DNA of 64,000 nucleotides, taken from positions 8,330 through 72,329 of the IMG/VR virus record IMGVR_UViG_3300010234_000007. One strand, 5' to 3'. Both the position numbers and the translations under genes were made by a program. The notes beneath the pieces are model-generated. The model was not told the DNA's origin. It ran no database searches and saw only the letters and a list, made by a program, of their open reading frames with translations. Origin of the DNA: a virus. Its lineage: Duplodnaviria > Caudoviricetes. The stretch's first letter is position 1; every line of letters starts with the position of its first letter. Positions 1 through 64,000 of the stretch are shown here, in pieces.

Positions 1-22
1 TCAAACGCATCAGGAGGCTCAC

Positions 23-586
23 ATGCCCTATACATACAGACTGGTCCGCGACACGGACCCAGAGAACCCGCGCGTGGCGCACGATAATCTCGGCACCATC
101 GCTTACTCGCCCACAGCCCGGTACTTCTCGGAAGTATTCCACGTCATGGATGACGCACCGGGAGACTGCCCCATGGGGGACGGCTGTCTGGTAGACACAG
201 TTTACCTGCACGTGTTCGAATACGGCTCGTGCGACCTTTTCGCCATTTCGCCCGACGACCTCGCCGACAACAGGCGCGCCCGCTTCCTTGGCGTGGTCTA
301 CGTCACAAAGGACGCCATCCGCCGTGAGTACGGATGGAAGCGGATCACCAGCAAACGCCGCGATCAGGTCGAGCAGCTTCTGAGCGCCGAGGTCGAGGAG
401 TTCTCGCAGTACCTCTCAGGCGATGTCTGGGGGTACGAAATCTTGGATGCCTCGGGCGATGTCGATGACAGCTGCTGGGGTTTCTTTGGCAGGGAATATG
501 CCGAGGATATGGCCCAGATGGAATGCGACGCAGCAAACCGCAATCTGGTCGATGAACTGGCCGCATCGTTCGCGATGGCCTCATAA
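23..586 (+). CDS. hypothetical phage early protein
   Basis: 187-aa ORF with SD AGGAGG; C-terminal YLSGDVWGYEI...DDSCWGFFG motif seen in uncharacterised phage proteins. Confidence 0.75.
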   Translation: MPYTYRLVRDTDPENPRVAHDNLGTIAYSPTARYFSEVFHVMDDAPGDCPMGDGCLVDTVYLHVFEYGSCDLFAISPDDLADNRRARFLGVVYVTKDAIRREYGWKRITSKRRDQVEQLLSAEVEEFSQYLSGDVWGYEILDASGDVDDSCWGFFGREYAEDMAQMECDAANRNLVDELAASFAMAS

Positions 587-596
587 GGAGAGACCC

Positions 597-1046
597 ATGC
601 TTTTTGGACAAGACACCCGCACACCCATGTATGAGAGCTTCCGGTTTATCGACAACATGAAGGAAGGAACGAAGCCCAGAAAAATCGCCAACAACACCTA
701 TGAGTATACGGACGTGATGGGCTACCGGCATATCCGCCTGCACCAGACTAATGTTGTCACTTTCCTGCCGGATGAGCCGCACCTCTGTGAGATCAATTTC
801 GGCGATTACTACACCAAAACCACTCGCGCACGTATCTGGGACCATGCTAAGGTGCAATGCTTCCAGAAAAAGGGCACTGTGTACGTCGTCACACCTCATG
901 GCCCGGTCGAGTATCATGAGCATATGCTCGTGGACAGCCGCACCGGTATACCAGTGAAGGTTACGAACCGCGTAGCGCAGGCAAAGCGGGAGGCTGATGT
1001 GATGTTAAAACATCGCGCAGCCCTGCTCGCTCTACAAACCCCCTAG
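597..1046 (+). CDS. hypothetical protein
   Basis: ATG at 597 after TAAGGAG; in frame with track ORF 423..1046. Confidence 0.7.
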   Translation: MLFGQDTRTPMYESFRFIDNMKEGTKPRKIANNTYEYTDVMGYRHIRLHQTNVVTFLPDEPHLCEINFGDYYTKTTRARIWDHAKVQCFQKKGTVYVVTPHGPVEYHEHMLVDSRTGIPVKVTNRVAQAKREADVMLKHRAALLALQTP

Positions 1047-1259
1047 GATGCTGTGTAAGCTTCGATCATCGCGGATACGGACCAACCCCTGAGAGGGGCC
1101 GATACCACTAGCGCAGAAGCATCAGCATCACCCCAGCCCAACTGTACGATGAGCAGCTGCCGCCAACGAGATAGGAATACCTCATGCTCTAGCGTTACCC
1201 CCGGGACAACAATGCGGTGATCCGGCACCGCACCCCCCCCTAACACAAGGACAAGACTG

Positions 1260-1532
1260 ATGGAAAATAGCATCTTTTACCCAGCCAAACAGTACGGCAG
1301 CAAGTTGTTCCTGACCTTCAGGGGCGATGAAACAGCTGCAGGAGACCGACTGAAGCTCGCCGCCCGCCGCGACGGGTACTGGCCCGCGTATTCCCGACAC
1401 GGGAACTACTATTCGATCATGGAACGGATGCGGGCATGCGGCCTCGTCGAGGTCAGGCATACTGGCCCCCGAGGTGGCCGACGTTTCCATGCGACGAGGA
1501 AGGGCCGTTACTGGCTCAAGAAATACGCATAA
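1260..1532 (+). CDS. small basic protein, possible winged-helix
   Basis: 90 aa; MRACGLVEV...RFHATRKGR resembles a wHTH wing; SD AAGGA upstream. Confidence 0.6.
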   Translation: MENSIFYPAKQYGSKLFLTFRGDETAAGDRLKLAARRDGYWPAYSRHGNYYSIMERMRACGLVEVRHTGPRGGRRFHATRKGRYWLKKYA

Positions 1533-1549
1533 ACCGGAGGAGAACGAAC

Positions 1550-1711
1550 ATGATCTTCAACGTCTGGATTGTAGAGAACGGCAAAAAGATGCGCGTGTAC
1601 AGCGGGCCCAACATTGCCGCCGCTGAGAAGATTTTTCTCAACCACGCCGCCGTCGCGCGGCCTTACCGAGAGGTGATCTTTACCACACAGCCTAAGGAGG
1701 CATGGGCATGA
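1550..1711 (+). CDS. small hypothetical protein (53 aa)
   Basis: GGAGG SD then MIFNVWIVENGKK; stop overlaps the next start (ATGA). Confidence 0.6.
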   Translation: MIFNVWIVENGKKMRVYSGPNIAAAEKIFLNHAAVARPYREVIFTTQPKEAWA

Positions 1712-1866
1712 TGACCGTTGTGCTCCTCGTTCACGGCGATCATAGCCTAGCGTGGCATCCTGCCGCGCCGGGTGTGGCCGCTCACTACACCATCACCAGC
1801 CCCAGCGGCACTACACACTACAGCAATGGTGTGGAGGCCGCGCAGGCGTTCAAAAAACTGAATTGA
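1708..1866 (+). CDS. small hypothetical protein (52 aa)
   Basis: AAGGAGG SD; MMTVVLLVHGD...AFKKLN; read by hand, not in track. Confidence 0.5.
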   Translation: MMTVVLLVHGDHSLAWHPAAPGVAAHYTITSPSGTTHYSNGVEAAQAFKKLN

Positions 1867-1891
1867 CAGACTAACATTCGTTCAGTATTCT
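1863..1891 (+). promoter_or_regulatory. sigma70-type promoter for the AAA-DUF3150-vWA operon
   Basis: TTGACA-17 bp-TATTCT, about 27 bp before the ATG at 1919. Confidence 0.75.
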
Positions 1892-1918
1892 ACTCACCCA
1901 CACTCACTGGAGAACATC

Positions 1919-2998
1919 ATGAAAGCGGCAGCATCTCTTTCCCTGCAACAGGCGCAGGACGTAATCGCCTGTATGTTCAATGCCCATCAGGCCTACATGG
2001 ATCAGCACGGCAACCCGCCGAAAGATCAGGCCACGGCCTACCTCGTCGGCGAGCCCGGCGTGGGCAAAACCTCCATCCTCCGGCAGCTGGCAAAGCAGCT
2101 GGAAGAGACCCATAAGCAGCCCATCGCCATCATGGACCTGCGTCTGGCCACCGTTGAGCCGGTGGACCTGCGTGGCATCCTCGTGCCTAATGAAACGACC
2201 CGGACGGCGGAATGGTACCCGCCTTCGAACCTGCCAAACGAAGAAGCCCATGGCGTCATGGGCATCCTGTTTGTGGATGAGCTGAACAAGACCATCCCCA
2301 TGAACCTCAATGCCATCGCTAACCTCCTGTATGACCGGGAGATCGGCGAATACAAGCTGCCTGACCGCTGGATGGTTGTCGCCGCTGGCAATAACATGTC
2401 CGACAAGGCAGGCGACATGAAGCTTCCGACGCATCTGGCCAACCGCCTGATGCAGATCGGCGTGAAGCCGGATGTCAAGGAATGGCTGAAGTGGGCCGAG
2501 AAGGCCGACATTCACCCGGCGGTGCGCTTCTACATCGAGAAGGTTCCTGCGATGTTGCAGGCCTTCGACAGCAAGGCGACGGCCAGCCCGACCTGCCGGT
2601 CGTGGCAGTTCGTTTCGGACATCATGCACATGAAGTTCGAAGAGGCCTCCGAGCGCGTCGCCATCGCAGGCGCTGTAGGCCCGGAAGCGATGACGGGCTT
2701 CATGTCCTCACTGCGTCAGGCGCTGAATATCCCGATGTATGCGGATATCATCAACGCACCGAAAAAGTGCAGCATCCCCAAGGAGGAAAGCGAGCGCTTC
2801 GCTACCGCCAAAATGATGGGGGAGTACGTCCGAGATGACGCGCTGGAGGACTGCCTGACGTATCTGGAGCGGATGAAGGCGAAGGAATATACGATGCACT
2901 TCCTTTCCGCGGCAATCGAAAAGTCGCCTGAGATCAGGAAGTCGGAGATTTTCCGGGACTACATCGCGAAGCACAACATCAACGCTCTGGACCTGTAG
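1919..2998 (+). CDS. AAA+ ATPase (MoxR/AAA_5-like)
   Basis: Walker A GEPGVGKT, Walker B LFVDE, sensor-1 AAGN, Arg finger PTHLANR. Confidence 0.92.
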   Translation: MKAAASLSLQQAQDVIACMFNAHQAYMDQHGNPPKDQATAYLVGEPGVGKTSILRQLAKQLEETHKQPIAIMDLRLATVEPVDLRGILVPNETTRTAEWYPPSNLPNEEAHGVMGILFVDELNKTIPMNLNAIANLLYDREIGEYKLPDRWMVVAAGNNMSDKAGDMKLPTHLANRLMQIGVKPDVKEWLKWAEKADIHPAVRFYIEKVPAMLQAFDSKATASPTCRSWQFVSDIMHMKFEEASERVAIAGAVGPEAMTGFMSSLRQALNIPMYADIINAPKKCSIPKEESERFATAKMMGEYVRDDALEDCLTYLERMKAKEYTMHFLSAAIEKSPEIRKSEIFRDYIAKHNINALDL

Positions 2999-3008
2999 GC
3001 CAGACTAC

Positions 3009-3042
3009 GGGGGGAGGCGTCCGCCTTCCCCCGCCTCTTTCT
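3009..3042 (+). terminator. GC-rich hairpin, weak terminator or processing site
   Basis: GGGGGAGGCG-TC-CGCCTTCCCC stem followed by GCCTCTTTCT. Confidence 0.4.
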
Positions 3043-3055
3043 GAAAGGAAACACT

Positions 3056-3940
3056 ATGTCTATCCATGAAAACTGCCTGCTCGTATCTCTTCACGTGAAG
3101 AGCTGGGGCGGGAAACGCACCGACCGCAAGGTCACCAAAACAGTCCATGAGGAGGCCAACGCCCAGCACAAAGCGGGCGTCTACGTGAAGAACCTCGTGG
3201 ACCCCAAGACGAGCGGCCTGTTCGCCGTGCAGGAGATCGCCGCTGCCTCCCGGGCGTGGCATTACGCACACACCGCTCCGTGGGGCGAGCGCGGTGGTGA
3301 CCGTATTGTGACCATCGCAGGGATCAATGCATGGGCAAAGAATATGCGTGGCTTCCGCGACCAGCATCAATCTGCGGTTGAAAATTTCCTCAACAAGTAC
3401 CCCGACGCTATGGCCGAGGCTGAGGTCTGGCTGGGTAAGTTGCACAGTAAGGCCGACTACCCGACCATCGCTGACCTGACGGCCCGGTTCGCCCTGCACG
3501 CTGACTACAAGCCGGTGCCCCACGGGGATGATTTCCGCGCTGACCTGCCGACCGCAGAGCGTGAGGCCATCATCGCAACGGTGGAGGAGGCCAATATCCG
3601 GCGCATCAAGGACGCCATGGATGACACGCTCGACCGCGTCGCGACCCAGTTGGAGCATGTGACTGAGCGCCTGCGTGCGTTCCAGATCACTGGTCCGGGC
3701 TCGCGCAACAAGGGCGTGTTTCATGACACTCTCGTGTCGAACACCTACAACATGCTGCAGGCTGTTGAAGCGCTGAACATCACGGGCGACGCTGAGCTGA
3801 CCCGCCGCGTGTCTGACATGCAGTGGGTGATGCGGGGTATTTCTGCCCAGAACCTGCGTGAAGATCAGGCCACACGTGACACCGTCGCCGCCCATGCGGC
3901 TAAACATGCCACCGCTATCCGTGAGCGGCTGGCAGCTTAG
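3056..3940 (+). CDS. DUF3150-like helical protein
   Basis: N-terminal LLVSLHVKSWGGKRTD and long helical body; lies between AAA and vWA genes. Confidence 0.65.
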   Translation: MSIHENCLLVSLHVKSWGGKRTDRKVTKTVHEEANAQHKAGVYVKNLVDPKTSGLFAVQEIAAASRAWHYAHTAPWGERGGDRIVTIAGINAWAKNMRGFRDQHQSAVENFLNKYPDAMAEAEVWLGKLHSKADYPTIADLTARFALHADYKPVPHGDDFRADLPTAEREAIIATVEEANIRRIKDAMDDTLDRVATQLEHVTERLRAFQITGPGSRNKGVFHDTLVSNTYNMLQAVEALNITGDAELTRRVSDMQWVMRGISAQNLREDQATRDTVAAHAAKHATAIRERLAA

Positions 3941-3949
3941 GAGGTAAGT

Positions 3950-5296
3950 ATGTTCGATATCGACAAGCCGTTGACTGACGCCGAAATCCAACAGATGGCA
4001 ACGCAGTACAACGAGATCGCCCAGCATCAGGAGATGCGGATCGATACTCTGGTGGAGGACCTCATCGACCGCGGTCCTTTCTACGCGTATCGCTACAAAC
4101 GCCTGACGCAAGTCATGGCGACGTGGCTCCCGACCTGCGCGACGGACGGTAAGCACATGTTCTGGAACCCTTTTTTCATCTCGTCGCTGTCTGATGAGGA
4201 GATGCTGGGGGTGATGGTGCATGAGCTGCTGCACGTCGTCGGCCTGCACAATTTCCGCATGGGTCATCGTGACCAGCAGAAATGGAACATCGCCTGCGAC
4301 TATGCCATTAATGAGCTGGTCAAGGATGAGGGCTGGTCGCTTCCTTCTGCCGCGCTGCTTGCTCACCAGTTCTTCCAGAAATTCCCGGAAGAAATCTACG
4401 ACCTACTGCCCGATAGCCCGGGTGGAGGTGGTGGTGAGGGTGAGCCGTCTGAAGGTGGCGGTGATGGCGAGCTGTCGAAGACGCAGCAAGACAACATGCG
4501 CCGTCTCGCTGAGGCGATGGGTCAGACTGACCCGCGCATGAAGGAGGCCATGGCGTCACCCATGCAGACCGGCACCATCCTGAAGCCGCGCAATGAGGAC
4601 GGTGAGGTGATGTCTGGCCGTGAAATCGAGGCGGCTAAGCAGGAAGCCCAAATCGACAACGCTGAGGCGGAAGAGAAAGCCAAGTCAGCAGGCGACATGC
4701 CAGCAGGTGCCCAGCGGACAATCCGCGAGCTGTATGACAATCGAGTGAACTGGAAGCAGGTGCTCGACGAATGGGTCCGGGATATCTTCGGGCGCAATGA
4801 TTACACATGGGCGCAGCCAAACCGGCGCACGATCTGGCGGCGGATGTACATGCCGGGGTGGGAAGGAACGAAGACCGGCAAGATCGCCATCGCTGTCGAT
4901 ACCTCCGGCTCTATCTCGGTCGAAATGCTGGAGCAGTTCATGACTGAATTGCAATTCATAATTGATGAAGTGAATGCTGAAGATATTCACGTCATCTACT
5001 GTGATGCGCAGGTCAAGGGCGAAGATCACTTCGGCGAGCTGTCTGGGGTGAAGGATGTCTTAAGCCACGCCCGCATCTACGGCGGTGGTGGTACGGCATT
5101 CCAGCCGGTGTTCGACCACATCGATCAGCAGCTGGAGGACCCGGCGATCCTCATCTACTTCACTGACATGTACGGCCCGATGCCACACAGTGAGCCGGAA
5201 TACCCGGTGATCTGGGCGGCGTATGGCACGTCAGTGACCACGGCCCCATTCGGCACCTTCCTGCCGCTGGATGGGGATAGTGAATACCATGGATGA
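3950..5296 (+). CDS. DUF2201-type metallopeptidase + vWA domain protein
   Basis: TCATDG, HELLH (HExxH), WNIACDYAIN; Gly-rich linker; MIDAS DTSGS; GGGT.F and YFTDMYG. Confidence 0.88.
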   Translation: MFDIDKPLTDAEIQQMATQYNEIAQHQEMRIDTLVEDLIDRGPFYAYRYKRLTQVMATWLPTCATDGKHMFWNPFFISSLSDEEMLGVMVHELLHVVGLHNFRMGHRDQQKWNIACDYAINELVKDEGWSLPSAALLAHQFFQKFPEEIYDLLPDSPGGGGGEGEPSEGGGDGELSKTQQDNMRRLAEAMGQTDPRMKEAMASPMQTGTILKPRNEDGEVMSGREIEAAKQEAQIDNAEAEEKAKSAGDMPAGAQRTIRELYDNRVNWKQVLDEWVRDIFGRNDYTWAQPNRRTIWRRMYMPGWEGTKTGKIAIAVDTSGSISVEMLEQFMTELQFIIDEVNAEDIHVIYCDAQVKGEDHFGELSGVKDVLSHARIYGGGGTAFQPVFDHIDQQLEDPAILIYFTDMYGPMPHSEPEYPVIWAAYGTSVTTAPFGTFLPLDGDSEYHG

Positions 5297-5579
5297 CTGG
5301 CGGATAGTCGTCCGCCGTTGGGAGGGTCAGGGGTGGTGTGTAGTTTTCGAGCTAGGCACCACCTCAGTTGATCTATTCCGTGGCGTCCACCGGTCTAATG
5401 TGATGTGGATGGCCGGTGAGGTGGAGCGCGTAATGCAGGCCACCGTCCCCATACCATCGGGCTCAGCCGCGCGCCGCGTCGCTATGGCGGCGCACCGCAA
5501 GCTGCGAGAAATCAATCGGATCGCTGCCGCCCACTCCAATTTTCATACCCAGACCGCAAACAGCTCAGCAGCAGACTAG
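5289..5579 (+). CDS. hypothetical protein
   Basis: ATG at 5289 (MDDWRIVVRR) overlapping the vWA stop. Confidence 0.55.
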   Translation: MDDWRIVVRRWEGQGWCVVFELGTTSVDLFRGVHRSNVMWMAGEVERVMQATVPIPSGSAARRVAMAAHRKLREINRIAAAHSNFHTQTANSSAAD

Positions 5580-5997
5580 GCTGGGTGATCTGATGGTCGT
5601 ACAACAATAAGTTCAGCAGCGCGTCTTCAGCAGGCGCGCCCAGCTGTTCATTCACGTGCCCGAGCAGGTAGGCTACCCGGTACATAGCGGTGGCTTGCCT
5701 GTCGGACATGTGGGTTTGATGCGCCTGTGTGGTGCGGTTGGGGTTACTGCCCGGCACCCCCATCATCTGTGCTCTGAACAAGTCTCCGCGCAGCCGCTCC
5801 CCGGCGTCGAACTCCTCTTCAGTTATCTCGTCATCCAGAAACAGCTTATCCAACGCCGTTTGGTCGAGCACCCGCGCTCGCCTTGCGCTGTTGCTCGCAC
5901 GCTCCAGCCTGACAACCTGTCGGCTGTGTAGCTGGGCGGTGCCGAAATCTGCATCAGTCTTTGATGTAGAAGCCGCCTTCTTGCGTTTCTTCGCCAT
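5512..5997 (-). CDS. DUF6456-like protein, possible transcription regulator or antiterminator
   Basis: LDKLF...EFDAGERLRGD motif recalled from alphaproteobacterial phage proteins; directly follows the primase-helicase. Confidence 0.55.
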   Translation of the reverse strand: MAKKRKKAASTSKTDADFGTAQLHSRQVVRLERASNSARRARVLDQTALDKLFLDDEITEEEFDAGERLRGDLFRAQMMGVPGSNPNRTTQAHQTHMSDRQATAMYRVAYLLGHVNEQLGAPAEDALLNLLLYDHQITQPSLLLSCLRSGYENWSGRQRSD

Positions 5998-7684
5998 AGT
6001 CGAACCCCGGAGTATAGCAGCCGGTGGTCACGTCATAGTCATACAGCTTCATGCCCTTCTCCCCGATCCATTTGAACCGGCACTTCCAGACATGGAACTC
6101 TGTTTGGTTCGCTGTGTTCCTGTGGACGGTGACACCGACATCAGTCTTATTGAACCAGTGAGCTGAACCTGCAACATCATAGCCCGTGGGGATTGGCGTC
6201 TTGCCGTTTTCCCGCAACAGCTTGGCGGGGTGCGCCACAAACCAGATATGCACATCATACGCACGTGCGAAAGCCCGGACTTTGTTGATCAGGTCTGAGA
6301 TAGCGTCAGTCCCCGATACAGACCGGTCTATATCAATATAGTTAAATGGGTCCAAGATCAAGCCTTTAATGCCTGACCGCAGCACCGCCGCTTCCGCCTT
6401 GTCGAGGATGTTCTCTATGGTGTTGCCTTCGTTTGATGTGTCGATGAACTGGTAGTGCCTGTGCACCCATGCCAGCGCTGCCTCCGCCTCTTCTTTGCTC
6501 ATTCTGCCATAGAGACGCTCGAAGAACGGCTTCTCAGTCTTCTTCTCCAAGAGCTTGCCGATATGCTCGACCGGCGGGTTCTCGGCAGACCATACAGCTA
6601 TACGCCAGCCATGGTGGATGCACATGTTCACGGTGATCTGGTCCAGCATCTCCGACTTACCCATGCCCGGAATGCCTGTGATCAGGGTGATCTGTCCCGG
6701 TTGAACGGTGTAAATCTCCCCCATAGAGCCAAGCTCAGGGTCGAACCCGCGCTCGCGCCCGGTGTCATACAGCTCCATCACAGCGTCGGCGTAATGATTG
6801 GCGGCGTACAGGCCGTCCACCGGAAAAGGCTCAGCTGCATCGATGCAAGCTATGACCGTATTAGGCCCGTGGATATCGAGGGTGGCGTTCGCGTCCTTCT
6901 CTTCCCAGTTTACCTGAAAACACTTGGCTCTACCTAGCCGCCGTGCGATCTCATTAGTGAGCGCCTGTCCGGGCTCATCCATATCCAAACCCAGCAGGAT
7001 ACGCGGCGTCTGCTTCAGGTCCTCCTCAGCACGCCATAGGTACTCTATGTCGCTATCCGGGCCCACATTGGACGCCCCAGCCGGGACAGACAGCACGTTA
7101 GGCCATCCCGCCTCAATGCAGGAGAGCGCGTCCATCTCCCCCTCGACGATCAGGATGGGCTGCTCTGGGTCGATATGTGAGATGTTCCAGAACGTCTTGG
7201 CGGTACCATCGTGGGCGAACAGCTTCTGCGTGATGGAGCGCCATTTCACGCCAACTGGCTTGTTTTTGTTTGGCAGGAAATACTGAAAGCCGATAGCCTC
7301 ATCCTCACCATGACCCCGGAAGTACTGCGAGCGAGACACAATATCGCAGGCCTTTGCCGTCTCTGCGGTGATCGCCCGGCTCTTCAGGTACGCGATGGCG
7401 TCATCACTCAGCGCGCTTTCGGGCGGCTGGATCGTCTTCAGGTCAGTGTTCTTGACAGTGTTCCTGTGCTTCTTAACGCCTGTGTGTTCGATGTATTCAT
7501 TGCCCCGGTCGCCGCAGTGGTGGCAATACCAAACCGCGCCATGCTCATCGAGCGATAACCGCATGCAGGCCGCGTTTTGATTGACTTTTTTTCTGTCCGC
7601 GCTACAATTCGGGCACGGGAAACGTCCTTGCTGCCGCCCAGTGTTGGCGAGGCGTGAGGCTAATTGGAGGTGTTCTTCAGACAT
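5954..7684 (-). CDS. primase-helicase (Zn finger + TOPRIM + SF4/Twinkle-like helicase)
   Basis: CPNC...CHHC Zn ribbon; IVEGEMDALS and LDMDEPG TOPRIM; GIPGMGKS Walker A; LILDPFN; VAHP; start taken at MSEEH (7684), not 8026. Confidence 0.92.
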   Translation of the reverse strand: MSEEHLQLASRLANTGRQQGRFPCPNCSADRKKVNQNAACMRLSLDEHGAVWYCHHCGDRGNEYIEHTGVKKHRNTVKNTDLKTIQPPESALSDDAIAYLKSRAITAETAKACDIVSRSQYFRGHGEDEAIGFQYFLPNKNKPVGVKWRSITQKLFAHDGTAKTFWNISHIDPEQPILIVEGEMDALSCIEAGWPNVLSVPAGASNVGPDSDIEYLWRAEEDLKQTPRILLGLDMDEPGQALTNEIARRLGRAKCFQVNWEEKDANATLDIHGPNTVIACIDAAEPFPVDGLYAANHYADAVMELYDTGRERGFDPELGSMGEIYTVQPGQITLITGIPGMGKSEMLDQITVNMCIHHGWRIAVWSAENPPVEHIGKLLEKKTEKPFFERLYGRMSKEEAEAALAWVHRHYQFIDTSNEGNTIENILDKAEAAVLRSGIKGLILDPFNYIDIDRSVSGTDAISDLINKVRAFARAYDVHIWFVAHPAKLLRENGKTPIPTGYDVAGSAHWFNKTDVGVTVHRNTANQTEFHVWKCRFKWIGEKGMKLYDYDVTTGCYTPGFDYGEETQEGGFYIKD

Positions 7685-7711
7685 GGGACCTACAGATTGG
7701 GGTAATAAAAA

Positions 7712-7728
7712 TCCCTTCCGGGAAGGGA
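7712..7728. promoter_or_regulatory. perfect inverted repeat between divergent genes
   Basis: TCCCTTCC-G-GGAAGGGA in the short gap between primase-helicase (-) and the + strand genes. Confidence 0.45.
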
Positions 7729-7757
7729 CGGGATCGTATAACGCTTCCGCCGGGGAT

Positions 7758-8063
7758 ATGCAAGAGCTTGATCGGCTGAAGCAAGCGTATGAGGCAAGCC
7801 AGCGAGACGCGCAGATGGAGGCTGCAGTGCGACGGTATAGGAGTGCCATCAACGGTTCGCAATCACCTGATACCAGTGGTACTGAAAGGCGCGAGGTAGA
7901 GTTGCTGCAGAAAGTACTCGGCGAATTTCGGACAAATCTCAACGATCTAAGAATAGAAGTAGCCCAGCTGAAAAATGAAGTGAAGCAGCTGAAAGCTAAG
8001 GCACATGGAAACGATATCGCCGACATGGCGATGGCATTACAGGGAGGTCGAGATGGAGAATGA
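7758..8063 (+). CDS. coiled-coil hypothetical protein
   Basis: MQELDRLKQ start after GGGGAT; heptad pattern. Confidence 0.6.
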   Translation: MQELDRLKQAYEASQRDAQMEAAVRRYRSAINGSQSPDTSGTERREVELLQKVLGEFRTNLNDLRIEVAQLKNEVKQLKAKAHGNDIADMAMALQGGRDGE

Positions 8064-8295
8064 TTGGGACGTTATGTTATGGAAAGAAAGCGAATTGGCA
8101 AAGCAGGAGCGTGAGTTCGATCTGACGCCTGACATGTCAAAGCAGGAGCGTGAGTTTGTTGCGGCTGAGATAGTAGAACAAGCTAAACGCAAGGCTCGCA
8201 GGCATCGTGCTGAAGAGGCTACACGCAAGAGGCTTCAGATAGCCAAAGAGGAAGGTGATGATCTTGGTAATCTAATCATCGCATTGAGGGGCTGA
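8053..8295 (+). CDS. hypothetical protein with internal KQEREF duplication
   Basis: GGGAGG SD; AAGCAGGAGCGTGAGTT occurs twice. Confidence 0.65.
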   Translation: MENDWDVMLWKESELAKQEREFDLTPDMSKQEREFVAAEIVEQAKRKARRHRAEEATRKRLQIAKEEGDDLGNLIIALRG

Positions 8296-8296
8296 A

Positions 8297-8674
8297 ATGG
8301 AATATGTCGTGTGGTCAGTTGGCTTCGGGTTTCTGCTCGCAGCTTGGTATTTCCTACGGACAGGCCTTGAGCGTGAGAAGCGTTTCGAGGAACGTCGCCG
8401 TAAGTTTCTACAAGATCGTATCGGTATGCAAAAGACTGAGTACTACATCCGTACGTGGGAGCCAGCCTACGAAGAGATGATGGAGCTGGTGCGCTTGGGT
8501 GAGGCCGCGAAGAAAAAGACTGACGAGCAGGCCGTGAAGGACATGGCTGATATCATAGCTGCGCTTGCTGTAGCGCATCAAGGGCTGCAAGGAGGTGCTT
8601 CTGCCTCTTCACTGGCTCCACCTCTCTCAGAAGCTTACGTAGCAGCTCGAAAAAAGCATCCGCTTCCAGATTAA
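8297..8674 (+). CDS. N-terminally anchored membrane protein
   Basis: Hydrophobic N-terminus YVVWSVGFGFLLAAWYFL. Confidence 0.65.
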   Translation: MEYVVWSVGFGFLLAAWYFLRTGLEREKRFEERRRKFLQDRIGMQKTEYYIRTWEPAYEEMMELVRLGEAAKKKTDEQAVKDMADIIAALAVAHQGLQGGASASSLAPPLSEAYVAARKKHPLPD

Positions 8675-8876
8675 TCGCCTCGGCGGCGTCTTGAAAGGCT
8701 TGGTCTTCGAACCAGCTCATTGCCTCACGGACCAGCTGTTCATTCGTCCCAGCTAAATCTTTCGTTGCCTGCAAGATAATAGCCCGGATCATTAAGCGCG
8801 AAGATGGTGATTTCTGCCCTAGGTAGGTCTGGATCGACATCTCCCCGGGCGATTTCACATCTGACTTGTCTGTCAT
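8553..8876 (-). CDS. hypothetical phage protein
   Basis: LMIRAIILQATKDL...AMSWF pattern; start uncertain, overlaps RusA. Confidence 0.5.
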   Translation of the reverse strand: MTDKSDVKSPGEMSIQTYLGQKSPSSRLMIRAIILQATKDLAGTNEQLVREAMSWFEDQAFQDAAEAINLEADAFFELLRKLLREVEPVKRQKHLLAALDALQQAQL

Positions 8877-9135
8877 TTTCGTAAATTTTCCCCTGCATGC
8901 AATCTAGGATCAGGCTGATATCAAGGTCAGGGCGTCGCGATGCATACCACACATCCACGGCCACACCGATGTCTTCTGTGATCAGCGGGGACATGACCGG
9001 GCATTGTTCAGCGAAGGTCTTGAGATATGCCAGCGCCTTGGCTGACTTGATAAAGGCGGGCTTCCCGCGTATAGTCACGAGCTTTCGGCTGTTAGCTTTG
9101 CTCGCAGGCTCGCCATCAACAGTGAATTTCAGCAT
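8740..9135 (-). CDS. rusA: RusA-like Holliday junction resolvase
   Basis: GEPASKANSR, RRPDLD...ILDCMQGKIYENDRQV, PRAEITI. Confidence 0.85.
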   Translation of the reverse strand: MLKFTVDGEPASKANSRKLVTIRGKPAFIKSAKALAYLKTFAEQCPVMSPLITEDIGVAVDVWYASRRPDLDISLILDCMQGKIYENDRQVRCEIARGDVDPDLPRAEITIFALNDPGYYLAGNERFSWDE

Positions 9136-9149
9136 ATGGAGGCATCCTT

Positions 9150-9623
9150 ATGGATAACCCAAAGTCTAGCACGTTCACGGTTGGTTCGTCAAACGTTCTC
9201 GATGAGATCGTCGCCGCCAGACCAGTGCCCCCGCGGGAGGGCCCGGAGTGGTACGTGTTCATCTTCCGCACGCCGGGCAAGCAAACGTATGAGGATTGGC
9301 GCGGCATCCTCGCCCACAAATACGAGCTGGTGCAGTTCCTGAAAGATGAGGGGTTGCCACTTGTAGTGTGCAAGGCTGTCGGCAAGTCGCCTCATACATT
9401 CCGCAAGGAAGTCAGTCTGGGTGTCGCAGTCCCGCACTGGATACGCAGCGAGCTTGCTCTGCCTGAGGATTTGCACGGCGAGGGGAACTACGGTATGGAG
9501 ATCGCTGGCAAGGTGATCAAGTGTTACCCCGTAAGAAGTTCGAAAGAACGGGTGGAGTGCGACGGGTTCTACACCATCACAGGCCGTTGTGGCCGCTTGA
9601 AATTGGAGGCATTATGTTCGTAA
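9150..9623 (+). CDS. hypothetical protein
   Basis: 157-aa ORF with GGAGG upstream. Confidence 0.6.
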   Translation: MDNPKSSTFTVGSSNVLDEIVAARPVPPREGPEWYVFIFRTPGKQTYEDWRGILAHKYELVQFLKDEGLPLVVCKAVGKSPHTFRKEVSLGVAVPHWIRSELALPEDLHGEGNYGMEIAGKVIKCYPVRSSKERVECDGFYTITGRCGRLKLEALCS

Positions 9624-9820
9624 CGAACTACATACAAGGGCGGATGGTGAAGCATTTCACCACAGTCCGACGCTTGCCATGCACGGTTGAGTTCGATCTC
9701 AAGGGCCAGCGGGCCATCATCACACTCACTCAGAGAGAGGCTTATGTCTGGCACCAACGCGGCTACATCCAAGACGGCAAACTATCTGTGCCCGGCGTGC
9801 GGATGGACCGCATCACTTAA
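9614..9820 (+). CDS. small hypothetical protein
   Basis: GGAGG SD, MFVTNYIQGR. Confidence 0.55.
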   Translation: MFVTNYIQGRMVKHFTTVRRLPCTVEFDLKGQRAIITLTQREAYVWHQRGYIQDGKLSVPGVRMDRIT

Positions 9821-9938
9821 CGACGAAGAGCAAAAAACACGTGGCTCCGCTATGCTTTGTGGAGCGTGCGGGTCGCTCTATATCATATGGGAGAATTACG
9901 ATGAGTGGAAAACTGCACGCTCAGGAACGGCTGCTTGA
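9744..9938 (+). CDS. possible Zn-ribbon protein
   Basis: CPAC...CGAC; overlaps both neighbours. Confidence 0.35.
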   Translation: MSGTNAATSKTANYLCPACGWTASLNDEEQKTRGSAMLCGACGSLYIIWENYDEWKTARSGTAA

Positions 9939-10266
9939 ACGCTTCGGGCTCGATGTTAGCTTCAGCGAGCTGATGGATATCAAGGCGCTCTGCGTAACTG
10001 CCAACCGCATCAGTCGCCCAGAACCTGATATGAGTATCCATGTGGTGCAGTACCGCGAGCAGTTCCTGCCCATACTGATCCACGACGACGGGGAAAAGAC
10101 ACGGGTAGTCACATTCCTGAAGCCTGAATACCTCCTATCTTCGAACAAGAAAAACGTGCGTGCTGGGCATTTCCGACCGGGAAAGCAGAAGCGCACCAAG
10201 TCAAGCCACGCGCCACATTCCCGCCACGTTCGCAAAGGTCTCAATCGCCGTGAAATTAACGAATAA
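9901..10266 (+). CDS. hypothetical protein, possible BECR/RelE-like fold
   Basis: LHAQERLLERFG...RVVTFL motif; basic tail. Confidence 0.55.
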   Translation: MSGKLHAQERLLERFGLDVSFSELMDIKALCVTANRISRPEPDMSIHVVQYREQFLPILIHDDGEKTRVVTFLKPEYLLSSNKKNVRAGHFRPGKQKRTKSSHAPHSRHVRKGLNRREINE

Positions 10267-11137
10267 GCACAACATCCCGCAGCCGCTCGTTAATCTGGCG
10301 GAGAAGCGACACTACACCCGTGGCCGGTCTGATATCAGCGTAACGCAGATCATCGATGCGCCGCGTATAGCAGTGTTGCGTGAGCGCCACGAGGGTGAGG
10401 TCGTTGAGGATGTGGTGGACGGTTTATGGGCTCTGGTCGGGACGATGTTCCACAAGATCGCAGAGGAGGGCGCAGACGCCCAGCATCTGGCCGAGCAACG
10501 GCTATTTAAGCGGATTGAGGGGTGGTCCGTGTCTGGCGGTATCGATATTCAGATGCTGGCAGATGGCAAGGTGATGATCGCCGACTGGAAATTCACCTCT
10601 GCGTGGGCAGTCCAGAACTGGGAGAAGAATAAGTGGAAGGACCAGCTGGACACATACGCCTATCTCGTGAGGTCTGTGAAGGGTTGGGATGTCGTTGGTG
10701 CTGAGGTCTGGGCGTTTGTGCGAAACTGGTCACGCCACGACGCCGCGCGTGATCCTGATTACCCACAGGCGCAGGTGCACCGTGTTACGATCCCGTTACG
10801 AACGCCAGATGAGGCTGAGGCCTATGTACATGAACGTGTACGGGCGCATCAACTTGCTGACGCAACATACTCATTGGGGGAAGAGCTGCCAGAATGCAGC
10901 GACGAGGACCGGTGGGCTCGCGGCGGGCGTTGGTTTGCGAAGAAGCCAGCGAATAAGCGGCCTTCGTTCTGGGGTGCCGATAAGGCCGAGGTCGAGAAGA
11001 AAGTAGACGGGAGAGACGGGTATGTCATCGAGCAAGAACCCCACGAATACATTCGCTGCAAAGATAATTTTTGCGGCGTCGCCCAATTCTGCACCCAATG
11101 GCAGAAAAGCAATCCTAATGAAAAACCACCCGAGTGA
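10250..11137 (+). CDS. PD-(D/E)XK exonuclease (RecB/Cas4-like)
   Basis: GTG start; GTMFH, SGGIDIQ, IADWKFTS, QLDTY; Cys near C-terminus (C..C..C..FC). Confidence 0.8.
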   Translation: MKLTNKHNIPQPLVNLAEKRHYTRGRSDISVTQIIDAPRIAVLRERHEGEVVEDVVDGLWALVGTMFHKIAEEGADAQHLAEQRLFKRIEGWSVSGGIDIQMLADGKVMIADWKFTSAWAVQNWEKNKWKDQLDTYAYLVRSVKGWDVVGAEVWAFVRNWSRHDAARDPDYPQAQVHRVTIPLRTPDEAEAYVHERVRAHQLADATYSLGEELPECSDEDRWARGGRWFAKKPANKRPSFWGADKAEVEKKVDGRDGYVIEQEPHEYIRCKDNFCGVAQFCTQWQKSNPNEKPPE

Positions 11138-11372
11138 TACCTTCCCAGACGAGTATGTCGCCCTTTTGTTGTTCAAAGACCCTGAGTACCCTATAACGTT
11201 TCAGATGCCCTGCCTCAAAACAGGTGGCAGATTAAATGTAACCAATGTAATAGATGACGGGCAGACAGTAGAGTTGGTTCGTGGGTATATAGTTTTGCAA
11301 GACACGGAGGATGGTGATATGGTCATCAGAACTAATGTTCGCGGGATCACCGTTCCTCACCCACTGATGTAG
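11118..11372 (+). CDS. small hypothetical protein, possible outlying member of the G-x-L family
   Basis: PCLKTGGRLNV...VELVRG. Confidence 0.5.
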   Translation: MKNHPSDTFPDEYVALLLFKDPEYPITFQMPCLKTGGRLNVTNVIDDGQTVELVRGYIVLQDTEDGDMVIRTNVRGITVPHPLM

Positions 11373-11378
11373 GCATAT

Positions 11379-12125
11379 ATGAAAACCCTCCCTAAAGTAC
11401 TCAAGACTATCCGCGATGAGATCGGGCCACTCAGCAAGGATGACCGTAATGCCCACTTCAAGTTCAGCTATGTGCCCATCGATGATTTCTATGAGAAAGT
11501 CGCGAGCGTAGCGCTCAAACATGGGCTGGTGTGGCGTCTCTATGAGGCCGATGCGGTGAGTACCGCGGCCAACATGCTGGTCATCCCGTATCGCGTCGAT
11601 CTGTTCTGGGCAGATGATTGGCATGAATGGGACAGGATCACCATCATGCACCCGGCACAGGGCGCTCAGACGGCAGGTGCTGCAAGATCGTATGCAGAGA
11701 AAATCTTCATGCGCCACCTCTTCAAGATCGTCACAGGTGAAGCTGACAGCGATGGCACAGCAGGTATTGTGGCCGACAACACGCCTATCGTGATGGATCA
11801 GCCGACCAAGGGCCATGTCGGTGAGCCTGATGAGGCCCCGGTTGGCCAAATCCCCCCGGAAGCCGTCAAGCGCGTCGTTGATCGGATCGAGGGCAAGGTC
11901 TCGCCGATCTTCAAGAGGCGCGTCAGTGACGCAGACAAGGAGCTGGTGTACCAAGTGTTCCAGAAGTTCATGCCTCTGCAAAAGTCTGTGAAGGACCTCG
12001 CGGAGTGGCGTAAGATGAACGCCGACGTGATGGACTTGTTCCAAGAAGAAGACGCGGTGCTGTATGCCCGCATTACCAAGCTTTTCACGAAGCGTAAAGG
12101 AGAAGTGAAGAATGACACAGTATAA
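11379..12125 (+). CDS. erf: ERF-family ssDNA annealing protein
   Basis: NAHFKFSYVPID; AQTAGAARSYAEK..M..LF.I. Confidence 0.82.
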   Translation: MKTLPKVLKTIRDEIGPLSKDDRNAHFKFSYVPIDDFYEKVASVALKHGLVWRLYEADAVSTAANMLVIPYRVDLFWADDWHEWDRITIMHPAQGAQTAGAARSYAEKIFMRHLFKIVTGEADSDGTAGIVADNTPIVMDQPTKGHVGEPDEAPVGQIPPEAVKRVVDRIEGKVSPIFKRRVSDADKELVYQVFQKFMPLQKSVKDLAEWRKMNADVMDLFQEEDAVLYARITKLFTKRKGEVKNDTV

Positions 12126-12387
12126 TGATGACGATACCGGCGTTCTCTTTCAGAACCGCGAGAAGCAGGGGAAGCAGCCCGACTACACGGGCCGCATCCA
12201 GTTGTCCAAGGACCTACTGCGCGGTCTCGTCGCAGGGCTGAACGATGGCAATGATGCTATTGTGGAGGTTGCTGGGTGGAAAAAGCAAGGCCCCAAGGCC
12301 GGAGAGTTTCTGTCCCTAAGCGCCCAGCTTCCGCGCAAGAAGGAAGCCAAGCCTGAGGCGGATTTCGAGGATGAAATCCCTTTCTAG
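12112..12387 (+). CDS. ssDNA-binding protein (phage SSB-like)
   Basis: GVLFQN...QPDYTGRI; acidic C-terminus EDEIPF. Confidence 0.75.
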   Translation: MTQYNDDDTGVLFQNREKQGKQPDYTGRIQLSKDLLRGLVAGLNDGNDAIVEVAGWKKQGPKAGEFLSLSAQLPRKKEAKPEADFEDEIPF

Positions 12388-12395
12388 GAGGAACT

Positions 12396-13238
12396 ATGAA
12401 GACCGAACGCACTGTGGCCTATGTGCCATCACTCCACCCCATCGCCCGTTCCATGATCTGGGAGGGCCTGCCCTACACCACCAAGTCACGCAGGGTTTCT
12501 CGTTCCTTGCAGAAGGACTTCCATAAAATTCACCAGTACATCGCCGACAATGTTATCGCTGGGGGCAGCATCACTGGCGAAGAATTGCAGCAAGCCACGG
12601 GCGTCAGCCGCAATGCCATCATCCGGTCCCTCCGGGGGCTCCATGGCCTGCTTGGCGTCAAGATGCACGCCGACACCTCATTCGGGCCGTATACTTCTCG
12701 GTTCGCGCGACCCCCTTTCGGCGCGGCATGGCAGAAGAAAATCCGCCGCTTCTACGATGACTTCATCACGTATGGCGAAGATACCAGTAAGATGTATTAC
12801 GTCAGCGCGAAGATACCGACGGGTATCAACCTGTATCAGCGCTGGTCGGCAGACGGCTGGGGCGTCGATAAGCTGCCAGCGGCAACAGAGCCTGAACTAG
12901 TATTCGAGCTGAAGCCCAATCCCGCCGACGCCAAACCCCTCAATGAGCTGCTCGAAGAAAGCATCCCCAACATGCTGGCGGACATGAAGAGCCACGGCAT
13001 CGAGCTGAGCGTGGAAGACGGCGATCTGCTGGTCAGCTATAGCTCAGAGCTTTGGTGGGACCAGTATCGTGAATGGACCACCAAGAACAAGGCGAAGCTG
13101 CTTGATCATTTCGCCCGGCCAGTCACCAAGCTGAAACAGCGTCACGTCGTGCCTTCCGCCCCGGAAGCCGACCTGTACCCGGTCGTCATCCCGGCGTCCG
13201 CCAAGGACACCGGCATTGTCATCCGGTTCGAGGAGTAA
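12396..13238 (+). CDS. hypothetical protein, possible N-terminal HTH
   Basis: AGGAGG SD; ITGEELQQATGVSRNAIIRSL. Confidence 0.65.
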   Translation: MKTERTVAYVPSLHPIARSMIWEGLPYTTKSRRVSRSLQKDFHKIHQYIADNVIAGGSITGEELQQATGVSRNAIIRSLRGLHGLLGVKMHADTSFGPYTSRFARPPFGAAWQKKIRRFYDDFITYGEDTSKMYYVSAKIPTGINLYQRWSADGWGVDKLPAATEPELVFELKPNPADAKPLNELLEESIPNMLADMKSHGIELSVEDGDLLVSYSSELWWDQYREWTTKNKAKLLDHFARPVTKLKQRHVVPSAPEADLYPVVIPASAKDTGIVIRFEE

Positions 13239-13491
13239 CGAGAAGCGTCTACGGTGGGTGCGTGAGCAGCCGTGTTTGGTATGCGGGACCTCTCCGTCCC
13301 AAGCTCACCACCTACTAAAGCCGCCAGATCAGAGCAGGGGGATGGGCATGAAGGCGCGAGATCGCTGGACTGTCCCCCTCTGCGCTGATCATCACCATGC
13401 GCTTCATATGCATGGTAACGAACATCAGTACTTCGCGCTGGAAGGCGTTGATCATTTAGATTGGATGGCAGAACATGATGACGGAGAATGA
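13216..13491 (+). CDS. DUF968/Ref-like His-Cys HNH-type protein
   Basis: LRWVREQPCLVCG...AHHL...GMGMK..D..TVPLCADHH..LH. Confidence 0.8.
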   Translation: MSSGSRSNEKRLRWVREQPCLVCGTSPSQAHHLLKPPDQSRGMGMKARDRWTVPLCADHHHALHMHGNEHQYFALEGVDHLDWMAEHDDGE

Positions 13492-13729
13492 ATTTGAGAA
13501 GTGGATCATCGACAAGACCCAGCGCCGGATTGTGTACTTCACAGGCGTGCTAGCGTCTGCCAGAGACCGGTGCAAGCCTGATATGTCGCAATCCCCGCAG
13601 ACCGTTGCGCTAAACCACATAGCCAACACGCTTTATGAGATGGCCCAACAAGGGCAGGTGGTGCTCGCACAGAAACGACTGAAGGCAAACCGCTATGAAT
13701 ATATCGCGTGGAAAACCGAGGCATTTTAA
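13475..13729 (+). CDS. hypothetical protein
   Basis: 84-aa ORF coupled to the upstream gene. Confidence 0.55.
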   Translation: MMTENEFEKWIIDKTQRRIVYFTGVLASARDRCKPDMSQSPQTVALNHIANTLYEMAQQGQVVLAQKRLKANRYEYIAWKTEAF

Positions 13730-13935
13730 CCAAATCAGCTTGGAGGTTTTATGGCCCGATGTGTACCCCAGCAGGTCTGCAGCGGTAGGAGCGATGCTTA
13801 AGTTCCACGAGGGTGATACAGCCGCTGGTCTTGGGTTCCTTGTTTTGACCAGCGACGGGCATTTCCGGGTCGGCGCTAATCGTCAGATAGTGGCCGAAAA
13901 AAACGGCAGGAGACCGCTTTGGTGGCGGAGGTAGT

Positions 13936-14391
13936 ATGAAGACAACGACTAACCCAGATGACATCCGCGAGCGCACCGGCATCCAGTTGGAGTTGTCAAA
14001 GAACGCCGTGAACCAATCCAAGAGCGGCGGCATGACGATCAAGTTCGAGGTTGATCCTGCCGAGGTGCCGAGTGATCTACTCGCCGCCCCGCTTAACACG
14101 CGGTACATGGCTGTCTTGGTGGAGATCGCCGAGCATGGAGAGATGGTTGTCCCGCGTAGTGTGGAAGAGGGTGAGCTTGCGGTGAAGCGAGCTGTGATGC
14201 TCTGCACGGACGAGGAGTTTCAGTCGTTTATGAATTGCGACACCCCGGAAGATGCTGCTATCGGCCTGCGTAAACTTCTGAACATCTCCTCACGGGCAGA
14301 CCTGAAGGACGATGAGCGTGCGCAGAAAAAGTTCGACGAGCTACGTAACGACTTTCTGGCGTGGCGCAAAGGAGGTAAGCCCGTATGGTGA
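13936..14391 (+). CDS. conserved hypothetical phage protein
   Basis: GGAGGT SD; IKFEVDP...RYMAVLVEI. Confidence 0.7.
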   Translation: MKTTTNPDDIRERTGIQLELSKNAVNQSKSGGMTIKFEVDPAEVPSDLLAAPLNTRYMAVLVEIAEHGEMVVPRSVEEGELAVKRAVMLCTDEEFQSFMNCDTPEDAAIGLRKLLNISSRADLKDDERAQKKFDELRNDFLAWRKGGKPVW

Positions 14392-14642
14392 AGAAAACGG
14401 TAACGTCCGCTATACCAGTGGAGTTGTGGGAGAAGATGCAGAAGAGTGGTGAGAGCATCTCAGCCTGCATCGCCTCTGCGTGCGCTGAGAAGTTTGATGC
14501 GGCGAACCACCGCAGTGCATCGGTCGAGGACATATGCGAGTTTCTTGAGGCAACATACACCAACGTCGTGGATCGCCAGACCCTTGGCAGTCGTATCGCT
14601 CTGAGGATCAGGGCTGAATTTGGAGAAAAGACAGATGGCTAA
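14385..14642 (+). CDS. small protein, possible ribbon-helix-helix
   Basis: KKTVTSAIPVELWEKM...SISACI; AGGAGGT SD. Confidence 0.55.
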   Translation: MVKKTVTSAIPVELWEKMQKSGESISACIASACAEKFDAANHRSASVEDICEFLEATYTNVVDRQTLGSRIALRIRAEFGEKTDG

Positions 14643-15189
14643 AAAACGCATGAACCGCAGCATCCGCGAGGACCTGAAGGTGCTTGCCCGCAACTTGGTA
14701 ACCTGCCCGGATGAGGGGAAAGCCGAGGACGCGGCGTACAAGAAGGCAGTGCGGGGCATCCGCCCAGCCGTGGAGAAAAGATGGCCCGCAAAAGAAATGG
14801 CCATCCTGAAGAAGCATGAGTGTGGCAGAGAATACGCTCATGTTCCAATCGCCAGTGCCGACGGGGGTATTTCTGAATTTATTTTCAAACCGGATGAAGA
14901 GATATACAGGCCCGGTGGATACAGCCGCAAGATGTTGCCTGTCACAAATGCAGTCTATGAAGCGGTGGAGGACTGGCGGAAAGCGGTGAGCGCGCATGAA
15001 AAAGCGCTGACGAAGAAGCTCGATGATTACACCGCGCTGATCTTCTCAGTGAAGTACTTCGAGGACATCGTGGAGATTTGGCCTGAAGCCATGCGGTGTT
15101 CCCCCAGCGCCATCCAGCTGCCGGTCGTGTCAGATGATGTGGTGAACCGCGTTAAGGCCGATGTTGCCTTGCGGAGTAAGGGGTCATGA
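14635..15189 (+). CDS. Nmad5-like protein (nucleotide-modification-associated domain 5)
   Basis: RMNRSIREDL N-terminus and KYFEDIVEIWPEA...LP C-terminus match the recalled Nmad5 pattern. Confidence 0.6.
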   Translation: MAKKRMNRSIREDLKVLARNLVTCPDEGKAEDAAYKKAVRGIRPAVEKRWPAKEMAILKKHECGREYAHVPIASADGGISEFIFKPDEEIYRPGGYSRKMLPVTNAVYEAVEDWRKAVSAHEKALTKKLDDYTALIFSVKYFEDIVEIWPEAMRCSPSAIQLPVVSDDVVNRVKADVALRSKGS

Positions 15190-15896
15190 CTGACCCCGAC
15201 GACCTGTTGCGCGAAGCGGACGAACAGGCTGCGATGTATGGCGAAGAGCAGGACATCGCACCAGCGAAAACGCTTTATGGTTTACTAGCCGTCCGTATCC
15301 GCGCTGACGGTGCCGAATTAGCCGCCTATTACAGACAGGTAGATAGGATGGTCGCCCGCATCCGCGAGTTGGAGACGGCTGCAATAGACAGCCAGACTGA
15401 CACCACATGGCGCAGTCAAGTGCTTGCCGCGGAGAATGCTGCCGGAGAAGCCGAGGCACGCGCTGCGGTGCTTGTTGCTGCCGCCGAGGCCAAGGCTGCG
15501 GCGCTGGAAAGCCAGTTAGCAGTCATAGAAGAAGACGGCACCAAAGAGCATAACGCAGCGATCAAGTTACGGACTGAGGTTGCGGCGCTGCGAGAGGCGT
15601 TGGAAATTCTGCTCGAAACCTGTGCGTGCCAAAACGGCTGTGACCCGGACGACATGACGTGCGCAACCAATTTCGCACGCGCCGCCCGCGCCGCAACGGA
15701 GCAGGAAGCCGAGGGGTTGAAACCACAGGTCCGCGATTACGACAACACGCCAAGCGCGGCGCAGGTTATGAAAGACCATTTCTTCCCGGAAGCCAAGACG
15801 CCGTGCCCGGATTGTGGGGATACGGGGTATAACCTTGGCGACCCTGTGAGTGGCCCCTGCCCCAACGGCTGTAAAGGCAGAGGGGAGGCGTCATGA
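15186..15896 (+). CDS. Ead/Ea22-like coiled-coil protein with Cys clusters
   Basis: RIRELE coiled coil; CACQNGC..C; CPDC...CPNGC. Confidence 0.6.
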   Translation: MTDPDDLLREADEQAAMYGEEQDIAPAKTLYGLLAVRIRADGAELAAYYRQVDRMVARIRELETAAIDSQTDTTWRSQVLAAENAAGEAEARAAVLVAAAEAKAAALESQLAVIEEDGTKEHNAAIKLRTEVAALREALEILLETCACQNGCDPDDMTCATNFARAARAATEQEAEGLKPQVRDYDNTPSAAQVMKDHFFPEAKTPCPDCGDTGYNLGDPVSGPCPNGCKGRGEAS

Positions 15897-16177
15897 CCGA
15901 TGAGATGGACGCGCTGGCGGTGGAATTGGCAGAAGAGGCGGTTCTGCACGATCTGCCCACGGCTTATGAGTTTCTGGCGGCGTTATTCCGTCTTGGCTAC
16001 ACCATCGCGCCGCCCGGTAGCGTGGTGGTGCCGAGGGAGCCGACAGAGGCGATGCTGAATGCAGCACGCGACTGGTCGCTTGAGAAGTATGGCGTGGGTG
16101 TCGGGAATGATGGCGCTACTGGCTGCTACCGCGCCATGATCGCAGCGGCGGAGAAGGGGAAGGACGATGGCGCGTAA
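15893..16177 (+). CDS. hypothetical phage protein
   Basis: VVVPREPTEAMLNAA...YRAMIAAA motif common in phage accessory genes. Confidence 0.7.
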   Translation: MTDEMDALAVELAEEAVLHDLPTAYEFLAALFRLGYTIAPPGSVVVPREPTEAMLNAARDWSLEKYGVGVGNDGATGCYRAMIAAAEKGKDDGA

Positions 16178-16661
16178 CCCACCACCTATCAGACCGAGGC
16201 CGGTCTTACGCAGCGCATTGCGCCGTAAGGCTGAAGAGCGACGCGCCCGGCGCGAGCGCGGCACAATGCCCCTCGCCAAGCTCCATGAACACAAGCATGC
16301 TACGGACAAGTACTACGTCACCGTGCGTCTCCGCGGTGAGAAGCACGACACATATCTAACTGACTACGCATCTCTTGATATCGCCGAGCGAGTGGAGATG
16401 AGCTGGAATTTGCACCGTCACCAGAGCGTCCGCGTTCTGGAGGCATTACTTGAAGGAGAGGAAGATGAGTACACTGCCCAAGGAAGTTCTGGAAGTCCCA
16501 CAACCCGTGGACAAGACACCCCTGCTGACCTACGCGACGCAGCTGGTCTACAAGCAGGAGATTCGGCACCTGCAGAAATGCCTGACGAAGAAGAAGAGGA
16601 GCAATCGCTTGTTGCGGGCCGAGAACGAGATGCTGCGGAAAGAGCTTGGCGAGAAGATTGA
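16167..16661 (+). CDS. hypothetical protein
   Basis: GGGGAAGGA SD; C-terminal half overlaps the next ORF. Confidence 0.5.
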   Translation: MARNPPPIRPRPVLRSALRRKAEERRARRERGTMPLAKLHEHKHATDKYYVTVRLRGEKHDTYLTDYASLDIAERVEMSWNLHRHQSVRVLEALLEGEEDEYTAQGSSGSPTTRGQDTPADLRDAAGLQAGDSAPAEMPDEEEEEQSLVAGRERDAAERAWRED

Positions 16662-16755
16662 TCAGGTCCGCTCCATGCGTGGTAAGAAGGCTGAAGCCCG
16701 GACAATCCCGATCCGTTCGCTGTCTCAGCCGGTGAAGCTGCAGGCGCGCATCTGA
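16465..16755 (+). CDS. basic coiled-coil protein
   Basis: GGAGAGG SD, MSTLPKEV; stop overlaps the start at 16755. Confidence 0.55.
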   Translation: MSTLPKEVLEVPQPVDKTPLLTYATQLVYKQEIRHLQKCLTKKKRSNRLLRAENEMLRKELGEKIDQVRSMRGKKAEARTIPIRSLSQPVKLQARI

Positions 16756-17000
16756 TGTGCCAGAAGCTTATCATTGATGGTCAAGAGTGCGATACCCTTG
16801 GCGATCTCTGCGCTGTCGTGGGGGAGACTTGCGTCTTCCCCATCGGCATGTTTCCCATCAGCCGCCTACGTGATGACACGTCCTGCCTGTGCCCGGTGAA
16901 CCTTGAGGTGACCGTAGCGTTGGCGGGCTTGAGTGTAGTGCATATCGGCACCACAGATCATGACATCGTTGTGACGGCGACTAAGCAGCCGGTGAATTGA
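16755..17000 (+). CDS. hypothetical Cys-rich protein
   Basis: Coupled by TGATG. Confidence 0.55.
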   Translation: MCQKLIIDGQECDTLGDLCAVVGETCVFPIGMFPISRLRDDTSCLCPVNLEVTVALAGLSVVHIGTTDHDIVVTATKQPVN

Positions 17001-17269
17001 CCGCGATGAAAATCGCGCCAGAAATATTCGTTACCAGCACAGTGGATAGTGAGGAAGGCACTGACGCTGTGTTTCTGGGTGCGTTTGTCCCTAGAGATGA
17101 TGAGGATGAGTTTAATCGATTTTGGGAGGGGTCGGTTTTTTTGGTACGCATGGAGCGTGCCGGGATCGGCGTTGCAGGAGATTTCTGCCGTGATTTGCCT
17201 GATGATTTCAGGCTGATACGAGGCGCTAGCATTCCTTCTTATGCAGAACGTTATTACGGGCGATCCTGA
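16997..17269 (+). CDS. hypothetical protein, possible outlying member of the G-x-L family
   Basis: VFLVRMERAGIGV...DDFRLIRG. Confidence 0.5.
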   Translation: MTAMKIAPEIFVTSTVDSEEGTDAVFLGAFVPRDDEDEFNRFWEGSVFLVRMERAGIGVAGDFCRDLPDDFRLIRGASIPSYAERYYGRS

Positions 17270-17432
17270 TTAATGTCGTTTTCTTCAGGACACGATGCTT
17301 CTTCAGCCCGGACTTCTCCTCTTTGTCGAAGCATATTTCCATATACTCACGAGACAGGCCTTCTGGACTACCATCCCCGGCGCATGCCGCGAGGCTAAAG
17401 ATGCTTATCAATGATATCATCATAGCTTTCAT
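17226..17432 (-). CDS. outer-membrane lipoprotein spanin (o-spanin, Rz1-like)
   Basis: MKAMMISLISIFSLAAC lipobox; SD GAAGGAG; start overlaps the 3' end of the i-spanin. Confidence 0.7.
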   Translation of the reverse strand: MKAMMISLISIFSLAACAGDGSPEGLSREYMEICFDKEEKSGLKKHRVLKKTTLIRIARNNVLHKKEC

Positions 17433-17613
17433 CACGAAGCTCCTTCTCTTTTGCGTCAGCGGCATCGCGTCTACGCGCGACTTCTTCTTGGTTTCGCTTG
17501 CGGATTGCGTTTTTACCCGCGCTCATACCACGTAGGTAGATCGTGGCGACAAACGCCATGGCGGCGAGGATGCCGCCTACGATCCAAGCGAGTTTCGATT
17601 TCAAGAACAACAT
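17395..17613 (-). CDS. inner-membrane spanin (i-spanin, Rz-like)
   Basis: N-terminal TM helix followed by a charged helix; AAGGA SD. Confidence 0.7.
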   Translation of the reverse strand: MLFLKSKLAWIVGGILAAMAFVATIYLRGMSAGKNAIRKRNQEEVARRRDAADAKEKELRDESYDDIIDKHL

Positions 17614-17635
17614 GAGCAGTCCTTAGGAGGGTGAG

Positions 17636-17869
17636 ATGAGTGATGTAAATCACATAGCATTATATTACGACGAAACCCACATGACCCTCGATATAATACG
17701 GCTGGCTGGTATCGCTAATGATCGTTTGCTTTACAATGATTGTTTGCTTTACATAGACAACGATGGGACCTTAGTGTGGATGAAAGGGGATACGACTGGT
17801 ATGTCCCCCAACACCGCGCTGGCGTTTAGGAGGAACTGGTCATATGGAAAAGACTGTGAAGAAAACTGA
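17636..17869 (+). CDS. G-x-L family small protein
   Basis: AGGAGGG SD; CLLYIDNDGTLVW...LAFRR. Confidence 0.7.
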   Translation: MSDVNHIALYYDETHMTLDIIRLAGIANDRLLYNDCLLYIDNDGTLVWMKGDTTGMSPNTALAFRRNWSYGKDCEEN

Positions 17870-18068
17870 GGTCAAGATATCGCTGGAAAAATATGGTGAG
17901 GATGAGGTTAATGTGTATTTCGATTTTACAGGGTCAACCTTTGCCACCGCGACACTGATTTGTGACCTTTCCCCCCGTCCAGATGGGCCGACACGTTTAT
18001 GGTGTTACCATAACCGCCTCCCACCCAACGTAACGTTAAGGATGCATCATGCTGTTCGTCTTCCTTGA
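17844..18068 (+). CDS. small protein, probable diverged G-x-L family member
   Basis: AGGAGG SD; ICDLSPRPDGPTRL...VTLRM. Confidence 0.6.
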   Translation: MEKTVKKTEVKISLEKYGEDEVNVYFDFTGSTFATATLICDLSPRPDGPTRLWCYHNRLPPNVTLRMHHAVRLP

Positions 18069-18255
18069 GAACTTCGGAGGCGGTGATGTCCGTGTAACGG
18101 CGACGCCGAGAGAGAATGGGTTCACCCCCGGAGCGATGACGCCAATAGTGTCTTTCCGTTACAATGGCCGGGTGATTAAGACTGGTCCGTGGGGGTTCGA
18201 CACGGATTTAATCTGGGACCGTGTAGAAACGGCGAAACCGGCGATCCCCTTCTAG
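18049..18255 (+). CDS. G-x-L family small protein
   Basis: IVSFRYNGRVI...DLIWDR. Confidence 0.6.
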   Translation: MLFVFLENFGGGDVRVTATPRENGFTPGAMTPIVSFRYNGRVIKTGPWGFDTDLIWDRVETAKPAIPF

Positions 18256-18438
18256 CCCAGACATGGGGCTGCGATCAGTCTGAAGCTTGCCGTCTCGCAT
18301 CCCGGCCCGCGCCCACACACCCTCGAAGACAGTGACACCGCCATCGTTTTGGGGGCGTATGGTGACTTCATACGGGTCGCGCGGTATCGGTGCCAATACC
18401 CCGGCGTCAATAACCGTCGCCGCGAGTGATGCAGCCAT
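18208..18438 (-). CDS. small protein, possible G-x-L family member
   Basis: ARAGMRDGKLQ...RRFRRF. Confidence 0.5.
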   Translation of the reverse strand: MAASLAATVIDAGVLAPIPRDPYEVTIRPQNDGGVTVFEGVWARAGMRDGKLQTDRSPMSGLEGDRRFRRFYTVPD

Positions 18439-18443
18439 GAGGA

Positions 18444-18554
18444 CTACAGCATTAGCCCTAGGATGAAGCCGACGACGAAACCCGTCAGGGCCGAGACCAC
18501 CGGGCTGGTGAGTAGGACTCCAGCCTTATTCATTACATCTAGAAACGCTTGCAT
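18444..18554 (-). CDS. 36-aa single-TM peptide
   Basis: MQAFLDVMNKAGVLLTSPVVSALTGFVVGFILGLML; SD GGAAAGGG; read by hand. Confidence 0.5.
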   Translation of the reverse strand: MQAFLDVMNKAGVLLTSPVVSALTGFVVGFILGLML

Positions 18555-18555
18555 G

Positions 18556-19833
18556 CTATTTCCCTTTCCGGGGTTTTTCGAGGTAGATACGTTTTTCGTT
18601 GATCACGCCGTACTCTTCATCAAACAGGAAGAGCCACTGCTGCGCCGGGTGTGGACGCATGCGGTTATCGCGAGCGAACTCACTGATACCCGGCACCGAC
18701 CCATTACACCAGCCCTGCTCCAGCGCAAGCGGTGTGTGGAAGTGGCCACAGAAGATGAAGTCGATACGGCGGTTCACTTGGGACTGGTAGTCTGACACCT
18801 TCTTGAACCCACGCGCCACCGTAGCTGCGGGACCGACGAAGCCCTGTCCACCACGTGAGCCCATCCGGTCTCCATGTGTCAGCAAACACTGCCAACCACA
18901 GATGTCGAGTAAGGCGTCCCCGGACACTGGGGTCTGGAAGGTGATGCGCTTATCATCCCGGAACCAGCGCTCGATCTGCTTGGCGAGGATGTAATCGTAG
19001 TTCAGCTCTGCGTATTTCTTGGAATGAGGCTTGATGGTGGTGCGGCCATGGTTGCCCGGCACAGAAGCGACATGTACTTTACCGAACTCCTCAGCCAGCC
19101 GTTCGATGCCTGCGCATTCGATATCAACCAGCGCATCCATAGCAGCGAGGCCACCCAGTGCGTTTGTCTCACGCAGCTCTTGGTGGATGTCTCCCGAGAC
19201 CTCATCGCCACCACGCAGGTAGATGATGCCGGGGAAATCGTCATAGCCACTATAGTTGAGGGTGAGATCGATACCGCGGTCGAAGAACTGCTTCATGCGC
19301 TCTTCGCCGATCTGGAGATTGTAGGCGTTGATGCCGTCCATCTCATCACGGTCGATTACCTCGCCGAACTGCCGGTCTGAGCCGAACAGTACGGGGGTGG
19401 CCATGCCCTGCTTGGCGCTCTTAGCGATCCACTTGGGTGGGCTGGGCTGGCGGTTGAAGAGCGGTGTGACCGCCTCCATAGTCTCGATCTGCCGCTGCGC
19501 TTCCTCTAGTTTGGAGGACAGGTCACGCTTCACGACATGCAGCTGACGCTTTAGCTCGTCGGCTTCCGAGAGGATTTTACCCGGACGCTTCTCTTCCGGG
19601 GCGTATAGCGCCCGATCTGGGAGGTAGTGGGCCTTGCCTTCATCCGCGAGCTTGGTCTCGTTAATGAGCCAGTCCCGCATCTGCTTGGTGTTGATCCCCA
19701 GCGCCTTGGCTGAGACAGCCAGTGCGCCCTGCTTACCGGGCGTTGTCTCCCCATATGGGGCCCAGCCTTGCTTATACGCCGTCTCCACTGCCTTCTTGCG
19801 CTGCGCTCTCTGCTTTTTCTGAAGAATGGCCAT
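18556..19833 (-). CDS. calcineurin-like metallophosphoesterase with N-terminal HTH/coiled coil
   Basis: GSDRQ, GGDEVSGDIH, VPGNHGR, THGD, CGHFH; start at MAILQKK. Confidence 0.85.
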   Translation of the reverse strand: MAILQKKQRAQRKKAVETAYKQGWAPYGETTPGKQGALAVSAKALGINTKQMRDWLINETKLADEGKAHYLPDRALYAPEEKRPGKILSEADELKRQLHVVKRDLSSKLEEAQRQIETMEAVTPLFNRQPSPPKWIAKSAKQGMATPVLFGSDRQFGEVIDRDEMDGINAYNLQIGEERMKQFFDRGIDLTLNYSGYDDFPGIIYLRGGDEVSGDIHQELRETNALGGLAAMDALVDIECAGIERLAEEFGKVHVASVPGNHGRTTIKPHSKKYAELNYDYILAKQIERWFRDDKRITFQTPVSGDALLDICGWQCLLTHGDRMGSRGGQGFVGPAATVARGFKKVSDYQSQVNRRIDFIFCGHFHTPLALEQGWCNGSVPGISEFARDNRMRPHPAQQWLFLFDEEYGVINEKRIYLEKPRKGK

Positions 19834-20083
19834 GTACCCTCTCGCGGAAGAAATACCCGAACGCAAACGTAAGAAGAATGCCTATCGCGCCGCCGATCAT
19901 TACTGCCGATCCGGGGCTCGCAATAAACTTCAAGCAAAACGACTTGTCGCCCAAGCATATTTGTGAAAATTCAGCAGACCATGACTGTATCATGATGCCA
20001 ACGAGTGTCCCAATTGAAGAGCCCAAGGTGGCGAATTGTACTTTCCGCCCGGGTCTTTTAGTCGGCTGGTTTCTAAGCATCAC
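19772..20083 (-). CDS. putative holin
   Basis: Two TM segments, basic N-terminus, AAGGAG SD. Confidence 0.55.
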   Translation of the reverse strand: MMLRNQPTKRPGRKVQFATLGSSIGTLVGIMIQSWSAEFSQICLGDKSFCLKFIASPGSAVMIGGAIGILLTFAFGYFFRERVHGHSSEKAESAAQEGSGDGV

Positions 20084-23000
20084 TGTATCTCCTTACGGAT
20101 AGAAGAAACCTGCTTTGTAAGCATGATCTTCATTTTATCTAGCTCGTCAAGTCTTTGGCGCTTTATTGTGGGTTGGATATCACGGGCCACGATTATTCTA
20201 TTGCGCATCTGGTTGATCTTGGAAATCTGTCGCGCTACTTGCTCCAGCGTTTTCGAATACTGGTAGCGCTTCATGTACGTCTTGTTCTGCATCAACTCAT
20301 TGGCGCGCTCAGTATCACCTGACTTGAGCGCCCGGTTGATGGAGGCCTTAGCGCTGCGCACCAGCGTCAGCATCTCATAGAACTTGTCCACGTCCCCGCG
20401 GGGCAGCTCTGATTGCAGGAAGCGCTTGATGACTGGGTACTGCTCGATACGGTATGCCGGGGTGACCTTACCTGAGCCTGCGGACATCAGCTCATGCATG
20501 GCGGTCAGGAAATAGCTGCCTAGCGTGCCTGTGTAACCGCGGAGGGCATGGTCCAGCCTGATGGGTGGGATGCCCAGCTGCTCGCCGATGGCGCGGGATA
20601 GGGCGCTGGTATACTCTGTATGCCGGTCCTTGGTATCCAGTCCCGTCATGAAATACGGCTCGATGGCCCGGCCCTGATAGAAGCTGTAGTTAGCGATGGC
20701 TTCGATGGCAGGGACAATCGCCTGAGGCAGTGGGTTGATGCGCAAGGTCTCCATCGTAGCGCGCAAGAGGGCCCCTCGCAAATCAGAGCCAGTATCTTGC
20801 CCAGAGGCATACGCCATCAGCCGCTCTGGGATCAGCTTGAACAGCACGCCGATTTCAAACGGAATGGGTAGCTTGAACGTGTTCTTGCCGTGCTTGACCA
20901 GCCAGTTGCCGTCCCGCTCATGATCGGGCGCGTTCTTGTATTCGTCCTCGTCCGACATCAGGCTGTAGTACACCATCGTGGACAGCATGAGCAACGCGCC
21001 ACGGGCAATGCCACGTCGCTGTGCCAGCTTTTTGTTTACACCAGAGCCCTTGCCTGTACCGTCGCCCTTGTATGCACGGTAGATGATGTCGAGACCCTGA
21101 AGGCGGGCATTCAGGAATGGGACGAGGGCCGTCATGGTGCGCATCGTTTTCGATGAGCCCTTACGGGAGAAGTTGATAACCTCCAGCGCCTCAAACGCGG
21201 CCTGTGCAGGGTTGCCTGTCTCTTTTAGGGTCGCCTTATACACCGCGTTACGAGTTGCGGCGTCAGAGGCCTCCGTAGCCTTGTTCAGGAGACCCCACGC
21301 ACGGATCAATGGGTTCTTGGAGTAGCTATTTTTGAACGCCTTCGATGCGTTCTTGATATCACCCACGAAGTCATGACCACCGTAGGCACCGGAGCGCTGC
21401 AGGGCTTGGTTGGTCTTGGAGTTGTAGACCGCCTCGACCGCGCCACGTGCGGTGCCTAGGAACGGCGTGAACTTCCTGCCAGTAGTCACCCAAGCAGATA
21501 CGGTATCACGCAGGCCGTTGGCCAGCATAAAGCCCGGATCGCGGGTCACCATCTCACGTAGGAACTGTGACGGCAGTGCTAGAGCGCGCATGAAGCCCGT
21601 CAGATCGGTCGGGGCCATGGCGGTGAGGGAGTCGATCAACAGCGGATCATCCACGACGAAGTGGCGTGTCTTGCCCTTCACACGGATACTCACGTCTGCA
21701 TCGCCCGGCTTCTTCACCTCGTGCGACAGGCCCAGTGTCTTAGCATCCCGGATCGCACGTTGAGCGGCGACGTTCTTCATGCCCATATCGATAGCAGCGC
21801 GGGCGTTCTGTGTGACCAGTTCGACCCAATCGCCCTTGAACGCGGTGGTGCCGCCTTTCAGCTTCTTGGAAGGCTTCACGCCTACAATCCCGCCGAACGC
21901 GCTGACAGGCTTGCCCTTCAGTATGGTGACGGCTTCGCCCTCGGCCTCACGGTAGAATGGCACGTAGTCCTGATGTTCTGTCCACAGCTCCATACCCTTC
22001 TTGTCCAGCACGCCCGTATCGACCATGAACTGCACGATACCGTTATTCCAGCGCTGATACTTCTGACGGACGCCTTCGAACCACTCGTAAGTCTGGCCTA
22101 TAGACAGACCTGTCTGTATTTGCGCTTCAGTGAGGAAGTTTTCCCTCTTCTCTCCTTTCAGGCGTGCGGCGCGTTTTGCAGCTGAGTACGCACCAAACTC
22201 TTTCCACAGGTTCTCTTTGCCGACGCGCTCCATGATCTTGATGAGCCCGCCCAGATTTTCGCCGTTCTCATCTTTCAGATCGACCACTTCCGTGAAGCCG
22301 TTCTTGTAGACGGGGATACCATAGTTGTAGGCAGAGGCGAGGATACCGACTGAGCGCTCAGCGAAGCGTGCGGCACCGATGGCCGAGGTGTCGGCATACA
22401 GGTCACGGTCTGTCTTGGCAGCTTGCTCACCGATCTCAGCCATACGTGCGAACTTATCGAAGAACTTCTGGCGGAAGATCGTCGCGTTGGTGCGTCGGCC
22501 CGGCTTGTGCCGCATGTTCTGTAGGACCACCTGCCCAAGAGTGTGAGGGCCGGAGGTGTACATGTCATCGATAAGCTGCCGCTGGGCATCGGTGGTGTCT
22601 GCGTGGTGATGCCTGAGACGGTAGCGGATGTCAGGGTTGGTCGGAGAGAAGGAGCCGTCGTTCCCGGTGGCGGACTTGATCTGTGTGGGCTCAAACACCA
22701 CCAGCTCATCGATAGTGACTTTGTTACTGTTGATGCTGATGACGCCATCATAGCCACGCTCTGCAAGCCAAGCATTAACATTGTTCGTGAACGTGATGTT
22801 GGGGTTGCCCTCTGTGCCAGCCACTGCTTCGAAGACTTCTGCGCCGAAGTCCTTTCGGAACTGGCGCTTCATTGAATTAAACCCCGGCTCCATACCGCGG
22901 TGGATCATATACGGGTTCTGCATCGAGAGGAAAACCGGCATTACAACTTGAGAGGACTGACTCCCGAAAAACCGCTCTTCCCGGCTGTCCCGCATACGGG

Positions 23001-26000
23001 CATATTCTGAAGCTTCGCTGGTGCGCGGCGTAAAGTAGAACCCCTGACCATACCATCCGCCATCAACTTTTGAAGCCTCTCCGTGTTTAAAGATAGTGAA
23101 GTCTTCTGCTGATCCATGGTAAACGACCATAGGCTTGCCATCAGCATCAACTATCTTGCTATCCTTGAACCACCTACGGAAGGCGGATGTGTTGGGGGCT
23201 TTGATGCCCACGGCGACTGGCTGGCGATTGTGGGTGCGCAGGGAGTAGCGCTCCATTTCCTGCGTATCTTGTGCGGAGAAGTTGCCATGCCACGGATCGT
23301 CTGCCAGCAGCTCAGTCGGGATCACCACAGCTTTCTGGTCAGAGTAGGGGCGCTCAGTAAACTTGATGTAGTCCTGATCTCCGCGCTTCGGGATACTGCC
23401 ATCCTCACGACGGATATGTCGGCCAAAATTAACCCATGCGTTCTGGGCTAGCGTTTCAGCGGCTAGGGCTGGGACAGCTTCCGGCGGCACCATGGATGCA
23501 TGCTCATGGAATGCGTTGTACTCACCGGTCGGCCCGAAGTTTGTGGCATTCTGGGCATGGCCAAAGAAATCATGCACCACACGGAATAGATCATTGGCGA
23601 GCAGATACCGCCCGTCGGAGGTCATAAACTCTGTGGGTGCGAGCATGGGATGATTGATGGGGTCTGAGCCCTCACCATACCCGTTTTCTGTGAGATAGAA
23701 ATACAGATGCTTGTTCTGCGCTAGATCGTCCAGCATCGCCTGTGAGTTAGCGTACGGATCGCCATCGCCGATATATGGCTCGATGCTGATATCGCCCAGA
23801 AGCTTATATTGCTCAACCACAGCCCCGATGAGTGCGTCATACGACGCTTGTACTTCTGCGCTATCCGGGGAGTGTTCCGCGTCTTCCAGATAATCGGCCA
23901 CGCGTTGTAAATACGTAACTGGAGGTTCTTGATGAGCGACAATGCCCGGCCCATACCCGTGCTCCTGACGGTACTGTTCTGCTAAATCAACCGCGACCTG
24001 AACAGGCTCCCGCTTAGATAGCGCGAACCGTTCATTCATGTACGGCCCGATGGATGAGGTGCCGGGCCGTTTACCCTGTGTCAGCTTGTAGCGTAGGTGT
24101 GGGGACCGCTCAGCGGTAGCTGCGTCCGATGTACGTGCGTCGTACACCTCACCGTCTTTGATGACCCGCCCGCTGAAGCCTACCTCCGCGTATGGCTCGC
24201 CTGTGCGCGTGACATCGCTGAGCGTCACCGGGATCATCTCATCGGCTTCAAACAGCCCGCTCAGGTGGTCAGCGTTTTCAGCCCCAGACACACCGTCCAC
24301 AACAAAGTCACCGTTCTCATTCAGCCCACCCGAGATATTGGTTGGGGCTTGGAACAGATCGCGACCAGACTGCAGGTCTTCGAAGTCGTGGTACTGCGGG
24401 CCCTTCCTACCGCCTTCCAGCAGCTGTGAGACGGCACCACGTGGCATGTAGACCCGGCCCTTGGTCCCGGCAGGATTAAGCGGCCAGCTGTGCTTGTTGC
24501 CGCTGTACAGGCTGATGTGATCATAGAAGCGGTTGGCATACACATCATCCGCAAGTCCACCCTCGATGATCTTGGACCACTGCTCCTCGCGTGTCGGGAG
24601 AGCGGCGAGGTCCATATCGAAGGCTTCGGACTGTTCCCACAGTACCGCCACATTGTGGTTGACTTCATTATCGCCAGCGATACCGCCGCCTACGTGCTGG
24701 AAGCCATCGTAGCCGAGTGACCGTAAGCCATCGTGCAGCAGCTCCCAATGCGCGTGGAACTTGGACTGATCTGCGGGAGAGAGCACGTGCTTATCCTCCA
24801 CCGCCAGCGTCATAGCGTTCACGGGCATAGACGCCCACGCTGCGCCTGAGCGGTCGTCGCCATTCGGCGGCACCACATCTAGGCCGAACTCACGCATCAT
24901 CGCAAACGCCTGCTCGAACTCGGCCTGTACTTCCGGGGGTAGCGGCTTCTCTAGGTTCAGCAGACGGATGTTGTCCTTCAGCTTAACCGCCAGCACACTG
25001 GCGCTCTGCATAGCTTCAGGCGTGGAGGGGCGCGCTTGTAAGTAAGACAGCCCCAGCCAGTAATTGTCTGTCAGATAGAAGCCCGGTCCAAACAAATCCA
25101 GCGGATTGGTGAGTTGGACATCCATCTGCTTTGGGTCGGTGAGGGTTCGCCCACCATGGTACATCTGCGCCCCGGCCAGCGAGTCCTTGGGACGGAACTT
25201 GTAGCGTTGTGTGGGCTCAACCGCCTCATCCACCCGCGATACAGCCGGGTGAGCACGGAAGGTGTCTGTGATGTCCTCAACTGTGCGCTGGGCGGGTACA
25301 TCGTCTAATGTGGCCTTTAGCGCGCTGATCTTGGGGCGGAAGGTGTCGGAGAATTTCGGAGCATCTTGTCCAATTCGTCGCCTGTAGAGGGAGTCGAGTC
25401 TTTTTGCGGCGCGGGTGAGGTGGGCCCCAAAAGCTGCTTCAGAAATTCCGCTTCCTTCGGCGCTCGTCGGGTCTGCTCCTTCTCCATCTCGTCGATCATC
25501 TCTAATATCTTTGAGCTGATATCCGCCATCGCTTAGTAGTCTCCTGTTGATTTCTTCGCTAAACAGCAGGTTGAAGTCGGGGACTTCCGTAACCTGCGCT
25601 GCTGTGACATTCTTGTAATCGAACCGCTGGCCAACTTGGCTTTCCCACAACGCCTTCGACCATGACCAGATGGTTTCCTGCACCTCAGCGGGGAGCCAAA
25701 TATCACCCGTGCGCTTGGACAGAATTTGTGCCGCCCGGCGGGTGACGTTGTTGTACGCCAGATAACCACCACTCTTACCACCAATACCACCGTATTCATC
25801 ACGTCCTACGGGTCGGCTGCTGAAGGCGTTCTCTTTGTCGATGGCCGCGTAATTCGCCATCCACGTATCGTTGGTGACTTCCTGCATATCACGGTATAGG
25901 TTCAGGAAGAAGCTGTTGACCTTGGGACCACTGAGGACGATCTGCGTAGGATCATCAGCGCGGAATGAGCGCAACACGTTGTTACCCCACGCCCAGACAT

Positions 26001-29000
26001 CATTCGTATCTGTGGTGTCACTGGTAATCGTGTCCAGCATCATCTTGAAGACCGGGTCGTTCGCCATCTGCACCCGGCGTCCTTCTAAAGAACTGGCCGT
26101 GGGGATAACGGGCTTGGGCCTTCCTGCCGCGATCCACTTAGTCCACAGCTCGATTGCTTGTTGCAGGTTTTCTTCTACCGGTTTCTGGGGGGAAAGAGCT
26201 GCCAAGACAGCCGTGAACCGTGTAGCGTGTTCTGCACCGAACAGATCGATAATCGCCTTGCGGGACTTGACGTACCAGCCGCGCTTGCCGCGACCGGCGT
26301 ATGCTACGGTGGCCATCTCGCTGGCACTTGGCAGATTTGTTAGCGCCTCGACAATATTCCGCGCCATGCGCGTTTTGATCGTGGTGAGTTCTTCGTCGGT
26401 GAACCCAGACAGGATGGGCCTAAACCCACTCACGCGCTCATTAAGTTGCTGGACATGCTTCGTCAGCTTGTATCGCGCCTTCTTGCCCGGCGGCGGGTAC
26501 ATGAGCCCACGCATCTCTTCTTCGAGACTGCGCGCCCCTTCGTAGCTTTCGCGCCGATACTGACGCCGTACATCATTCTCTTCAATGATCGGCCCGGCCA
26601 AAGCCTTGACCCGAGCCCTATCGCCAGCAGCGACCGCCATGGCCAGCTGCACGATGGCGTCCTGCTCTGGCGTGGCTGGTGAGAAGCGCTCTAGAGCATC
26701 AGACAGATCACTCAGCGCCTGCGATGACCAGAAGCCCTGAGATAGCTCCTGATATTCCTCCTGAGAAGCGCCCTTCTTCTGATTGCCCCATGCGTAAACC
26801 CGGCGTGCTTGCTCAGCGACGCGGATCGGCACAGGGTTCGCACCCGTGGCATACTCCTCAAAGAGACGGTTGACGCCTTCCAGTGCCCGCACGAAGCGAG
26901 TCTTCTTGGGCCAGAAGCGCGACGGTGCGTTGGTGGGCTTCCTGACATAGCCACGCTGGATCAGCGGGAAGACGTTACTACGCCATTCCTGAGCGGAGTT
27001 GTTCAGGCTGTAGAAATCTTCTCGCCGCCCCTCTTCCGCGGTGCCGGGCTGTGCGGCGATGATGCCCGGATCAGTGACTGTGATTTCGCTTCCAAAACCA
27101 GCCATCTCCAGCGCTTCTGGCCGGGCAGTCTTGACGGCCCGCACTTCGTTACGGCTACGTGCGCCGAACTCACCACTCTCTACACGCTGCAGGATGTCCT
27201 CAGCGATCACCTTATCGTCCTTCATCACACCGATGAAGTTCTTCAACGCATCGAGAATGCGCTGCATCAGGCTCTTCACCTTAGGCGGCACCTGTAAGAG
27301 CGCGTCCTTGTCCTTCGCCCAGAAGCGGAACAATTCGGCAACAGCCTCCTCGTGCACGTTTTCGACGTACTTCATCGGCTTCACGCCATCCGGCGGGTTT
27401 AGGACATAGCTATTGTATGCCTGCTGCCAGAATGTTACGGGGTCTTGGGGGTTTCCTTCGCTATCAATCTCGCTGCCGGGAACGAAGGTCGTGTACGCAT
27501 ACTGCTTCAGGGAGGTCCATTCGCTATCGGTGAAGGCATCAGCCTCCCGCAGCATATGGATGATTTCATGGTCCAGAGTCTCCAGCATCTCATCGAGCTG
27601 CGCCTCTGGTGCCTTACCAGCCACCACGTCCTTGGCGAGTTGCACGAGCCGGTTGACGGCAGCGCCATCAGCGTTGCCATTCTGGATACTCTCGACCAGC
27701 TTTAGTGTGGTGCCATCTGGGGCGATCTTAGCCAGCCGCCCGCGCAGCTTAGCAACAACCTCAGATGGGATAACGACCTCCGGGGCCGGGACCGGTGCTG
27801 GCTCAGGGACGATGAACTTATTAGTCCGCCCCTTGCGCACCAGCGAGCCCTCTTCCACCAACGCAGCTTGAATTGCTTTCGCGGCTCTGTTCCCTGTTAC
27901 GCCTGTGTGACGCTTAATGGCCCCGATGGTGGTGCCTTCGTGCAGGCGATCCCGCGCGATGTCGAGCTGTTCTTCGGTATACTCACGCGGTATGGCTCGC
28001 GGATCAGCTTCAAACGTCGTGCCGTCCAGCCCGTCCAGCGCGTCTTCCATAGCGCTCAACTGCGAGGCATTCATGCTATTGAGATCGGGGCGACCTGTGA
28101 GGCGTCTGGAGAACTCCGTGAACGCGTCGCTCTCCCAGTTAATATCTTTGCTCTCTGCCTTGACGCGCACACGCTCTGGCGTGATATATTCACGGGTAAG
28201 GGCCTGCTGGTCGAGTAGAGCGCTAACTTTTGCTTCGGAGACGCCTCCACTCCTTAGTTCAGAAGCGGTGTACTGCTCCTTGATCGGCAGGCCCTGATTT
28301 GTCCGGGTGCTGTGCAGGCGTGCGGCTTCAGCGTTGCTCAGTTCATCAGCGGTGAAAACGAACGGCGTTTGGGTTTTACGAGCTTCTTCCAGAAGCGCCT
28401 TTTGCTCTATCCGGCCATCTTCAAGCTTCTTGCTATCTGCCGCCTCTTTCTTGCGCAGAAGCTCCACAGCACTCCCGATGGACTCCATCGTGGCAGAGAA
28501 CTCTTCAGCCTCGTCCTTTTTAGCGAATGCTTGTCCGACACGTGCGTCTTCCGGGCCAACAACCCAGTACCCCTTCTTGCCTTTCTTTACTGTGTACGGG
28601 CCGATGGGGATGGTGTCTGAGAAGTCCGTGGCGAGGCGCTTCGCGTATGTATCAAGGTCTTCGCCCACCTTACGCGGGGTAACCGCCACCGCCGGTGCTT
28701 CCTGCCCAATGCTAAGCGTGGAAGACGATGCGCCTTGAGCCCCCGGCTCTTGGGGCGTTTCAGTGGATTGATTGTAGGCTTCACGGGTGCTCGTTAACCC
28801 CTCTCTGATACGCTTGGTGTAATTGCGATCACGCCTACGGCCTGCCGAAGCGGCCATAGCTTCCATGACACCGCGCATAAGTCCACCAGCGCCTGCGCCG
28901 TAACGGAACTCATCGTAGAGAGATTGCCCGACCTTCAGGTCAGGGTTGTAGATATTCTTCTCAATCATATCCTGCATTACGCTGGCGACGGCTTCCTGCA

Positions 29001-29787
29001 AGCCTTCAGCGCCACCGGACAGGACAGAACGCGTTAGTATTCCGAAGATACGGTTCTTGATTTTTGTGGGGATGTCTTTCTTCGCGGCACCGAGGAGCCT
29101 CTTCAGCGGGGCCATCGCAACGCGCACCGGGAAGACTTCCGTGAGGCCGACCGCGCCGCCCCATAAGATCGCGCTGTTCTGGTCAGACTGGCTGACCGTA
29201 TGCCCAGCTTCGAGGCGGGCGAGAACACGATCTACTTGTTCACCTGCGCCCACAGTCGAGGCGAGGCCCCACTGCGACAGGTTTAATGCCTTGGCGACAA
29301 CCGGGGCCTTGGTGGCAAGGCTGGCAGCACCTACACCGGGCACCATGAAGGTTAACATAGAGCCACCAGCGTCGCCGAACCGGGCGGCATCTGTGGTGGC
29401 ATAGCCCTTCTTAGCGGCGAGCCAGCCCTTGTTGAAGACATGGTCCTTCGCGTCTTGCGTCCACTCTACGACAGCGCTGTCCTTAACGCCGGGAACGCCC
29501 TCAATACCAACCGCATCGGCACCGGCTTTAACCAGCCCGGCACCACCTTCTATCGCGGTGAGAGCTGTCCCAGCTAAGCCACGACCGAGCCCCTTAAAGA
29601 ACTCCGCCCCGCCCTGCCAATAAGAGAAGTCTTCGTCAGAGACCTCACTCTCGGGACGGTTTGGACGCCCAGACAGGGCATCGCCGATATCGGCTAAGAC
29701 AGACTGTGAGGGCTTCTTGACTGTAAGCGCCGGTGCCTTGCTGGCATACCCGCCGGTTATTTCATCAAGGAATTTATCTTCAGCCAC
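20080..29787 (-). CDS. giant polyvalent internal virion/ejection protein (zincin peptidase, HhH-like module, two ADP-ribosyltransferase-like domains, LPD38-like C-terminus)
   Basis: 3235 aa; HEIIH...HEE; WY..AALSPQ..GPKVNSF..VTNDTW; YHG..GPGFYLT..GYDG; YHG..GQGFYFT..GYDG..NPDIRY; LPIPFEIG..IPER..NP.P..I.P..E...NY. Confidence 0.85.
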   Translation of the reverse strand: MAEDKFLDEITGGYASKAPALTVKKPSQSVLADIGDALSGRPNRPESEVSDEDFSYWQGGAEFFKGLGRGLAGTALTAIEGGAGLVKAGADAVGIEGVPGVKDSAVVEWTQDAKDHVFNKGWLAAKKGYATTDAARFGDAGGSMLTFMVPGVGAASLATKAPVVAKALNLSQWGLASTVGAGEQVDRVLARLEAGHTVSQSDQNSAILWGGAVGLTEVFPVRVAMAPLKRLLGAAKKDIPTKIKNRIFGILTRSVLSGGAEGLQEAVASVMQDMIEKNIYNPDLKVGQSLYDEFRYGAGAGGLMRGVMEAMAASAGRRRDRNYTKRIREGLTSTREAYNQSTETPQEPGAQGASSSTLSIGQEAPAVAVTPRKVGEDLDTYAKRLATDFSDTIPIGPYTVKKGKKGYWVVGPEDARVGQAFAKKDEAEEFSATMESIGSAVELLRKKEAADSKKLEDGRIEQKALLEEARKTQTPFVFTADELSNAEAARLHSTRTNQGLPIKEQYTASELRSGGVSEAKVSALLDQQALTREYITPERVRVKAESKDINWESDAFTEFSRRLTGRPDLNSMNASQLSAMEDALDGLDGTTFEADPRAIPREYTEEQLDIARDRLHEGTTIGAIKRHTGVTGNRAAKAIQAALVEEGSLVRKGRTNKFIVPEPAPVPAPEVVIPSEVVAKLRGRLAKIAPDGTTLKLVESIQNGNADGAAVNRLVQLAKDVVAGKAPEAQLDEMLETLDHEIIHMLREADAFTDSEWTSLKQYAYTTFVPGSEIDSEGNPQDPVTFWQQAYNSYVLNPPDGVKPMKYVENVHEEAVAELFRFWAKDKDALLQVPPKVKSLMQRILDALKNFIGVMKDDKVIAEDILQRVESGEFGARSRNEVRAVKTARPEALEMAGFGSEITVTDPGIIAAQPGTAEEGRREDFYSLNNSAQEWRSNVFPLIQRGYVRKPTNAPSRFWPKKTRFVRALEGVNRLFEEYATGANPVPIRVAEQARRVYAWGNQKKGASQEEYQELSQGFWSSQALSDLSDALERFSPATPEQDAIVQLAMAVAAGDRARVKALAGPIIEENDVRRQYRRESYEGARSLEEEMRGLMYPPPGKKARYKLTKHVQQLNERVSGFRPILSGFTDEELTTIKTRMARNIVEALTNLPSASEMATVAYAGRGKRGWYVKSRKAIIDLFGAEHATRFTAVLAALSPQKPVEENLQQAIELWTKWIAAGRPKPVIPTASSLEGRRVQMANDPVFKMMLDTITSDTTDTNDVWAWGNNVLRSFRADDPTQIVLSGPKVNSFFLNLYRDMQEVTNDTWMANYAAIDKENAFSSRPVGRDEYGGIGGKSGGYLAYNNVTRRAAQILSKRTGDIWLPAEVQETIWSWSKALWESQVGQRFDYKNVTAAQVTEVPDFNLLFSEEINRRLLSDGGYQLKDIRDDRRDGEGADPTSAEGSGISEAAFGAHLTRAAKRLDSLYRRRIGQDAPKFSDTFRPKISALKATLDDVPAQRTVEDITDTFRAHPAVSRVDEAVEPTQRYKFRPKDSLAGAQMYHGGRTLTDPKQMDVQLTNPLDLFGPGFYLTDNYWLGLSYLQARPSTPEAMQSASVLAVKLKDNIRLLNLEKPLPPEVQAEFEQAFAMMREFGLDVVPPNGDDRSGAAWASMPVNAMTLAVEDKHVLSPADQSKFHAHWELLHDGLRSLGYDGFQHVGGGIAGDNEVNHNVAVLWEQSEAFDMDLAALPTREEQWSKIIEGGLADDVYANRFYDHISLYSGNKHSWPLNPAGTKGRVYMPRGAVSQLLEGGRKGPQYHDFEDLQSGRDLFQAPTNISGGLNENGDFVVDGVSGAENADHLSGLFEADEMIPVTLSDVTRTGEPYAEVGFSGRVIKDGEVYDARTSDAATAERSPHLRYKLTQGKRPGTSSIGPYMNERFALSKREPVQVAVDLAEQYRQEHGYGPGIVAHQEPPVTYLQRVADYLEDAEHSPDSAEVQASYDALIGAVVEQYKLLGDISIEPYIGDGDPYANSQAMLDDLAQNKHLYFYLTENGYGEGSDPINHPMLAPTEFMTSDGRYLLANDLFRVVHDFFGHAQNATNFGPTGEYNAFHEHASMVPPEAVPALAAETLAQNAWVNFGRHIRREDGSIPKRGDQDYIKFTERPYSDQKAVVIPTELLADDPWHGNFSAQDTQEMERYSLRTHNRQPVAVGIKAPNTSAFRRWFKDSKIVDADGKPMVVYHGSAEDFTIFKHGEASKVDGGWYGQGFYFTPRTSEASEYARMRDSREERFFGSQSSQVVMPVFLSMQNPYMIHRGMEPGFNSMKRQFRKDFGAEVFEAVAGTEGNPNITFTNNVNAWLAERGYDGVISINSNKVTIDELVVFEPTQIKSATGNDGSFSPTNPDIRYRLRHHHADTTDAQRQLIDDMYTSGPHTLGQVVLQNMRHKPGRRTNATIFRQKFFDKFARMAEIGEQAAKTDRDLYADTSAIGAARFAERSVGILASAYNYGIPVYKNGFTEVVDLKDENGENLGGLIKIMERVGKENLWKEFGAYSAAKRAARLKGEKRENFLTEAQIQTGLSIGQTYEWFEGVRQKYQRWNNGIVQFMVDTGVLDKKGMELWTEHQDYVPFYREAEGEAVTILKGKPVSAFGGIVGVKPSKKLKGGTTAFKGDWVELVTQNARAAIDMGMKNVAAQRAIRDAKTLGLSHEVKKPGDADVSIRVKGKTRHFVVDDPLLIDSLTAMAPTDLTGFMRALALPSQFLREMVTRDPGFMLANGLRDTVSAWVTTGRKFTPFLGTARGAVEAVYNSKTNQALQRSGAYGGHDFVGDIKNASKAFKNSYSKNPLIRAWGLLNKATEASDAATRNAVYKATLKETGNPAQAAFEALEVINFSRKGSSKTMRTMTALVPFLNARLQGLDIIYRAYKGDGTGKGSGVNKKLAQRRGIARGALLMLSTMVYYSLMSDEDEYKNAPDHERDGNWLVKHGKNTFKLPIPFEIGVLFKLIPERLMAYASGQDTGSDLRGALLRATMETLRINPLPQAIVPAIEAIANYSFYQGRAIEPYFMTGLDTKDRHTEYTSALSRAIGEQLGIPPIRLDHALRGYTGTLGSYFLTAMHELMSAGSGKVTPAYRIEQYPVIKRFLQSELPRGDVDKFYEMLTLVRSAKASINRALKSGDTERANELMQNKTYMKRYQYSKTLEQVARQISKINQMRNRIIVARDIQPTIKRQRLDELDKMKIMLTKQVSSIRKEIQ

Positions 29788-29789
29788 GC

Positions 29790-32087
29790 CTATCCACCGA
29801 AGTCTTTCTTTGCGTACTCTCTCACCCAGCTTGGTGGTATGTGGGTCGGGGCCTGCTTCCCAGCCGCCTTAAGTCTCGCCCTGATGTTATTTTCGTATGA
29901 TTTGTATGTGCTATTCATATCGCTTTTTTTCTTAACGATATCCCCCCACATCCTGATAAAGGCCTTGCCGCCGTAAGAGAGCTTGGCGGACCTCCCGGCA
30001 CCCCGCTGAGCCAACGCGGACTTCTTCAGGGCGAGGGTCTGATTGAACTGGTCGTTTTTCTGCAGCGCGCCTGCGATGGCGACGCGGATGCCAAGCATGT
30101 CTTTCTTGTCAGCGCGCATCTCCTTCTTCGATTTGGAGAACGCCTCCATACCGGCCTTACCACCCTCACCGACTGCGGTGCCGAAGAACGGTGATTTGGA
30201 CGCCATCATGGCAAACCCTGCCTTCATCATGGCTTCACCGATGGCCTCACCGCGCTCTTTCTTGCGGTCGGTCTTCATCTTCTGAAGCTCCTTCATGATG
30301 TCGGTGAAGCGACCCTCACCCGCGGCATTCTTAACGCCAGCCATATACGCAGCGGCTGATTTGCCTTTGAGGTTGCCACTCTTCGCGATGCTCGCCGCGG
30401 CTTTGCGCGCTGAGCCTGTTTTGCCGAGTGAAGCCTTGCCAGCGCCCGCCCCTTGCTTTGCGAACTTCTCCATAGACTTCCTGCGAGTTTCATCTCGGTC
30501 TGAAATAGCTGCAGGATCGGGCCCAATACTCTTAGGTGCGGCCTTCGCGTCACCTGCTTTTCCTTCTCCGCCAGACGAGCCTATCCATGCACGTTCAGCC
30601 CAAGTCTTCTTGTCAGCGAAGGGTACCTTGGACGTGTCACGGCGCAATTCTTTTGTGACCTTTTCGGCTAATGACGGATTTTTCTCCCGGTATTTCTGGT
30701 ATTCAGCAATCCGAGACTGGCTATTGACCGTCATGTCTGACGGTACCTTATAACTATCCCTGTTGCGCCCCCCAACCTCAGCCAGAGCACGGGCGCGTGG
30801 GTTCTGCGCCATACGCTTCCGAGCTGCAGCCTCTGCTTCTGCCAAGGTCATAGAGGTGCTTGGTGTTTTATAGCTAGAAGCATTGCGCTCTTGCAGCTCT
30901 CTGAGGGCCCGTTGCCGAGGCATGCCAGCCATACGCTTACGCGCAGCCTCTTCTGCCTGTTCACGAGTCATCCCCGGTTTTGCCACGGGTGGTGTGTACC
31001 TAGGGAGACTAGACGGGTCTGGTACGCCGGTCACTCCACGTACATCGGTGACACCTGCGTCAGGAGCCGATGGGTTGGGGAGATTGCGCAGCATGATCGC
31101 ACGCTTCAGCTTGCGCTGGTATGCCTGCTGTTCTTGAGTCATCAGGCCAAGGCGCGGATCGAGGTCTTGGTTTAGACGCAAGTCGCCAATCCCGCCACCT
31201 TCTGCGTAGCCTTGCACCATGCCACCACCAGCGTAGCCATCACCGCCCGGGTCACCGCCAGCACCACCTTGGTTCATGTCGTAGCTGTTCCAGCCACTAT
31301 ACACGTTAGGTGTGCCCGGCGAGTACTGGTACTGCATCGGGTTGTAAAACCCAGCGGACTGTTGCGGGTTGTACATTTTGGCAGCAAGATGCGGGTTGGT
31401 CTGGTTCACGAGGTCCCAGTCTTTGTACGCATATGAGTTCTGGTCTGAACGCCCGCCATACTTCTCACCGAAGTACCCAGCAGTGCCTTTATACCCTTGG
31501 GCCAAGTTCTGCATGTAGCGATTGTAGGCGTCCATGTGCCCGGGGGATTGAGCGATGTCGTCAGCCGCCGTATCTGTTGGTGTCGCGGGATTGTCAAAGC
31601 CGTAATCTACCGGGTTCTGCCCTAAGCCACTGTCTGGGATATAGTTGTCGATTTGAACAGCCGTTGCTTGTGTGGGCAGGGAATAAGGTGCGATGGTTGA
31701 GGGGTTGGGAAGTCCTTGTGCGGGGGAGGGGAGGCCTGTCATCGTCGGCATGAAGCCATCAGGTGCGCCACCAGTCGCGGCGTTCACCGGGCCTCCTTCA
31801 GCGTAACCCTGCCGGGGCGCGCTTTGGGGAAGCGGCATTCCCGCAGCCTCCCCGGCAGGACGCTCCGTCGCAGGATTAGGGCTCTGCGGACGAAAACTTT
31901 GCATGAGTTTCTGACGATACTCTTCGTTCATGGGCGCAGCCTCCGGCGCTTTCTCGCCATCGCGCATGTCTGTGCGGCGCTTCTGTTCAGCGAGGATGAG
32001 AAACTCTGGAATATTGGCGTGTTGCGCTTGCAGCTGTTCGTCAGACAATGACTTCACTACTTGCTGAAGCTTAGCTATGTTCTGCAT
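29790..32087 (-). CDS. internal virion (ejection) protein
   Basis: 765 aa; Gly/Ala/Gln-rich; GYAEGG repeats; MMKAGFAMMAS hydrophobic helix; position among ejection genes. Confidence 0.7.
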   Translation of the reverse strand: MQNIAKLQQVVKSLSDEQLQAQHANIPEFLILAEQKRRTDMRDGEKAPEAAPMNEEYRQKLMQSFRPQSPNPATERPAGEAAGMPLPQSAPRQGYAEGGPVNAATGGAPDGFMPTMTGLPSPAQGLPNPSTIAPYSLPTQATAVQIDNYIPDSGLGQNPVDYGFDNPATPTDTAADDIAQSPGHMDAYNRYMQNLAQGYKGTAGYFGEKYGGRSDQNSYAYKDWDLVNQTNPHLAAKMYNPQQSAGFYNPMQYQYSPGTPNVYSGWNSYDMNQGGAGGDPGGDGYAGGGMVQGYAEGGGIGDLRLNQDLDPRLGLMTQEQQAYQRKLKRAIMLRNLPNPSAPDAGVTDVRGVTGVPDPSSLPRYTPPVAKPGMTREQAEEAARKRMAGMPRQRALRELQERNASSYKTPSTSMTLAEAEAAARKRMAQNPRARALAEVGGRNRDSYKVPSDMTVNSQSRIAEYQKYREKNPSLAEKVTKELRRDTSKVPFADKKTWAERAWIGSSGGEGKAGDAKAAPKSIGPDPAAISDRDETRRKSMEKFAKQGAGAGKASLGKTGSARKAAASIAKSGNLKGKSAAAYMAGVKNAAGEGRFTDIMKELQKMKTDRKKERGEAIGEAMMKAGFAMMASKSPFFGTAVGEGGKAGMEAFSKSKKEMRADKKDMLGIRVAIAGALQKNDQFNQTLALKKSALAQRGAGRSAKLSYGGKAFIRMWGDIVKKKSDMNSTYKSYENNIRARLKAAGKQAPTHIPPSWVREYAKKDFGG

Positions 32088-32096
32088 GGTTACCCC

Positions 32097-32122
32097 AAAA
32101 AAAAGGCTCCGTGAGGAGCCTT
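32097..32122 (-). terminator. rho-independent terminator closing the inserted cassette
   Basis: AAGGCTCC-TCAC-GGAGCCTT followed by a T run (8 T in total). Confidence 0.85.
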
Positions 32123-32150
32123 AGTGATGTCGTGCAATGGTGTGGAACGT

Positions 32151-32483
32151 TTAATCGCTCTTGTCTTGGCCGTGGCCGCAGCCACCGCATCGCCCACGTT
32201 GTTCTTCTGATCCGCAGTATTCACATGTGTAGTGACTGACGAGTGCTTCGAGGCGCTTCATGTCTCGTGCATGCCGCGCATCTATGGCGTGCGGTCTCAA
32301 GGCGGCGTATTGCTGAACTCTGCGGGCGTTTTGAGAGTCGTGAGAGTCGTAAGCAAAGCTAATACCCTCACCGATAGAGATCGGCAGCACTGACAGATAC
32401 GCCCCTGAGCCCTTACCCATCGATTGAAGCAGAACCTTCATCGCCCAAAAAGGGAGCAATACCGATGTTGCCCGATCCTCCAT
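32151..32483 (-). CDS. small protein with C-terminal Zn ribbon
   Basis: CEYC...CGGC; true start may be MGKGSG near 32420. Confidence 0.55.
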   Translation of the reverse strand: MEDRATSVLLPFWAMKVLLQSMGKGSGAYLSVLPISIGEGISFAYDSHDSQNARRVQQYAALRPHAIDARHARDMKRLEALVSHYTCEYCGSEEQRGRCGGCGHGQDKSD

Positions 32484-32550
32484 TTCCGATCAAACCGCCC
32501 CATCCTTCGATGAAACCGTTATCCGTCTCGATAAAATCAAACTCACGCAT
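32413..32550 (-). CDS. 45-aa Gly-rich leader ORF downstream of the C4-like RNA
   Basis: CAGGAGAG SD; MREFDFIETDNGFIEGWGGLIGNGGSGNIG...; read by hand. Confidence 0.45.
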   Translation of the reverse strand: MREFDFIETDNGFIEGWGGLIGNGGSGNIGIAPFLGDEGSASIDG

Positions 32551-32570
32551 ACTGCTCTCCTGTGTTAGCG

Positions 32571-32710
32571 GATCACAGGCCGGGCGCTACTCCGGCTAGG
32601 GTTTACGCCCCCAGTTCATCGCCGTCGCTTCTCTGGGTTAGTTGCCCTCACTATACGTCCGAACACTAAAGTCGGCACGTGGTGTGTCTGCTTTCCACAC
32701 CGCTGTGATC
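32571..32710 (-). ncRNA. C4-antisense-like cloverleaf RNA, copy 1
   Basis: Closing stem GAUCACAG/CUGUGAUC; hairpin GGUGUG-GAAAGCAGA-CACACC; hairpin GCCGG-AGUAGCGC-CCGGC; both conserved blocks recur at 63893-64000. Confidence 0.75.
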
Positions 32711-32716
32711 ATGAGC

Positions 32717-32746
32717 AGTATACTAAGATGACAGGGTGTTTAGCAA
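32717..32746 (-). promoter_or_regulatory. sigma70-type promoter for the RNA cassette
   Basis: TTGCTA-18 bp-TATACT; predicted +1 falls near the 5' end of the closing stem. Confidence 0.6.
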
Positions 32747-32876
32747 GTCTTTTCTGGCTCCCGCGGCTGGATTACGAAGGAGTGTCTCCCCCGCCATCAA
32801 GGCTTTGTAGTCCAATCAAGCGGAGGAGACCACCGGGGTCAGCTGGCAGGGGCTTGCACACCCAATAATTTGTATA

Positions 32877-33857
32877 CTAGGAAGACAGCTGTTTTGCAAG
32901 TCCTAATCCTGCCAAACCAGCACCGGCCAGCTGGGCACCTTGGTTGGGTCCGGGCGTGTACATGGTCACTTCGGATTGTGGGGTGACCGGGATGCCACGG
33001 AGGATGCCACTGTAGAAGGCAAGTTGCTGGCGGTCGTGGTCGCGCTGGTTAATGAAGTCTGTGTATCCGACATCGTGGGACTGTTGCGCCAAATCCCGGT
33101 ACTGTCCTCCTTGAGACGCCAGAGCCTGCAGTCGCTGTAAATCCATCTGTTGGCGCTGCTGACCCAATCCGCCCAGAGCTGATCCAGCCTGTAGTCTGAT
33201 CCCAGCCGCGGCTCCCCGCGACGCCTCCGCAGCACGCTGAGATTGGTCGGTGAGAGAAGCGGCTTGAAGACCCGCCTGTCTGTCGCGATCAAAGGCACCT
33301 TGTGAGTTAGTATATCCCGTATTGAGCCCCTGCGCGACAACATCCTGCAGGCGATTGTCCCGCTCTCGCTGAGCCAGATGATCCGAAACGAACCGGCGAT
33401 CCCCGCCGAAAGCGCCAGCTTTAATATAAGAGGCATCTCGTCCGACTTGGTCAGCGTTATACTGTTCGTTGACTCGCCCAATCTGACGGTTAAGGACACT
33501 ATCGACATAGGGGTTCATGTAGTGGTTTGCAGCGGCGCTATTGAACTGGCCCCCAGTGAACTGGTTGCCGCCATAGCTTGAGTCATAGCCTGCCACAGAA
33601 CCGACTGTCTGTCCAGCCGCATCCACTTCGCCCGGCATCCCCATGCCCCGGACCTGTGAGTAAGCGTTGGACTGATCCTGTGCGAAGTCTGAAATGCGCT
33701 GGCCCGGATATGGCTCGTAGCTCCGGTTGCTTTCAGCCTCAGTTCTGTTCAGCAGTCGCTCGTAATACGGACGTGCGTATTCGGGGAGGTTTGTCTGCGT
33801 AACCTGAGATTGTGTGCTCGTAGGAGCTGAACCGCTCCCGCCGCCACCTTTACCCAT
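32877..33857 (-). CDS. ejection/DNA-transfer protein (P22 gp7-like position)
   Basis: MGKGGGG...TNLPEYARPYY; Gln/Ala/Gly-rich; C-terminal LAGAGLAGLG. Confidence 0.72.
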   Translation of the reverse strand: MGKGGGGSGSAPTSTQSQVTQTNLPEYARPYYERLLNRTEAESNRSYEPYPGQRISDFAQDQSNAYSQVRGMGMPGEVDAAGQTVGSVAGYDSSYGGNQFTGGQFNSAAANHYMNPYVDSVLNRQIGRVNEQYNADQVGRDASYIKAGAFGGDRRFVSDHLAQRERDNRLQDVVAQGLNTGYTNSQGAFDRDRQAGLQAASLTDQSQRAAEASRGAAAGIRLQAGSALGGLGQQRQQMDLQRLQALASQGGQYRDLAQQSHDVGYTDFINQRDHDRQQLAFYSGILRGIPVTPQSEVTMYTPGPNQGAQLAGAGLAGLGLAKQLSS

Positions 33858-34272
33858 CGTCTGGTACCTCTATCTGGAAGGCTGTGAACTCATCGGCCCA
33901 GCCTTGTTTCTTCAATTCACGCACCCAGCCCTTACGACCATACAGCTCCACGAGCGTGCAGCCGGTCTGCTTGGCGTAGGATTGCAGCACCTCCGTAGCC
34001 GGTCCTGACCATTCCGTCAGTTGCGCACCGCCACAAAACTGGCAGGTGAGGATGCGCCGACCGGGGTAGTCTGTCACCGACGTGGTGAACGCGGCGATGA
34101 CCGTATCATCGTCGTAGACAACCCAAAGCTGCTGATGCCCCGTCTTCAGGGCCTTGAAAATATCATAGAGCCCGTACCGCTCGAATGAGCGATCCGTTGC
34201 CCGCATAATGTGTGGTGCCGCTTCGCGCCACGCATCATCTAACCCGTCGTGGGGGATGAGCGATATGATCAT
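33850..34272 (-). CDS. phage GNAT-like acetyltransferase
   Basis: QLWVV...FCGG..L.EW...ELYGRKGW.R.L; usual position among ejection genes. Confidence 0.7.
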   Translation of the reverse strand: MIISLIPHDGLDDAWREAAPHIMRATDRSFERYGLYDIFKALKTGHQQLWVVYDDDTVIAAFTTSVTDYPGRRILTCQFCGGAQLTEWSGPATEVLQSYAKQTGCTLVELYGRKGWVRELKKQGWADEFTAFQIEVPDDG

Positions 34273-35807
34273 ACTGCCTGCATAATACCCTTGTTGATGT
34301 CAGGCGGCTGTTGTGTGGTGCCATGCTTCTGCTGTCGAATGCTGGCGACCATGCTGTCTAGCTTCTGGCCCCCACTCTTCGTGTCACCATTGCCGAGGTT
34401 GCTCACAACGTCCGCAGGCATAACATACTCTCCTGAGGAGAGATTAACAGGCTTCTGGCCATCCACTTGGGCAGGAATGCTGTCTGATGTACCGTCACCC
34501 ATGGTATCTGTGTATGACGGGCCGCTCTCAGCGATCACCATACGGCGCAGCTGCTCCAGTGCTTCTGGTCCATACTGCTCGATGAACTTAGCGATGACAG
34601 CCTGTGGGTTGGGATGCTTGCCTGTGAGTGCGGCCTTTGCCTCCTGAATAAGGGGCTCCTCACCACCGCCGGGGGGCATACCACCGGGCATACCACCCGC
34701 GCTGGGGATACCGCCATCCAGCATCCCACCTTCAGCGTAGCCGTCTGGCCCGGCGTCCGCGTAGTATCGGTCGCCGAACAAAAAGGAGCCTTGCCACTCT
34801 GTGGGGTAAGCCATATCTGCCGGGGCCGCGTGCGGGTCATTCTCTTCCAAAGCCGACTGCATTTTTGGACCGCTTTTTCTGGCCCCCCAGACATCGTCTG
34901 CATGCCAAGTGTCCGGGTTTTCACGCATGTCATCAATCCGCGAGCGAGGATCGATATCCACAGAACCGAGGGCGGCGTTCATCACTGCTTGCCGGTAATC
35001 ATCGTAATCAATCAAGCCACCTTCGGCATGGCCCGGGATAGGAACCTCAGTCCGGTACATCGGCGGCAACTGGTCCATCACCGGCACGCCCTCACCACCG
35101 CCATCAAACTCAATCGAGGCTTTCGGAGAAATGCGATCCTGTACGCGGGCGATGAGGTTGGGGTCAGTCGAGTCGTCAAAATACTGGTTGTGGGCAGAGA
35201 GATTGTAGGGCCAGATTTCACCACGCGCGGCGTCATACCGAGCGATTTCCTCTTTCTCAGCCATGGCGCGGTTCACAGCCAACGCGTGGGCGCTATCGCC
35301 GCTGTCCGTTGGACTACCATACCCGATCAAGCCGCCTTCTTGCATACCGTCTGTGGCATAGAAGCGATGCTCAGGGTCGAAGCCATGACGCCCACCGGGA
35401 TACTGGATGGTGCGGTTCGCCGGGAAGGCCTCTTCAGCACCTGCCCCGCTGTCCCCGCTGTCGAAGATAGATTTCTTCTTATCGGTACCGCCGGGGTTCG
35501 CCATGCCGTTCAGGAGACCCATACCCATCAAGCCCATGCTACCAGCTTTGAGGAGCCCGTTAGCGCCGAGACCTCCAAGGATACCTGCCCCGCCAGCTGT
35601 GGCGGTTGCGGGGGCTGCGCCCATAAGTATCGGGAGGCCACTAGAAGATGCTACACTGCCGAGCCCGGCTGCGCCTGCGCCCAAGGCTCCAGCGCCAGCC
35701 GCCGCCGTGCCTGCTGCTGCTGCTCCTGCGCCTGCCGCAGCTCCGGCACCAGCAGCCGCGGTGCCCCCGGCGAATAGTGATGCGAGAAAGGGTTCTAATC
35801 CGGTCAT
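34269..35807 (-). CDS. internal virion protein
   Basis: Ala/Gly N-terminus; three x-[AQ]-EGG motifs; C-terminal DSIPA...LSSGEYVMPADVV..LG.G. Confidence 0.75.
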   Translation of the reverse strand: MTGLEPFLASLFAGGTAAAGAGAAAGAGAAAAGTAAAGAGALGAGAAGLGSVASSSGLPILMGAAPATATAGGAGILGGLGANGLLKAGSMGLMGMGLLNGMANPGGTDKKKSIFDSGDSGAGAEEAFPANRTIQYPGGRHGFDPEHRFYATDGMQEGGLIGYGSPTDSGDSAHALAVNRAMAEKEEIARYDAARGEIWPYNLSAHNQYFDDSTDPNLIARVQDRISPKASIEFDGGGEGVPVMDQLPPMYRTEVPIPGHAEGGLIDYDDYRQAVMNAALGSVDIDPRSRIDDMRENPDTWHADDVWGARKSGPKMQSALEENDPHAAPADMAYPTEWQGSFLFGDRYYADAGPDGYAEGGMLDGGIPSAGGMPGGMPPGGGEEPLIQEAKAALTGKHPNPQAVIAKFIEQYGPEALEQLRRMVIAESGPSYTDTMGDGTSDSIPAQVDGQKPVNLSSGEYVMPADVVSNLGNGDTKSGGQKLDSMVASIRQQKHGTTQQPPDINKGIMQAV

Positions 35808-36112
35808 GATATACTCACTGTTACAGTGCCAAGTGAAAGGGTGCTGCTAAGGGATGGCGCATATTTATCGTTGTCCAAAACGATCTTCACAACGCCACCA
35901 GACTCAAAAACATCGCCTGCCCGGAGACAGTTGCCTGTGGTGGGCATGTTGGTTACATACAAGGTTGACATCTGGGCATCACCAAGATCGAACAGGGCCT
36001 GCTCCAGCTGCCCAAGACGTTGCACCAGACGCGCCAGATACCCAGAGTCATACTCCGGTGGCGGGTTAGGCAGCGCGCCACCCGGCGACCGGGCTTTCTT
36101 CGCCCGACTCAT
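35804..36112 (-). CDS. conserved virion-module protein
   Basis: LPNPPPEYD..YL..LV..L. Confidence 0.7.
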   Translation of the reverse strand: MSRAKKARSPGGALPNPPPEYDSGYLARLVQRLGQLEQALFDLGDAQMSTLYVTNMPTTGNCLRAGDVFESGGVVKIVLDNDKYAPSLSSTLSLGTVTVSIS

Positions 36113-37974
36113 CGTCGGCCATCTGGGCGCATGTTGATACGCAACTTACCTGTTCTCCACGCAACCCCTGTGTCTGACGAAGAAATCTTGACAGACATCG
36201 ATCTCCCGCGCTTGCGGATGTAGCCTTTTTTCGTGTACGCCTCGACCGGTGTCGTGGTGGAGCGCACCGTGTCGCTCGTTTCTGTCTCTAACGCGCCAGA
36301 GCCCGGCTCTGTGTTCACGGTGAACGTGTAGGTCGCTTGCGGCGACGCGGCGTCAGAGTTTCGGAACGTGATGTCCGGGATGAACTCGGACACAAACATG
36401 AAGCGGTCGCCATCCCCAATATCGAAGTGACTGGAGGTGATGTACGCATTCATTGCGCTGGCAGGAGTGGTGGACCCGTCATCATGCGTCAGGTCATGGA
36501 AGTAAAGCTTGGACGTGTCTTCATCAGCCCCGATGGCGTAGTTACGTAAACCAGCGTTCTCCCACGCGGTGCGCGCCATCGAACCATAATACCATAAGCC
36601 ATCGCGGTGGTGGTATGTCACGTATCGGTCAATTTCCGTCGAGCCAGAGGACGGATAGAACCAGAAGATTTCCTGATACTTGGAGTTCACTCCACAGAAC
36701 ACCTTGGAGAGCTGATCCGTGTTAATGTCACTGAACACGTAATCTTCCACCGTACACGGCAGGTTGTTCACCCGACCGTTGTATGAGAAGAAGCCACGTG
36801 CTCCCATCCAGTATGCGGTGTCTTCCACCACAGCAACGGCGTTAGGGCCTGCCAAACTAACATTCAACGACACATCGGTGAGGCCAAAAACTAGCTGGCC
36901 TCCTACGAACTGGAGACTGTGCAGTGAGGAGTCTGTCCAGATCAGCGTCTCACCACGGGTTCTTCGCGCCGCTTGGATGTACGACCCGGCAGTGACCCGC
37001 AGCGAACCGGCGAGGTTGTCAGTGTCTGGCAACCATGTCGTCAAATCCTCAGAGTCCGACCATCGGATCAGCAGTGGGTCCTGCGTGGTTGTGTCAGTCA
37101 ACGGGTTTGCACCGAAGGCCACAACGATGCGGCTCTCCGTCAAGGCCAACACACTATGTGCGATGGTCGGTGCGTAAGCAGAGCCCGTAAAATCAGCGAG
37201 AGATTGCGCCCGCGCGCCAGTGCCGATGGAGGTATCCCAGTAATATACGCCTGCGTTACGGATACAGGCGAGCAAGTCTTCGCCGTATGGCGACATAGAC
37301 CATGTCCGCAACCCCTCACCCAGCGTGATGGGTGTTGAGCCTGAGTTCCATGTGCCACGACTATATGTACCGGTGCCGTAACCTGTGCCGAACGTCACAT
37401 CTGAGTAGCCGACGCTGATCTGATATTCAGCCGTGATTGAGCTGCCACCCCCAGCGGTGGCCCCAGCGGTCGCTGAGCCTGCGGTGACAACCTTGAAGGT
37501 GTTGATATCAACCACTTCAGTCACGATATGCTCAGCATTCAGCTCATCAGCAGTAATGTCATCTACCGCGGTGGCCCCGGACAAGGTGAGATAATCGCCT
37601 ACCAGTGCGCCATGTCCGTTGTCTGTGATCGTGATTTCGCCTGATGCAGCAGCCCCGGTAGTGATGGGGTTACTCCCCAGCGATGAGGTCCTGCGCAGCG
37701 GCGTGATGTCGTTATATGTACCACCACGCTCTACATACAGCTTGGAGTTTGTGCCGACACCCGTGTAAATCTGCCCGATTAAAGAGGTGAAGGTTTGGAG
37801 CGACCGCGCTACGCCTACGTATGTGTCGGTACTAACAGCCTCCCAACCGCCGAACTTCTCCGGGTAACCATTACGGAACCGGACAAGATTGCAATCATAC
37901 CACCCGCCTTCGTTCCCGTAATCTGTGCTTTCGCGATTAATGCCGGGTCGAAAATCAATGGTGGTGACTGGCAT
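36109..37974 (-). CDS. tail nozzle/stabilisation protein (P22 gp10 / T7 gp12-like)
   Basis: 621 aa, beta-propeller-like; PGINRESTDY..EGGWYD..LVRF; DPLLIRWSD; ends PDGRR. Confidence 0.8.
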   Translation of the reverse strand: MPVTTIDFRPGINRESTDYGNEGGWYDCNLVRFRNGYPEKFGGWEAVSTDTYVGVARSLQTFTSLIGQIYTGVGTNSKLYVERGGTYNDITPLRRTSSLGSNPITTGAAASGEITITDNGHGALVGDYLTLSGATAVDDITADELNAEHIVTEVVDINTFKVVTAGSATAGATAGGGSSITAEYQISVGYSDVTFGTGYGTGTYSRGTWNSGSTPITLGEGLRTWSMSPYGEDLLACIRNAGVYYWDTSIGTGARAQSLADFTGSAYAPTIAHSVLALTESRIVVAFGANPLTDTTTQDPLLIRWSDSEDLTTWLPDTDNLAGSLRVTAGSYIQAARRTRGETLIWTDSSLHSLQFVGGQLVFGLTDVSLNVSLAGPNAVAVVEDTAYWMGARGFFSYNGRVNNLPCTVEDYVFSDINTDQLSKVFCGVNSKYQEIFWFYPSSGSTEIDRYVTYHHRDGLWYYGSMARTAWENAGLRNYAIGADEDTSKLYFHDLTHDDGSTTPASAMNAYITSSHFDIGDGDRFMFVSEFIPDITFRNSDAASPQATYTFTVNTEPGSGALETETSDTVRSTTTPVEAYTKKGYIRKRGRSMSVKISSSDTGVAWRTGKLRINMRPDGRR

Positions 37975-38657
37975 TATTCAACCCAAGTCTTCCACCACTT
38001 GGTGCCCGGCAGGTAGTAGTTCGCCCGATTAAGCCAGCCCTTGCGAAACTTGGCGTTACGTGAGCCCGGCCTTGAAATGCTGATGTAGAACGCGCGTCGG
38101 AACTGATAGATATCGTTCACGCTTTGTTCGTGACCACGATCCCGAACCCATTCCGTATATGCCTTCTCTGTGATCGGGCCGATCTTGCCGTCCACCCCAA
38201 CGCCGACCATCTTCTGCATCTTACGAACGGCGAAGAACGGACCAGAACCCCAGCCAATATCAGCCCAGACTTCTGTTGCCGGGACGTAGGGCAGGCGGTT
38301 CAGGCCATTCGCTTCGTAGTAATGCGTCATGCCGATGTCTGCAGCCTCTTCAAGGCTCAGGCCACGCATATCGGCTTCAGTAAGCGTGGAGGCGGGGACG
38401 CCACGGTGCTTCGCTAGCGCGTAGGGCGTGACGCCCCGCATGGTGCCGATGAGGCGTTTCGAGTTCCCCACCTTCACCCAGTTGCCACTGTCTCGCGGCA
38501 TTTTTTGGAAACCACCTTCCCACGTCTCGATGGCTTCCATGAAGCCTTCTCGGGGCTTCTTGTCCTTGAGCCCATGGAACAAATCGGCGCGCGGGCCTGT
38601 TTTTTCGTCTTCATCGCCACCGCCGAGTGATGCCAAGAACTCAAGAAACTCTTCCAT
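37974..38657 (-). CDS. endolysin, glycoside hydrolase family 108 with PG-binding C-terminus
   Basis: WEGGF...D.GN...T.RGVT; FRKGWLNR. Confidence 0.85.
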   Translation of the reverse strand: MEEFLEFLASLGGGDEDEKTGPRADLFHGLKDKKPREGFMEAIETWEGGFQKMPRDSGNWVKVGNSKRLIGTMRGVTPYALAKHRGVPASTLTEADMRGLSLEEAADIGMTHYYEANGLNRLPYVPATEVWADIGWGSGPFFAVRKMQKMVGVGVDGKIGPITEKAYTEWVRDRGHEQSVNDIYQFRRAFYISISRPGSRNAKFRKGWLNRANYYLPGTKWWKTWVE

Positions 38658-38658
38658 A

Positions 38659-38961
38659 TCAATCCTCTTTTTTCTCCGCGACCGGTTCGTCGGCGGGGTC
38701 TGTCTTTGTATCTTCAGGCTCGTCTTCGGGCTCCTCTTCGGGAACCTCTTCGACCGGCCATGACGCCTGACCCATCATAGTGTTCTGGGCAACTGTGACG
38801 TACATCTGGCGCATGAGATCAGCGCCGTCAGCTGTCAGGTTCATCATCTGCTGGAGCGTGATAGGGATCACGCGCATACCCGCAGCGTTGCCTGAGGTGT
38901 CAAGGCAAAGCTCGTACTCATCATCGCCTTGGGTTGTTTTTCTATAGAAGGCACGTAACAT
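38659..38961 (-). CDS. hypothetical protein with acidic tail
   Basis: CAGGAG SD. Confidence 0.65.
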   Translation of the reverse strand: MLRAFYRKTTQGDDEYELCLDTSGNAAGMRVIPITLQQMMNLTADGADLMRQMYVTVAQNTMMGQASWPVEEVPEEEPEDEPEDTKTDPADEPVAEKKED

Positions 38962-39015
38962 GTAGATATCTCCTGTTTGAGGGAAGATATATATAGCGTG
39001 CCGACACGTAGATTA

Positions 39016-39201
39016 CTACTGCTTCGGGGCCTTTTCTAGTACTGCCGAACACAACGCATGGATTTCATCGAACAGCGCGTGTTCCAGCTCCGTCAGTTCC
39101 TCGTTATCACCCTCGCCAAGCCATAGGCTTAAGCGCCAACGGCCCTGCTGGGTCTCTGTTCTGACGATATGAGGTTCAAGCCAGAGCTTTGATCTTGGCA
39201 T
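39016..39201 (-). CDS. small hypothetical protein
   Basis: MPRSKLWLEPH; overlaps the upstream stop. Confidence 0.45.
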   Translation of the reverse strand: MPRSKLWLEPHIVRTETQQGRWRLSLWLGEGDNEELTELEHALFDEIHALCSAVLEKAPKQ

Positions 39202-39697
39202 CAGCTGCCTGCATGTTTTTGATGATCGCCGGGATCGTCTTTTTCTCTGTCGCGCAGTGGTTGGACATCCAGCGCTTTGCGATAATGGGTAACCGCCTGC
39301 GGTACTCTTTACTGCCATGGGCAGTATAGGGGATACCGTATTCTGCTGCAATCTCCACCACCCGCATCTGCGTCCTACGCAATCTGACTGAGAAGCGAAC
39401 GAGGGCGCGGACCATACTACGCTCTGCTCCCTTATACTGCAAAACGCTCACGGCCCGGGCTTTCACAGCTCGTCGAGCTGCGCGGTCGTAAACAACGCGG
39501 GCGTTCTTGAGCACCTCTGGTTTGCCTTTACATACGGCGTGGTGCAGACTGATGCGCAACAGGCCATAAAACAGCACGTTGAGATGCTTGATGATTTCGT
39601 TTTTGTTGGGGTGCGGGTTGGGAGTTCCAAGCGACTGCGCGGAGAGCGAAGAGGGAACAAGTAGGCAACCAATCAAGAACAAACGGATCAACATCAT
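39176..39697 (-). CDS. secreted/periplasmic protein
   Basis: Signal peptide MMLIRLFLIGCLLVPSSLSA. Confidence 0.65.
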   Translation of the reverse strand: MMLIRLFLIGCLLVPSSLSAQSLGTPNPHPNKNEIIKHLNVLFYGLLRISLHHAVCKGKPEVLKNARVVYDRAARRAVKARAVSVLQYKGAERSMVRALVRFSVRLRRTQMRVVEIAAEYGIPYTAHGSKEYRRRLPIIAKRWMSNHCATEKKTIPAIIKNMQAADAKIKALA

Positions 39698-39713
39698 AAG
39701 ACCTCGTAGTAGT

Positions 39714-39923
39714 TTAATGCACCAGAGTAGCAGTTTTCTGCGACTCGTCCTCAATAGATTTGGCTAATTGCTGCAAGTTCAAGGCGGCGTCGGTAAGCGC
39801 TGCCGTCTCTGCACGCAAGACGGCGCTTTGCTCCACAAGGACGCGCATCTGTCTCTGCAAAGCCGCAGAGCGACGCAGCGAGGCGAGTGTTGGTTTGCAC
39901 GATAGATAATCAAACAGCTTCAT
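39714..39923 (-). CDS. coiled-coil hypothetical protein
   Basis: ATGA coupling to the upstream gene. Confidence 0.55.
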   Translation of the reverse strand: MKLFDYLSCKPTLASLRRSAALQRQMRVLVEQSAVLRAETAALTDAALNLQQLAKSIEDESQKTATLVH

Positions 39924-40207
39924 TGTCCAGCTCTTAGTATCAGCAAGGTTTTGACTTCCTCGACTAAAGATCGCAGAGTATCCAACGCGATACGGTTTTC
40001 TTTCATCGCGGCTGCTGCTTCTTCTATGGCGAGAGCAGTCTGGCGCGTTAAGTCAGTGATGACATGATAGCGCTCAGTGGACTCTGTCTCTTTGAGGTCC
40101 AACTTCATCATCATCCTGCGAACCGTCAAGATGAGCAAGATAATAAAAGCGGCGGCAAACCCCATTTGCACGAAGGATGGCGCAAATATCTTCACCAAAG
40201 CGTCCAT
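39920..40207 (-). CDS. BhlA-like holin or membrane protein
   Basis: One N-terminal TM plus coiled coil; GGGAGG SD. Confidence 0.55.
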   Translation of the reverse strand: MDALVKIFAPSFVQMGFAAAFIILLILTVRRMMMKLDLKETESTERYHVITDLTRQTALAIEEAAAAMKENRIALDTLRSLVEEVKTLLILRAGQ

Positions 40208-40248
40208 GTCTGCACCTCCCTCAACAAGGGTATTCCACGATATTCAAT

Positions 40249-40611
40249 CTAAACCACCCACGTGGCCACAACGCTAATCAACACAGCAAGCGCGCCACCG
40301 ATAGCGCCCTGCAGCGCCTCCGCAAATTTGTACGTAGTCTTGCGGCCCATCAAGCCCCAAACAGCAAAACTGTTGTATGCGCCGGGCATCCATGACCATA
40401 GACCGGGGATGGCGGTGGCGGGCCATACCCACCACGGAACACCTGCGAACCACGCCAAGGCAACGCCTAGGCCTGTCGCAGGGACCCAGAAAAGCACCAT
40501 GCGCCACGGCATCCGCTTAAGTGGCACCGTCTCTTTTGCTGCGCCTTGATAACGCCGCGCAAGCGCGCAGCAGGCGAGCCAGAGGACGGCGAGGATCGCA
40601 GAGATTATCAT
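40249..40611 (-). CDS. multi-TM membrane protein
   Basis: Several hydrophobic segments. Confidence 0.65.
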   Translation of the reverse strand: MIISAILAVLWLACCALARRYQGAAKETVPLKRMPWRMVLFWVPATGLGVALAWFAGVPWWVWPATAIPGLWSWMPGAYNSFAVWGLMGRKTTYKFAEALQGAIGGALAVLISVVATWVV

Positions 40612-41078
40612 TTGCGACGCGTGTCGGCTAACGCCAACGCAAGTTTTGTTATGACCGTTCTGACGCCATCCGTTGCCGGGTTATCAGGGATAGCCTGTTT
40701 GATACGAGTCTTGATCTGCCTTGCGGTGCCTTCATCGAGCAACTTCACCACAGAGTCGCCTACAATATCGCCCGCCACATTTTCATCGGCCTGTCGCTTT
40801 ACTTCCCGCGCGTCGTGGTCGGCTTGTCGTTGAATAGCTTGTGGGTGAGGCTCCACTGTTCTTGTGCGAACACTCTTCCCGTCTACCAGCTCGAAGCTGT
40901 CCACCAAGCGCTCTGTAATGTCATTAAACGGCGGTGTCGGCAGGTTCACACGTGGGTAGATGCCGTTCTCCGGGGAGCCTATAGCAGGGTTGAGCCCCAT
41001 GATGATGTCGCCGTTTTCTTTCTTGAAGCGCGAACCTCTCACCACGCGGCGAAACTTGCCGCCTCTCCAATAGTCCAT
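40608..41078 (-). CDS. tail fibre assembly/chaperone-like protein
   Basis: Directly follows the tail fibre gene. Confidence 0.55.
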   Translation of the reverse strand: MDYWRGGKFRRVVRGSRFKKENGDIIMGLNPAIGSPENGIYPRVNLPTPPFNDITERLVDSFELVDGKSVRTRTVEPHPQAIQRQADHDAREVKRQADENVAGDIVGDSVVKLLDEGTARQIKTRIKQAIPDNPATDGVRTVITKLALALADTRRK

Positions 41079-41081
41079 GAT

Positions 41082-43463
41082 TTATCTCGCTGTTGCCGGA
41101 TGTACGTTTGAGCCACCGGAGGAGGGATTCTCGGCAAAAGCCATGAAAACGTAAGTCTCGGCGACATTAGGGTCAGTTGAAATACGCAGCTTGAAGCCGT
41201 TAGCTAGAAAATCAATCTGGTCCGCCGTGCCCTCTGCCGATGCAGAGTCTACATACAAGTCGTCATTATCAACGTTGTATCCTTCACGCTGATAGTCGTG
41301 CATATGCCAACTTGATGTGCTGTCGATTGATTTGCATATCACTAGTGCGGGGCGAAAACCGCAATAAACGACCGGCCCGTTAGCGTTCCCGTTCCCCTCG
41401 AAACTGCCGAATTTGCTAAAGCCGGAGACTTCTGTGAACGCCCAGAAGCCGAATGTTTGCCCAGACGCATTTACGTCGCTATGCGACCCGATGGTTATGA
41501 CCGAAGAGGATGCATCAGTGTCATTCCAATAAATGCTTGATGTAACGGCTGACCCTGTTGTGTCGAAAACAAGATATTTGGTGCCGCCAAGCGCGCTGTG
41601 ATAAGCGGCGATCTGCTTGCTGCCGTTTGAGATGTCTTGTAAGAAAACAAAATCAGGGGCCGCAGATAGGCCATGACCCAGTGTTGCGCCAGCAGTTGCG
41701 TTGCCCGTAAAGGTGCCAAACGACACTCCGGTCGTGGCGATGGCATTAATGGTGGTGGTTATGGTGCCGTCCGAGTTGCTCGCGCCCGAAGACCCGTCGC
41801 CTTTCCAGTTCCACGACACGTAATTCTCTGTGTTTGTATTAACACCCACTTCATCGCCAACAGTGAACCCGTCAGCGTCGAAGGTAGAGAGGCTTTCTGT
41901 GTCAGTAACCTGCGCCTGCTGCGCGTCAGGAACGACGTATTTTGTTGCACCGCGCACAGCGTCGAAGACGCGATGCCCATCCGCCGCATCACGGTTCTTA
42001 ATCCACACCAGATCAGGCTGGAAGTCCAGAGACGAAATCTCGTTGCCGGATGAGCCGATGGCTGTGCCGTTGCCGGTGTACAGCGCCACGTCGAAGTAGT
42101 TGCTGGGCTTGGGCACTGCGGCTTCGGGCATATTGAAGCTGGAGATAGGGACAGCCCATGTCGGGGCGGTGTATGACCAGTCCGCTTCTTCAGTGCGGAT
42201 AGTGTACACAGGGCCTCCGGCACCTGACCTGCCAATAACAAAGTGGATTGTTTTTTCTGAAGAGCTTGCGATAGTGAATAGCTCGCCAGTTTCCGAGTTA
42301 GGAACTGCGCTGTTCTCCCAAGTGCCGTTTTTGCCGTAAAAGAACTGGCCGTCCTTGTACGCAAGCATTAATACGTCTGCGCTCGATATGGTCGCAGGTG
42401 AAAAAGAACTGCTTGAGCCTTCGTTGTAGACAGTGTTTGTGGCAACACGCAGCACGCATGATGCTGAGTCAGTGTGCGGGGATGACGTGGAAGCCGCTCC
42501 GAGTGGCTTTGTGGATGACACCCACAGACCAAACATTTCATCACCTGCGGTGTCCACCACAGCTTCTAAATAGCAACCGCTTTCGATCACAGGCATGGAG
42601 AGCGCGATAAGCCTATCATTGCTCCAACCAGCCGCCTTCCGTCCACCCTCACTGATGGTCGCGGGGGTTGATGTGCCAACATGATCGACTGGACTTATGA
42701 TTGGATACACCCGCCCCGGCGTGTCGGCTACCTGATGGTCTGTGCCCATGCCCGACGCGGTGAAGTCATTTGCGTTGCCGCTTTCATCATCGCCTAAATC
42801 AGAACTGTCGCGGAAATCAATATGAAAGCCGTTTGTGCCGTATGAGACGGAAGCTGTAATCGGCTTCCACACACCGCTTGCGTCAAACTCACCGAAATCC
42901 GTAGCCGCGCCGACGATGCCGTCTTGAACATGAACGTCAGCCAGCAACCCGTCCACGTAGTCATCGGTTCCAAATTCGTTCCGACAAATAGCCATTGTTC
43001 CGCCTGTCCGTAACAGGTCGGTTGTCGTGTTCTGCGGCATGTTGTGATTGGTGTTGATGTCCGTCTGCTCAACGCCATTCACATCAACTTTTACTCTGTC
43101 TGTTGATGTCACTTGGGTCGTGTCAACCCTGACAACAATGTGATACCAAGCCGTCGGATCACGGAACATCATTGCGGGGATGTAGGCGGTGTATGCTGCA
43201 TCAAATGCAACGTTCAGACGGTCGTTTGTGTCAAAGAATATGTAACACTGACCGCCATTTCTTTGCATAAACAGGTCTTGCTCAACCCCAAACACAGTGC
43301 GCCTGTGCCAGAATGAGTATGTCTGTGTTTTATCGCTATCCGCCGTGGTCCCCCACGCCTTCGACATATACGAACTCGACGCGCTGTCGAACATGCACGA
43401 CTGCCCGATGATGTCGAGGTTAATAGCCTGTCGGACGCGACCCGGTCTTACTAATGGCAGCAT
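41082..43463 (-). CDS. tail fibre/receptor-binding protein (ConA-like lectin + SPRY-like + C-terminal repeats)
   Basis: FRDPTAWYHIVVRVDTT; G.NGFHIDF; FQPDLVWIKNR; YVFMAFAENP. Confidence 0.85.
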   Translation of the reverse strand: MLPLVRPGRVRQAINLDIIGQSCMFDSASSSYMSKAWGTTADSDKTQTYSFWHRRTVFGVEQDLFMQRNGGQCYIFFDTNDRLNVAFDAAYTAYIPAMMFRDPTAWYHIVVRVDTTQVTSTDRVKVDVNGVEQTDINTNHNMPQNTTTDLLRTGGTMAICRNEFGTDDYVDGLLADVHVQDGIVGAATDFGEFDASGVWKPITASVSYGTNGFHIDFRDSSDLGDDESGNANDFTASGMGTDHQVADTPGRVYPIISPVDHVGTSTPATISEGGRKAAGWSNDRLIALSMPVIESGCYLEAVVDTAGDEMFGLWVSSTKPLGAASTSSPHTDSASCVLRVATNTVYNEGSSSSFSPATISSADVLMLAYKDGQFFYGKNGTWENSAVPNSETGELFTIASSSEKTIHFVIGRSGAGGPVYTIRTEEADWSYTAPTWAVPISSFNMPEAAVPKPSNYFDVALYTGNGTAIGSSGNEISSLDFQPDLVWIKNRDAADGHRVFDAVRGATKYVVPDAQQAQVTDTESLSTFDADGFTVGDEVGVNTNTENYVSWNWKGDGSSGASNSDGTITTTINAIATTGVSFGTFTGNATAGATLGHGLSAAPDFVFLQDISNGSKQIAAYHSALGGTKYLVFDTTGSAVTSSIYWNDTDASSSVITIGSHSDVNASGQTFGFWAFTEVSGFSKFGSFEGNGNANGPVVYCGFRPALVICKSIDSTSSWHMHDYQREGYNVDNDDLYVDSASAEGTADQIDFLANGFKLRISTDPNVAETYVFMAFAENPSSGGSNVHPATAR

Positions 43464-44512
43464 TACTGAAGCGCCACGATGTCGAGATGCTGGAAACTGT
43501 TGTTCACCACGCAAGTCACCATGAAGTCATCACCGTTGGTCGTGGTGAAGCTGTCGCCCGTCACTATCGTCCAGCCGCTCGTTGTGATCGCACCTGCGCT
43601 ACCATCGTTCGTGTACTGGATCACGACCACACCGTTGTTACTCATGGGAGCCAGCGTGTGTGCGCCGCCGTTCACTGCGTATTGCAGATTGCCGTTCGCC
43701 TCATCGGGTGTGTAGGTGCCGCTGGATTTCGTGCCTGCGTTGTATGGCGTCTGCGCGAAGCCCTTAGTCAGCACGTCAGCGGTGTCGGCCTTCAGCGTGT
43801 CGGCATCGTAAGCCTGTACGTCAGTTCCGATCTCCAGCCCCGTGATGACGTTGCTGTTCAGATCGAGGTTGCCACCAAGCTGTGGCGTTGCGTCATCAAC
43901 CAGATTGAATGTCAGTGTATCGGCATAAGCCTTCACCGATTGCTGTGATGGCACCGCTGTCGCTGAGTCCGAGGACAGTGTGTCTTCGTCGAGGAAGTCC
44001 AATACCCCGGCAGTGCCAGACCCTGTGAAGTATGGCACCTTGTTCGCCGCTGAAGTCAGACCTGCCAAGGCAGTGAGATCGGCATCGAGGGGCTGGTACA
44101 CACCGCTGCTGACAATCGCGACCACGTTAGTGCCATCACAGTAAACGACTGAAATTTCACCGTTGGGGACGGAAACGCCCGTGCCTGCGGCTGTCTTGAT
44201 CGTGAATGCGTACCCGCCGGTCGTGGCGTTGCTCACCACGTACAGCTTCTCTTTGGTTGGGCAGACTAGGTTGCGCGCGGCGGTGAGCGTGCCACCTACC
44301 TCAAGCACCATCTGACGGGCTTCATCGGTTGAGCCGTTGTTGGTTGTGAGGCTGTAACTCGCGGTGTCGTCATGCGTGACGGATGCGACGCCTGAGATTG
44401 CCTCTTCCAAGAGCGTGCCGAGGACGGTGTTGAGGATAGCGCCCCACGTGCTATCTTTCTCGCCCGAGGCCATCAACTCCAATCTTAGGCGGTCTGAATA
44501 TGTGCTAGGCAT
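43463..44512 (-). CDS. tail fibre proximal protein
   Basis: [18 protein letters not shown]...TWG; TPQLGGNLD. Confidence 0.8.
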
Positions 44513-44515
44513 AAA

Positions 44516-44665
44516 TTAAATCCAGTCGTTTATTTCGCTATCAACCACATCACTCCACGCGTCTGTTTCGCTATCGTCCACAGCGCCCCAAGATGCAGAT
44601 TGAGAATCATCAGGAGCGCTCCAAGTGGTCTGCTGTTGACCGTACAGGTTAAGTATCCACCCCAT
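44516..44665 (-). CDS. 49-aa Trp/Asp repeat mini-protein
   Basis: MGWILNLYGQQQTTWSAPDDSQSASWGAVDDSETDAWSDVVDSEINDWI; read by hand. Confidence 0.6.
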   Translation of the reverse strand: MGWILNLYGQQQTTWSAPDDSQSASWGAVDDSETDAWSDVVDSEINDWI

Positions 44666-44673
44666 AATGCGCC

Positions 44674-45969
44674 CTATGCATCCACGTAGATGTAAGCAAG
44701 AGAAGCTGCGATGGCGGTGGTATTATCCGATACGTCACGGATTTGCACACGCACGTCAGTTGAGGGCTCAAGAACAACGCCGTTCATCGACACAATCGTC
44801 TGGCCGGTCGTCACCTGAATTGGCTTAATGGACCGATAGACACCGCCACTTGCCCGCGCTTGCAATACAATGTCTGCCGCGCCTGCGGAACCATTGGCTC
44901 GCGCCAGCGTTACCGCGAAATCCTGTAATATCGCTTTTTTATCTGACGGCACCCGGAACGCCAACACCTGCGATTGCTGGTCATTCGCGGTGATGTAGGC
45001 AAGCACCTCATCCTGTTCGTCAGGTACGCCGTTCGTGAAATCGTTTTCAATTACGCAGGCCACGTTACCGGCAATTTCGGTCGAATCCACATTGTAGCCG
45101 CGATAAACTTCCGTTGCCGTCACGCCCAGTGATACCGGGGTGCGCCCGTCGGATGCGTTCGTTGCCACCGTAACCGTCTGCTCAATCCCACTTGCGTCCA
45201 GATACTGCCATGCGATGTCGATGTCTGTGTCGCCGGATGCGTCAGATGCCATGTAGGGCGTGAAGCTAGTCGTGGGCGATGTCCTGATGCCGCCGTATGC
45301 CCACAGATGCTCCCACGTTGCAGGCGTGCCCAACACGACGCCCGTACCGAGTCCCGTGCTATAACCAAATTTGTTTCGTTGCTCTGCCCCGCCCAAACGC
45401 CCCAGCGCAAGGTCAATCATCGGGTCAATCGTGCGAACCAGCGCCGCATCGGCATCCGCGCCGAGTGTCTGGTTCAGGGGTGAGTTCGGTTGCCGGAACG
45501 TCCCGAAATAAGTATAAAGCCGGAGGTATGTCTGGGCGTCACTGCCATTGACAAGACGCAGCCGGAAGTACCGCGGGCCCTTAGATGCTGTATGAAACTC
45601 ATGAATACCAGCGGATACAGTAAATCCGTTGCTGGGGAACGACCCCCAATTAGTACCATCGACACTAAAGTCGAAATAAAGCGTGCCCGCGGCGTCGGTA
45701 ATGCAAGACACCATCACATCTGCATGATTGTTTTGTTCTGATGTGCCGGTGAACGTCGCTGAGCCTGTGAGCGGTGTGGTGGTGGTGTTCGAGCCGTCTG
45801 AGGCCACACCTTGATCCAGCGTCGGTAGGGGCGCTGCCGGGGATACATCGGTAGCTGAGCCATCCGCCCCGTAGGTCATCTTCACGCGCTGGTGCTTGAC
45901 GCCTCCAATATCGTCGGCGGCTAATGTATCGCCGGATGCACCTTGGTTGAGCGTGATGTTATCTGCCAT
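44674..45969 (-). CDS. virion structural/tail-associated protein
   Basis: MADNITLN...GGVKHQRVK N-terminus; beta-rich. Confidence 0.7.
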   Translation of the reverse strand: MADNITLNQGASGDTLAADDIGGVKHQRVKMTYGADGSATDVSPAAPLPTLDQGVASDGSNTTTTPLTGSATFTGTSEQNNHADVMVSCITDAAGTLYFDFSVDGTNWGSFPSNGFTVSAGIHEFHTASKGPRYFRLRLVNGSDAQTYLRLYTYFGTFRQPNSPLNQTLGADADAALVRTIDPMIDLALGRLGGAEQRNKFGYSTGLGTGVVLGTPATWEHLWAYGGIRTSPTTSFTPYMASDASGDTDIDIAWQYLDASGIEQTVTVATNASDGRTPVSLGVTATEVYRGYNVDSTEIAGNVACVIENDFTNGVPDEQDEVLAYITANDQQSQVLAFRVPSDKKAILQDFAVTLARANGSAGAADIVLQARASGGVYRSIKPIQVTTGQTIVSMNGVVLEPSTDVRVQIRDVSDNTTAIAASLAYIYVDA

Positions 45970-46394
45970 TATGCCAACCTGATAAACCCACTGACAGCAT
46001 CAGCGGTGGGGAACTGGACAGTGAAGGTTTCAGCTGTAGCGGTTTTGTCTGCGCCAAAGTCCAAGACGCATACCGCAGCGTTAGAAGAGCTGGTGTTGTA
46101 AATCAGTGCGCCACGTGCGGTGAACGTCGCACCAGCCCACGACACGTCCGTCATATCGACGATACCGGTCGTGCCAGACGATGTGGGGTTGATGTTCGTG
46201 ATCGTTGCGCCGCCTGCGGTGTACCCGGTGCCGGAGATTTCGTTTGTCGCGCTGTAGGCTGTGGTGCTGGCGTCAAGGTCGGCAGAGGACGTGTAAAGCG
46301 CCATCTTGAACGTGTGGCCCGCTGTCGTGAAGTCATGGAGGCCGTCGGCCAACTCTTTCTTGAAGCTTGTGCACAACGCCTGTGTGATCGACAT
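45969..46394 (-). CDS. tail structural protein
   Basis: SFKKEL..G.HDF...FKMALY; VLDFGADKT. Confidence 0.75.
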   Translation of the reverse strand: MSITQALCTSFKKELADGLHDFTTAGHTFKMALYTSSADLDASTTAYSATNEISGTGYTAGGATITNINPTSSGTTGIVDMTDVSWAGATFTARGALIYNTSSSNAAVCVLDFGADKTATAETFTVQFPTADAVSGFIRLA

Positions 46395-46395
46395 G

Positions 46396-47034
46396 TTATG
46401 TTCTCGCTATCCTGACTTGCGCGTTGCGGTAAAAATCATGACGCAGCTTAGCCTTGCCCAACTGCTCCAACCGCAGCATGCCCCGGTTGTATTCTTCGTT
46501 GTACAGGGCAACGAGGTCTGGCTCGCCCTTCATGTACTTGTACCCCTCCACCAGACACGCATTCAGCAACACGGACTCGCAGTTATCGCCTAGCCACGAT
46601 GTGGCGGCGGTTACGATGGTGGTGGGCTTGTAGCCGTATGCGATCTTGGACGCGTATGAGCTGTCCGGCGTCGGACCAACGATAAAAGAGTCTTTATCGA
46701 AGAACGCGTAGTATTTCGGCAGGCCGGTGTTCGTGCTCTCGTTGGGGTACGCTTCGCGAATGAACGACGGGTCTTTCTGGATCAGGTATGACCAGTTGCT
46801 TGAGCCATCCAAGACAGCGACGCCCTGAGGCCACAAGAAATCCGAAGGCAGCGACAGATACGTATTGCCCGAGGTGAATGTTCCGCTTTGGTTCTTTGTC
46901 AGGTCTGGGAACTCAGCATCGTGGTAGATTTTGTCTTCGGCCTGCTTCACGATCACGGGGATGTCGGCCACAAACGTGGTCTCTGTGTTTTCCAGATAGT
47001 TCTGTATTGCGCTGGTCAGTTCCGTGTAATTCAT
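46396..47034 (-). CDS. tail adaptor (tubular protein A-like)
   Basis: MNYTELTSAIQNYLE...GLPKYYA...GPTPD. Confidence 0.75.
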   Translation of the reverse strand: MNYTELTSAIQNYLENTETTFVADIPVIVKQAEDKIYHDAEFPDLTKNQSGTFTSGNTYLSLPSDFLWPQGVAVLDGSSNWSYLIQKDPSFIREAYPNESTNTGLPKYYAFFDKDSFIVGPTPDSSYASKIAYGYKPTTIVTAATSWLGDNCESVLLNACLVEGYKYMKGEPDLVALYNEEYNRGMLRLEQLGKAKLRHDFYRNAQVRIART

Positions 47035-47348
47035 TACGATACCACCACTGTTACAACGCCTAGATACAATGTGATTGCCGGAAGATTACTGCCAACAGGT
47101 GACCAGCTGAACAAACGACGGCTTTCGCCCTGCGCAGTGTCTGGCCGTGGGTTTCGGAGGGCCGTGTTCTCTGTGGAGACGTGGTCCCCCAGTGAGTTCT
47201 GTGGGTGGTCCTCGTCTAAACACACCGGACAGACCAGTAGGCCGTTAGGTGCCCCGTTTTCAATCTCCTCAGACAGGCGATCCAAGTTGTACCGGAAGGA
47301 GCAGCGATCACAGAAGCCGTATGCGCGCTTGCCCCGGGCCCAACTCAT
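47034..47348 (-). CDS. conserved Zn-finger virion-module protein
   Basis: CDRC...VCPVC.D..HPQ. Confidence 0.75.
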   Translation of the reverse strand: MSWARGKRAYGFCDRCSFRYNLDRLSEEIENGAPNGLLVCPVCLDEDHPQNSLGDHVSTENTALRNPRPDTAQGESRRLFSWSPVGSNLPAITLYLGVVTVVVS

Positions 47349-48031
47349 AGTGCACTCACATGTGGACGTAGGAACACCGCAGCGCGATCACGATCCTCGT
47401 CAGCCGCCATCATGTAATCTTCTTCGTACAAGCCCTTCAAGGCCGGGGCTCGTGCGTTGGATTCAGGCGATTTTGCTTTGACCGCCAGATGGTAAGCCAG
47501 CCCGGAAATCAGCGCGGGGAGGAACCGCTCAGGCATGTCCATGGTGTTCGCGCCATTCGTGCCCGTGTCCTCGACCCGCCGGAGACGCCAGTACACGAAG
47601 GTGTAATCGCTGGTGTCGGGCACAGGCCACAGCGTAACGCTTGGCGACGTGGTGCGGCTCACCATCATCTGCAGTGGGCGACCCTGCGTGTTCTTATTCG
47701 TCTGGCTGGCATACTGCGAGAAGGAGATGCGGCGGATGGGATAGTCAGACTGGCTGGTGCCGGTGCCTGACCGTAGTACCGAGTCCACCAGATCGATGGT
47801 CCCACTTGGCAGGTTGTATGATGCCGTGCCAGAGGTGAGGGCTTGGGTGCCCTCTTCCACCGTCCACAGGTTGATGCCGCGGTTCTGCCAATCCAGCATC
47901 ATCAGGTTGATGGAGCGCCGGGCACTGGCGAGATCGTAGCCGCTACGCATCTCTACGCCCGCGCGGTCAGACGCCTCTTCAACGATTTCAGTGATGTCGA
48001 GATTGAAGGCAGACGTGCCGCTTGTGGCCAT
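47345..48031 (-). CDS. head-tail adaptor protein
   Basis: MATSGTSAFNLDITEIVEEA...GYDL..ARRS.N. Confidence 0.8.
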   Translation of the reverse strand: MATSGTSAFNLDITEIVEEASDRAGVEMRSGYDLASARRSINLMMLDWQNRGINLWTVEEGTQALTSGTASYNLPSGTIDLVDSVLRSGTGTSQSDYPIRRISFSQYASQTNKNTQGRPLQMMVSRTTSPSVTLWPVPDTSDYTFVYWRLRRVEDTGTNGANTMDMPERFLPALISGLAYHLAVKAKSPESNARAPALKGLYEEDYMMAADEDRDRAAVFLRPHVSAL

Positions 48032-48183
48032 TAGTGAACCCTTTCCATGGCTTCGTACCAGTCCATCGGATGCCACACATGGCTATGGACGAACTGGGCG
48101 TCTCCTTCTGCGTCTGGTTCACTGAGTAAGTATTCCTCGCAAAAGGAACAGTAAAACCATTCAGCGTCCAGAGCCTGCGCCAT
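48031..48183 (-). CDS. 50-aa Cys/His mini-protein
   Basis: AGGTG SD; FYCSFCEE...HSHVWH; read by hand. Confidence 0.45.
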   Translation of the reverse strand: MAQALDAEWFYCSFCEEYLLSEPDAEGDAQFVHSHVWHPMDWYEAMERVH

Positions 48184-48190
48184 GCATCAC

Positions 48191-48466
48191 CTATTCATAG
48201 AAGATCGTTGCGGAGGTAACGTTCGTGAGGGTGATATACACATCTGTGGCGAAAACGATGCCATCATCGAACATCACAGTGTGTGGGGTTGCGGCTGCGG
48301 GCACAGCAAGGGTGAGTTTCGCTGTCCCGCCAGAGCCACCATCCTTCAGCACCACGGAACCCGCCGTGCCATCGCCGATGAAGTAGACACCGCGCACGCG
48401 GGCGCGGATGTCTACAACTTCTTCACTCGATGTGTGGGTGGAGGCCTTGAGGTCTCGCGTGCTCAT
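48191..48466 (-). CDS. small virion structural protein
   Basis: RVRGVY...VLKDGG...GIVFATDVY. Confidence 0.75.
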   Translation of the reverse strand: MSTRDLKASTHTSSEEVVDIRARVRGVYFIGDGTAGSVVLKDGGSGGTAKLTLAVPAAATPHTVMFDDGIVFATDVYITLTNVTSATIFYE

Positions 48467-48467
48467 A

Positions 48468-48962
48468 CTACGCCTGCTTGTACAGGATAGTCACACGTGC
48501 GGAGCCAGCCGTGGCGTCAGCGACCGACTGGTCATACTGAGCAACAGCGGTAACCGCGGTTCCGCCAACATCGTCCCAGTCCGCAAGCGGCACCGATGCA
48601 GTCGAGGAGCCGACCGTGCGGCCAGCCGAAGACACGTCAACGTTAAGGACGAACTCGTCCACGTCGGTCGAGATGCCGACATCAATCAGATCAGTGCCTG
48701 AGCTGTCAAACGCTGTCAGCACATCCACCCAGACTTCGAGGACCTGAGCGTTGGCAGGCAGCGTGCCCAGCGTGACTGGGGAGCCGTCGTTAGCGAACCC
48801 GACAAGGCCGGTGAGGACCAGCACAGAGCCGGAGCCAGAAAGCGCGCCGGTAGAGGTGACGGTGCCAGTTGCCGTAATGTTCCCGGTAACAGCGACGTTA
48901 CCTGCAGATGTGATGCCCGCCTCGGTCGTGACGATGGGGCCTGAAAAACTAGTCGTACCCAT
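48468..48962 (-). CDS. head-associated structural protein
   Basis: MGTTSFSGPI; CAGGAG SD. Confidence 0.75.
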   Translation of the reverse strand: MGTTSFSGPIVTTEAGITSAGNVAVTGNITATGTVTSTGALSGSGSVLVLTGLVGFANDGSPVTLGTLPANAQVLEVWVDVLTAFDSSGTDLIDVGISTDVDEFVLNVDVSSAGRTVGSSTASVPLADWDDVGGTAVTAVAQYDQSVADATAGSARVTILYKQA

Positions 48963-49052
48963 TTTGTTCTCCTGTGTGGAATGAAAGCCCGATCCGTCTA
49001 CACAGCGTCATCAGGAGAGGTGGGTGCCAGCTCCATCCGTCATCACGGGCAT

Positions 49053-49077
49053 AAAAAAAGCCCCCGAGAGGGAGCTT
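49053..49077 (-). terminator. rho-independent terminator
   Basis: AAGCTCCC-TCTC-GGGGGCTT imperfect stem followed by a T run. Confidence 0.7.
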
Positions 49078-49105
49078 GTGCATTGTCTGTCTATAGCATA
49101 GTTGA

Positions 49106-49321
49106 TCAGAGATGTCTAGGTTTTTTTCGGGCGAAGAATATGGGTCGGTCCTCGGTATCGAGGGCGGTGTACAAATATAAGGTCCCGTTAGGGTGCATCT
49201 CGAAGACGTAGACCAAACCATCTCCTTGAGTCTTGTGGCCAAACACCGTGTGGTCAGCGAACCCGTAGCGTCTCAACCACGCCAACTCGTGCGTAGTATT
49301 CGTCGAAGGCGTCTTGTACAA
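49106..49321 (-). CDS. G-x-L family small protein
   Basis: TTG start after AAGGAGAGG; VFEMHPNGTLYL...IFFARKK. Confidence 0.6.
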   Translation of the reverse strand: MYKTPSTNTTHELAWLRRYGFADHTVFGHKTQGDGLVYVFEMHPNGTLYLYTALDTEDRPIFFARKKPRHL

Positions 49322-49490
49322 TCTCTTGCCTCTCCTTGCCGATCTTCGCTTCGAGCGCCTCAAGATTTTTGTAGCTAATTTCATACTTGCATTCCCCGCA
49401 GTGGAGGTACATGCCGTCAGCGCGAGATTTGTACGTCACATGAATGCCGCACGTGGGGCACACGCCGTTTAGCAGCGTGGCGTGGATCAT
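49254..49490 (-). CDS. Zn-ribbon protein
   Basis: CPTC...CGEC. Confidence 0.6.
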   Translation of the reverse strand: MIHATLLNGVCPTCGIHVTYKSRADGMYLHCGECKYEISYKNLEALEAKIGKERQEIVQDAFDEYYARVGVVETLRVR

Positions 49491-49497
49491 GTGTATC

Positions 49498-49767
49498 TTA
49501 AGTGAAGTAGCGATGGACGAAACTCCTTGATCCCTGAAACCTCTCCACTATACCGTCCTTGAACACAAACAGCTTGCCGTTTTGACGGGTTATCGCGATG
49601 GCAAATTCAACCTCACTATCTTGAAACAGGAGGGCGATATCATCCTTAAACCGCGTGATGGGAGCCTCACCTGCTTTCTCCTTCTTCGCTTCATCACGGC
49701 CATTATGCCATGGGTCGCGGCGCAGATAAACCTCAGAACTAGTCTCGGTTGAAGTATCGGTCGTCAA
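49498..49767 (-). CDS. possible G-x-L family protein, start uncertain
   Basis: IAITRQNGKLFVF...FVHRY; the nearest in-frame start is a TTG. Confidence 0.35.
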   Translation of the reverse strand: MTTDTSTETSSEVYLRRDPWHNGRDEAKKEKAGEAPITRFKDDIALLFQDSEVEFAIAITRQNGKLFVFKDGIVERFQGSRSFVHRYFT

Positions 49768-50065
49768 AGTCAAAGATTGTCCTACCCGTTGATGCGCGTA
49801 ACGCGTTGGGGTCGTCATCGAACGTATGGCCTTCCAGAATGTGGTCTGCGTGGCGTCCCTTGGACGGGCCTCCAGACCAGCGCTTGCGGCGGAACGGCAG
49901 GGCATCGGGGCCCAGTTTCGCCCGTGTGTTCTGTATGATGTATATCCCCTGCTTACCGGGCAGGTCGGGGAACATCTCGGGGCCGGTTTTACCCTGTGCC
50001 CACTGGTCCATTACGTACTTGTCCCGCTCATTGGCGTTGGCGGGGTATTCTGGTGTCTTTGGCAA
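49739..50065 (-). CDS. hypothetical protein (possible HTH)
   Basis: GGGAGGT SD with TTG start. Confidence 0.6.
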   Translation of the reverse strand: MPKTPEYPANANERDKYVMDQWAQGKTGPEMFPDLPGKQGIYIIQNTRAKLGPDALPFRRKRWSGGPSKGRHADHILEGHTFDDDPNALRASTGRTIFDFDDRYFNRD

Positions 50066-50089
50066 GTCATACCTCCCGGTTAAAGGGGT

Positions 50090-50117
50090 ATTCTATACCT
50101 ACCAAGAACAGTGTCAA
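50090..50117 (-). promoter_or_regulatory. sigma70-type promoter
   Basis: TTGACA-16 bp-TAGAAT. Confidence 0.65.
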
Positions 50118-50347
50118 GCCTGCTGATCGCGCCATATCTCCAGCAGCCGCACGTGGGAGCTATTCACTTCCATCACGTCCATGGTGTAGACGCCACGGGT
50201 GTCCCAAGACGACTGTGCGCTGATGAAGTTCTCAGCGAGACCCTGCTCATCGAAGAGGGCGACGACACGCTCGCGCATCATTGCTTCCCCGCCGGGGTTC
50301 TCGTTATAGGCTCGTTGCACAATGAACATTCGCTTCTCCATGATCAA
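50114..50347 (-). CDS. small hypothetical protein
   Basis: Starts directly after a promoter. Confidence 0.6.
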   Translation of the reverse strand: MIMEKRMFIVQRAYNENPGGEAMMRERVVALFDEQGLAENFISAQSSWDTRGVYTMDVMEVNSSHVRLLEIWRDQQA

Positions 50348-50376
50348 ATGTTACATAAAAAGGAAAAGCCTGTCAA
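50348..50376 (-). promoter_or_regulatory. sigma70-type promoter
   Basis: TTGACA-17 bp-TAACAT. Confidence 0.6.
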
Positions 50377-50386
50377 GCGTTGCCGC

Positions 50387-50635
50387 TCACTTTTTTTTGC
50401 GCCCAGCTTTCTTCGTGCGGGGGAACGAGCGGTTCTTGGACGGCTTCTCCATCTTCAGGTTGCTCAGCTTGTTGTTGCTCGTGTTGTTGTCCTTGTGGGC
50501 CACATCCTTGCCGTCACCCACAGACGCCTTGCCAGCCTTGATCATCTTGCGTCGCGCAGTGTTGCGCTGAACGCGCTTCTTGATCTGCGCTGGCTTCTTC
50601 TTGTATTTGTTCTCTTTCTGATAATCACGCGGCAT
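50387..50635 (-). CDS. basic HNH-like protein
   Basis: RVQRNTARR...DVAHKD....N..SNL......NRS. Confidence 0.7.
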   Translation of the reverse strand: MPRDYQKENKYKKKPAQIKKRVQRNTARRKMIKAGKASVGDGKDVAHKDNNTSNNKLSNLKMEKPSKNRSFPRTKKAGRKKK

Positions 50636-51053
50636 CTGTATCGCCTTTCGTCCCTAATTCTTGAACCTTCACGCCAGCTTCATCAAAAAGCCAAACGCTC
50701 GATGTAAAACGCTCAGCTGTTTTTAGATACACCACACGCCTTATACCCGCCTGAATGATGTGCTTCGCGCAGTCCTCGCATGGCTCATGTGTGGCATACA
50801 GAGTACCAGCTGCACATGATCTGCCAGCAAAAAGGATGGCGTTCATCTCGGCGTGGATAACACGTTTGTATTTCTCATCTCGGTTATTCAGCTTCTCGGG
50901 GCTATCAGGTATAGCCTGCGGGAAGCCATTGTATCCCGTGCCTGCAACACGCCCATCAGCGTCCAAGACAAGAGCCCCGACTTTGGTTGATGGGTCTTTG
51001 GATAAACTTGCCGCGGCTTCTGCCATGGCGATATAGGCGTGGTCTTTGTCCAA
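50625..51053 (-). CDS. dCMP deaminase (ComEB-like)
   Basis: SKDPSTKVGA, TGYNG, HAEMNA, PCEDC, IIQAGI. Confidence 0.92.
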   Translation of the reverse strand: MDKDHAYIAMAEAAASLSKDPSTKVGALVLDADGRVAGTGYNGFPQAIPDSPEKLNNRDEKYKRVIHAEMNAILFAGRSCAAGTLYATHEPCEDCAKHIIQAGIRRVVYLKTAERFTSSVWLFDEAGVKVQELGTKGDTDAA

Positions 51054-51054
51054 G

Positions 51055-51309
51055 TTACGACAGGATTTCCAGCTTCGTGGCTTCCAGCATCATCACCACC
51101 TCCGGCACATCTGCACCAGCCACATGCCAATGGTACCTACCGCCATCCTCAGCCTCAACCCGGCAGATAATCACCGCAGAGGAGAGCTTCGAGGTGTCGC
51201 TGGTGGCGAGGAGGTGCCTGAGCAACTCATCTGGAGTCCAGCCCTTAGCGTCCTGTGACCGTTCACTGCGCTCAGCGCCGAGTACTACAACGTTGTCGTC
51301 AGACATCAC
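51055..51309 (-). CDS. conserved hypothetical protein
   Basis: NVVVL N-terminus; MLEATKLEIL. Confidence 0.65.
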   Translation of the reverse strand: MMSDDNVVVLGAERSERSQDAKGWTPDELLRHLLATSDTSKLSSAVIICRVEAEDGGRYHWHVAGADVPEVVMMLEATKLEILS

Positions 51310-51662
51310 TTAGGCTCCGTGTCACAGGGTGGGTACACGGTGTCAAAACCGTCGTCCTCAGGAACGCACTTGGGGTTCCGGCATTGCGTCTTGCCCGGGC
51401 GCACCACTTCCTCCCACTCGTTGCAGCGAGGACAGCGATAACCCACGTGCTCGTTAAACGGGTCCTGCGCCCACTCCGGGGGGCGTTCGTCCTGCTTTGG
51501 CTTGTTATGCCATGGGTACGGGCCCTGCATAGAGATGCGCTCTCCCTCTGTACCTAGCGCCGCGCGGCCTCGCGCGGTGCGTTTACGTAAATCTTCAAAA
51601 ATCTTACGAGAAACTTCCAACTCAGTCACGGTTCGCGTATTTCCATGGGCGAGGTTCATCAC
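51306..51662 (-). CDS. hypothetical protein with Zn ribbon
   Basis: CPRC...CRNPKC. Confidence 0.55.
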   Translation of the reverse strand: MMNLAHGNTRTVTELEVSRKIFEDLRKRTARGRAALGTEGERISMQGPYPWHNKPKQDERPPEWAQDPFNEHVGYRCPRCNEWEEVVRPGKTQCRNPKCVPEDDGFDTVYPPCDTEPK

Positions 51663-51801
51663 CTTGGATATTAGCGGATTTCACTAACACCCAATTCCAC
51701 ACACGGTATAATGAGAACCGATCAGGCAAGATGAGATCATCAAATTCCTGTATGCCCCACCCGATATAATACATCACATAAGCTAAACAGCGACGCAGCA
51801 T
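51622..51801 (-). CDS. small hypothetical protein
   Basis: GGAG SD, MLRRCLAY. Confidence 0.45.
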   Translation of the reverse strand: MLRRCLAYVMYYIGWGIQEFDDLILPDRFSLYRVWNWVLVKSANIQGDEPRPWKYANRD

Positions 51802-51824
51802 ACGTATCTCCAAAACGATGGTAA

Positions 51825-51897
51825 GGGGAGAGCCGAAGCTCCCCCCAAACCTGCCCATCTGTCTTTCCCGAACCTGCACATTGAGCACCGGTTCAGA
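51825..51897 (-). ncRNA. candidate small structured RNA or leader
   Basis: Follows a TTGACA/TAACCT promoter; GAACC/GGTTC stem, then a GC stem with C(UUCG)G loop. Confidence 0.35.
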
Positions 51898-51903
51898 ATG
51901 CTG

Positions 51904-51932
51904 AGGTTATGAGCACCCCAGCTGGTTGTCAA
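51904..51932 (-). promoter_or_regulatory. sigma70-type promoter immediately after the capsid stop
   Basis: TTGACA-17 bp-TAACCT; the -35 overlaps hairpin AAGCGG-TTTT-CCGCTT. Confidence 0.65.
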
Positions 51933-51944
51933 GCGGAAAACCGC

Positions 51945-52850
51945 TTAGCCACCAGACGTGCCGTAGAGACCCAGCGGGTCAGACACGCCAAAGGAATACC
52001 TTTCGCGAGCCTTGTACCGGATATTGCCAGTCTCGAAATCACCGTCCGAAGAGGTTTTCAACGGAACACGGTTGAACATCTTCGCGCCATTCGGCACGTC
52101 GGTCTTCAGGAACCATGCGTCGGTGTCGGTCAGGTAGTTGTTAACACACCAGCCGCCCGGGATAGCCCCGTTCGAGCGCAGTGCGTTGATGTCGTTGTCA
52201 GCGGTACCGACACGGTGCTCTGTCTCCAGAACGCGTGTGGCAACGAACTGCAAGGCAGACGGGATAACCATCTTAACCGGGCGAGCAGCGATCAACAGAC
52301 CGCGTTCGTCCACCCAGTCAGCGATTGCGATAATCGCAGCTTCCAGAGACGTTTCGTTGAGATCGACATCAGTTGCCGGACGGTTTGCGTTCGTACCACC
52401 AGTCCACAGGGGATGGGAAGCACTAAACAGCGCCACGCCGTCGCCGGTCGTGTACGCGGAGAAACCGTCATTGAGAATGGCAGCGGCCTTCACCTGCTTG
52501 GTGTAAGCCATGGCTCGTGCCATTGCCTTCGTGTAACGCGCGGAAAGACTATCGTACAGATTGTCCTCCATGGCCTCTTCCGTGATGGAAAACGCCATGG
52601 CAATGGCCTCGTGCGTGTAGCGCGCGGTCCAGAGTTCCTGAGCATTATCGAACGCAACAGCAGCACCCTCGCCCTTTACAGGCGCGGCACCAAACCCGGC
52701 GAGTTTCACCTCTTCCTCGAACGAACGGTTCGAGTTTTCGGTATCGAAAATCTCCGTGTGCTGGTTCTCGTACTTCTTGTACTCCAACCCAAACAAAGCG
52801 TTAAGGCCGGGGATCAGCTCTTTCAGCAGCTGTGCGCGTGAAATAGCCAT
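51945..52850 (-). CDS. major capsid protein
   Basis: MAISRAQLLKELIPGLNALFGLEY; FEEEV...G..APVK.EG; RYKARERYSFG. Confidence 0.92.
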   Translation of the reverse strand: MAISRAQLLKELIPGLNALFGLEYKKYENQHTEIFDTENSNRSFEEEVKLAGFGAAPVKGEGAAVAFDNAQELWTARYTHEAIAMAFSITEEAMEDNLYDSLSARYTKAMARAMAYTKQVKAAAILNDGFSAYTTGDGVALFSASHPLWTGGTNANRPATDVDLNETSLEAAIIAIADWVDERGLLIAARPVKMVIPSALQFVATRVLETEHRVGTADNDINALRSNGAIPGGWCVNNYLTDTDAWFLKTDVPNGAKMFNRVPLKTSSDGDFETGNIRYKARERYSFGVSDPLGLYGTSGG

Positions 52851-52866
52851 AGGTTACCTCCTATCC

Positions 52867-53442
52867 TTAAACGCCAGTCGCGTTGCCGTATGCGTGGCCT
52901 GCGTTCCACTTCACGATACAGTCGGTGTAAGCATCACCAACCGTCGAGAAAGGACCGTCCACGAAATCGACAAGACGAAGGGGGAGTGTGTTAGTGGTGG
53001 CAGTCGAGTCACCATCCAACGCGACGCCGGAACGACCCAGCGCGGTGTTGGCGGTGCCCTGCACCACTGCGAAATTACTGCCCAGCATTGCTTGGGTGAC
53101 GGCATCGTCAGCCTGAATCTGGAACAGCATGTCGGGGTCATCGACCACATAAGCATACGCATCGGACGCCACCGTGTCGGCGGGCCAGAGGTCGTTATGC
53201 AGCAGATAACCAAGCGACGGGTCGGTATACTCGCAACCGACAAACACACCGATGGGGGTACAGGCGGTCGTGCCTGCGTCCTTCTCGATGGTGCCTGCGG
53301 CAACCAGTTTAACGATGTCTCCCGTCACGATGTTGGTATCGTACCCTGAAGCGATTTTGATCTTGCGGAACGACTGATTGTTGTGTCCACCGCCGATCAG
53401 ATTCAGAGGGCGCATACCATACGGAAGGGCTGTAGTAGCCAT
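52867..53442 (-). CDS. capsid decoration/cement protein
   Basis: PYGMRP..L.GG; GVFVGC.YTDP; DDP..LF.IQAD. Confidence 0.75.
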   Translation of the reverse strand: MATTALPYGMRPLNLIGGGHNNQSFRKIKIASGYDTNIVTGDIVKLVAAGTIEKDAGTTACTPIGVFVGCEYTDPSLGYLLHNDLWPADTVASDAYAYVVDDPDMLFQIQADDAVTQAMLGSNFAVVQGTANTALGRSGVALDGDSTATTNTLPLRLVDFVDGPFSTVGDAYTDCIVKWNAGHAYGNATGV

Positions 53443-53487
53443 TTCTATGCTCCTTGTTAATCCAGCCCTATCTAACTCTCGCCCGAA

Positions 53488-53931
53488 CTACGAGTCGGAT
53501 GGGGCTCGGCCAAATGATTGTCGCGTATGTGTTTCCGGTCTCGAAAGCGGCATACGCGGGTCACTTTCCCTCATTAGGTTTGCTTCCACACTAGCCACCT
53601 GCTGCTGGTTTTTCTGGTCGTAGTATTCACGACGCGATAGGTACACTTCTTCTGGGATACGGCACAGAATAAGGCCACCTACTTCAGCGATGCCGGAGTC
53701 ACCAAGCTGCAGCTCTGGGTATTCCGACAGATCAACCGGCTTGTAGCCTTCACGGGCGCGTTTGCCCATGGATGATTTGTCGGCTTCACCAAGAATGTCC
53801 TTGCGGACCCAGCGATGATGCCAACCGGGTTGGGGTCTAGGGTCTGGAAGCATAGAGGGCGGCGTCCAGCTTTGCGCTCGCATCTCATCGTTTCGGGTGT
53901 CGAGATCACGAGGTGTGCGGTCTTCAGCCAT
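53488..53931 (-). CDS. conserved head-module protein
   Basis: W.PPSMLPDP...GW..RWVR; GGLILCRIP. Confidence 0.75.
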   Translation of the reverse strand: MAEDRTPRDLDTRNDEMRAQSWTPPSMLPDPRPQPGWHHRWVRKDILGEADKSSMGKRAREGYKPVDLSEYPELQLGDSGIAEVGGLILCRIPEEVYLSRREYYDQKNQQQVASVEANLMRESDPRMPLSRPETHTRQSFGRAPSDS

Positions 53932-54946
53932 TTGCTCTCTGCTCCTTCAGCAGTGATTTAGCATAATCCTCATAGGAGATGCTAAGGGAGTCGCACAATT
54001 GCTTTTGCGACTCAGTCAGTTGCACCCGGCGCGGGCCGCGTTTGCCAGAAGAACGGTTGGCTGGCGCGACACGGGAGGTTTTTCGGGTGGGTGCAGTTTC
54101 CCCGAAAAAATCTGGGAATGCCGTCTGCATGGCGTTATCGATGCGTCCGTAGTACGCTTCTGGATCGGCATCGACACTCACACCTTGGTTGTGAAGCCGT
54201 AGGTGTGTTGCGTAGGCAAAATTCGTCATGTCATCGCGACCCGGTGCATTGAACCACTGGTTCTTCTGCAGCCACTTCGCGAGACGTGGGTCTGGAGCCG
54301 GAGGCGCTTGCGGTGCAGGCGCTGCTTGCGGCTGGTTGTTCTGGGTTGGTTCCGTAGGTGTTCTGTACGAAACCATCTCTGCGTTCGCGCGCTGAACATG
54401 CAAATCTGCCAAACGAGACTGCATTTCCACGGTGAGGTCTGTATCGCCCTCCTCCATGGCATCACGCATCTGCTGCTGGGTCAGCTCGATTTCTGACTCG
54501 ATCCGGCCCTTGGAGACCTCGCCGAGTAAGACATCGCCTTCAGCGCGCTCGCGGCGCATGCTTTCCAGTTCAGAATTGACACGCTGCAAATGCGCGACAG
54601 CTTCACGCTGGACGCGCTCGGCCTGATCAGCCCGGCGGCGTTCGTTGTGGTAGTTGCGGTGCGCTTTACGCAGACGCTTCTTGAAGCCAGTCTGACCGGA
54701 TGGGGCGTTCTCGTCGAGATACTGCTCCAGCTCCGCTTCAGACATACCCTGCGTAGCCTGTAGCTCCGCGTCTAGGTCGTCGTCAGATGGCTCACCGTCC
54801 TGTGCATGCTCCCGGTCTTCCGGTGGCATGTCATCGACGATTTCAATTTCAAGCTCGTCATCGTCATCGATGAAGCGTTCGCTTTCATCCTCCTGACGCA
54901 TGACTTTCTCGGCATTCTCTTCGTGTTCAAACGGGCCGCTTGTCAT
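53924..54946 (-). CDS. scaffolding protein
   Basis: Acidic N-terminus, coiled coil, W..KNQWF, LTESQ..L C-terminus; between portal and capsid. Confidence 0.75.
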   Translation of the reverse strand: MTSGPFEHEENAEKVMRQEDESERFIDDDDELEIEIVDDMPPEDREHAQDGEPSDDDLDAELQATQGMSEAELEQYLDENAPSGQTGFKKRLRKAHRNYHNERRRADQAERVQREAVAHLQRVNSELESMRRERAEGDVLLGEVSKGRIESEIELTQQQMRDAMEEGDTDLTVEMQSRLADLHVQRANAEMVSYRTPTEPTQNNQPQAAPAPQAPPAPDPRLAKWLQKNQWFNAPGRDDMTNFAYATHLRLHNQGVSVDADPEAYYGRIDNAMQTAFPDFFGETAPTRKTSRVAPANRSSGKRGPRRVQLTESQKQLCDSLSISYEDYAKSLLKEQRANG

Positions 54947-55275
54947 TTACGTACAATCCCTTCAGGATTTTCAACCACAGCCTGCACGCTGTCGTCATTG
55001 ATGAGACGGTAATGCTCGTCTCCAACGTCAAAACGCACACCTGAATAGGCCTGCATCATGATAAAGTCCCCGACATTGCAGTAGGGACCGTTGGGAAAAC
55101 GGGTCTTATCGGCATATGCATCGCTACCCATCGCCACGACTTCCGCGGTGATAGATGCGAGACTTTCTTTGTGGTGCACATCCTGAGGCAGGATGATGCC
55201 ACCTGCAGTCGTCTCACTTAGCTCAAAAGGCTTCACGAGAAGACGGTAGCCTGTCGGCTTGGGGAGATCAGCCAT
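54943..55275 (-). CDS. GroES-like co-chaperonin
   Basis: PTGYRLLV...TAGGIILP...AEVVAMG..AY..VGD..LINDD. Confidence 0.85.
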   Translation of the reverse strand: MADLPKPTGYRLLVKPFELSETTAGGIILPQDVHHKESLASITAEVVAMGSDAYADKTRFPNGPYCNVGDFIMMQAYSGVRFDVGDEHYRLINDDSVQAVVENPEGIVRK

Positions 55276-55456
55276 CGGCATCCTCCTCACGCTGTTCAAG
55301 CTCTTCGATCCGCTCCAAAACAGCATATATCCCACGGATCACACCGCAACGGTGGCGGTATTCCTCGTAGTTCTCTGCCGCGCCGTCGGCCAAGGCGTCT
55401 GCTTGGTCATTCAGCTGATTGCGGATTTCCTTCTTTACTACCGCTAGTATTTCCAT
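55268..55456 (-). CDS. conserved small protein
   Basis: LADG.A.NYEEYR..CGVIRG. Confidence 0.7.
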   Translation of the reverse strand: MEILAVVKKEIRNQLNDQADALADGAAENYEEYRHRCGVIRGIYAVLERIEELEQREEDADG

Positions 55457-57878
55457 TTTTGCTCGCTTCTTTTGCCACTTCCATTTGTCCTTTGATGCGC
55501 ATGGCTTCTCGGACAATCTCGACACCTGCACGCGCGTCGTCTGCCGTTTCTTTGGCAGTCAGTTGGCGGGCAGACTCGTCTGCGCCCATCGCACTGTCGA
55601 ACAGTCGCTGGCCCATCTCCACTTGGAACTGAGCGTTGTCCTGCTGCAACCGTGCCATGGCCTCTTCATGGCGTGATTTTTCCTTCTCACGCCGAAGCTC
55701 TAAATCCTGCTCCTTGATGTCTAGCTCGCGCTCCTGAGCAATAACGACCGGGTCGCGCATCTTTTCGATGATTTCATCGACCTGAGCCTTCTGCTTGCTC
55801 TTCTTCAGCACGCGCCCTGCAGCCTCAGCCACCACATTGCTCAGCGCTTGTTCAGCTTCTGGCGGTAGCGGGCCCTCGACAGGCAACTCAACGCCCATCT
55901 CTTCTTCGATCTTCTTGCGGTATGCGAACGCCACATGCTCTGTGACGTGGGCCGTCATCGCGGCCTGTACGGCACCGGCCTGCTCCGACTTGGAGATGAT
56001 GGCCTGCATCATCGGGTCTTCAGCAGCTGCCATGTGAGCCGTGATATGAGCTTCGTGGTCCTGATGCATGTGCGCACGCACAGGCTCGCCCTTCAGGATC
56101 GCCATATTCTCCGTGACCGGGTCCAGCGCCGGGATGTCATCCGGGTCCGGGACCAGCACATCAACGTTCTTCAGCCCCAGAGTCGTCAGCATCGAGCGAT
56201 GTAGCTCGGGGATGTTGTAGATATCTCGCGCCTGCGCAGACAGGTCCAACGCGGCCTGATGCTGCATGATACGCTGCGACATAGACGCAGCAGACGGGTC
56301 CGACACGGGCAGGATGTCTACCGCGGCATAATCAAACTTGCGGGACGCCTGCTCTTCAGTTTCGTAGTCGTATTTGTCATCCATGTAATCCGTAATGATA
56401 CGGGTCAGGATTTTGAACTCGTTCTTCATCGCGGCGTGGAGGCGGGCCTGCACACCAGTGATCAGTTTCTGCGCGCGCTCCAGAATGGCCAGTGTCGTGC
56501 CCACCGGGGCCTGCGCGTTCATGTCCGAGGCCTTGATATCGGCCATAGAGGCAAAACGCCGCGCCTCTTCCACCGTCTCACCAAGCAAAGCTGCCAAAAC
56601 AGCCGAGGGCTCTTTATATGGGAGAGCGTGTAGATTGTCCTGAATCTTCGACCCAATCACATCCACATCACGCCACTCGCCCGGGCGGATAGGCTTGTCT
56701 TCGCCCTTGATCCTCAACCCGCGAGTCTTCAGACCACCCGGCAGGTTGGCGAACGTACCGGCGTCGATAAGCTGACGCTGCATGGAGGTGGCTGATTTAG
56801 CCAGTCCGCCGATTAGGTGGATCAAGCCAAGGCCATAAAATCCTGTACCGGGAATATATTGATAATGCGAGATATGGTCTTCAGCCTTGAAGTCCTCATC
56901 CTCTTCGTTCCAGTTACGATAGATGGAGAGGACTGCGCCGCTGTCTTTATCGATGGTGATGATATACGGCAGCTCAATGCCGGTGGGTCCGTCTTCGTCT
57001 TCATGCTCGAAGCCGGGTAGGTCCCACTCTACATACATCTCCAAGAGAGTGTGGCGGTCGTCGTGATCGTACTGAGGCGACACGCCTTCCAGCTCGTCTT
57101 TCTCTTCTTTCACCTCGTCGGAGGCATCAATACTCTGGTTGAGATCAATGTCTCTGTAAAACTCTGAATACTGACGCTTGCGGATGTCGTTCTCAGACAT
57201 ACGCATACGATGGGTGTAGCGCGGGGTTGTACGTAGGTCTGTTGCGCCATACGGTACAACAATGTCCTCCGGGGGGAGGAACATGGACACGGGACGCCCG
57301 ACGCGCTCATCGAAGTAATTCTTCTTGAAGGAAGAGCCTGCCAACGCAACCGAAAACAGGAGTTTCTCATGCTCTGAGCGATACTCTACCATCTTCTCAG
57401 TCAGCATGTAGTTCAGGTCTTCCTGCACACGCTGGGCCTGCTTTTCCTTCTCTTTGGTGATCTTCCCGACGATCTTTGTCTGGGCCGGGCCACTAGCCGG
57501 GAACGTTTCTGTGATCGCCTGCGCCTGAAAGCGAACCACTGCCTCCGCAAGCACGGGGTGGAACACACCACACGCACCCGGAAACGGCTCGTTCCGGTCT
57601 TCGATCTTCATCCCTAGCAGCTCGATACCGTCGCGGTATGTGCGTTCCCAGTCCTCACGAGAGCTGAGATCAGCCTCATACGCAGCGATGAGATCGTTCG
57701 CTAGGGCGTGCAACTCGCCGTCTTCCATCTCATTGGCTAGATTATCGTCGTGGCGTGCCTCTTCCTCGATAATCTCTTCCGTCTCTTGCCCGGGCAGCTC
57801 CACGATCAGCTCATCGTCCTCCGGCATATCTTCGACAGACGGAGCGTCTAGCTGTGGGAAGGCTTTATCAACGGGCAT
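55407..57878 (-). CDS. portal protein (P22-like)
   Basis: 823 aa after TerL; SREDWE..Y..G; HPVLAEAVVRFQAQA; GFYGLGLIH; PYKEPS. Confidence 0.9.
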   Translation of the reverse strand: MPVDKAFPQLDAPSVEDMPEDDELIVELPGQETEEIIEEEARHDDNLANEMEDGELHALANDLIAAYEADLSSREDWERTYRDGIELLGMKIEDRNEPFPGACGVFHPVLAEAVVRFQAQAITETFPASGPAQTKIVGKITKEKEKQAQRVQEDLNYMLTEKMVEYRSEHEKLLFSVALAGSSFKKNYFDERVGRPVSMFLPPEDIVVPYGATDLRTTPRYTHRMRMSENDIRKRQYSEFYRDIDLNQSIDASDEVKEEKDELEGVSPQYDHDDRHTLLEMYVEWDLPGFEHEDEDGPTGIELPYIITIDKDSGAVLSIYRNWNEEDEDFKAEDHISHYQYIPGTGFYGLGLIHLIGGLAKSATSMQRQLIDAGTFANLPGGLKTRGLRIKGEDKPIRPGEWRDVDVIGSKIQDNLHALPYKEPSAVLAALLGETVEEARRFASMADIKASDMNAQAPVGTTLAILERAQKLITGVQARLHAAMKNEFKILTRIITDYMDDKYDYETEEQASRKFDYAAVDILPVSDPSAASMSQRIMQHQAALDLSAQARDIYNIPELHRSMLTTLGLKNVDVLVPDPDDIPALDPVTENMAILKGEPVRAHMHQDHEAHITAHMAAAEDPMMQAIISKSEQAGAVQAAMTAHVTEHVAFAYRKKIEEEMGVELPVEGPLPPEAEQALSNVVAEAAGRVLKKSKQKAQVDEIIEKMRDPVVIAQERELDIKEQDLELRREKEKSRHEEAMARLQQDNAQFQVEMGQRLFDSAMGADESARQLTAKETADDARAGVEIVREAMRIKGQMEVAKEASKNGNTSGSKEGNPQSAE

Positions 57879-57885
57879 GGATACC

Positions 57886-59496
57886 TCAATAATACCGGGC
57901 GGGTGCGTCGTAATCGTCGTGCGACTCCCACTCGTCTGATGGCAGCGTTAAGAAGCCGCCTTGACGAAATCGCATCAATGCGATTGTGCTGGCATCGACC
58001 AAATCGTCGTGATCGCCCAGCGGGAACGCCGCGAACTGTTCCACCACCTCTTCCGCCTCCTTGGTGTCTGGTGCCCAGATCATCCCGGAAGAAAACATGT
58101 CTGTGATGGAGTTAACGCGTGCTAGTTTTGTGTTGGGGTTGTCTGATGTTCCACGCGACGGAGTGTATTCCTGTACCGGGATACCCATCGCGCGCAACTC
58201 ATGCGTCAGGGGTGTGCCGGAGGCCTTCTGCTCAACCACGAGGCAATCCGGCTGAAATTCGTCGTACAGTCGTCGCGCTGCGCGCTTGAGGTCTGGAAAC
58301 TCCATACGCTCTTGAAACGCATCCAGCAGGATCAGGTTGTTTGTGCCATCCAGATCAAAAACGCCCCACGTAGTGCAGGCGGAGAAATCAGCTCGGTTGT
58401 TTGCTTGGTAAGCAGTATCCCAGCTCTGGATAATGAAATCGCATGGCGGTGGACGGGATGTTTCCCATTTGTTCCACCAATCTCGCTTGACCAGCGCGCC
58501 CTCTTCTGACGTGGGGTCTTGCTGGTACTGGGCCTGCCACTTCGGGATTGGCAGCTCTGCACGCAGAGACTCTAGCTCAGCCATGGTCCAAAATTCAGGC
58601 CACAGCGGCGACTCACCACGTGTTTCATTCGCGGGCATGATCGCTGGGAAGTGGATGACCTCCCACTTGTCGATGCCCTTCTTCGTTTCTGTTGCGGCGA
58701 GAATCTTGCCAGTCAGATCGCGCTTACTCCAGCGTGTCTGCACCAGAATAATGGCACCCCCCGGCTGCAAACGCTGCCGTGGGCCAGATTGGTACCACTC
58801 GAAAACCTTCTCATGCGCTTCTGGGTTATACTCACCAGAGAGTGCCTGCTGTTCAGAGATCGGATCATCGATAATAAACAGGTCGGCACCCTTACCGGCC
58901 AAGTTAGCGCCTACACCAACCGCCCAGTACTCACCCCCTACGGAGGTGTTCCAGCGCCCCGCAGCCTTCGCATCTGCTGCCAGAGCGATGTTGGGGAAAA
59001 TCTCGCTGTATGTCTCGGTCGTGAGTAGATTCTTCACCTTACGACCGAAGTTGACGGCTAGCTCTGCGGTATGGGTGGCTTGAATGATCTTTTTACGTGG
59101 GAACCGCCCTATAAACCATGCCGGGAGCATGTAGCTGGCGTTCTCTGATTTACTGTGACGTGGCGGCATGTTAATGATCAGCCGCTTAAGCTCCCCGGAT
59201 GCCACGCGGTTGAACGCGTCGGCCATGATGTTGAGGTGGCTACCCCAAATCAGATCGGGCCACACGTGCCGTGCGAAGGAGCTGTAGTCCTTCTGACCGT
59301 TGGCCTGCCGGTCGATGCGCTCGATTTTTTCGAGCATCGCCAGCAGCTCTTTCTGCTGGTCAACCGGGAGGAGATGGATTTGATCTAAATACGTTTCTAG
59401 GTTCTGCATAGAACGTTCTGTCTCTCGTGAGGCACAAAAAAAGCCGGTCACGAAACCGGCCATTGGCGAGAGTGCTTTAGTGGCGGAAATAACCAC
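57886..59496 (-). CDS. terL: terminase large subunit
   Basis: INMPPRHSKS, LFIIDDP, QTRW, RNase H-like SWDTA and HDDLVDA; start is either GTG 59496 (SD AGGAGGT) or ATG 59409. Confidence 0.95.
   Translation of the reverse strand: MVISATKALSPMAGFVTGFFCASRETERSMQNLETYLDQIHLLPVDQQKELLAMLEKIERIDRQANGQKDYSSFARHVWPDLIWGSHLNIMADAFNRVASGELKRLIINMPPRHSKSENASYMLPAWFIGRFPRKKIIQATHTAELAVNFGRKVKNLLTTETYSEIFPNIALAADAKAAGRWNTSVGGEYWAVGVGANLAGKGADLFIIDDPISEQQALSGEYNPEAHEKVFEWYQSGPRQRLQPGGAIILVQTRWSKRDLTGKILAATETKKGIDKWEVIHFPAIMPANETRGESPLWPEFWTMAELESLRAELPIPKWQAQYQQDPTSEEGALVKRDWWNKWETSRPPPCDFIIQSWDTAYQANNRADFSACTTWGVFDLDGTNNLILLDAFQERMEFPDLKRAARRLYDEFQPDCLVVEQKASGTPLTHELRAMGIPVQEYTPSRGTSDNPNTKLARVNSITDMFSSGMIWAPDTKEAEEVVEQFAAFPLGDHDDLVDASTIALMRFRQGGFLTLPSDEWESHDDYDAPARYY
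59436..59460 (-). terminator. rho-independent terminator in the TerL 5' region
   Basis: GCCGGT-TTCGTG-ACCGGC-TTTTTTT. Confidence 0.75.
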
Positions 59497-59525
59497 TATA
59501 CCTCCTATAACATTATTGACCTGAG

Positions 59526-59699
59526 TTAGTCAAGCCTTTTCTTCCTTAACATATGTATGGGACTTTCAGTAGACAAGAAAGGCAAGCGCTCTAAACGCCC
59601 CACCTTTGTCAACCAAAACACGGCTTGGCGGTCGTGGCGAGGGTTCAAACTCCCCCACACAAACCCACCGTCTTTGCTTCTATTTAAAACGAGCCTCAT
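59526..59699 (-). CDS. G-x-L family small protein (57 aa)
   Basis: MRLVLNRSKD...AVFWLTKVGRLER...IHMLRKK; ATGA-coupled; read by hand. Confidence 0.6.
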   Translation of the reverse strand: MRLVLNRSKDGGFVWGSLNPRHDRQAVFWLTKVGRLERLPFLSTESPIHMLRKKRLD

Positions 59700-59902
59700 G
59701 TATCCCTATCTCGGCGCAAGAAGATCATATCATTTCTTAGCTCCACGAAGAACCCTGAGGAGCTTCGTTCGTGTAATTTACCGTTACGTAAAAGTACGAA
59801 TGGTGTGTGCTCCCAATACAGCCGAGACGGGTCTAATTTTTCGTTAACCGCCACGTTGGAGCCTGACGGAACGAGGCCAATGATGCTGACCAAACTGCTC
59901 AT
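59696..59902 (-). CDS. G-x-L family small protein (68 aa)
   Basis: MSSLVSII...PFVLLRNGKLHE...DMIFLRR; ATGA-coupled to the LexA-like gene. Confidence 0.6.
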   Translation of the reverse strand: MSSLVSIIGLVPSGSNVAVNEKLDPSRLYWEHTPFVLLRNGKLHERSSSGFFVELRNDMIFLRRDRDT

Positions 59903-60102
59903 ATGATCTGGATCGAACGGGCGCGGTAACGCTCTTTCTTGATCTTGCCCTTTGTCACCAGCTGCGCCACCACCGCGTGGGCTTGGGCGCGGGACTTGAT
60001 GCCAAGCCCGTCTGCGATATCTGCCAAAGAAGGCGGGTAGCTGTGATCTGCGAGGAACGTGCCGATGAAATCCAAGCACGCCTGTTGCCGGGTTGTAAGC
60101 AT
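59899..60102 (-). CDS. LexA-type DNA-binding domain protein without peptidase domain
   Basis: LTTRQQACLDFI.......YPPS..DIA..LG.KS.......V..L..KG.I.......RSI.I. Confidence 0.88.
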   Translation of the reverse strand: MLTTRQQACLDFIGTFLADHSYPPSLADIADGLGIKSRAQAHAVVAQLVTKGKIKKERYRARSIQII

Positions 60103-60123
60103 GTAGCGGTCTCCTTTTCTACG

Positions 60124-60152
60124 AGGCTAATACGGAGAGCGACAGATGTCAA
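60124..60152 (-). promoter_or_regulatory. sigma70-type promoter for the LexA-like operon
   Basis: TTGACA-17 bp-TAGCCT; AAGGAG SD downstream. Confidence 0.65.
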
Positions 60153-60502
60153 TCTTTCTCTCTCATCGCCTGCGCCATCGCGGCTAGTCTATCCCCCGCT
60201 TCCTTGGGACTCTCCTTAGGTGTTTCGGCGGGGGGTGCCGGTTTATCCTTCTTTCCGATGCGGTCCATCACAATCCGTTCAAAATCATCCTCAGAAGCCC
60301 CAGACATCCACAAGTCGATATCCGGGGCGACTAAAGCAGTCTTTTCAATTACCGACCGGTATTCCTTACTGGGGATGAACACGCGCCGCTTCCAGCCTCC
60401 CCAGAACCCGAGTTTCTTTTGGAAATTGATTGGGATGCGTATCTTAACCCCACCGTTGGTGGTACCGACGTACTCATATGCATACGCTGTTCTCCAAGAC
60501 AT
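60149..60502 (-). CDS. hypothetical protein
   Basis: AAGGAG SD. Confidence 0.7.
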   Translation of the reverse strand: MSWRTAYAYEYVGTTNGGVKIRIPINFQKKLGFWGGWKRRVFIPSKEYRSVIEKTALVAPDIDLWMSGASEDDFERIVMDRIGKKDKPAPPAETPKESPKEAGDRLAAMAQAMREKD

Positions 60503-60522
60503 GGGCTGCTCCTTTTTTTTAC

Positions 60523-60588
60523 AAGGTAGCGGGAAAGGCGGTGAATGTCAATTTTTTTATTGACAGATGTTACAGACATCCCCATACT
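60523..60588. promoter_or_regulatory. back-to-back sigma70 promoters
   Basis: Minus strand TTGACA-17-TACCTT (60551-60523); plus strand TTGACA-17-CATACT (60560-60588); GATGT-N5-ACATC palindrome in the plus-strand spacer. Confidence 0.75.
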
Positions 60589-60614
60589 ACCACCATCAAC
60601 AACGCGAGGTTCTT

Positions 60615-60869
60615 ATGTCTGAAAAGCGAGTAAATCTGGCCGTCTGGGGTGAGGGCAACTACGACAAGGATGCGATCATCATCAATGGCCGCGAAGATGG
60701 CGAAGGCAACATCATCATCTATGTCGTGAACCGTGACGGCATGCGGGACGGCGACGGGGCTGATATTTTCCGGCTCAACCGGGACAGCTCCGTGGACCGC
60801 TTCAAGACGCTGAACCCCAAATACGGGTTCGACCAAGAAGACAACGGCATGATCGTGCTCGACAACTAA
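60615..60869 (+). CDS. small beta-rich protein, possible distant G-x-L family member
   Basis: GAGGT SD; VNLAVW...DIFRLNRDSSVDRF. Confidence 0.7.
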   Translation: MSEKRVNLAVWGEGNYDKDAIIINGREDGEGNIIIYVVNRDGMRDGDGADIFRLNRDSSVDRFKTLNPKYGFDQEDNGMIVLDN

Positions 60870-60890
60870 GCGCGCGGTCAGAACTCAACG

Positions 60891-60918
60891 GGGAGGCCTT
60901 GCGCCTCCCTATTTTTTT
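60891..60918 (+). terminator. rho-independent terminator
   Basis: GGGAGGC-CTTGC-GCCTCCC-TATTTTTTT. Confidence 0.85.
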
Positions 60919-60933
60919 GCCTAAATTCTGAGC

Positions 60934-61155
60934 ATGAGCAGCTTAGATAAACAGATCGGTGGGCGGCATTACGCTGATCTACCCATCCAGCCCATGACAT
61001 ACATCGTGAAGAACGGCATCGGATACGCCGAGGGCTGTGTCATCAAATATGTCTCGCGCTGGCAGCACAAAGGCGGTGTGGAGGACCTGAAGAAGGCCCG
61101 GCACATCCTAGAGCTTCTTATCGAGCTTACAGAGGGTGGGGTGGGTGATCAATAG
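60934..61155 (+). CDS. DUF3310 family protein
   Basis: QIGGRHY..L.IQP..YI..N...Y.EG.VIKY..R...KGG.EDL.KA. Confidence 0.88.
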   Translation: MSSLDKQIGGRHYADLPIQPMTYIVKNGIGYAEGCVIKYVSRWQHKGGVEDLKKARHILELLIELTEGGVGDQ

Positions 61156-61308
61156 CGTGACGGTGCGTAAGTGCGACGGATAAAGTACGAGCTTGCCGTT
61201 TTCTTGCAAGGCGGCTTTAGCACGGATGCTACCTCCCCAATCCGATGTTACCATTATGGTATGTGCCAGCCCGGAAATCAGCTTAGGGACTAAACTTACC
61301 TCCTCCAT
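61108..61308 (-). CDS. G-x-L family small protein N
   Basis: AKAALQENGKLVL. Confidence 0.6.
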   Translation of the reverse strand: MEEVSLVPKLISGLAHTIMVTSDWGGSIRAKAALQENGKLVLYPSHLRTVTLLITHPTLCKLDKKL

Positions 61309-61466
61309 CGGTATTCCCCACGTGGTGCACGCCCAGTGAACACCATCAAATTTCCACGCTGCCCTAAGCGCAGGTGCGGGTGGCTGTCCACCCACACAGC
61401 GACGTAACTCCCTCCGGGACCACCCTTGTTGCCATGGGTTATGTAAGCGTAATTCAGCTTATTCAT
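61296..61466 (-). CDS. G-x-L family small protein M (56 aa)
   Basis: MNKLNYAYIT...HLRLGQRGNLMV...EYRWRR; GAGGAGG SD; not in track. Confidence 0.65.
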   Translation of the reverse strand: MNKLNYAYITHGNKGGPGGSYVAVWVDSHPHLRLGQRGNLMVFTGRAPRGEYRWRR

Positions 61467-61666
61467 GCGTCCTCCTCAGGGAATGGGGGGCCACACGTAA
61501 AGCGCCTCAGGAACTGTAAATCTTCCGGCGCTGTCTGTCCCCGGCGTGGTAAATTCAATCTAGCGTAGGACTCAAGATACGCGTATGCGTTATTGTTGAT
61601 CTCCACTCCGATCCACGGGTGTTCGTGCGCGTCGCCCGAAAAAATGTACAAAGTTACCTTACGCAT
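61463..61666 (-). CDS. G-x-L family small protein L
   Basis: MRKVTLYIF...AYLESYARLNL...EDLQFLRR. Confidence 0.7.
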   Translation of the reverse strand: MRKVTLYIFSGDAHEHPWIGVEINNNAYAYLESYARLNLPRRGQTAPEDLQFLRRFTCGPPFPEEDA

Positions 61667-61829
61667 CAGGACGTTTCCTTGTGAATTGCAAGTCCTCGCG
61701 GTCTGTATTGGTGTGGGTTGGGAGAAACAACCTACCATAGGACTCAAGATACACAACGGATTCGTCCATAGATTCCACGGCGATCCACTTGGGGTCAGAC
61801 TGAGATAGGTACAAGTTCACCTTACGCAT
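61659..61829 (-). CDS. G-x-L family small protein K (56 aa)
   Basis: MRKVNLYLS...VYLESYGRLFL...EDLQFTRK; not in track. Confidence 0.7.
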   Translation of the reverse strand: MRKVNLYLSQSDPKWIAVESMDESVVYLESYGRLFLPTHTNTDREDLQFTRKRPDA

Positions 61830-62001
61830 CACGATGCCTCGCGATTATCAAAGGGCGATCTATAGGCACGCGTGGGATAGCAGTAATCTGCAGCTTGCCT
61901 GTCGGGCGCAAAAACACGTTAGGGACATCATACGCGCAGATCAGCGTAAGCCCGGGACTCCATTGGGCGCGCTGCAGCTTCATTTCAATCTTCATGCTCA
62001 T
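61822..62001 (-). CDS. G-x-L family small protein J
   Basis: NVFLRPTGKLQI...LIIARH. Confidence 0.65.
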   Translation of the reverse strand: MSMKIEMKLQRAQWSPGLTLICAYDVPNVFLRPTGKLQITAIPRVPIDRPLIIARHRDA

Positions 62002-62162
62002 TTCACCCGCCTTAACCTGAGATCGCACGGATTTGCGGGGACGGCGTAGCGCCTCAAGCGGCCATCAGCTTTAATGTAAATAGTCACAACACCCTTGCGA
62101 TTGATGTACACATCGTCTGGCGGGGCTCTGCCTAGTATCGCATACTCGTAACTACTTGTCAT
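61998..62162 (-). CDS. G-x-L family small protein I (54 aa)
   Basis: MTSSYEYAIL...TIYIKADGRLRR...DLRLRR; not in track. Confidence 0.65.
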   Translation of the reverse strand: MTSSYEYAILGRAPPDDVYINRKGVVTIYIKADGRLRRYAVPANPCDLRLRRVK

Positions 62163-62328
62163 GGAGCCGCCTCACGAATTGGTACACCACTTCACCATCG
62201 CGAAAGGCGCTAAGCCACAGCGTGCCATGAGAGAACAGCATGACGGGCGGGTTCAACCGGCCCGGCGTCCGCAAGAGAACATTCCCACGTGCGTTGCGGT
62301 GTAGTTTTATGATTTCGGTCTTTAACAT
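62152..62328 (-). CDS. G-x-L family small protein H
   Basis: PVMLFSHGTLWL...YQFVRR. Confidence 0.65.
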   Translation of the reverse strand: MLKTEIIKLHRNARGNVLLRTPGRLNPPVMLFSHGTLWLSAFRDGEVVYQFVRRLHDK

Positions 62329-62356
62329 ACGTTCTATTATGGCAGAATATCCAACG

Positions 62357-62755
62357 TTACGCAAGCAGGACGAAATTACGCACCGGTATCAGGCACACCA
62401 CATCCTTGTCCAGCGGGTCCCCGCGATCACGACGGTGTAACACAGCCGTATCATACATCGTTTCCACCAACACTACCCCCAGCGCATCCTCCCATTGAAC
62501 TGCCAAAAAAGCCGCGGTGGGCTCATCCATCAAGGTGGCGATTTTGGCGCGATCCACCGCGAGGGTCGGGTACTTCTCACGCGCGTTATACCGCCGTTTC
62601 ACCTCAGCCACCGCGACACGCACACCCTCACGCCAGAACTCCACATCATATGGGGACTCAGTCGAGGTGATGCAGGCCTCAGCACCTATATGGACGCCGA
62701 GTCTTGAAGCTATACGCGCCTCGTTAAGACGGTCAGCGGCTGTTTCGTACAGCAT
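62357..62755 (-). CDS. PD-(D/E)XK nuclease-like protein inside the array
   Basis: YDVEF.....AVAEVKRR......YPT; RRDRGDP.D. Confidence 0.65.
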   Translation of the reverse strand: MLYETAADRLNEARIASRLGVHIGAEACITSTESPYDVEFWREGVRVAVAEVKRRYNAREKYPTLAVDRAKIATLMDEPTAAFLAVQWEDALGVVLVETMYDTAVLHRRDRGDPLDKDVVCLIPVRNFVLLA

Positions 62756-62918
62756 TGCGCTTTAGGCGTAGCGAGGAGGTGGTATGGAGATAGGGGCGGT
62801 ATACCCGCAGCGACCCGTTACTGCATACTATATATGCATACAGAGCATCGTCTGATATCAGACAGAGCGAGGCCCGCGTATCTGTTATATACAGCCTCAC
62901 GGTGATGTGTGTGCTCAT
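62733..62918 (-). CDS. G-x-L family small protein G
   Basis: YAYIVCSNGSLRV...SLRLKR. Confidence 0.65.
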   Translation of the reverse strand: MSTHITVRLYITDTRASLCLISDDALYAYIVCSNGSLRVYRPYLHTTSSLRLKRNAVRNSR

Positions 62919-63076
62919 TTTTGGTAACGCATTAGACGGATGGGCTCATTATATGTGTAGGTGAGAACGCGAAGCGCCCCTCGGTCTGTGAGATATGCAG
63001 TGGGGCGTATTGTCCCGTACCACGCCAGACCGACGTATTTCAGGATGGCAAGCCTGCATACATGGAATTTGTTCAT
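62915..63076 (-). CDS. G-x-L family small protein F (53 aa)
   Basis: MNKFHVCRL...TAYLTDRGALRV...IRLMRY; not in track. Confidence 0.65.
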   Translation of the reverse strand: MNKFHVCRLAILKYVGLAWYGTIRPTAYLTDRGALRVLTYTYNEPIRLMRYQK

Positions 63077-63147
63077 ACTCGTATCACGATATGTTTGCGC
63101 CCCATCTGAAAAGCAGAGATGCTGACATTGCGCAGTTGGGTGGTCAT
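63073..63147 (-). pseudogene. 24-aa ORF, possibly a truncated family member
   Basis: MTTQLRNVSISAFQMGRKHIVIRV; ATGA-coupled on both sides; has only the N-terminal beta strands. Confidence 0.35.
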
Positions 63148-63326
63148 GTCTGCGCTGGCTTATGGGTCATCCTCATAGGCGGGTCGTCGGGATGGCGTTG
63201 CGCTTTCCTGATGCCGCCTGAGGAATACAAATACACGAGCGGTATTTCGTTGGAGCCCTCCAAAGCGATGAAGGTGTAGTCCGGGCCGCTCACTAGACAC
63301 AGGTTAGTCATAAGATACTCAATCAT
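63144..63326 (-). CDS. G-x-L family small protein D
   Basis: NLCLV...LVYLYSSGGIR. Confidence 0.65.
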   Translation of the reverse strand: MIEYLMTNLCLVSGPDYTFIALEGSNEIPLVYLYSSGGIRKAQRHPDDPPMRMTHKPAQT

Positions 63327-63508
63327 AGCCGCTTCCAGCACGAAGTCACCGCAAGGCGGCGCTTTAGGTGCGTGGGGCCGGGCGGGAAGGGCACCGAGGT
63401 TCTCGTCAACCGCCCGGAGGGATGCAACATCGCGAGGATGTCGCCCTGCACGACAGACAACCCGATAATTCCAACGCTGCCGATGCGGAATATACGGAGG
63501 CCGGTCAT
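63323..63508 (-). CDS. G-x-L family small protein C
   Basis: LAMLHPSGRLTR...HLKRR. Confidence 0.65.
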   Translation of the reverse strand: MTGLRIFRIGSVGIIGLSVVQGDILAMLHPSGRLTRTSVPFPPGPTHLKRRLAVTSCWKRL

Positions 63509-63690
63509 CGTGGAAGGCCTGTGGGTAGTACTTGAATGGCGCGGGTGATGGTGAACTCGCTGTTAGGGGGAACCTCACCCAGCCTCAACGTCCCCACGGG
63601 GGTTAAAGCCGCGATGGCATACTCGCGCTCAATACGTAAACTCACTAGCTCACTGTCAATGATGTGGCAGAGGTTGAGCGCTGTAGTCAT
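63505..63690 (-). CDS. G-x-L family small protein B
   Basis: NLCHI...IAALTPVGTLRL...EFTITR. Confidence 0.7.
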   Translation of the reverse strand: MTTALNLCHIIDSELVSLRIEREYAIAALTPVGTLRLGEVPPNSEFTITRAIQVLPTGLPR

Positions 63691-63866
63691 CGTGGGGGGT
63701 GTACTTCAAAGGTGCGGCTGAACACAAACTCGGTGGAGGGTCTGGTAGCTCGCAATCTTAATTTACCGTTGGCGCGCAAGATCATCAGAGCTACCTTAAT
63801 GCCCGTGCGCACACTCACCGTCCCGCGGCGGGGGACATGGCACAGGTGGATATCCATGGGGTTCAT
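63687..63866 (-). CDS. G-x-L family small protein A
   Basis: AGGAG SD; HLCHV...LMILRANGKLRL...EFVFSR. Confidence 0.7.
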   Translation of the reverse strand: MNPMDIHLCHVPRRGTVSVRTGIKVALMILRANGKLRLRATRPSTEFVFSRTFEVHPPR

Positions 63867-63885
63867 CCGCATACTCCTATAGTTG

Positions 63886-64000
63886 GGGTGAGGGCCGGGC
63901 GCTACTCCGGCTGGTGACGGGCATTTGGGAAGGGCCTGCCTAGAATTGTCTGGGGCATCCCGTCGAGCCTTCACTCTGCGTGTCTGCTTTCCACGCCGCC
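63886..64000 (-). ncRNA. C4-antisense-like cloverleaf RNA, copy 2 (5' end cut by the window edge)
   Basis: GCGUG-GAAAGCAGA-CACGC and GCCGG-AGUAGCGC-CCGGC hairpins; internal GACGGG/CCCGUC arm. Confidence 0.72.

Follow-up and report, generated by a model that had tools for sequence, protein, structure and literature searches.

A small-gene array between terS and terL

The stretch of DNA analysed here (the window; 64,000 nt) belongs to an uncultured marine phage, podovirus-like and with a genome of ~70 kb. Close to the window end, the minus strand of positions 61108-63872 carries 13 ORFs of 53-67 aa and one gene for a PD-(D/E)xK nuclease (Table 1). The array occupies the interval from terS to terL, in or close to a terminal repeat of 2.5 kb, and plus-strand genes converge on its end. 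All 13 small minus-strand ORFs listed in the initial annotation are present at the coordinates given there. The frequent overlap of stop and start codons between neighbours, also pointed out initially, is evident as well: six junctions in the window are of the ATGA type (A>B, B>C, C>D, F>G, I>J and L>M), the remaining array junctions are overlaps of 8-13 nt, and F follows a gap. A seventh ATGA junction (U2>U1) is found outside the window.

Table 1. Features of the array and its surroundings. Array ORF coordinates correspond to the most likely starts; features that reach past the window end carry L005 positions. Rank, leave-one-out profile rank.
Feature	Position	Strand	Length (aa)	Remarks
terS	L005 2872-3429			Past window end
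Promoter, sigma70-like, TTGACT-17-TACTAT	L005 2514-2486			Past window end; ends 7 nt before leader
Structured 5' leader RNA, 3' part	63873-64000	-		Precedes ORF A; whole leader L005 2478-2346, first 5 nt past window end
Direct terminal repeat, right copy	61528-64000	.		Exact, 2,473 bp of 72,329-bp record; holds A to K and most of L
Member A	63687-63872	-	61	pI 12; first array gene; own AGGAG ribosome-binding site; rank 1; pairwise match to B, E 5e-6
Member B	63505-63690	-	61	ATGA overlap with A; rank 1
Member C	63323-63508	-	61	ATGA overlap with B; rank 7
Member D	63144-63326	-	60	ATGA overlap with C; rank 47, weak by profile; called gene P0001
Member F	62915-63076	-	53	Preceded by 67-nt gap; rank 2
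Member G	62733-62918	-	61	ATGA overlap with F; rank 1
PD-(D/E)xK endonuclease, phage	62357-62755	-		Non-member; Pfam PF24579, E 5.4e-19, 69 bits (cut-off 25)
Member H	62152-62328	-	58 from ATG, 70 from upstream TTG	Rank 53
Member I	61998-62162	-	54	Rank 2
Member J	61822-62001	-	59	ATGA overlap with I; rank 64; called gene P0010
Member K	61659-61829	-	56	Recent duplicate of L, E 3e-10; rank 1
Member L	61463-61666	-	67	Rank 3; terminal-repeat edge 61528 inside
Member M	61296-61466	-	56	ATGA overlap with L; rank 179, weak by profile
Member N	61108-61308	-	66	Last array gene; converges on plus-strand DUF3310 gene; rank 15
Extra member	59696-59902	-	68	Directly after LexA-type HTH gene
Extra member	59526-59699	-	57	Directly before terL; recurrent best outside match, E 4e-4 to 0.3

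In addition to the array, two members precede terL and four others occur just outside the window, upstream of terS and in the same orientation. The family total is about 19, within the 15-20 members estimated earlier, and family genes make up ~5% of the genome. Among the satellites proposed outside the array, the region at 59.5-59.9 kb does contain two members, whereas at 17.6-18.3 kb and 49.1-49.9 kb the motif is visible by eye with profile E-values of only 2.7-8. Public protein sets include, as called genes, A, B, D, J, K and L together with the four members upstream.

Coding potential, paralogy and relatives

Minus-strand ORFs of at least 50 aa tile 97.6% of the array region. In Markov shuffles (n=2000) coverage was 46 +/- 12% with a maximum of 84%, none of them reaching the observed value, and on the plus strand of the region it is 64%. 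Of 18 members, about 16 score best for codon use in the annotated frame; the family mean is 0.04 as compared with -0.26 for shadow ORFs. Both the codon score and the amino-acid make-up (Arg 10.7%, Leu 12.2%, His and Cys raised) are intermediate between real genes and chance ORFs. For the K/L pair, identity at codon positions 1/2/3 is 0.66/0.64/0.43 and dN/dS is 0.26; dN/dS for A/B is 0.52. Taken as sequence evidence, these values support protein-level constraint on the array genes, and the codon data favour translation.

The array ORFs have in common four or five beta-strand segments, a G-x-L turn/core whose start falls within residues 26-36 in each of them, and a hydrophobic-x-hydrophobic-x-Arg motif at the C terminus. 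This succession of motifs corresponds to the consensus put forward in the initial annotation. The core Gly codons (GGT/GGG/GGC/GGA) and the core Leu codons (TTA/TTG/CTT/CTG/CTC/CTA) are varied, so the conservation is at the level of protein, not DNA. Except at the K/L start, no DNA-level repeats are present in the array. The scaffold positions are kept while the others vary, as had been proposed, and the variation extends to charge: pI ranges from 5.5 to 12, with 13 of the 19 members basic (pI above 9) and six acidic or neutral.

Similarity among the members can be seen only through profiles and the array layout. Significant pairwise matches are limited to A/B and K/L. In leave-one-out profile searches, 9 of 17 held-out members were placed within the top seven out of some 1,400 six-frame pieces, and eight were weak. 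Profile alignment, suggested earlier as a check, gave P-values of 3e-4, 0.014 and 0.038 for independent sub-alignments compared by hhalign, as opposed to 0.23-0.64 for reversed controls. An iterative HMM search within the genome, started from A and B, stalled at a borderline match to the first upstream member (E 0.024). When the N-terminal hairpin was compared with the core hairpin for signs of internal duplication, the mean score was only ~1.9 SD above shuffles. The array ORFs are a diverged paralogue family on one all-beta scaffold; the paralogy is weak, and it is real.

Members of the family had been described as belonging to no named family, and this holds in Pfam, PHROGs, protein databases and phage relatives. 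No homologues were found in sets of 5.8 billion and about 1.84 billion proteins. Searched singly, 18 members gave just four unrelated single matches in Pfam at E<=10 (E 0.055 or worse) and three single matches in PHROGs v4 at E<=1 (E 0.08 or worse). A nucleotide search of phage records left the array unmatched, the sole match (70% over 131 nt) being to the neighbouring DUF3310 gene. Relatives were collected through TerL (50-77% identity), TerS and the nuclease gene, and none of them has a family member; the record of the closest one (77% TerL identity) begins 725 nt before terL. In relatives, the terS-terL slot is filled by other small ORFs. One seawater DNA run yielded only five contigs of read length, none of which falls in the array. 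The array is best explained as an orphan multigene family specific to this lineage.

It might be argued that the ORFs are non-functional, being either chance open frames or decayed pieces of one long repeat-protein gene. Their intermediate composition and codon score would agree with this, as would the insignificance of most pairwise similarities, the lack of homologues in the databases searched and the pLDDT of 0.39 for member B in the ESM Atlas. We nevertheless consider it very improbable in view of the tiling, which no shuffle reproduced, the seven starts placed exactly on preceding stops, the fixed position of a motif written in varied codons, the divergence of K and L at third positions in excess of that at first and second ones, and the leave-one-out ranks. 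Taken together, the sequence data make it very probable that the array is a genuine translated paralogue family.

The decayed single gene was also considered by itself. Decay should leave random frameshifts and stops; seen instead are units of 53-69 codons that are intact and have a start of their own. This candidate was rejected on account of the intact units and the regular ATG-on-stop junctions. The array illustrates that real coding sequence may be missed or left unconnected by gene callers and databases.

Leader RNA, promoter and terminal repeat

The putative promoter upstream of the leader matches the sigma70 consensus at 9 of 12 positions, a count no better than in shuffles. The leader itself had been called a C4-like RNA, a designation that the Rfam comparison does not bear out. 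With cmscan at the gathering threshold (window), at E<=1 (5.5 kb) and at E<=10 (201 nt), C4 (RF01695) was unmatched; the sole match, obtained on the 201 nt at E<=10, was a chance one to Yfr1 on the opposite strand. Like the P1/P7 C4 antisense RNA (RF01695), the leader is short and structured and lies close to where a phage operon begins, but it has no Rfam match at these thresholds and belongs to a different phage motif. This motif consists of a 5' hairpin with the loop GAAAGCAGA and a 3' hairpin; at least 119 contigs of viruses carry it, the genes downstream being unrelated. No family member was found within 3 kb downstream of 82 instances. Judged by this distribution, the leader is a widespread unnamed phage RNA motif rather than one specific to the array, and the initial view of it as a dedicated controller of these genes is not supported. 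One edge of the terminal repeat cuts ORF L and the other the leader stem, so the repeat may have arisen as an overlap in the assembly.

Structural comparisons and possible roles

AlphaFold2 (AF2) models were obtained for members A (pLDDT 67.8; strands 8-13, 18-23, 27-32 and 38-43) and K (pLDDT 70.6; fourth strand poorly formed). Both consist of beta strands, which coincide in the alignment. With regard to the shared fold anticipated earlier, the two models agree in beta-strand content only and not on a known fold; at pLDDT 68-71 no fold could be assigned. Foldseek found nothing at E<=0.001 in PDB and BFVD. VIA-align gave Z<=4.4 for both models: about half of the top 50 chains for model A were Sm/LSm (e.g. 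Lsm4, 48 residues, 2.4 A), and the best matches for model K were bS16 and OspA (Z<=3.4). An ESM Atlas feature search returned unnamed small hypothetical clusters only, no member matched the Pfam LSM family (Sm1/Sm2) at E<=10, and hhalign comparisons with T4 GoF and MotB.1 gave P-values of 0.71 and 0.81.

These comparisons bear on whether the products could be small basic nucleic-acid binders, that is, RNA chaperones or regulators like the T4 early LSm-like proteins, or else internal proteins packaged with DNA, the latter suggested by the position of the genes between both terminase genes. The high pI of most members, the Arg-rich C-terminal ends, the weak resemblance of the models to Sm/LSm and ribosomal protein S16, and the two members that run in the direction of the LexA-HTH and terL genes and are coupled to them are all compatible with such a role. 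There is also a published precedent in phage early LSm-like proteins (PMC12152347). [quoted passage not shown] However, they are 119-141 aa long, single-copy and equipped with extra domains, and sequence or profile similarity to the array is absent. The LSm-like structural match of the array is weak and occurs in one of the two models only. Since six members are acidic or neutral, and GC-rich, fast-evolving ORFs give high Arg by composition alone, we find a nucleic-acid-binding role unlikely.

The same Sm/LSm chains, which dominate the model A list, could instead indicate subunits of one or a few rings, either split beta-propeller blades or an Sm/LSm-like hetero-oligomer, with coupling giving equal amounts. 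The ATGA coupling and the 13 basic members fit such assemblies, and the unit size and strand count suit one propeller blade. Moreover, the only matches outside the genome (1.84 billion proteins and PDB) are multi-blade propellers, in each case aligned over the strand-turn-strand core: DUF5122/delta-60, RCC1, designed 'Bagel' 8-blade proteins and PLL lectins. With propeller blades (PQQ/BamB-like 'Bagel' 8prj/8prs, DUF5122 delta-60, PLL lectins) the array units share a strand/Asx-Gly turn/strand core (hydrophobic-x-hydrophobic-x3-G-x-L), and they may also share a four-strand meander of 40-60 residues. However, each propeller repeat scores just 5-7 bits over 18-28 residues, and the low E-values arise because identical repeats are summed. 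No repeat family reaches threshold, the Pfam repeat and LSM families matching no member at E<=10; structural Z values are all <=4.4, and the model K list is different. Natural propellers are almost always single chains. In one experimental study, isolated WD40 blades were unfolded and attempts to obtain hetero-oligomeric propellers failed (PMC6805158); the oligomeric propellers assembled from fragments in that work are the comparison system for a ring. On balance, ring assemblies appear rather unlikely. The nuclease gene splits the array into six (A-G) and seven (H-N) members, and the specific arrangement in which each set closes one toroid, stop/start coupling setting equal stoichiometry, is quite doubtful. 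If true, a natural hetero-oligomeric toroid of this type would be known from a virus for the first time, and the 'single blade' stage postulated for the evolution of propellers would have a living example; a ring-forming array would in general bear on repeat-toroid evolution.

The reading that we prefer, with a probability of about 0.4, is that the products may represent a diversified repertoire of small accessory binders directed against host components and made early. We infer this because the scaffold alone is kept while other residues and net charge vary widely, and because the array fills the variable accessory slot of the group behind a host-type promoter. About 19 tandem genes encode all-beta mini-proteins of 53-69 residues on one scaffold of four or five strands, in which the third is buried, a Gly turn is present and the C-terminal strand has the form hydrophobic-x-hydrophobic-x-Arg. 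The 13 genes and the nuclease gene would form one tightly packed polycistronic unit, with the sigma70-type promoter and structured 5' leader just upstream, and would be translated mostly by coupling through stop/start overlaps. The mini-proteins would be produced through host RNA polymerase at an early stage of infection, and each would act on a host component of its own in takeover or counter-defence. Not all copies need be early, given that the LexA-HTH-terL unit includes two members and that four others are found upstream of terS.

Several observations go against this explanation: translational coupling fits a fixed stoichiometry at least as well as independent binders, shuffles yield as many promoter matches, composition and codon score are intermediate, eight members are weak by profile, and the terminal repeat may stem from the assembly.

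The closest parallel to a binder repertoire is the SPO1 host-takeover module (PMC6873191), in which ~20 small genes, dispensable-looking and mostly without homologues, are arranged at or in the terminal repeat in operons behind host-type promoters. In contrast to the array genes, which are nearly all paralogues of one all-beta scaffold and mostly translationally coupled, the SPO1 genes are mutually unrelated and have strong individual promoters and ribosome-binding sites (PMC6873191). In this comparison the terminal repeat of the present phage may be an assembly overlap. Should the copies be a binder repertoire, they would supply a small scaffold of natural origin and could lead to new host targets or to counter-defence activities in bacteria of the sea. 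Other comparable systems are the terminal multigene families and 'genomic accordions' of large DNA viruses. The present array is compact, all-beta and orphan, with 19 copies in a 70-kb genome and 13 of them in a single operon, and its units of 53-69 residues are small enough to be synthesised and tested singly or as a set.

Layout and genomic setting of the array

All 13 minus-strand ORFs (A–N, without E, in 5′ to 3′ order) reported in the initial annotation were found. Together with a nuclease gene they cover 97.6% of the array region on this strand, compared with 46 ± 12% (maximum 84%, n = 2000) in second-order Markov shuffles and 64% on the plus strand. Six junctions within the window are ATGA overlaps, most of the remaining ones overlap by 8–13 nt, and 67 nt separate D from F. 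An AGGAG site precedes ORF A, while the coupled ORFs mostly have none. The array is one long, tightly packed gene set on the minus strand, with a match to a host-type promoter and a structured leader RNA upstream. The nuclease gene shares 23 nt with G and is separated from H by 28 nt; it leaves six members on one side and seven on the other. This split, the coupled translation and the blade-like size of the unit would suit a ring assembled from one unit per gene, but the experimental record on single blades is contrary (PMC6805158) and we regard such an assembly as unlikely.

The source record is a 72,329 bp IMG/VR virus, rated complete (the window corresponds to its bases 8330–72329). Its ends form an exact direct repeat of 2,473 bp (right copy, window 61528–64000; left copy, genome 1–2473). 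The array occupies the right end of the record, and the repeat takes in A to K with the larger part of L. One repeat edge (window 61528, genome 69857) falls within ORF L and the other (window 64000, genome 72329) lies 5 nt into the closing stem of the leader. Since the edges ignore these features, the repeat may have arisen during assembly, as an overlap in a circular or permuted genome, and may not mark physical ends. TerL, portal and capsid assign the phage to a group of podovirus-like phages from marine and fresh waters that have SU10-type portals. TerL identity is ~50% to such examples as phage 023Pt_psg01, DSL-LC04, pelagiphages HTVC027P and HTVC023P, and Planktothrix phage Pag-Yong1.

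Gene order along the minus strand, with the terminal repeat counted as one copy (window coordinates unless marked; L005, left-end stretch of the same record in genome coordinates)
Feature	Position	Strand	Remarks
Four small ORFs	genome 4240–3488	−	first in order
terS	genome 3429–2872	−	after the four small ORFs
Non-coding DNA with promoter-like site	between terS and leader		~390 nt
Leader RNA	63873–64000, continuing to L005 2478–2346	−	130 nt; 5′ of ORF A
A to N	61108–63872	−	after the leader
PD-(D/E)xK endonuclease gene	62357–62755	−	132 aa; PF24579, E 5e-19; mid-array
Two convergent genes		+	after N
117-aa ORF, then LexA-type HTH gene		−	after the two plus-strand genes
Two more small ORFs	59.5–59.9 kb	−	between LexA-type HTH gene and terL
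terL, portal, Cpn10-like gene, capsid		−	end of listed order

The LexA-type winged-helix protein (75 aa, window 59902–60126, minus strand) is encoded a short distance upstream of terL. One group of relatives (~62% TerL identity; the P0046 contigs, including locus L006) has a LexA_DNA_bind gene immediately upstream of terL, and loci L007 and L008 have none at this position. In the present phage the LexA-type gene and terL are separated by two inserted family members.

Two other features of the window are recorded here. A small plus-strand unit (window 60567–61155) converges on the array end. It comprises a 100-aa ORF and a DUF3310 gene, a promoter match (TTGACA-17-CATACT) and a terminator-like hairpin (60890–60910). 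Over 131 nt, the DUF3310 region shares 70% identity with Bordetella phage BPP-1. The only matches of a 3,235-aa virion-type protein (window 20080–29787, minus strand) are to PHROGs without assigned function, and they fall mainly in its last 800 residues.

Coding capacity and paralogy

In ~16 of 18 members the annotated frame comes out on top when codon usage is scored across all six frames, and GC3 is higher than GC2, a feature shared with the long genes of the phage. The mean codon score of the family is 0.04, compared with −0.26 (SD 0.22) for 90 shadow ORFs (stop-free frames inside real genes), and lies below the mean of 0.36 for segments of true genes; such an intermediate score is the look of fast-evolving accessory genes. 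Third codon positions are the most diverged in the two alignable pairs, K/L (identity by codon position 0.66/0.64/0.43; dN/dS 0.26) and A/B (dN/dS 0.52). The conserved core Gly is encoded by four codons and Leu by six, and the array was found to have no DNA repeats except at the start of K/L. A caveat is composition: the members are rich in Arg (10.7%), Leu (12.2%), His and Cys and poor in Ala, Asp and Gln. That the ORFs are non-functional seems to us very improbable; the array genes are paralogues, are coupled and evolve under constraint at the protein level.

Pairwise comparison connects only A with B (E 5e-6) and K with L (E 3e-10), and a search seeded with A and B did not spread to other members. 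The proposal of a diverged paralogue family on a shared scaffold is nevertheless borne out at the profile level. In leave-one-out analysis with a 16-member profile, each held-out member was ranked among ~1,400 pieces of the genome's six-frame translation. A, B, G, K and the upstream member U1 ranked first, F and I second, L third and C seventh; seven others ranked between 15 and 179, and one upstream member failed (rank 532). Three independently made sub-alignments align with one another (P 3e-4, 0.014 and 0.038; reversed controls 0.23–0.64). The G-x-L core starts at residue 26–36 in every member. In the alignments, two N-terminal strand-like segments and a third, fully hydrophobic one precede the Gly turn; after it come a fourth segment, a loop that contains Pro and the final hydrophobic-x-hydrophobic-x-Arg segment. 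AF2 models of A (pLDDT 67.8) and K (pLDDT 70.6), obtained with the family as input alignment, are all-beta, with strands at corresponding places. Taken together, these results show that the family is real. We treat about ten members as proven; the rest are members by position, length and motif.

Among the satellites suggested in the initial annotation, the 59.5–59.9 kb region does contain two members, whereas at 17.6–18.3 and 49.1–49.9 kb the motif is present but not significant. Four further members lie just beyond the window, upstream of terS.

Distribution, fold and possible role

The earlier impression that the members belong to no named family held up in the databases and relatives searched. 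When the family profile was compared with 5.8 billion proteins by a word-indexed method, only genes of the contig itself came back; for small proteins, exhaustive HMMER comparison with 1.84 billion representatives gave the same result. No family was found for the members in Pfam or PHROGs, and no member in nine loci of relatives (TerL identity 50–62%, TerS ~43%), including the equivalent terS–terL slot of DSL-LC04. The published T4 LSm-like early proteins (PMC12152347) show no profile similarity to the family.

The sole outside matches were to long proteins made of beta-propeller repeats and, in the PDB, to designed propellers. Their low E-values result from the summing of identical repeats, each contributing 5–7 bits over an 18–28-residue strand-turn-strand core, and we treat them as motif resemblance, not as evidence of propeller membership. 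Fold searches gave no assignment: the list for the model of A is dominated by Sm/LSm chains (Z ≤ 4.4), that for K contains ribosomal protein S16 and OspA (Z ≤ 3.4), and Foldseek found nothing. This is a new orphan family of all-beta type, and for a genome of 70 kb it is unusually large.

The conserved positions would be the structural ones, leaving the remaining residues, including charge (pI 5.5–12), free to vary. The same slot in relatives holds other small genes of unknown function, and the array lies at or in the terminal repeat. Based on the scaffold-only conservation, varied charge, accessory slot and terminal-repeat position, we tentatively (probability about 0.4) read the array as a diversified host-interaction repertoire, whose products may act as small binders on host components early in infection. 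The nearest precedent is the SPO1 host-takeover module (PMC6873191). Basic nucleic-acid binders or packaged internal proteins appear improbable.

The leader RNA and adjacent repeats

A TTGACT-17-TACTAT site ends 7 nt before the leader, the ends of which pair (GGTGAGG/CCTCACC). A second copy, with compensatory changes, is present at window 32565–32705. The leader had been described as a C4-like RNA controlling the array. It is not C4, since it matches nothing in Rfam at any threshold tried. In the motif, a spacer of varying length (~30–140 nt) separates a 5′ hairpin, whose loop is GAAAGCAGA, from a 3′ hairpin. The latter is found as an exact 20-mer in at least 119 IMG/VR viral contigs. Among the matches listed, the GAAAGCA core of the 5′ loop is also present in 81 of 113 full-flank instances, together with compensatory changes in the stem. 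A third variant of the spacing occurs in a contig of read length from a seawater run. Genes downstream of the motif vary among the contigs listed, and the 3 kb beyond each of 82 scanned instances contain no family member. Because of this wide occurrence with differing downstream genes, the leader is better described as a widespread unnamed phage RNA motif than as a dedicated controller of the array.

The second leader copy is followed by a 45-aa ORF (window 32413–32550, minus strand) with a similar hydrophobic/Asp-Asn-Gly/hydrophobic hairpin; it is without the C-terminal motif and not significant as a family member. Just past the window end, between terS and the promoter, GGGTCCCAT occurs three times exactly 63 nt apart (L005 2665, 2602 and 2539, genome coordinates, minus strand), each copy followed by a TATA-rich hexamer. 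They may serve as tandem promoters, as operators or, by the repeat boundary, as terminase recognition repeats.
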